DNA of 23,028 bases from an uncultured Sutterella sp. (GCA_946618065.1 CAMOKV010000020.1:1-23028), one strand, 5' to 3'; shown: positions 1 through 23,028, counted from the first letter of the stretch. The notes: generated by a model not told the origin, from the sequence alone. Numbers and translations: made by a program.

Positions 1-106
1 GCATGAACACGAGCGCATATTCGCGCTCACCAACGGTATAAAGGCAAAGCTTTGCGATCCCTACAACGACAAGGGCAAGGATCACCAATGCATTCATCTT
101 TCTCAT
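1..106 (-). CDS. hflC: HflC protease modulator, N-terminal fragment; gene continues beyond the left edge
   Basis: Reverse-complement of 1-106 translates as MRKMNALVILALVVVGIAKLCLYTVGEREYALVF with ATG at 106-104. This is a typical HflC N-terminus (signal-anchor followed by GERxxxxRFG-like SPFH start). It lies 18 nt downstream of the hflK stop, matching the hflK-hflC order. Confidence 0.8.
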   Translation of the reverse strand, partial: MRKMNALVILALVVVGIAKLCLYTVGEREYALVFM

Positions 107-124
107 GTTGTCCTCTCCCCTGCT

Positions 125-1546
125 TTAGCGCGTACGGTTGCGAAGAAGCTCGCGCGGATCAATCGATTCGACGCTCGGACTCTTCGAGACGCTTGCCGCT
201 GCTCCGGCCTGAGAGGCCTGGGCAGCGGACTCCTTCACGGCGGCCGCGGCATCGGCAGACGTCCCCGACACAAGCTTGTCAAGCGGCAGATACAGCAGAT
301 TGCTGCCGTTGCCTGCATCGACAAAGATCTTGCGCGTGCTGGAGAGGATCTCACCCATCGCATCGATGTACATGCGATCGCGCGTGACGCGCGGAGCCTG
401 CTCGTACTGGGCAAGCACCCGGGAGAAGCGCTCGGCATCGCCCTTGGCGGTCTCAACGACCCTCGCCTTGTAGCCCTCGGCCTCCTGCTTCAGGCGTGAC
501 GCCTTACCCTTGGCGATCGGCACCACGGCATTCTGGTAGGCCTGGCCTTCGTTGATCTGGCGCTCCCGGTCCTGACCAGCCTTGACGGCGTCGTTGAAGG
601 CGGCCTGCACCTGCTCGGGCGGCTGGGCATTCTGGATGGCAACGCTCATCACATCGATGCCTGTCTGATAGCGGTCAAGCATGCTCTGCATGATCTGCCG
701 CACATCACGGGCGATCTCCTGCTTGCTCTCAAAGAGCACCGAGTCCATCGCCTTGCGTCCCACCACTTCACGCATGGCGCTTTCGGCCGCCTGCCGCACG
801 GATTCGTCCGGCGCGCGCGTTCTGAACAGGTAATCCTTGGCAAAGCCCGTCTTGATTCGGTACTGCACGTTGAACTGAACATCCACGATATTCTCGTCAT
901 CGGTCAGCATCAGCGCTTCCTTCAGGCGCTGCGCTCCGCCATAAATACCGATCTCAGCCTTGCGAACGCTCGAGATATCGACGATCTCAACATCCTGGAT
1001 CGGCCAGGGCATGCGCCAGCTAAAGCCGGCAGAAGCGTCCCGAGTGTACTTGCCAAACGTCGTAACCACGCCGATCTGGCCTTCGGGAACAATGTAAAAG
1101 CCGCTTGCAGCCCAGGCAAGCACACCAAGCACCACGGCTCCGATGATGCCCTTCACGGGAGAGCCGCCAAGAGGCAGCGGATAGCCGCGCCGCTCCTCGA
1201 TACGCCCCGGAGTCTCTGGCGGCTCGGAACCGCCTCCCTGCCAAGGACGCTCCTCGGGCTCCTCGGGCTGCTCGGGCTGCTCGAAACTCTGCCGCTCGCG
1301 CGCGCCGTTCTGCTGACCGCTCCGGCCTCCGTTCAGGAGTCCCTGGATCGTCTTGTTGAATTCATTCCAAAGTTCATCAAGATCCGAGCCCTTCGGATCG
1401 GAACGCCGCTCACCGCGGTTCTCTTTCTCGGGCTGTTCGGTATTCTGCGGCGGCTGGGCGCTGTCGTTCTGCACCGGATCCTCCCGCCCGGACTGCTTGG
1501 AGTCCTCCGACGGGCCGCGTCCCCAATGCGGGTCATTCAAAGGCAT
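125..1546 (-). CDS. hflK: HflK, SPFH/band-7 modulator of FtsH protease
   Basis: 473-aa ORF with ATG at 1546-1544 and TAA at 127-125. It has a Gly/Gln/Pro-rich N-terminus, a TM segment (IIGAVVLGVLAWAASGFYIV) and an SPFH core. It is collinear with E. coli HflK over the whole length, including the conserved TRERLYIE-like TRDRMYID. Position hfq-hflX-hflK-hflC. Confidence 0.92.
   Translation of the reverse strand: MPLNDPHWGRGPSEDSKQSGREDPVQNDSAQPPQNTEQPEKENRGERRSDPKGSDLDELWNEFNKTIQGLLNGGRSGQQNGARERQSFEQPEQPEEPEERPWQGGGSEPPETPGRIEERRGYPLPLGGSPVKGIIGAVVLGVLAWAASGFYIVPEGQIGVVTTFGKYTRDASAGFSWRMPWPIQDVEIVDISSVRKAEIGIYGGAQRLKEALMLTDDENIVDVQFNVQYRIKTGFAKDYLFRTRAPDESVRQAAESAMREVVGRKAMDSVLFESKQEIARDVRQIMQSMLDRYQTGIDVMSVAIQNAQPPEQVQAAFNDAVKAGQDRERQINEGQAYQNAVVPIAKGKASRLKQEAEGYKARVVETAKGDAERFSRVLAQYEQAPRVTRDRMYIDAMGEILSSTRKIFVDAGNGSNLLYLPLDKLVSGTSADAAAAVKESAAQASQAGAAASVSKSPSVESIDPRELLRNRTR
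1252..1278 (-). repeat. Three tandem copies of a 9-bp unit inside hflK, with a degenerate fourth copy to 1287. Encodes the (E-Q/E-P)n tract EQPEQPEEPEE.
   Basis: The sequence reads cctcgggct / cctcgggct / gctcgggct / gctcgaaac directly. The unit length is a multiple of 3, so copy-number change would keep the frame. Confidence 0.5.
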
Positions 1547-1680
1547 GTGTCTGTCCCCAATCGTGTTTTAAATCCAATTAATTATCCGTTCGTGGTCAGA
1601 AAAGTCTTTCGGCCTTCGGACCAAATGTTTTGCGAGTGTACCAAGAGAACAGGACGTGTGCGCCCGTGCTCTCCACAAGC

Positions 1681-2901
1681 TCAGATCATCGCTTCGAGAT
1701 CGCGGAGCGCCTGCTCGTCACTCACGCTTTGCCGTTCGGCTTCAAGCTCCCATGGCTCGAGATCCCGCGGAGCCCTTGCCTTTTGCTCGACAATCTCGCC
1801 AGCTGCCTCATCCAGAGCCGCTCTGAGCGCATCGAGCCCTTCCCCGGTCACGGCGCTCACGGAAACGGACTTCACCCGTCCGTCAGGATGCCGAAGCGTC
1901 TGCTGCGGCAGTCCCGAGGCATCGATTTTGTTGAGCACCATGATGACCGGAATGTCATCGGCATGGATCTGTGCAAGAACTGCGTTCACGGAGGCTATCT
2001 GCTCATCTCTTGCCGCCGAACTCGAATCCACGACATGCAGCAGGATGTCCGCATGAACAGTTTCATCGAGCGTGGACTTGAAGGCCTCGACAAGCTGTGT
2101 CGGAAGCCCGCGGATGAACCCTACGGTGTCCGAGAGCACGACCGTCCGGCCGTCCCGCACCCAGCACTTGCGCGCCGTCGTATCGAGTGTGGCAAAGAGC
2201 TGATCGGCCGCATAGATCTCCGAGCGGGTGAGCGCGTTAAAAAGCGTGCTCTTGCCGGCATTGGTGTAGCCCACCAGGGACACCGTGACCGCCTCGCCCG
2301 CTTCTCTCGCCTTCCTCTGGGTATTTCGCTGCCTCTGCAGCTTTTTAAGCTGCTCGCGCAGCATCTTGACCCGCTTGCCGATCATGCGCCGGTCAAGCTC
2401 GATCTGCTTTTCACCGGGGCCGCCGGTCTTGCCAAGGCCGCCTCTCTGGCGCTCAAGGTGCGTCCAGCCACGCACAAGCCGCGTCGCAAGATGCTCGAGC
2501 CTTGCCAGTTCCACCTGCAGCCGCCCTTCACGGCTCTTGGCGCGCCTCTGAAAGATCTGCAGGATGAGTTCCGTGCGATCCATTACGGCCAGTTCGCTCG
2601 CCTGAGCAATATTGCGCTCCTGCGCAGCCGAAAGCGCCGCATCGAACACGATCACATCAGCGCCCGAAGCCTTTGCGAGCCCCGCGATTTCCTCGATCTT
2701 TCCGCTTCCAAGATAAGTCGCGGGATCGGGCTTGTCCCTTCTCGCACTCATCAGCCCGACCGGTTCCATGTTGTCGGATCGGACCAGTTCGCTTAGCTCC
2801 TCGCCCGCATCAAAGGGCTGGGAGCGTCCCATGCAGACCGTGACAAGAAATGCGCGGGTGGGCTCGGCCTCCCGCGCACTGTCAAACTGAAATTTGGTCA
2901 A
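1681..2901 (-). CDS. hflX: HflX ribosome-associated GTPase
   Basis: 406-aa ORF with G1 motif GYTNAGKST, DTVGF and NKID motifs, and an N-terminal HflX domain matching E. coli HflX (LQVELAxLxHLATRLVRGWTHLERQ). The only in-frame start that keeps the conserved N-terminus is TTG at 2901-2899, 3 nt after the hfq TAG. Start is uncertain; stop TGA at 1683-1681. Confidence 0.88.
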   Translation of the reverse strand: MTKFQFDSAREAEPTRAFLVTVCMGRSQPFDAGEELSELVRSDNMEPVGLMSARRDKPDPATYLGSGKIEEIAGLAKASGADVIVFDAALSAAQERNIAQASELAVMDRTELILQIFQRRAKSREGRLQVELARLEHLATRLVRGWTHLERQRGGLGKTGGPGEKQIELDRRMIGKRVKMLREQLKKLQRQRNTQRKAREAGEAVTVSLVGYTNAGKSTLFNALTRSEIYAADQLFATLDTTARKCWVRDGRTVVLSDTVGFIRGLPTQLVEAFKSTLDETVHADILLHVVDSSSAARDEQIASVNAVLAQIHADDIPVIMVLNKIDASGLPQQTLRHPDGRVKSVSVSAVTGEGLDALRAALDEAAGEIVEQKARAPRDLEPWELEAERQSVSDEQALRDLEAMI

Positions 2902-2904
2902 ATC

Positions 2905-3150
2905 CTACTCGTCCTGATCAACAAGATTCGGCAGATTGACCGCTCGAGTCGGAACGACCGTGCTGATGGCGTGCTTGTACACCATCTGGGTCACCGTGTT
3001 TCTGAGAAGAACAACATATTGGTCGAAGGACTCAACCTGCCCCTGCAACTTGATGCCGTTCACCAAATAGATGGAAACGGGAATGTGATCCTTGCGCAGT
3101 GCGTTCAGAAACGGATCTTGTAACAGCTGTCCTTTGTTCGTGCCTGCCAT
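2905..3150 (-). CDS. hfq: RNA chaperone Hfq (81 aa)
   Basis: ATG at 3150-3148 gives [67 protein letters not shown], the canonical Sm1/Sm2 Hfq sequence. GGAG lies about 10 nt upstream. The ORF-track 108-aa version adds a spurious N-terminal extension. Confidence 0.93.
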
Positions 3151-3331
3151 TTTTATTATTCTCCAAATCACTAGAAACCTGAGCCGCAAAACCGTGCGCT
3201 CAAGGCCACTTTTTTCCAATCGGCGGATCAATTCGTAGGAAAATCAATTGACACCGCCACACCAGGACCTTGTCCGGCCTGCCAATGATAAAGCAAATCT
3301 GTACGCCGACAATCCGGCAAACCGCCTAGAT

Positions 3332-4687
3332 TCAGCGCTTGTCCTCTCCATCTGCATACGGATTCTTGTTCGTTCGGAACTCAACCCTCAGAGGGGTGCC
3401 CGCCAGATCGAACGTATCGCGGAACACGCCCTCAAGATAGCGCTTGTAACTGTCCGAGACCGCCTGCAGGCTGTTGCCATGAATCACGATTACAGGCGGA
3501 TTCATTCCGCCCTGGTGCGCATAGCGAAGCTTCGGTCGAAGTCTGCCGCTTCTTGCGGGCTGCTGCTGCTCGACTGCCGCCATCATGGCGCGCGTAAGCT
3601 TGGGGGTCGAGAGCTTGGCAAAGCTTGCGGCATGCGCATCCCTCACGGCCTTCATCAGATGATTGAGGCCGTTTCTCTTCAGTGCCGAGATATGAATGAA
3701 CCGCGCCCACTTGAGGAAGTGGAACTTGGTCTCAAGATCGTTGTCGACGAGCTTTCTCTTGTAGCTGTCCACGCCGTCCCACTTATTGATTGCAACCACC
3801 AGGGCCCGGCCAGACTCAAGAGCGAACCCGGCAATGTGTGCATCATGCGTGCTGATGCCGTCGACGGCATCAAGAACAAGGATCACGACGTTGCTCTGCT
3901 CGATCGCCTGAAGCGTCTTGATGACCGAAAACTTCTCGATCGCTTCAAAAACCTTGCCCTTCTTGCGAAGGCCCGCCGTATCGATTAGCCGGAAAGGCTG
4001 CCCATCCACTTCAAAGTCGACCTTGATTGCGTCGCGCGTCGTGCCCGGCATGTCGAACGCGATAACCCGGTCCTCGCCAATGAGTGCGTTGATGAGCGTG
4101 CTCTTGCCGACATTGGGGCGGCCTGCCACAGCCACCTTGATCCGTTGCGGAGCGTCTTCGGAAGCACCCTCGGCCTGCTCCTCGCCATCTTCGTCATCAG
4201 GCAGCTCGCCCAGCACCAGATCCATGAGCGCGGCAACGCCCTGACCGTGCGCTGCCGACACGCGAATCGGCTCCCCCATGCCAAGCTCGTGGAACTCGGC
4301 CACATGCACGTCCGAGAGACCCTCGCACTTATTGACTACGAGATAGCAGGGACGCCCGACGACGCGCAGATGGCGCGCGATGCGCTCATCCTGGGGCGTG
4401 AGCCCGGAGCGGGCATCACAGATGAAGAGCACGACATCGGCTTCGGCAATCGCCGCCTCAGCCTGTCCTGCCATTTCATGGACAATCCCCTCGGTCTTGA
4501 TCGGCTCAAAGCCGCCGGTATCCACGACGATGTAGGGACGATCCCCGACGCGGCCCTCGCCGTACTGACGGTCACGCGTCAAGCCGGGGAAATCCGCCAC
4601 AAGTGCATCCCGACTTCTTGTCAGACGGTTAAAGAGCGTTGACTTGCCGACATTCGGACGGCCAACGAGAGCGATGACAGGAAGCAT
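3332..4687 (-). CDS. der: Der/EngA, double-GTPase ribosome assembly factor
   Basis: 451 aa starting [23 protein letters not shown]. Two G domains (GRPNVGKST at about residue 9 and again at about residue 188) and a C-terminal KH-like domain. ATG at 4687-4685. Confidence 0.95.
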
Positions 4688-4709
4688 TCCTCAGGAACCC
4701 CTCTTTAAA

Positions 4710-5837
4710 TTAGCGGACGGTCCTGACGAGCACGAGCTCGCCGTCCTTGGTCTGGAACAGGGCACCGTCCTGCATCGGGATCGGTGCGGCGATCACCTGA
4801 TCGGAAATGCTTCTTCGGCCGATGATCTCACCCGTGCTGCTGTCCATCACATGGATCTCGCCGTCAAAGTCGGCAACGGCAACCAGTCCGACACCGATGA
4901 CAACAGGAGCGCTCGGAGAGCGCCAGCGCAGATCCTCATTCGTCCACACGGGGTTGCCCGTCGTATAGTCAAAGGCCTTGATATTTCCGTTCGAGGTCGA
5001 GACGAACACCGTCACGCCGTCGGAAACCGGACCGGAAACGGCATCAGCGGGCTGATGCCAGAGCGTGCGTCCGTTCTGGCTGCTCATGCACAGCACATTG
5101 CCCTGGAAGGCGGCCGCACACATCATGTTCTGATCAACGTAGGGCGTTCCGACCACATCGCAAAGGCGCTCCACCTCGGTGATGCCGTGCGCCTGTGCGA
5201 TCACGGCGTCAAACACCTGACGGCCGTCGGGCCCCAGGGCGAGCAGTTTGCCGTTGGACTGGCCGACTAGCACGCCGGCGGGAGAGAACCGCATTTTCGA
5301 AGCGACGCGCACCGTCAGAGACGGAACCTGAGACTGGTAACGCCACTTGCGCTCCCCGCTCGCAGCGTCATAGGCACTGATCCGGGTATCGTCCGTTCGC
5401 ACGATGATGAAGCCAGAGCCCACAAGCGGCGGCACAGTAGCCGCACTCGAAAGCTTGGTCCGCCAGAGCTCCTTGCCCTGGCCGTCAAAGACCTCAAGTT
5501 CGCCACGTGCATTGACGATCGCGACATAGTTGCCGTCGCTGCCTACGCCAGCGCTCACTTCAGCTTGCGCCTTGGCTCGCCAGATCTTGTCGCCAGTGCG
5601 CGGATCGATCTTGAAAACCTCGTCATCGCCGGCAGCAAAGATTCCCGCCTCAGTCACCACAGGCGTGAGCATTCCGTTGATGCTCTCGCCAAGGCTAGTC
5701 GACCACACGCGCTCGATGCGCACCAACTCGTTGATCTTCTTAAGATCCACGGGTTCGCGCGTCGTTGAACTGCAACCGGAAAGAATCAGCGTGGCGGCTG
5801 CAGCGGCAGCGAGGACAAAGCGCTCAAATGTTCTCAT
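4710..5837 (-). CDS. bamB: BamB outer-membrane assembly lipoprotein (PQQ beta-propeller)
   Basis: 375 aa with a lipoprotein signal and lipobox LILSGC. Repeated G-x-V/L-x-A-x-D-x-x-x-G-x-x-x-W propeller blades. Sits between yfgM and der as in E. coli. Confidence 0.85.
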   Translation of the reverse strand: MRTFERFVLAAAAAATLILSGCSSTTREPVDLKKINELVRIERVWSTSLGESINGMLTPVVTEAGIFAAGDDEVFKIDPRTGDKIWRAKAQAEVSAGVGSDGNYVAIVNARGELEVFDGQGKELWRTKLSSAATVPPLVGSGFIIVRTDDTRISAYDAASGERKWRYQSQVPSLTVRVASKMRFSPAGVLVGQSNGKLLALGPDGRQVFDAVIAQAHGITEVERLCDVVGTPYVDQNMMCAAAFQGNVLCMSSQNGRTLWHQPADAVSGPVSDGVTVFVSTSNGNIKAFDYTTGNPVWTNEDLRWRSPSAPVVIGVGLVAVADFDGEIHVMDSSTGEIIGRRSISDQVIAAPIPMQDGALFQTKDGELVLVRTVR

Positions 5838-5867
5838 AATGCTTTCCTGTATGAATTGTTCGGGACA

Positions 5868-6509
5868 CTACTTAGCCACTTCAGGCAGGGAGGCGAGCTT
5901 CAGGCTGACAAGAGCGCTGATCGCCTGAACGTTTCCATCCGCGCGAAGCGCCGCGTTCCAGGCATCCCTTGCCTTGGCCTGTTCGCCCAGGGCAAAGTAC
6001 ACATCGCCCAGCCGATCCTGATACGAAGCCTGCTGCCCAGGCAGCACCTTGGCACCCTGCAGCACCGCCAGAGCCTTCTTGGCATCCTTGGCATCAAGTT
6101 CAACGCCGGCAAGACGAATACGCGCAATCGTGGCGTACTCTTCATGCCCGCCCTTGTCCAGCACCCAGTTGAGCGCGGCGCGCGCATCCTCGAGCTTGCC
6201 AGCCTTCTGAGCCTCAGAAGCCTTGAGCATGGCGGCAAGAGAGGCAAACACATGCCGCGGATACTCGTTCATGAGGCCGTCGGCAAGCGACTTCATGTTC
6301 TTCTGATCACCCTGTGCATAGGCAGTCTGAAGCTGCACGTAGGCAGCGGTAGCCTTGGCGCCCTGATTGCGCTTGTACCAGTTCCAGCCGTTCCAGCCGG
6401 CGAATGCAAGACAACCGCAGGTGATCACGGTCATCGTGAGATTACCCCACTTGTCCCACCAAGCCTTCAGTTGTTCCAGTGATTCTTGTTCTTCAAGATC
6501 GTATGCCAT
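5868..6509 (-). CDS. YfgM-like tetratricopeptide membrane protein (ancillary SecYEG/periplasmic chaperone family)
   Basis: 213 aa with one N-terminal TM helix (LTMTVITCGCLAFAGWNGW) followed by an alpha-helical TPR-like periplasmic domain. Conserved position between hisS and bamB. Confidence 0.75.
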   Translation of the reverse strand: MAYDLEEQESLEQLKAWWDKWGNLTMTVITCGCLAFAGWNGWNWYKRNQGAKATAAYVQLQTAYAQGDQKNMKSLADGLMNEYPRHVFASLAAMLKASEAQKAGKLEDARAALNWVLDKGGHEEYATIARIRLAGVELDAKDAKKALAVLQGAKVLPGQQASYQDRLGDVYFALGEQAKARDAWNAALRADGNVQAISALVSLKLASLPEVAK

Positions 6510-6536
6510 TGTTGTTCTTTCTTCCTAAATTGGTCA

Positions 6537-7814
6537 TCAGGCACAAAGGGTGTTCTTCACGGCATCAAGGGCAACCAGAGCCTGCTCCTCAAAAAGCTGC
6601 TCGCCCGACGCACCCCTCAGATGCTTCACGGTCACCTGCCCGGCCGCAAGTTCGCTTTCGCCAGCGATCAGACACCACTTGGCGCCCGAAGCATCCGCCC
6701 GCTTCATCTGGTTCTTCATCGACAGGGATCCGGCATGCAGAATCACGTTGAGCCCGGCATCCCGAAGCTGCTCGGAAAGCGCACGGGCCTTCAGTTCGGT
6801 TTCTCCGCCGAAATGCGCGATGTACACATCGCAGTCCGGACGCGTCACCTCTCCGCTTGTCTCGCGGATCAGTTCAATCACGCGCTCGGCTCCCATGGCA
6901 AAGCCCACACCAGGAGTCGGCCTGCCTCCCAGCATCTCGATGAGCGGATCATAACGGCCTCCGCCGCAGATCGTTCCCTGAGCTCCGAGCTTGTCGGTGA
7001 TCCACTCGAACACTGTGTTGTTGTAGTAGTCAAGGCCGCGCACAAGTCTCGGATTGATCGTGTAGTCGATTCCGAGGGCGTTCACGCCCTGCTCAAGACG
7101 ACGCAGGAACTCGAGGGACTTCTCTCCGAGATAGTCCAGAAGCCTCGGAGCGGCATTCACCATCTGCTGCATGTCCGGATTCTTGGTGTCCAGGATGCGC
7201 AGCGGATTGGTATGCAGGCGTCTTTTGGCTTCTTCGTCGAGAACATCCATGTTGTCCTCGAAATAGGCGATGAGCGCCTCGCGGTGCTTGACGCGCTCCT
7301 CGAGAAGGCCAAGGCTATTCAACTCAAGCCGCGCCGAGATGCCAAGTTCCTTCCAGAGCCTGGCAAGCATTCCGAGCATGTCAATGTCAATGTCCGGACC
7401 GGCAAACCCGAGCGCCTCGCAACCGAACTGATAGAACTGGCGGTAGCGCCCCCGCTGGGGCCGCTCGTGGCGGAACATGGGTCCGAAGTACCAGAGGCGC
7501 TGCGGAGCGTTGTACGTCAGGTTGTGCTCGATCGCGGCACGCACCACGGCACTCGTGTTCTCAGGACGCAACGTCAGCTTCTCGCCGTTCATGCTGTCCT
7601 CGAAGGAATACATCTCCTTTTCGACGATGTCGGTTACTTCACCGATGCCGCGGCAGAACAGCGCGGTCGACTCCACAATCGGAGTTCTAATCTGCCTGAA
7701 ACCATAGCGGGTCGCCACCTCTCTTGCGGCATCCTCAAATTTTTCCCACATTGCGCTCTGCTCGGGCAACATATCGTTCATGCCCTTGATCGCGAGAATC
7801 TTGTTTTTTGCCAT
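6537..7814 (-). CDS. hisS: Histidyl-tRNA synthetase
   Basis: 425 aa with class II aaRS motifs and HisRS signatures (GMNDMLP..., FRHERPQRGRYRQFYQ, GGGRYD), plus a C-terminal anticodon-binding domain. ATG at 7814-7812. Confidence 0.95.
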   Translation of the reverse strand: MAKNKILAIKGMNDMLPEQSAMWEKFEDAAREVATRYGFRQIRTPIVESTALFCRGIGEVTDIVEKEMYSFEDSMNGEKLTLRPENTSAVVRAAIEHNLTYNAPQRLWYFGPMFRHERPQRGRYRQFYQFGCEALGFAGPDIDIDMLGMLARLWKELGISARLELNSLGLLEERVKHREALIAYFEDNMDVLDEEAKRRLHTNPLRILDTKNPDMQQMVNAAPRLLDYLGEKSLEFLRRLEQGVNALGIDYTINPRLVRGLDYYNNTVFEWITDKLGAQGTICGGGRYDPLIEMLGGRPTPGVGFAMGAERVIELIRETSGEVTRPDCDVYIAHFGGETELKARALSEQLRDAGLNVILHAGSLSMKNQMKRADASGAKWCLIAGESELAAGQVTVKHLRGASGEQLFEEQALVALDAVKNTLCA

Positions 7815-7816
7815 AC

Positions 7817-9064
7817 CTAACTTTCTTCGGTTTTCTTCTGCCAGCGCTCACGCACGTAGGACTCGATCATGGACTGAAACTGTCCGCTCATCGACTCGCC
7901 CTTCAGTGAGGCCGCCTTTTTCCCATTAATGAACACCGGAGCGACGGGAGACTCCCCTCGCCCGGGCAAACTGATTCCAATATCGGCCGCTGAACTTTCC
8001 CCGGGACCGTTCACAACGCACCCCATCACAGCCACCTTCATCGCTTCGCACCCAGGGCATTGCTCGCGCCACTCGGGCATGCGTGAACGAAGGAATTCCT
8101 GCGTCTGCTGAGCAAGGTTCTGGAAAAGATCACTGCTTGTCCTGCCGCAACCGGGGCAGGAAACAACCACCGGAGCAAACGCCCTGAGTCCCATGGTCTG
8201 CAGGAGCTCCTGAGCAACAATCACCTCGGCCTGACGGCTTTTACCTGGCTCCGGAGTGATCGAAATCCGAATCGTGTCGCCAATGCCTTCGGCAAGCAGA
8301 ACGGCCAGTGCAGCCGAACTCGCCACAATCCCCTTGCTACCGATGCCTGCCTCGGTCAATCCGAGGTGCAGAGCCCAGTCTCCGCTGAGGGCGAGCTGCC
8401 GATAGACGCTCACGAGCTCCTGCACGTCGCTCACCTTCGCAGACAGCACGATTCTGTCGGCTCCAAGCCCAAGTTGCTCGGCCTGCTGCGCGCTCTGAAC
8501 GGCACTTTGGACAATCGCATCAAGAAGCACTTCTCGCGGCTCCTTGGGGCAGGAACTCTCACGGTTACCGTCCATCATCGCCGCAAGCAGCTCCTTGTCG
8601 AGGCTGCCGCCGTTCACACCGATCCGCACGGGTTTGTCGAGCCGTGCGGCGAGTTCGATCATCGTGGCAAAGTTATTCTCATGCGAGGCTCCTTTGCCGA
8701 CATTGCCCGGGTTGATGCGAAACTTCGAAAGAGCCTTCGCACACGCAGGTTCATCAACCAGAAGTTTGTGCCCGTTGTAATGGAAGTCACCCACGAGAGG
8801 AACAAAGCATCCCGCTTCGTCAAGCTTTTCACGGATGTGCGGAACGGCCCTTGCTGCTGCCGGCGTATTGACAGTCAGCCGCACCAGTTCGCTGCCAGCT
8901 CTAGCTAGTTCAAGCACCTGCGCAACGGTCTCACCGATGTCCTCGGTGGCCGTGTTTGTCATCGACTGAACGACAACGGGGGCGCCGCCCCCGATGCTCA
9001 CCCGGCAGCACTCGTGCTGAACCACGACCTGCCGGGAAACGCGACGATCCTTAAAAACGGACAT
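7817..9064 (-). CDS. ispG: IspG/GcpE, 4-hydroxy-3-methylbut-2-enyl diphosphate synthase
   Basis: 415 aa with an N-terminal TIM-barrel segment ([22 protein letters not shown]) and a C-terminal [4Fe-4S] domain with CPGCGRTS...C. The stop is 2 nt from the hisS start. Confidence 0.95.
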
Positions 9065-9082
9065 GTCTGCGTTTGCTCCCGA

Positions 9083-10045
9083 TCAATACATCCTGAAGCG
9101 CACGGTCTTGTCACGCGGAGAAATGAAGCGCTTGTAGTCGAACAACACGTCGTTGAGTTCGACTTCCACTTCCTCGGAGTTGCCGAGAATGACGCGCAGC
9201 GGCTTGATGCCGCGGATCGATCGCGTCGTGCCGGCGGGAACCTCCTGCTCGAACACCGTGCTGTCATCGCCGATGCGGGAAACGCGCACCCAACAGTCCT
9301 GCTTGACGCTCAGGCGGATTCTCACCTCCTTGCGATCGCTCTGGGGAGCGGCAACCTTGTTGTCATCGGGGCGGAATGCAATACCCGGAATATTTTCCTG
9401 AGCCTTGACGACAACAGGTTCAGGCCTGGCGGGCGTGGCGGGAACAGGAGCAAGTGCAGGCTGCGCGTTGTGCCGCACGACGGCAGTCTGCTGCGTCTTG
9501 GCTGCAGCCGCCGGGGCAGACTTGGTCACTTCCTTTTTCACCTCTTCAACCTGAGCGATCGGTCGGGAGGGAACGGGATCATCCCCCATCAGCCCCTTGA
9601 GCATATCCTGACTGACAATCGCCCAAATACCGGCGGCAATAGCGCTGACCAGAATAAGGATCCCAAGAAGACGCCACCAAGGCGAGGGACTCTTGTCCTG
9701 GAACACCTGTTCGGAGGAATAGGCAACCTCGGGAATCTGGTGAGAGCCAAGAGCAAAGGAATCCCCATAGCGACGGTTGAAATCCTCAACGAGCGGCGCA
9801 GGATCGATCCCCAGGGACTTTGCGTAGGAACGGATGAATCCGCGGACATACACAGGCTCGGGAAGTTCCTCAAAATTTTCAGACTCAAGAGCCCGCAACT
9901 GTTTCACCGACATCCGAATGCGTCCCACCATGTCGCCCACGGACAGTCCCTGTGCTTCACGAGCCGCAACCAGCTGGGCGCCAAAACCATTGGCCGGATT
10001 ACGCTCTTCCTGCACGACGACCTCTTCCTGTTTGTTCTCAGTCAT
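9083..10045 (-). CDS. rodZ: RodZ-like cytoskeleton protein (HTH_XRE, TM, Pro/Ala-rich linker, C-terminal DUF4115-like domain)
   Basis: 320 aa with an N-terminal HTH ([34 protein letters not shown]), a single TM helix ([21 protein letters not shown]), a PA-rich spacer and a C-terminal beta domain. Located between rlmN and ispG as in E. coli. Confidence 0.8.
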
Positions 10046-11216
10046 GAAACTCTCCTCTTATGCTCGATGCACCCTGACTCGAAAGGACATCCCTCGCCTG
10101 CTCCTTCTGCAGAACCAGTCTCTGGGCCCGGCGAGTCCTGTCCTTCACCTCTCCGGCAAGCTGGCCGCACGCGGCATCAATATCATCGCCACGAGTCTTT
10201 CGCACGGTCGTCACGATGCCTGCCTCGTTGAGAATCTTTGCGAAGTCAAGAACACGCTGACGATCAGGCTTGGACAAGCCCGAATCAGGGAAGGGATTAA
10301 ATGGAATCAAATTGAATTTGCAAGGAACATCCCGGACAAGCCGGATCAGCTCCCTAGCCTGCTCGGGAGCGTCATTGACGCCGCCAAGCAAAAGATACTC
10401 GAAGGTAATGAAGTCCCTCGGAGCGACCTTGAGATAGCGTTTGCATGCCGCCATCAGCTGTTCGAGAGGATGCTTGCGGTTGACCGGCATCAGTTTGTCT
10501 CGAAGCGCGTTATCGGGTGCGTGCAGACTCACGGCAAGCGCAACCGGAGCTGCCTCGCCAAGCTTGTCCATCTGATTGACGAGACCGGATGTCGACACCG
10601 TCACACGGCGCCGGGACAAACCGTACCCGTTGTCATCGAGGAACAGCCTGAGCGCGGGGATCACATTTTCCAGATTCTGCAGGGGCTCTCCCATGCCCAT
10701 CAGAACAACGTTGCTGATGATGCGGTCATTGGGATCGGTGATTCCGCACTCCTGCCTGAGCTCCCTCTCGGCGTACCAGAGCTGGCCGACAATCTCGCTC
10801 GTGGCAAGGTTTCTGTTGAAACCCTGCTTGCCGGTCGAGCAGAACAGGCACCCCATGGGGCATCCGGCCTGCGTCGAGATGCACAGCGTCCCGCGGTCGT
10901 CCTCGGGAATGAACACCGACTCAACAGCATTGCCGTTACCTACATCAAAGAGCCACTTGCGCGTACCGTCAGCACTTTTTTTCTCAGTGATGGGCGATGG
11001 CGCTTTGATGTAGGCCAGGTCCTTCAACTTGGCCCTGAAACTCTTTGCCAGATTGGTCATCTGATCAAAATCATCCACGAGGAACCTGTGCATCCAGCGG
11101 GCGAGCTGAATCGCACGGAAAGGTTTCTCCCCGTGCTCGGCGCACCACTTCCTAATCATCTCGACATCCATGTCGAGAAGATTGATGCGCCCGCCTTGAT
11201 CCAACTGCTCGCTCAT
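10038..11216 (-). CDS. rlmN: RlmN, radical-SAM 23S rRNA/tRNA adenine-C2 methyltransferase
   Basis: ATG at 11216-11214 gives [16 protein letters not shown]..., the same MSEQL start as E. coli RlmN. CxxxCxxC radical-SAM motif ([15 protein letters not shown]). The ORF-track TTG start at 11237 adds 7 residues and is less likely. The 3' end overlaps the rodZ start by 8 nt. Confidence 0.9.
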
Positions 11217-11258
11217 CGACGATTCTCCATCTGGCAAAGAGTGCTCACTGTGCCCGGA

Positions 11259-11684
11259 TTAGCGGCTGCAGATGGACAGCGTCGGGAAGAAGTAGGCGAT
11301 CTCCACGGCGGCGGTCTCCGGTGCATCAGACCCGTGCACGGCATTGGCGTCGATCGAGGAGGCGAAGTCAGCGCGGATCGTACCCGGCTCGGCCTTCTTC
11401 GGGTCGGTTGCGCCCATCAGCTTGCGGTTCTTGGCAATCGCCTCTTCACCCTCAAGCACCTGGATCATCACGGGGCCGGAGGTCATGAACTTGACGAGAT
11501 CCTTGAAGAAGGGACGGTCCTTGTGCACGGCATAAAAACCCTCAGCCTCGGCCTGGGAGAGATGACGCATCTGAGCGGCAACGATCTTCAGGCCGTTGGA
11601 CTCGAAGCGAGAGTAGATCTGCCCGATCACATTCTTGGCGACGGCATCGGGCTTGATGATGGAAAGAGTACGCTGAATAGCCAT
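11259..11684 (-). CDS. ndk: Nucleoside diphosphate kinase (141 aa)
   Basis: ATG at 11684-11682 gives [15 protein letters not shown]...NAVHGSD, the canonical Ndk sequence with catalytic His. The ORF-track version carries a 13-aa N-terminal extension that was rejected. Confidence 0.92.
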
Positions 11685-11897
11685 TTTTTTCTCTTTTTTC
11701 AAAGTTAAAGCCAACTCCGACATAGCGGAAGCGGGCGGGAAAACATCGGCCCGGGAGGCGCGCTCGCCATTGCTGTGGCAGGAACGGGTGCAAAGGGCAC
11801 ACTAAAGCCTGAGCCGAAAAAACTCAAACTGTAATTTTAGCAGAGCAACCTCGCTCTCCTGACAACTTTTTTCTGCTTTTTAGGGTCTGCGGAACAA

Positions 11898-13334
11898 TCA
11901 GTTCGGCGTCTCATTCACCTCGGACGAATTCAGTTCGGGCAGTTCCGCCTCCAGTTCGGCCTTTTCAGGCCGGGGCCCCGGCTCAAGAACCGCCATGCTT
12001 TCAACATGCCCGGTGTGAGGAAACATGTTCATGACACCGGCCTGCCGCACGTGCCAGCCGCCCTCATGCAGCAGTATCGCGCAGTCTCTGGCGAGCGTCG
12101 CCGGATTGCAGGACACGTAGACTACCCGCCTCGGGCGCTTCTCGGTCATGGCAAGCGTCTGCGCTAGCGCCTGAGCTCCCTCTCTCGGAGGGTCGATCAG
12201 CACCCGGTCGATTCCTCCCATCTTCTGCCAGAGTGCATCCCAGTCCTCGATCTGCCAGGTGAACAGGTTGCGGGCGATAAACTCGGTCTTGTTCGCAAGG
12301 CCATTGTCCTCTGCGCCCTTCCTAGCGCGCTCAACGAGTCCCTCGCTGCCCTCGATGCCGATCACGCGGCGAGCGCGCGTGGCAAGCGGCAGGGTGAAGT
12401 TTCCTAGACCGCAGAAAAAGTCCGCAACGCTCTCATCAGGGCCAACGCCGAGGAGCCGCACGGCACGAGAAACCATCGTTTCATTGAGCTGATGATTGAC
12501 CTGGGTGAAGTCGGTCGGTTTGAAAACAATCCGAACGCCAAATTCATTGAGGGCAAGCCCGAGCTTGCTGTCATCTCCGGCAACCATCGGGTAGACGGAG
12601 TCCGGCCCCTTGGGTTGTAGCCAGATTGCACAGTCATGGTTGCGGCCGAAAGCAAGAAGCGTCTCTCGGTCCTCGTCGGTGGGCGGCTCAAGCGTCCGGA
12701 ACACCAGAGCCGTATGTCCGTCACCGCCCACAGCCACTTCGATCTGCGGCATGCGGTCGCGAATGGTCAGCGCAGCCACGAGTTCTCGCATCGCCGGAAG
12801 CATGTCTGAAATGCTCTGCGGCAGAATGCGGCACTCGGTCATGTCAGCGACATAACTCGAACTTTTCTCATGGAAGCCAACCAGTACGCCGCCCTTCTTT
12901 GCGACATTGCGCACGGTGAGGCGGGCTCTGTGCCGATAGTGCCAGTACGGTCCATGGATCGGCGGCAACAACCTCTCGGGCCTGACCTTGCCGATGTGCC
13001 AGAGAGCATCCAAAAGCACCTGCTGCTTGAACGCAACCTGAGCACGCGGTTCAAGATGCTGCATGGCGCACCCGCCACAGCTGCCCGGTCCGATGCCGAA
13101 GTTCGGACAGCGGGGCTCCACGCGCAGCGAGCTAGGTGTTTCAACCTCCACCACCGAACCGATTTCAAAATTCTGTTTGTTGCGGATGCGCTCGTAAGTC
13201 ACGCGCTCTCCGGGCAGGGCTCCCTCGATGAAGACAACCTTGCCATCATGATGCGCGACTCCGCGCCCTTCTCCGTCGAGTCGTTCCACATCAGCGGAGA
13301 ATCTCTCCCTTTGCTTGATCTTGCCGCGGGTCAT
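11898..13334 (-). CDS. rlmD: RlmD/RumA-type 23S rRNA (uracil-C5)-methyltransferase
   Basis: 478 aa with an N-terminal TRAM domain, a 4-Cys cluster ([14 protein letters not shown]...C) and a SAM-MTase core ([27 protein letters not shown]). About 25-aa acidic C-terminal tail relative to E. coli. Confidence 0.85.
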
Positions 13335-13356
13335 ACCAGTCTTGTTCCGTCAGAAA

Positions 13357-13379
13357 GGCCCGGACATCTGATCCGGGCC
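13357..13379 (-). terminator. Perfect 8-bp inverted repeat (ggcccgga-N7-tccgggcc) downstream of nlpD; candidate intrinsic terminator or RNA stem
   Basis: Read directly from the sequence. On the minus-strand RNA the stem is followed only by UUUCUG, so the U-tract is weak. Located 29 nt after the nlpD stop and 23 nt before the rlmD ATG. Confidence 0.35.
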
Positions 13380-13407
13380 AAAAAGAATTTCTCCGATTTG
13401 GGAAAGC

Positions 13408-14292
13408 CTATTTTTCCAGATAATCCATCGGATCCTGGGGCTTGCCCTGCCGCACCTCAAAGCGCAACTTCACCCGGTCGGATTCAGTCTTGCCCATTCT
13501 GGCAATCGTCTGCCCCTTGCGTACGCTCTCGTTGATCGACACGAGAATCTTGCTACAGTTGCCGTACACGGTGACAAGGGGGGTCGGGCTCTTGCCCGGC
13601 AGTCTTACATTGTGACGAACGATCACGAAATTGCCATAGCCCTTGGTGTTGTTTCCGACATACTGAACCGTACCGTCGAGAACAGCCTTGATGGGCGTTC
13701 CCTCCGCGCCCGCAATGTCAATGCCCATACGGTTTTCGCGGAACGTGGAAATCACCGTCCCGCGCACAGGCCAGGGAATGACAAAGGCAGTGTCGTTTGC
13801 CGCAGCGCTCTCCTGCATTGCCTTCTTGGCCTCCTCCTGCTGCTTGCGTGCCTCGGCCGCCTCGATCGGCCTGTTAACCGGTTCGACCGTGGCAACACTC
13901 ACAACCTCAGACTCTGCGGGCTTCGGGGGGAGTTTGGAATCAGGGATTCTCAGAACCTGTCCGATTGAAAGTGCAGCCGGATTGCTGACCCCGTTCAGGC
14001 GCTGCAGTTCAGTCGGGTTAACGCCATAGCGCACTCCAATGTTGTACAGGGTGTCTCCGGAGGCAACGGTATGCGTGCGGCCGCTGTCCGATACGGCGGT
14101 CTGCGCTGCGTAATACTTGCCCTGCGGCGCTGTCTGCACCTCCGCGGTCGGAGTCGGACTGGCAATCGGGGCATAGCCGCTGTTCGGTCCGGACCGATCT
14201 TCAATCGGAGCAAGACTGATGTTCGTGCAGCCAGAAAGAAGCGCCGCACAGACGCCTGCGGCAACCAAGGCGATTTGTTTTGTTTTCATCAT
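13408..14292 (-). CDS. nlpD: NlpD-like lipoprotein: LysM peptidoglycan-binding domain plus M23 (LytM) peptidase domain
   Basis: Tandem ATGs at 14292/14289 give MMKTKQIALVAAGVCAALLSGC (lipobox). LysM motif (HTVASGDTLYNIGVRYGVNPTELQRLNG). C-terminal M23 fold (GIDIAGAEGTPIKAV...VRH). The upstream TTG start in the ORF track was rejected. Confidence 0.82.
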   Translation of the reverse strand: MMKTKQIALVAAGVCAALLSGCTNISLAPIEDRSGPNSGYAPIASPTPTAEVQTAPQGKYYAAQTAVSDSGRTHTVASGDTLYNIGVRYGVNPTELQRLNGVSNPAALSIGQVLRIPDSKLPPKPAESEVVSVATVEPVNRPIEAAEARKQQEEAKKAMQESAAANDTAFVIPWPVRGTVISTFRENRMGIDIAGAEGTPIKAVLDGTVQYVGNNTKGYGNFVIVRHNVRLPGKSPTPLVTVYGNCSKILVSINESVRKGQTIARMGKTESDRVKLRFEVRQGKPQDPMDYLEK

Positions 14293-14333
14293 CTGTTCAC
14301 GCACTAAAAAACCATTTACGCAAATTATTTTGG

Positions 14334-15083
14334 TCAATCACCGGCAACCCACGACGCAGTCTGCTTGACCAGTCTGTGTTCGGTCAGATCGATCTGCAGA
14401 GGCGTCACAGAGGCATACCCGTTGGCGGTCGCCCAGAAATCCGTTCCCTCGCCCGCATCCTTCGGAGAGCCTGCCGCACCTAGCCAGTACATGGGCATCC
14501 CGCGCGGGTTGATTTCATGGATCATGCTCTCGGCGTTGTGTCTGCGCCCCAGGCGCGTCGCCTGAACTCCTGCCATGCGCTCATAAGGCATGTTGGGCAT
14601 GTTGACGTTCAACAAAACCGCCTCCTCGGAGTGTTTTCGCTCGAGAAAACGCTCGACGATCACGCCTGCCATCCGCGCCGCGGAGTCCAGTTCCCCCCAA
14701 CCTCTGTCGATCTGGCTGAAGGCAAACGAATCAATGCCGAAGATGTAGCCTTCAATCGCCGCGGCCACCGTTCCCGAATACATCGTGTCATCACCCATAT
14801 TGGCGCCACAGTTGATTCCGGAAACCACCAGGTCGGGCCGCTCGTCAAGAAGTCCCGTCAATGCCAGATGCACACAGTCCGAAGGTGTGCCGCTCACGAT
14901 GAAAAAATCCGGCTCGGCCTTTGTTACCGTGAGCGGACGATTCAGGGTGAGCGAATTGCTTGCTCCGCTATGGTTGTGCTCGGGCGCAACAACGGTTACC
15001 TGGCCGAAACGGGCCATTTCCCTAGCCAGAGCCTTGATGCCCAGAGCCATATAACCGTCGTCATTGCTTACGAGAATCCGCAT
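14334..15083 (-). CDS. surE: SurE 5'/3'-nucleotidase
   Basis: ATG at 15083-15081 gives MRILVSNDDGYMALGIKALA..., the canonical SurE N-terminus with metal-binding DDG. 249 aa. Confidence 0.9.
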   Translation of the reverse strand: MRILVSNDDGYMALGIKALAREMARFGQVTVVAPEHNHSGASNSLTLNRPLTVTKAEPDFFIVSGTPSDCVHLALTGLLDERPDLVVSGINCGANMGDDTMYSGTVAAAIEGYIFGIDSFAFSQIDRGWGELDSAARMAGVIVERFLERKHSEEAVLLNVNMPNMPYERMAGVQATRLGRRHNAESMIHEINPRGMPMYWLGAAGSPKDAGEGTDFWATANGYASVTPLQIDLTEHRLVKQTASWVAGD

Positions 15084-15170
15084 CGGATTGATCCACAAAA
15101 CTTCTGTCCGAAGGCATTCTAAACGAGTCTGACACCGCTCCCATCAGATCCCGCCCCCACTGAAGGGCGG

Positions 15171-15680
15171 TCACCGCATCGGCGCCCCCACCAGAACACT
15201 CTGCCAGAAGGCGACAAACTCCCGCACTCTTGGGGCGTACTCCATCTCATGGAAGTTCGTGCCTGCGTTGGGCAGATTCTCGATCAGTTCGTAGAACCCC
15301 TGCAGAAACCGTTCTGAAACCCAGCCGACAACCTCTGCGTCGGAACTCGGAGCATGACGGCCAGCCTTTTGCAGATCCCCGGAAAACACCTCGCGGATGT
15401 AGTCGGCCAGTCCGCACGGATTCCACCCCTCGGCGCTCGCAAAGTGCTTGTTGCGGCCACAGAAGGTCTCCGTGAACCAGTTCACAAGGCGATCATCGGC
15501 CTGCGCAGCCTCTTGAGGGCTCATATTGCCATCGGAAACCTGCTGCATGCGCCGCAGAGTATTGCGAACCGCCTGCTCGAGGATTCCTCCGACAACGTCG
15601 ATGGATGCCAGATTCGGCTTCCCCGGCTCCCTGCTTGAAAAGTCCCTTGCACAGTGACCGCAATATCCGCACCCAGGCAT
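15171..15680 (-). CDS. Uncharacterised protein orfC (169 aa); paralog of orfA with an N-terminal CGYCGHC motif
   Basis: ATG at 15680-15678 is preceded by GAGGTGGAG 5-13 nt upstream. It starts 10 nt after the orfB stop. An alternative ATG at 15740 has no SD, would overlap orfB by 50 nt and would add a fourth Cys. The protein looks globular; no family recognised. Confidence 0.55.
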   Translation of the reverse strand: MPGCGYCGHCARDFSSREPGKPNLASIDVVGGILEQAVRNTLRRMQQVSDGNMSPQEAAQADDRLVNWFTETFCGRNKHFASAEGWNPCGLADYIREVFSGDLQKAGRHAPSSDAEVVGWVSERFLQGFYELIENLPNAGTNFHEMEYAPRVREFVAFWQSVLVGAPMR

Positions 15681-15690
15681 TTTCTCCACC

Positions 15691-16185
15691 TCAGGCTTTT
15701 GCGGGCAACGCGGCAAGCGCAAAACGCCCCGCCAGATCATCGATGGCAGCCTGCACGCTCTGCTGCGTAGCAGTCGGTTTCTGCACCTCGGTGGAGATCA
15801 GCTCACAGACCTTGCGCGTAAAGGCACTCGTTGCGGCAACCATGACAAAACGCGGATTACTCAGGTCGGCATGCTCCTCGGCATCCTTGATCCTTGCGAA
15901 CATCTCGGGCTCTACGGCCGCAATGCTGAGTGCGCAGGGCATGCCGCTCCAGCCGGGAACGCTCCGGAACTGCGGATTCTCACCCATCAGCGCACGGGCC
16001 AGGTGACGAGCAAGCGCGTCATCCATGTCCCGCGCCTTGTCCGCCTTCATGACCTGTCTTGCCACCTGCACGACCCGGAAAAGGATCTCCGTGCCCGCCA
16101 TGGAGAAAAGCTCCCGCACAACGGCAGGATCGCAGAGGTCATGCACCGTCTCGGATCTGTCCCGTTCGATATCCGTCAGGCTCAT
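15691..16185 (-). CDS. Uncharacterised protein orfB (164 aa)
   Basis: ATG at 16185-16183 overlaps the orfA TGA by 1 nt (TGATG), which indicates translational coupling. Normal, non-repetitive protein-like composition. No family recognised. Confidence 0.55.
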   Translation of the reverse strand: MSLTDIERDRSETVHDLCDPAVVRELFSMAGTEILFRVVQVARQVMKADKARDMDDALARHLARALMGENPQFRSVPGWSGMPCALSIAAVEPEMFARIKDAEEHADLSNPRFVMVAATSAFTRKVCELISTEVQKPTATQQSVQAAIDDLAGRFALAALPAKA

Positions 16186-16676
16186 CAAACCACCAATGGA
16201 AATTTCTGATTCGTGAAGATTTCAGACCACTTCACGCACAGGTCATGCACCTGCCGTGCGTCGCCTTCGGTATTGTCATCTGCATGCCAGCGAAGCGCCT
16301 CGAGCGTCTGATGAACGTCCGACAAAAACTGCAGGCAGGCAAAGAAGGCGGCGGTTCCTGGGCCGTTGAAGTGCCGTGCATCCTCTGCTGAGAGCGCCGC
16401 AAGCTCCCGGGAAAAGCGAAGCCTCAGCCGGGCATCGATCTGCTCGGACGTACTCTTGGTGCGGACTGCAACCTTGGGATTGTCCCCGCACATCGTCGCG
16501 CAGAACCAAGACAGCATCTGCGTGTCGCTTGCAGCTGCTGCCTCGGGGCTGATCTTGCGCTCAACGACCTGAGCCTGCTCCTCAACGATGTGCTCTACGA
16601 ACATGAAACAGAACTGGTACATCGCTCTGATGTCGTCAAGATCGACGGGAGTCTGCTCCTTCGGTTCCTTGCCCAT
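16185..16676 (-). CDS. Uncharacterised protein orfA (163 aa); paralog of orfC
   Basis: ATG at 16676-16674 with AGGAGA 6 nt upstream, 16 nt after the SPFH gene stop. Shares the motif ISPEAAAASDTQMLSWFCATMCGDN with orfC's MSPQEAAQADDRLVNWFTETFCGRN. Confidence 0.6.
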   Translation of the reverse strand: MGKEPKEQTPVDLDDIRAMYQFCFMFVEHIVEEQAQVVERKISPEAAAASDTQMLSWFCATMCGDNPKVAVRTKSTSEQIDARLRLRFSRELAALSAEDARHFNGPGTAAFFACLQFLSDVHQTLEALRWHADDNTEGDARQVHDLCVKWSEIFTNQKFPLVV

Positions 16677-16692
16677 GGCGCGTCTCCTGGCC

Positions 16693-17652
16693 CTACTTCA
16701 CGGTTCCAGTCGGCTTGGGCAGCACAGCCTTTCCGTCGCTAGCCTTCATGATGGTCATTGCCGAAGCAATGAGAGAAGTCATGTCGCCCAAATTAGCCGG
16801 AACGACGAGGGTATTCCCCTGCTTGGCGATCTGGGAGAACGCCTCAACATACTTTTCGGCAACCTTCAGGTTCACGGCGTTCATGCCGCCTTCGTCGGTC
16901 GTTGCCTGCGCAACGCGCCTTAATGCCTCAGCGGTTGCCGTTGCAATGGCAAGCGTCGCGGCTGCCTGGCCTTCGGCCTTGTTGATCTCGGCCTGCTTTT
17001 CACCCTCGGACTTGGCGATTGCCGCTTCGCGGGCACCGGTAGCCAAATTGATCTGCTCGAGCTTGCGGCCTTCAGACGCGGCCACGACGGCGCGCTTTTC
17101 ACGCTCAGCGGTAATCTGCTGCTGCATGGCCTGCAAGATGACTGCGGGCGGCGTGAGATCCTTGATTTCGTAGCGAAGAACCTTCACGCCCCAGTTGAGA
17201 GCCGCCTCATCGATTGCGGACACAACGGACTTGTTGATGAGGTCACGCTCCTCGAATGTCTTGTCAAGCTCCATCTTGCCGATCACGCTGCGAAGCGTCG
17301 TCTGTGCAAGCTGCGTAATGGCGATGATGTAGTTGCTCGTCCCGTAGCTCGCTCTCTGGGGATCGGTCACCTGGAAAAAGAGCACGCCGTCAACTGTGAG
17401 CTGCGTGTTGTCCTTGGTGATGCAGACCTGGCTTGGCGTATCCAGAGGCACCTCCTTCAGACTGTGCTTGTAGGCCACGCGGTCGATGAGGGGAATGATG
17501 ACGTTCAGGCCTGGGCTGAGAACGCTATGAAACTTGCCAAGCCGCTCGACAACCCAAGCCGTCTGCTGCGGCACGACCTTGATGCACTGGCTCACGAAAA
17601 TGACCGCGATCACCAGCAGAACGATCGAAAAGATCAGGAAGTTGGATATCAT
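16693..17652 (-). CDS. SPFH/band-7 stomatin-like protein (QmcA/YbbK-type)
   Basis: 319 aa with an N-terminal TM helix (MISNFLIFSIVLLVIAVIFV), an SPFH domain and an Ala/Glu-rich coiled-coil C-terminus. SD GAAGGGG precedes the ATG at 17652. Confidence 0.85.
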   Translation of the reverse strand: MISNFLIFSIVLLVIAVIFVSQCIKVVPQQTAWVVERLGKFHSVLSPGLNVIIPLIDRVAYKHSLKEVPLDTPSQVCITKDNTQLTVDGVLFFQVTDPQRASYGTSNYIIAITQLAQTTLRSVIGKMELDKTFEERDLINKSVVSAIDEAALNWGVKVLRYEIKDLTPPAVILQAMQQQITAEREKRAVVAASEGRKLEQINLATGAREAAIAKSEGEKQAEINKAEGQAAATLAIATATAEALRRVAQATTDEGGMNAVNLKVAEKYVEAFSQIAKQGNTLVVPANLGDMTSLIASAMTIMKASDGKAVLPKPTGTVK

Positions 17653-17675
17653 TTTTTCCCCTTCTCAAGAACAAA

Positions 17676-18095
17676 TCAGTTATTCGTCAACACCAGCCGG
17701 GAGCCCTCTACCCGAACGATCCGGTAGACGCCGGCAGTGGTCGCCACACCTTCATCGGCAACTGCCGTCCATTGCGTGCCACGGTACTGGACGAGCGCCG
17801 TACCGTCCTCGTTCCACGCTTGAACGCGGACGCTTTGGCCAACATCCAGATTCTGAATCGCATGGGATTCATCATTTTGCTGTCCCCGAAGGTGCCGAAC
17901 GACGAGCCCGCCAATCACCGCAACCGCAGCAAAGGCAAGGCACTGCCAGCCAACCACCAGTCCGAGCCATGCACACCCTGCTGCCGCAAGGCAGGCCGCC
18001 CCGAGAACAAGCAGATAGAACGTGCCGACCAGCATCTCTGCGCCGCACAGGATCAATCCCGCAATCAGCCACATCCACTGAGGTGTCAAGAGCAT
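17676..18095 (-). CDS. NfeD-like membrane protein (short form, YbbJ-type), partner of the stomatin-like protein
   Basis: Two N-terminal TM helices (WLIAGLILCGAEMLVG...), then a C-terminal OB-fold-like beta domain (VGQSVRVQAWNEDGTALVQYRGTQWTAVAD). ATG at 18095 has a GAGG SD; the alternative ATG at 18140 has none. The stop is 24 nt before the SPFH gene start. Confidence 0.65.
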   Translation of the reverse strand: MLLTPQWMWLIAGLILCGAEMLVGTFYLLVLGAACLAAAGCAWLGLVVGWQCLAFAAVAVIGGLVVRHLRGQQNDESHAIQNLDVGQSVRVQAWNEDGTALVQYRGTQWTAVADEGVATTAGVYRIVRVEGSRLVLTNN

Positions 18096-18177
18096 TTTCA
18101 AACCTCGAACAAACCAAGACGACAACGGCGTCGCCACCATTGAAAGTCTAACGACTTTTTCACGGCAATTCGGGACG

Positions 18178-19869
18178 TCAGGCTACGTTTGCCGCCGCGC
18201 CGCCAGAGGCTTCCTGCCCGTGCAGAATATCCTCTCCGTACAGAACAAGATCGTCAGGCAGCAATTCTGCGTAAAGGGCTTTTTCCGGCGCTCGCGCGGT
18301 CCTCACAGCGATGCGCACGCCGGGGTTCATGTCACGAAGAGCTGTGATGATCTCCCGTCCCTTTTCAAACGGCACACCGGAAAGGACGGCGAGGGTCGTC
18401 CTATCGATGTCTGCCTGCTCGATACGACTTCGCTCCGATGTCCTGCCCTCGATCACGCAGATGGCCTGCCCGCCCAGTCTCTCTGACAATTCCGGATTCT
18501 CGGTCAAGAATGTCACAGGCATGCCGGCATGAGACAAAGTCCCGGCCAACTCCATAGCCGCATTGTCGTCACCGACAATGAGTATCTGACTCGGGAGAAC
18601 TTTCTCGACTGAATCACTTTTTTGCTCAGAAGCGTGCCGGCTCGCACTGCTGCGGGCCCAAGTTGAACGCTCAAGTAAAAACCGGTAGACCGGCTCGACC
18701 ACTGCGTACATCAGAGGATTGAGCGCAATGGAAAAAATAGACGCAGCAACGATCATGCTCAGAACATCAGCATCGACCATCCGAAGAGCGATGCCTTGTC
18801 CGACCAGGATGTATGAGAATTCGCCGATCTGCGAAAGGCACGCTCCGATCGTCATGCTCGTCCTGAGCGGATATCTCAGGACGAGAACGGCGAAGGCGGC
18901 AATCATGGCATTGCCAATCATGACGATTCCCAGCACGCAGAGCACATTGAAAGGCTGCTCAAGAAGCACGTGCCAATCCAGCATCATTCCGACGCTCACG
19001 AAAAAGAGCACGGAAAACGCATCCCTCATCGACAGGGAATCCTTCGTCGCTCTCCGGGCAAACCTCGTCTCCTGAACAATGACTCCGGCGAAGAAGGCCC
19101 CCAGGGCGAAACTCACCTCAAACACCGCGGCGGCTACGAATGCAATGCAGATGGCGCAGGCCAGGATCGCAAGCGTAAAGAGTTCCTGAGACTTGGTGTC
19201 CACGATCCACTGCAGCAAAATCGGAATCAGCCTGCGCCCCACGATCAGCATGAGGACGATGAAAGTCATGACGCGCAACAGCGTTTTGCCGATTGTCCAC
19301 GCAATATCTTCGCCGCTTAGAGACGCGCCAGCGTTCACACCGAGGATTTCAGCAATCGGCGGCAACAAAACCAAAATCACGACGGTTGCAATATCCTGGA
19401 AGATCAGCCAGCCCACTGCAATCTGACCTTCCAGAGAAGTAAGCTTGCCGCGCAGTTCAAGAGCCTTGAGCAGCACAACCGTCGATGCGCACGACAGGCT
19501 CAGGCCGAAGATGAGCGAACTTGCCACCGACCAGTCCCAGACAAAGAATGCGAAGCATCCCCAAATCGCCACCGCCGAGACCATCTGCATCAACGCTCCG
19601 GGCACTGCGATCGCTTTGACCCGCATCAGATCCCTGATGGAGAAATGCAACCCGACACCAAACATCAGCAGCATGACGCCAATTTCGGCAAGTTGGCTCG
19701 CCAGCCACATGTCAGCCTGAACAAACTTCGTATAAGGACCGGCGACGATACCGGCGACCAGATAGCCCACGAGCGGGGGGCTCTTGAGCTTTTCGGCCAT
19801 GTAACCGAACACCAAGGCGAGCCCAAAAGCTAAGGAAAAAGTAGTGATGAGGGGCAGGGATGCATGCAT
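18178..19869 (-). CDS. YbaL/KefB-type CPA2 cation:proton antiporter with C-terminal KTN (TrkA-N) domain, paralog 1 (563 aa)
   Basis: N-terminus MHASLPLITTFSLAFGLALVFGYMAEKLKSPPLVGYLVAG...LLMFGVGLHFS aligns closely with E. coli YbaL (MHHATPLITT...SPLVGYLLAG...LLMFGVGLHFS). 12-13 TM helices and a C-terminal Rossmann-like domain. Confidence 0.85.
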   Translation of the reverse strand: MHASLPLITTFSLAFGLALVFGYMAEKLKSPPLVGYLVAGIVAGPYTKFVQADMWLASQLAEIGVMLLMFGVGLHFSIRDLMRVKAIAVPGALMQMVSAVAIWGCFAFFVWDWSVASSLIFGLSLSCASTVVLLKALELRGKLTSLEGQIAVGWLIFQDIATVVILVLLPPIAEILGVNAGASLSGEDIAWTIGKTLLRVMTFIVLMLIVGRRLIPILLQWIVDTKSQELFTLAILACAICIAFVAAAVFEVSFALGAFFAGVIVQETRFARRATKDSLSMRDAFSVLFFVSVGMMLDWHVLLEQPFNVLCVLGIVMIGNAMIAAFAVLVLRYPLRTSMTIGACLSQIGEFSYILVGQGIALRMVDADVLSMIVAASIFSIALNPLMYAVVEPVYRFLLERSTWARSSASRHASEQKSDSVEKVLPSQILIVGDDNAAMELAGTLSHAGMPVTFLTENPELSERLGGQAICVIEGRTSERSRIEQADIDRTTLAVLSGVPFEKGREIITALRDMNPGVRIAVRTARAPEKALYAELLPDDLVLYGEDILHGQEASGGAAANVA

Positions 19870-19918
19870 GTCAAATCAAGCTGTGTCAGGAGCCGTAGCG
19901 CTCTTCTTTGATCTCTTT

Positions 19919-21625
19919 TTAGTCCTCTTGCTCGGCAATCGGCAGGTACTGCTGACGGATCACATTGGCAAGCTGCTCGGCGACCAACTGGTAATCAAGC
20001 AGGACAATGTTCGCCGACGTCTCATCAGCAAAATGTTTTCTGTCCTCTTCATTGTCCACACGCACGACGATGAAGACATTGGGATTGAGTTGCCGGATCT
20101 TCTGGATCGCATCGCCGCCCTCTATGAAGTGCAACCCGGAAATCAGCACGACGCGAGCATTTTCAATATGAGCATTAGCGAGCGTTCCCCGGTCGGTCAT
20201 TTTCCCTTCCACTGCAGTGAACGATGCGGCACGCAGCCGATCAGCCTGCGGCTGGTCCGGCGCAATGCACACGACAGGCAGTCCAGCTTTCATGAAGTCT
20301 CCGGCAAGGCTCTCAGAAACCTCATCGCCGCACTGCAGGACAAGCTGGCTGAGCGGCTCTTTTCTAGGCTTTCGCGATCTGTGAGGATCGTCCCGCATTG
20401 CTGCCGCTCGCGCCCAGGAGAACGTCTGCTGCAGGTGTCTGCTAAGGGGAGCGATGGCAGCAAACATGCAGGGATTTAAAGCAATCGAAAGAATCGATGC
20501 GGCCACGATGAGACTCATCATCTCCGAGCCGACCATTTTCAGGGAAATGCCCTGGGCGGCAAGAATGTAAGAAAACTCGCCGATCTGTGCGAGAGAAGCA
20601 CCGATCGTCAGACTCGAATGAAGCGGATATTTGAGGGAGTTCACAAGGACAATCGCCACAATGGACTTGCCCACCATGATGATGAGCAGGACGCACAACA
20701 CGGTAAGTGGCCGCTCGATCAGGACATGCCAGTCAAGCATCATGCCAACGCCCACGAAGAACAAAACGGCAAATGCGTCCTGAAGCGAAAGCGAATCGAC
20801 GGCAGCACGCTTGGCAAATTTGCTCTCCTGCATCACCACGCCGGCAAAGAAGGCGCCCAGAGCAAAACTCACTTCAAAAATGGCCGATGCTAAAAACGCA
20901 ATTCCGATCGCACAGGCAAGAATCGACAAGGTGAAGAGTTCGCGCGAGCCCGTCTTGATCACAAGCTGCAGCCCCAGAGGGATGAGCCTGCGCCCTACAA
21001 GCAGCATGAGCGCAATGAACGCCACAACGCGAAACACCGTCTCGCCAATCTTGAACACAATGGCCTGCCATCCCAACGGCTCTGCACTGCCAATGCCAAG
21101 GATTTCGGCAACGGGGGGCAACATAACAAGGATCACGACCGTTGCGATGTCCTCGACCACCAGCCATCCCACGGCGATCTGACCGTCCGGAGAATTGAGC
21201 TTGCCGCGCAGTTCGAGCGCCTTGAGCAACACCACCGTAGATGCACACGACAGGCTGAGACCGAAGACCAGCGCGCTGGCAATCGACCAGTTCCACACGT
21301 AAAACGCAAACACACAGCCGAGAACCGTAGCTATCGCCATCTGAAGCACTGCTCCCGGAACTGCCACGCTTTTCACGCGCATCAAATCACGGACGGAAAA
21401 GTGAAGACCGACTCCAAACATCAGCAGCATGACGCCGATTTCAGAAAGCTGACTCGCGAGCCACAGATCGGCAACCGGCCCCCACGTGTAGGGGCCCACG
21501 GCAATGCCGGCAAACAGATAGCCAACAAGAGGAGGACTCTTCAGCCGTTCCGCAATGTAACCGAACACCAGCGCCAGACCGAACGCAAGTGCAAATGTTG
21601 TAATCAGGGGAAGAGATGCATGCAT
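19919..21625 (-). CDS. YbaL/KefB-type CPA2 antiporter with C-terminal KTN domain, paralog 2 (568 aa)
   Basis: ATG at 21625 gives MHASLPLITTFALAFGLALVFGYIAERLKSPPLVGYLFAG... About 70% identical by eye to paralog 1 across the membrane domain, with a diverged C-terminal domain. The ORF-track 35-aa N-terminal extension was rejected because both paralogs share the MHAS start. Confidence 0.85.
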   Translation of the reverse strand: MHASLPLITTFALAFGLALVFGYIAERLKSPPLVGYLFAGIAVGPYTWGPVADLWLASQLSEIGVMLLMFGVGLHFSVRDLMRVKSVAVPGAVLQMAIATVLGCVFAFYVWNWSIASALVFGLSLSCASTVVLLKALELRGKLNSPDGQIAVGWLVVEDIATVVILVMLPPVAEILGIGSAEPLGWQAIVFKIGETVFRVVAFIALMLLVGRRLIPLGLQLVIKTGSRELFTLSILACAIGIAFLASAIFEVSFALGAFFAGVVMQESKFAKRAAVDSLSLQDAFAVLFFVGVGMMLDWHVLIERPLTVLCVLLIIMVGKSIVAIVLVNSLKYPLHSSLTIGASLAQIGEFSYILAAQGISLKMVGSEMMSLIVAASILSIALNPCMFAAIAPLSRHLQQTFSWARAAAMRDDPHRSRKPRKEPLSQLVLQCGDEVSESLAGDFMKAGLPVVCIAPDQPQADRLRAASFTAVEGKMTDRGTLANAHIENARVVLISGLHFIEGGDAIQKIRQLNPNVFIVVRVDNEEDRKHFADETSANIVLLDYQLVAEQLANVIRQQYLPIAEQED

Positions 21626-21649
21626 TCTGACGACTGACCGGGAAACTTG

Positions 21650-21678
21650 AGTATCAAACTGCGCTGGACAAAGGCAAA
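21650..21678 (-). promoter_or_regulatory. Candidate sigma70 promoter for ybaL paralog 2 (TTTGCC-17 nt-GATACT on the minus strand)
   Basis: -35 at 21678-21673 and -10 at 21655-21650, with 17-nt spacing, about 25 nt upstream of the ATG. Hexamers found by eye only. Confidence 0.25.
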
Positions 21679-21829
21679 CGAACTTTTGGGCGGCGTAGCT
21701 AATCATGTACAGGCAAAGGAGCAAACACACAACCGACCGTTCGCACCTTCGCCCTGTTTTGTTATGAATTATGCGCGAGGAATTCGGGTTTTCCTAGGGG
21801 AAAATCTAAAAATAATGTCTCAGTCCACA

Positions 21830-23028
21830 CTATCGGTTCGGCCATGCCTCGTCGGGGAGCAAAATTCCGGGGTTCATGATTCCCTTGGGATCCAGAGCCT
21901 TCTTGATCGCCACCATCACGGCCAATTCCGCCGGATTCTTCAGTTTGAGAAAATGGGCCCGCTTCAGCCTGCCGATACCATGCTCGGCCGAAATCGACCC
22001 GTTGTGCGCCGCCACCCGCTCGTAGACGATTTCACGGATGCCCTCTTCATTTTCAAAGGCGAGCTGATACGGAATCGAACCGATATTGAAGTGCAGGTTG
22101 CCGTCCCCCAGGTGTCCGTACACGGAAGGATCCAGCCACGCATACTTGGCATACAGCCGCTCGAGCGTTTCATCCACGAAGTCTGGAATCTCACTGATCT
22201 GGATGCTCACGTCATTGTGCAGATTGTTGCCCACATGAGCGTCAGCGCTCGGAATGGATTCGCGAATCGACCAGATGGCTCGGTTTTCCTTAACCGAATT
22301 GGCAATCACAGCATCGACGACTAGCCCTTCCTCAAAGGCCTTCTCAAGAATCGTCTCAAATGGGTTGACTTCCGGTTCACGCGGATAACTAAGCTCGACA
22401 AGGCACCACCAAGGGGCGGAGGACACATCGGCTGTGACATGTACGGCCGGGATCTCCTTGGCAACCCGCTCGATGCATTTTCTCATCATGAGCTCAAAAC
22501 CGGTCACTGCGGAACCGGTTTCGCTCTTTAATCTTGCAAGCAACTGAGCCGCCTTATGAGCATCCTCAACGCCGATCAACGCTACATAGATCGCCTGCGG
22601 GATCGGGAAGAGCTTCACGACGGCCCGCGTGATCACGCCCAGCGTTCCTTCACTGGCAAGAAACAGATGTTTGAGGTCATAGCCTGTATTGTCCTTGCGC
22701 AAGCCGCGCAGCATATTGATGACGGTGCCGTCGGCAAGAACAACCTCCAAACCAAGGACCAGTTCACGCGTGTTGCCGTAGCGCAGAACCGCCGTACCGC
22801 CGGCATTGGTCGCAAGACAGCCACCCAGGCACGCCGTGCCCTGCGCGGCAAAACTGAGAGGAAAGAGTCTGCCGGCATCCCGCGCCGCAGCCTGAGCCTT
22901 CTCAAGCACCACCCCTGCCTCCACAAGCATCGTGTCATTGATGGGATCAATGTTCTCGACCTTGTTCATGCGCGTAAGCGACAGCACGATGGATCGTCCC
23001 GAATCATCAGGAACGCTGCCGCCGACCA
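21830..23028 (-). CDS. FAD-linked oxidase (GlcD / D-2-hydroxyacid dehydrogenase family), C-terminal about 400 aa; N-terminus lies beyond the right edge
   Basis: The frame stays open to the window edge (…VGGSVPDDSGRSIVLSLTRMNKVENIDPINDTMLVEAGV…). PCMH-type FAD-binding segment, then the FAD-oxidase C-terminal domain (…GDGNLHFN…ISAEHGIGRLKR…). Confidence 0.8.
   Translation of the reverse strand, partial: VGGSVPDDSGRSIVLSLTRMNKVENIDPINDTMLVEAGVVLEKAQAAARDAGRLFPLSFAAQGTACLGGCLATNAGGTAVLRYGNTRELVLGLEVVLADGTVINMLRGLRKDNTGYDLKHLFLASEGTLGVITRAVVKLFPIPQAIYVALIGVEDAHKAAQLLARLKSETGSAVTGFELMMRKCIERVAKEIPAVHVTADVSSAPWWCLVELSYPREPEVNPFETILEKAFEEGLVVDAVIANSVKENRAIWSIRESIPSADAHVGNNLHNDVSIQISEIPDFVDETLERLYAKYAWLDPSVYGHLGDGNLHFNIGSIPYQLAFENEEGIREIVYERVAAHNGSISAEHGIGRLKRAHFLKLKNPAELAVMVAIKKALDPKGIMNPGILLPDEAWPNR

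Follow-up and report, generated by a model that had tools for sequence, protein, structure and literature searches.

An uncultured Sutterella sp. carries, on the minus strand of a 23,028-nucleotide stretch of DNA (GCA_946618065.1 CAMOKV010000020.1:1-23028, hereafter the window), two adjacent open reading frames: gene A (19919..21625, 568 aa) and, downstream of it, gene B (18178..19869, 563 aa), with a spacer of 49 bp read between them (19870..19918). All the features described below lie on the same strand. The products of both genes are paralogous CPA2 antiporters of the YbaL/RosB-like type, and the tandem YbaL-type pair proposed in a first-pass annotation of this DNA was recovered with both frames in place. 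Although the ORF of A is open as far upstream as a GTG at 21730, a start at position 21625 (MHAS) agrees with all homologs and is supported by the N-terminus of E. coli YbaL (MHHATPL). Protein A is 100% identical to a protein from a Sutterella sp. MAG. Each paralog is predicted to consist of a 13-TM NhaA-fold transport domain followed by a C-terminal RCK-fold domain. The membrane (transport) domain comprises residues 1-395 in both proteins (A, 20441..21625, aligned to KefC 12-392 and to NapA; B, 18685..19869), and the KTN/RCK-fold domain, supported by AlphaFold2 and Foldseek, comprises residues 427-568 in A (19922..20347) and 428-563 in B (18181..18588).

Membership in the CPA superfamily is evidenced by the Pfam Na_H_Exchanger model (PF00999), which A and B match with 178 and 170 bits, respectively (cut-off 26.2), over profile positions 3-372 of 375. 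Pfam TrkA_N is matched as well, with 43 bits in A and 26.3 bits in B (gathering cut-off 23.8). The best named matches of both proteins are all CPA2 proteins (YbaL, KefC, KefB, and MagA), and the best-scoring family, aligned over the full length, is NCBIfam YbaL (equivalog NF007950), with scores of 511.8 for A and 454.3 for B; neither reaches the equivalog cut-off of 700 nor the curated cut-off of 238.3 of the CPA2 model TIGR00932 (192.5 and 189.9, respectively). With 568 and 563 aa and an end that falls 10-25 residues past the last KTN helix, both proteins conform to the definition of the RosB-like short Kef homologs (PMC10224563). The C-terminal helix-loop-helix extension of Kef proteins (glutathione cleft) is lacking in A and B, and no kefF/kefG partner is found beside the pair, the upstream gene being an FAD-linked oxidase.

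By BLASTP, A and B can be aligned across 555 aa with a single gap and are 57% identical (E = 0). Taken separately, the membrane domains are 69.1% identical, the linkers 24% and the KTN domains 24.6%, in agreement with the first-pass annotation, which had given about 70% for the membrane part and described the C-terminal domains as strongly diverged. The tandem pair with identical neighbours is present in four lineages (the window, L087, L083/L001, and L089), and about 25 further Sutterellaceae loci carry a single copy, which is nearer to A; loci L034-L080 of the genome scan, distant Comamonadaceae CPA2 genes with 26-30% identity, were left out. In a tree built by neighbour-joining only, with 100 bootstraps, 100% support was obtained for A and B together and for each of them as a clade of its own, and the species order was mirrored in A and B. 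A single tandem duplication is common to the four lineages and may be placed in the ancestor of a Sutterella subclade. That the duplication is old and has been retained, as initially proposed, is borne out by the distribution of the pair and by this topology. Gene B is the faster-evolving copy: between the window and L087, identity is 89% for A and 77% for B, and B was the faster one in every ortholog comparison. The clades of A and B are set apart by no more than 22 fixed differences.

The ion-coupling site of A is of the ancestral type. It contains the TM5 'ED' motif E158-D159 (CPA motif positions 6 and 7; 21149..21154), aligned to KefC Q155-D156, and the TM10 lysine K320 (CPA motif position 8; 20666..20668), aligned to KefC K307. 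Every A ortholog keeps the ED motif, as does every single-copy ortholog linked to NfeD. In B the site is altered, with a 'QD' motif on TM5 (Q158-D159, 19393..19398), as in KefC Q155-D156, and with N320 aligned in place of the TM10 lysine (18910..18912). Both substitutions, E158Q and K320N, are fixed in all four B orthologs and belong to the 22 clade-fixed differences. They are absent from the first-pass annotation. Among 150 family representatives, ED occurs with Lys in 108, QD with a residue other than Lys in about 14 and QD with Lys in 8. Under the electrogenicity rule for CPA2 antiporters, to which the mammalian NHA2 clade is an exception (PMC6181914), A (E158, D159, K320) has the electrogenic pattern and B (Q158, D159, N320) does not; the QD site of KefC has been read as electroneutral (PMC11150392). 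Since A has Glu-Asp and Lys and B carries E158Q and K320N, a difference in stoichiometry is predicted, A being electrogenic and B electroneutral. Specifically, Glu-Asp on TM5 and Lys on TM10 would provide A with the pattern needed for two-proton, electrogenic exchange, and Gln-Asp with Asn would confer on B a one-proton, electroneutral K+/H+ exchange. K+ and H+ are the likely substrates of both proteins, and the Thr at motif position 4 (SCAST) is in keeping with K+ selectivity.

The C-terminal domains were examined for the glycine motif GxGxxG, the loss of which had been claimed for both paralogs. The peptides quoted in that claim were located, LLVGYGRVGSLLG in E. coli YbaL, VLQCGDEVSESLAG in A and ILIVGDDNAAMELAG in B. 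In a gapless alignment combined with AlphaFold models, the loop columns that read G-Y-G-R-V-G in YbaL read C-G-D-E-V-S in A (20315..20332) and G-D-D-N-A-A in B (18556..18573), and in the models of A and B the helix begins at the same position. The motif was sought in every register of A and B and is absent from both, which rules out a realignment that would recover it, and its loss stands. The more specific statement that both paralogs keep the first glycine holds for B, in which G1 is the only glycine of the motif kept and G433 falls in the G1 column of the Pfam TrkA_N alignment. It does not hold for A, with Cys at G1 and its sole loop Gly at an x position; this Gly is replaced by Ser or Asn in the three A orthologs, and the TrkA_N alignment of A begins after the loop, at profile position 8.

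The degenerate loop is not peculiar to this pair, because all single-copy orthologs already lack G3 and the equivalent of KefC R409, and because about 14 other YbaL-like clusters, found elsewhere, have degenerate loops too. The canonical loop was detected in none of 34 Sutterellaceae YbaL-like proteins vs 82 of 100 family representatives, and loops are degenerate also in another YbaL-like group of Sutterella, which has no NfeD/SPFH neighbours. Judged from these alignments, degenerate loops characterise the Sutterellaceae as a whole and are older than the duplication.

The documented ligand of the KTN domains of YbaL and Kef is AMP, a structural and inhibitory cofactor, NADH being secondary (PMC10224563, PMC11150392). 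YbaL crystallises with AMP (PMC10224563), and in KefC the nucleotide is contacted by R409, D429, H430, D449, D472, and R496 (PMC11150392). In A and B, four of the five contacts that could be mapped are replaced (three of the four if only R409, D429, D449, and R496 are considered) and only R496 is kept, its equivalent being an invariant Arg in A and B sequences. The G2 position is occupied by Asp in seven of the eight A and B sequences, the R409 equivalent by E, N, Q, K, A or I and the D429 equivalent by A, S or T. At the adenine-binding Asp (KefC D449), which is D in single-copy orthologs, all eight sequences have Lys or Arg, in the alignment K475 in A (20201..20203) and R476 in B (18442..18444). 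The glutamate of a 'GE' motif is reported to be 100% conserved among YbaL orthologs (PMC6957272); this position reads DY in A and is variable in B. These substitutions suggest that the C-terminal domains of A and B have lost canonical nucleotide binding. The first-pass prediction of a lost or altered NAD(H) binding is supported as regards the canonical mode, by the motif and by the AMP-contact changes, and has to be corrected as regards the ligand, which is documented as AMP. A degenerate loop alone is no proof of binding loss, since 3LLV, which is KTN-like and has the loop GSEAAG, was deposited as 'NAD(P)-binding domain'. The domains of A and B, with their intact fold and invariant R496-equivalent Arg, may accommodate an anionic ligand or hold a nucleotide in a non-canonical pose. 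Speculatively, the Asp at G2, D434 in A and D435 in B, could form a salt bridge with the Lys or Arg that stands at the D449 position.

The C-terminal domains of both proteins have kept the RCK fold and are under purifying selection (dN/dS ~0.1). The AlphaFold2 model of the A domain (mean pLDDT 89.5) has a six-stranded beta-alpha fold, and that of the B domain (mean pLDDT 86.6) has the same fold, except that its last helix is shorter and its tail, rich in Ala, is disordered. The Rossmann-type topology is complete in both models. Foldseek retrieved the KTN domain of E. coli YbaL (3FWZ) as the top match of the A domain (E = 4e-10), and the RCK domains of MthK and Kch (1ID1) together with 3FWZ (E = 4e-7) as the top matches of the B domain; E for 3FWZ, MthK, and Kch ranged from 1e-7 to 1e-10. 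Of the features by which a KTN domain is recognized, the Rossmann-type fold and the TrkA_N match are present in A and B, and GxGxxG and the AMP contacts are missing. The dN/dS values of the KTN domain (0.11 in A and 0.13 in B) and of the membrane domain (0.04 and 0.08, respectively) are approximate, as dS between the closest orthologs (0.9-1.6) is near saturation. Loss of the AMP/NAD pocket was probably already under way in the Sutterellaceae before the duplication, and its determinants are by now essentially gone in both paralogs, the domains acting most likely as nucleotide-independent RCK-type modules for dimerisation and regulation rather than as AMP-loaded KTN domains.

Two conserved neighbours follow the pair, an NfeD-family gene 37 bp downstream of B (17676..18140, Pfam NfeD) and a gene for an SPFH/Band_7 (stomatin-like) protein (16693..17652, Pfam Band_7 and Band_7_C). 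The succession of genes, from A through B and NfeD to SPFH, is conserved and the linkage to NfeD/SPFH is equally present in single-copy species: about 25 loci of the Sutterellaceae have an NfeD gene next after that of the antiporter, and the SPFH protein is 80-96% identical across the Sutterellaceae loci. Regulation by the products of NfeD, SPFH or the small ORFs, which the first-pass annotation had raised, is thus conjectural, the more so as degenerate loops occur without these neighbours in the other Sutterella group. The same linkage was sought for canonical YbaL in Ferribacterium and E. coli and was absent. A literature search for SPFH and NfeD linked to cation antiporters retrieved no paper with all three terms, and a broader search on SPFH gave nothing relevant. 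The A-B spacer measures 20-43 bp in the other three lineages. In a promoter/terminator scan of positions 15000-22100, the counts were near the shuffled expectation, and neither the A-B nor the B-NfeD junction had a terminator on the minus strand. A scan with Rfam matched no family anywhere in the window, the 204 bp of leader that precede A included. A and B are probably co-transcribed. Both genes start with the palindromic ATGCATGCAT, as had been pointed out previously. The element is not conserved at the DNA level, as the orthologs read ATGCACGCG, ATGCACGCA, ATGCATGCC, and ATGCACGCT; in view of this variation at synonymous third positions it was rejected as a signal, and the shared start is best explained as a by-product of the M-H-A codons.

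Altogether, it is likely that A and B are YbaL/RosB-like paralogs, probably co-transcribed, that derive from a single duplication and have nucleotide-independent RCK domains and diverged ion sites. A persisting capacity of both domains to bind a nucleotide (AMP, NAD(H) or other) through a non-canonical loop, with regulation essentially as in YbaL/KefC, would be compatible with TrkA_N scores above the gathering threshold, a fold kept with high confidence, the invariance of the Arg that in KefC binds the AMP phosphate (R496) and the precedent of 3LLV. We nevertheless regard it as quite unlikely, given that four independent classes of contacts (G2/G3, the R409 equivalent, the ribose-binding acidic residue, and the adenine-binding Asp) are altered together, with the charge reversal at the last of these fixed in all eight sequences; moreover, an Asp at G2 would put a carboxylate at the phosphate site, and the model of B is no less similar to nucleotide-free RCK domains (MthK, Kch) than to 3FWZ. 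Decay of B, or of the KTN domains of both proteins, towards a pseudogene after the duplication deserves hardly any credit: the faster evolution of B in every ortholog comparison and its TrkA_N score, barely above the threshold, would agree with it, but the frames are intact in four lineages with synonymous sites near saturation, the fold of B is predicted with confidence and its two ion-site changes are coordinated and are met together in other members of the family. A decaying copy was rejected on the intact frames and the low dN/dS of B in both domains.

The arrangement of the two genes also invites the proposal of an obligate A-B heterodimer. B would then serve as a modulatory subunit or as one of altered stoichiometry, and each of the diverged RCK domains would have the other, not a copy of itself, as its partner. 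CPA2 antiporters and KTN domains act as dimers (PMC11150392), the last helix, which is shortened in B, joins the subunits in KTN dimers, the phylogenies of A and B are mirrored and their tight linkage (spacer of 20-49 bp, no terminator-like site) has been kept in four lineages. However, all the solved CPA dimers retrieved are homodimers, A and B each keep a complete transport site and tandem paralogs are often just co-regulated; an obligate heterodimer is considered unlikely. More doubtful still is a version in which the nucleotide-free RCK domains of such a heterodimer respond to another input (a small ligand or an NfeD/SPFH membrane cage) and an electrogenic protomer is combined with an electroneutral one; if true, the cell could switch its H+:K+ exchange stoichiometry.

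As to the relevance of the preferred reading, that of two paralogs with nucleotide-independent RCK domains and diverged ion sites, YbaL/RosB-like antiporters are widespread and the function of E. coli YbaL is not established (PMC10224563). According to the current view, the related KefC requires AMP on its KTN domain for stable dimers and for docking. In the Sutterellaceae the pocket appears to be dismantled with the domain still under selection, suggesting that the domain can work without a nucleotide and providing natural nucleotide-free variants for study. Because their membrane domains are 69% identical and their clades differ by only 22 fixed positions that include E158Q and K320N, A and B also offer a small, naturally occurring system in which to examine what makes CPA2 exchange electrogenic or electroneutral. 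The pair is a real yet fairly ordinary variation on a known transporter family, which extends known themes and overturns nothing.

The closest known systems are E. coli YbaL and Yersinia RosB (KTN structures 3FWZ and 3C85), which, like A and B, combine a CPA2 membrane domain with a single KTN-fold domain in about 560 aa, lack the Kef C-terminal extension and start with MH(A/H)(S/T)xPL; full-length identity to A and B is 38-42%. A shares the ED+K ion site of YbaL and has 3FWZ as the top structural match of its domain. On the other hand, the GYGRVG loop of YbaL is replaced by CGDEVS and GDDNAA, other AMP contacts are substituted in A and B and, unlike YbaL of E. coli or Ferribacterium, the Sutterella genes are a tandem duplicate linked to NfeD and SPFH. 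KefC, the glutathione-gated K+/H+ exchanger of E. coli (8BXG, 3L9W), has the same CPA2 fold (E = 3e-32) and a dimeric RCK as regulatory domain. Its QD on TM5 is shared by B, which differs in having Asn where KefC keeps K307. Dimerisation and docking of the KefC RCK need AMP (PMC11150392), and the C-terminal extension, the glutathione-binding residues, and the KefF partner have no counterpart in A and B. The RCK domains of MthK and E. coli Kch (1ID1), top-ranked for the B domain and second-ranked for that of A with an identity of only 16-21%, are likewise Rossmann-type folds without GxGxxG; that of MthK is regulated without a nucleotide and that of Kch has no Gly motif. They differ in being attached to K+ channels; they form octameric gating rings, and MthK binds Ca2+. 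Finally, the glycine motif has been lost independently within the same antiporter family, in YbaL-like clusters such as P0121 (GEGPMV), P0123 (GAPDTV), P0125 (GVNEVV), and P0170 (GYNAIT). These metagenomic proteins have substitutions other than those of A and B, and several of the clusters share with B the QD motif and a residue other than Lys at position 8.

The paralogous antiporter genes A and B lie in tandem on the minus strand, at 19919-21625 (568 aa) and 18178-19869 (563 aa), respectively, separated by a 49 bp spacer without a terminator-like site on the coding strand. The ORF of A can reach an upstream GTG at 21730; the start was placed at 21625 because the MHAS found there is common to all homologs and to E. 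coli YbaL (MHHATPL). The Pfam family Na_H_Exchanger covers the full transport domain of both proteins and TrkA_N matches their C-terminus. The top NCBIfam model for both is the YbaL family, with scores (512 for A, 454 for B) below the equivalog cut-off of 700. A protein 100% identical to A is encoded in a Sutterella sp. metagenome-assembled genome. The remaining genes of the window are housekeeping genes on the same strand (hflX, der, bamB, hisS, ispG, rodZ, rlmN, surE, nlpD, etc.).

A and B share 57% identity across 555 residues with one gap (BLASTP). Taken separately, the membrane domains (residues 1-395) are 69.1% identical, the linkers 24% and the KTN domains 24.6%, in agreement with the first-pass annotation, which had proposed a membrane identity of about 70% and strongly diverged regulatory domains. 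The tandem arrangement also occurs in three more lineages (loci L087/L088; L083-L086, same species as L001; and L089), with the shared order FAD-linked oxidase, A, B, NfeD, SPFH, three small ORFs, surE and nlpD. In a neighbor-joining tree the A+B, A and B clades each received 100% bootstrap and the order ((window, L087), L083), L089 is repeated in the A clade and in the B clade; taken together, these sequence relationships indicate a single duplication in the common ancestor of the four lineages. At about 25 other Sutterellaceae species loci, one antiporter gene alone precedes these NfeD and SPFH genes, and such single copies resemble A more closely (54-58% identity) than they do B (47-53%). 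B has evolved faster, the window and L087 being 77% identical for B and 89% for A. For this closest pair, the Nei-Gojobori method gave dN/dS values of 0.04 (membrane) and 0.11 (KTN) for A and 0.08 and 0.13 for B, which are approximate, as dS is near saturation (0.9-1.6), yet far from neutrality; on these values (0.04-0.13) decay of the copies or of their C-terminal domains was ruled out. The window's closest relative has a reverse transcriptase gene of the group II intron type (RVT_1 plus GIIM; L087 1770-3122, L088 284-1636) directly upstream of its gene for the FAD-linked oxidase; the flank of the window itself ends at 22987, inside the oxidase gene.

Of the new findings, the most useful lies at the ion-binding/coupling site; the first-pass annotation had overlooked it. 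A carries E158-D159 on TM5 and K320 on TM10, aligned to Q155-D156 and K307 of KefC, and the corresponding residues in B are Q158-D159 and N320. E158Q and K320N are fixed in 4/4 B orthologs, being two of only 22 clade-fixed A-B differences, and all NfeD-linked single-copy orthologs are of the ED plus Lys type, thus the B state is derived. Among 150 family representatives, 108 display ED with Lys, about 14 QD with Thr, Asn, Ile, Met or Cys, and eight QD with Lys. The acid-lysine pair was thus lost in a coordinated way. According to the rule proposed for CPA2 proteins, Glu-Asp on TM5 together with Lys on TM10 is required for electrogenic exchange, and electroneutrality is expected of CPA2 proteins that lack either one (PMC6181914); KefC, with QD, has been read as electroneutral (PMC11150392). 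Based on this rule and on the reading of KefC, electrogenic exchange is predicted for A and electroneutral exchange for B. With its coordinated E158Q/K320N change, the pair lends itself as a natural test of CPA2 stoichiometry. The unwound-helix motif SCAST is identical in both proteins, and its Thr at position 4 would fit K+ selectivity, as a prediction only.

The peptides quoted for the glycine loop were found in the proteins. In an alignment that included KefC and relatives, the loop G-Y-G-R-V-G of E. coli YbaL lines up without gaps with C-G-D-E-V-S of A and G-D-D-N-A-A of B, and in AlphaFold models the helix after the loop begins at the same position in both. In the Pfam TrkA_N alignment G433 of B falls on the column of the first motif glycine, and A aligns only past the loop. 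Hence the earlier statement that both proteins keep only the first glycine is correct for B; A retains 0/3 motif glycines, as its lone loop Gly sits at an x position and is replaced by Ser or Asn in the three A orthologs. No shifted register restores GxGxxG in either protein, so the realignment that the first-pass annotation had named as a possible refutation left its observation standing. AlphaFold2 models of the domains, built from a 21-sequence alignment, showed the full six-strand beta-alpha topology in both (mean pLDDT 89.5 for A, 86.6 for B). In Foldseek searches the domain of A matched 3FWZ best (E = 4e-10), then the RCK domain of MthK and 3LLV; the leading matches of B were the RCK domain of MthK, 3FWZ and the RCK domain of E. 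coli Kch (1ID1). As modeled, then, both domains remain RCK folds, and lacking GxGxxG, the presence of which tells KTN from RCK domains (PMC10224563), they count as RCK-type. The last helix of B is about 13 residues shorter than that of A, and the C-terminus of B (18181-18230, minus strand) is a low-confidence, disordered Ala/Gly-rich tail (…HGQEASGGAAANVA), with similar ends in its orthologs (…AAASA, …AAAAQ).

AMP is the documented ligand of the family, and the YbaL (3FWZ) and VpRosB (3C85) domains were crystallized with it (PMC10224563). In KefC, AMP is required for RCK dimerization and docking onto the transporter, and is contacted by R409, D429, H430, D449, D472, R496 and the glycine loop (PMC11150392). 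Mapping of these positions onto eight A and B sequences extended the evidence that the canonical nucleotide motif is lost: the second glycine is Asp in 7/8, the third is Ser or Ala, R409 is replaced by Glu, Gln, Ala, Asn, Lys or Ile, D429 by Ala, Ser or Thr, and D449 is charge-reversed to Lys or Arg in 8/8. R496 is kept and is invariant over the whole alignment. The glutamate of the "GE" motif, described as 100% conserved in YbaL orthologs (PMC6957272), lies at a position that reads D-Y in A and is variable in B. Given the changes at the glycine loop, R409, D429, D449 and "GE" positions, it is a well-supported inference that A and B no longer bind AMP or NAD in the canonical way.

The order antiporter-NfeD-SPFH (16693-18140, minus strand, in the window) is kept throughout the NfeD-linked Sutterellaceae group of about 25 species (L001-L024, L027), with SPFH proteins 80-96% identical, and these genes are absent beside the canonical YbaL of E. 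coli and Ferribacterium. A functional link would be compatible with this conservation, though single-copy species show the order just as well and it counts as one phylogenetically non-independent observation; a link of SPFH or NfeD to cation antiporters was not found in the literature searched. Three tandem small ORFs (16185-16676, 15691-16188 and 15171-15683, minus strand; 163, 165 and about 170 aa) are mutually distant paralogs (BLASTP E ~1e-7) without a Pfam or NCBIfam match, confined to Sutterellaceae and placed after NfeD and SPFH in most of their loci. For the middle one, 5.8 billion proteins yielded just 19 clusters of homologs, every one of them Sutterellaceae-like hypothetical proteins. 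The window encodes a second, different SPFH/Band_7 protein, HflK-like (125-1546, minus strand, 473 aa), adjoining the HflX-type GTPase gene (1681-2901). Regarding the palindromic start described in the first-pass annotation, A and B both open with ATGCATGCAT in the window; the orthologs depart from it (ATGCACGCG, ATGCACGCA, ATGCATGCC, ATGCACGCT), and the palindrome is a by-product of M-H-A codons inherited by both paralogs.

The degenerate loop is not special to the duplicates. A canonical loop was present in 0/34 Sutterellaceae YbaL-like proteins from species-representative genomes. Single-copy orthologs (GSGSVT, GTGEVS, GTCAVN, GEGVVS and similar) have already lost the third glycine and the R409 equivalent and retain the first, usually the second, and the Asp of D449, so that the onset of pocket erosion predates the duplication. 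It went furthest in the A/B ancestor (shared second Gly to Asp and D449 to Lys/Arg) and then proceeded independently in each copy. P0062, a single-copy Sutterellaceae-like homolog of 617 aa, combines the loop GSSREL and ED plus Lys with a Lys at the D449 position (FGKPDD), as in A/B, and may be an intermediate or have lost the adenine-binding Asp in parallel. A distant second Sutterella group (609-746 aa; L025-L033) also bears degenerate loops (GYNEMV, GMDERV, GIPEGA, GGSEAS) without adjoining NfeD/SPFH, as in Sutterella wadsworthensis DSM 14016 (L028, 8001-9629); the neighborhood, therefore, does not track loop state. In several members of this group, QD on TM5 goes together with Thr in place of the TM10 lysine. 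Among 100 wider-family representatives containing the domain (clusters at 50% identity), G.G..[GA] was present in 82 and absent in 18, about 14 of the latter being independent clusters outside Sutterellaceae. Altogether, the sequences point to a lineage-wide trend within a known family, and motif loss has parallels elsewhere in this family and in classical RCK domains.
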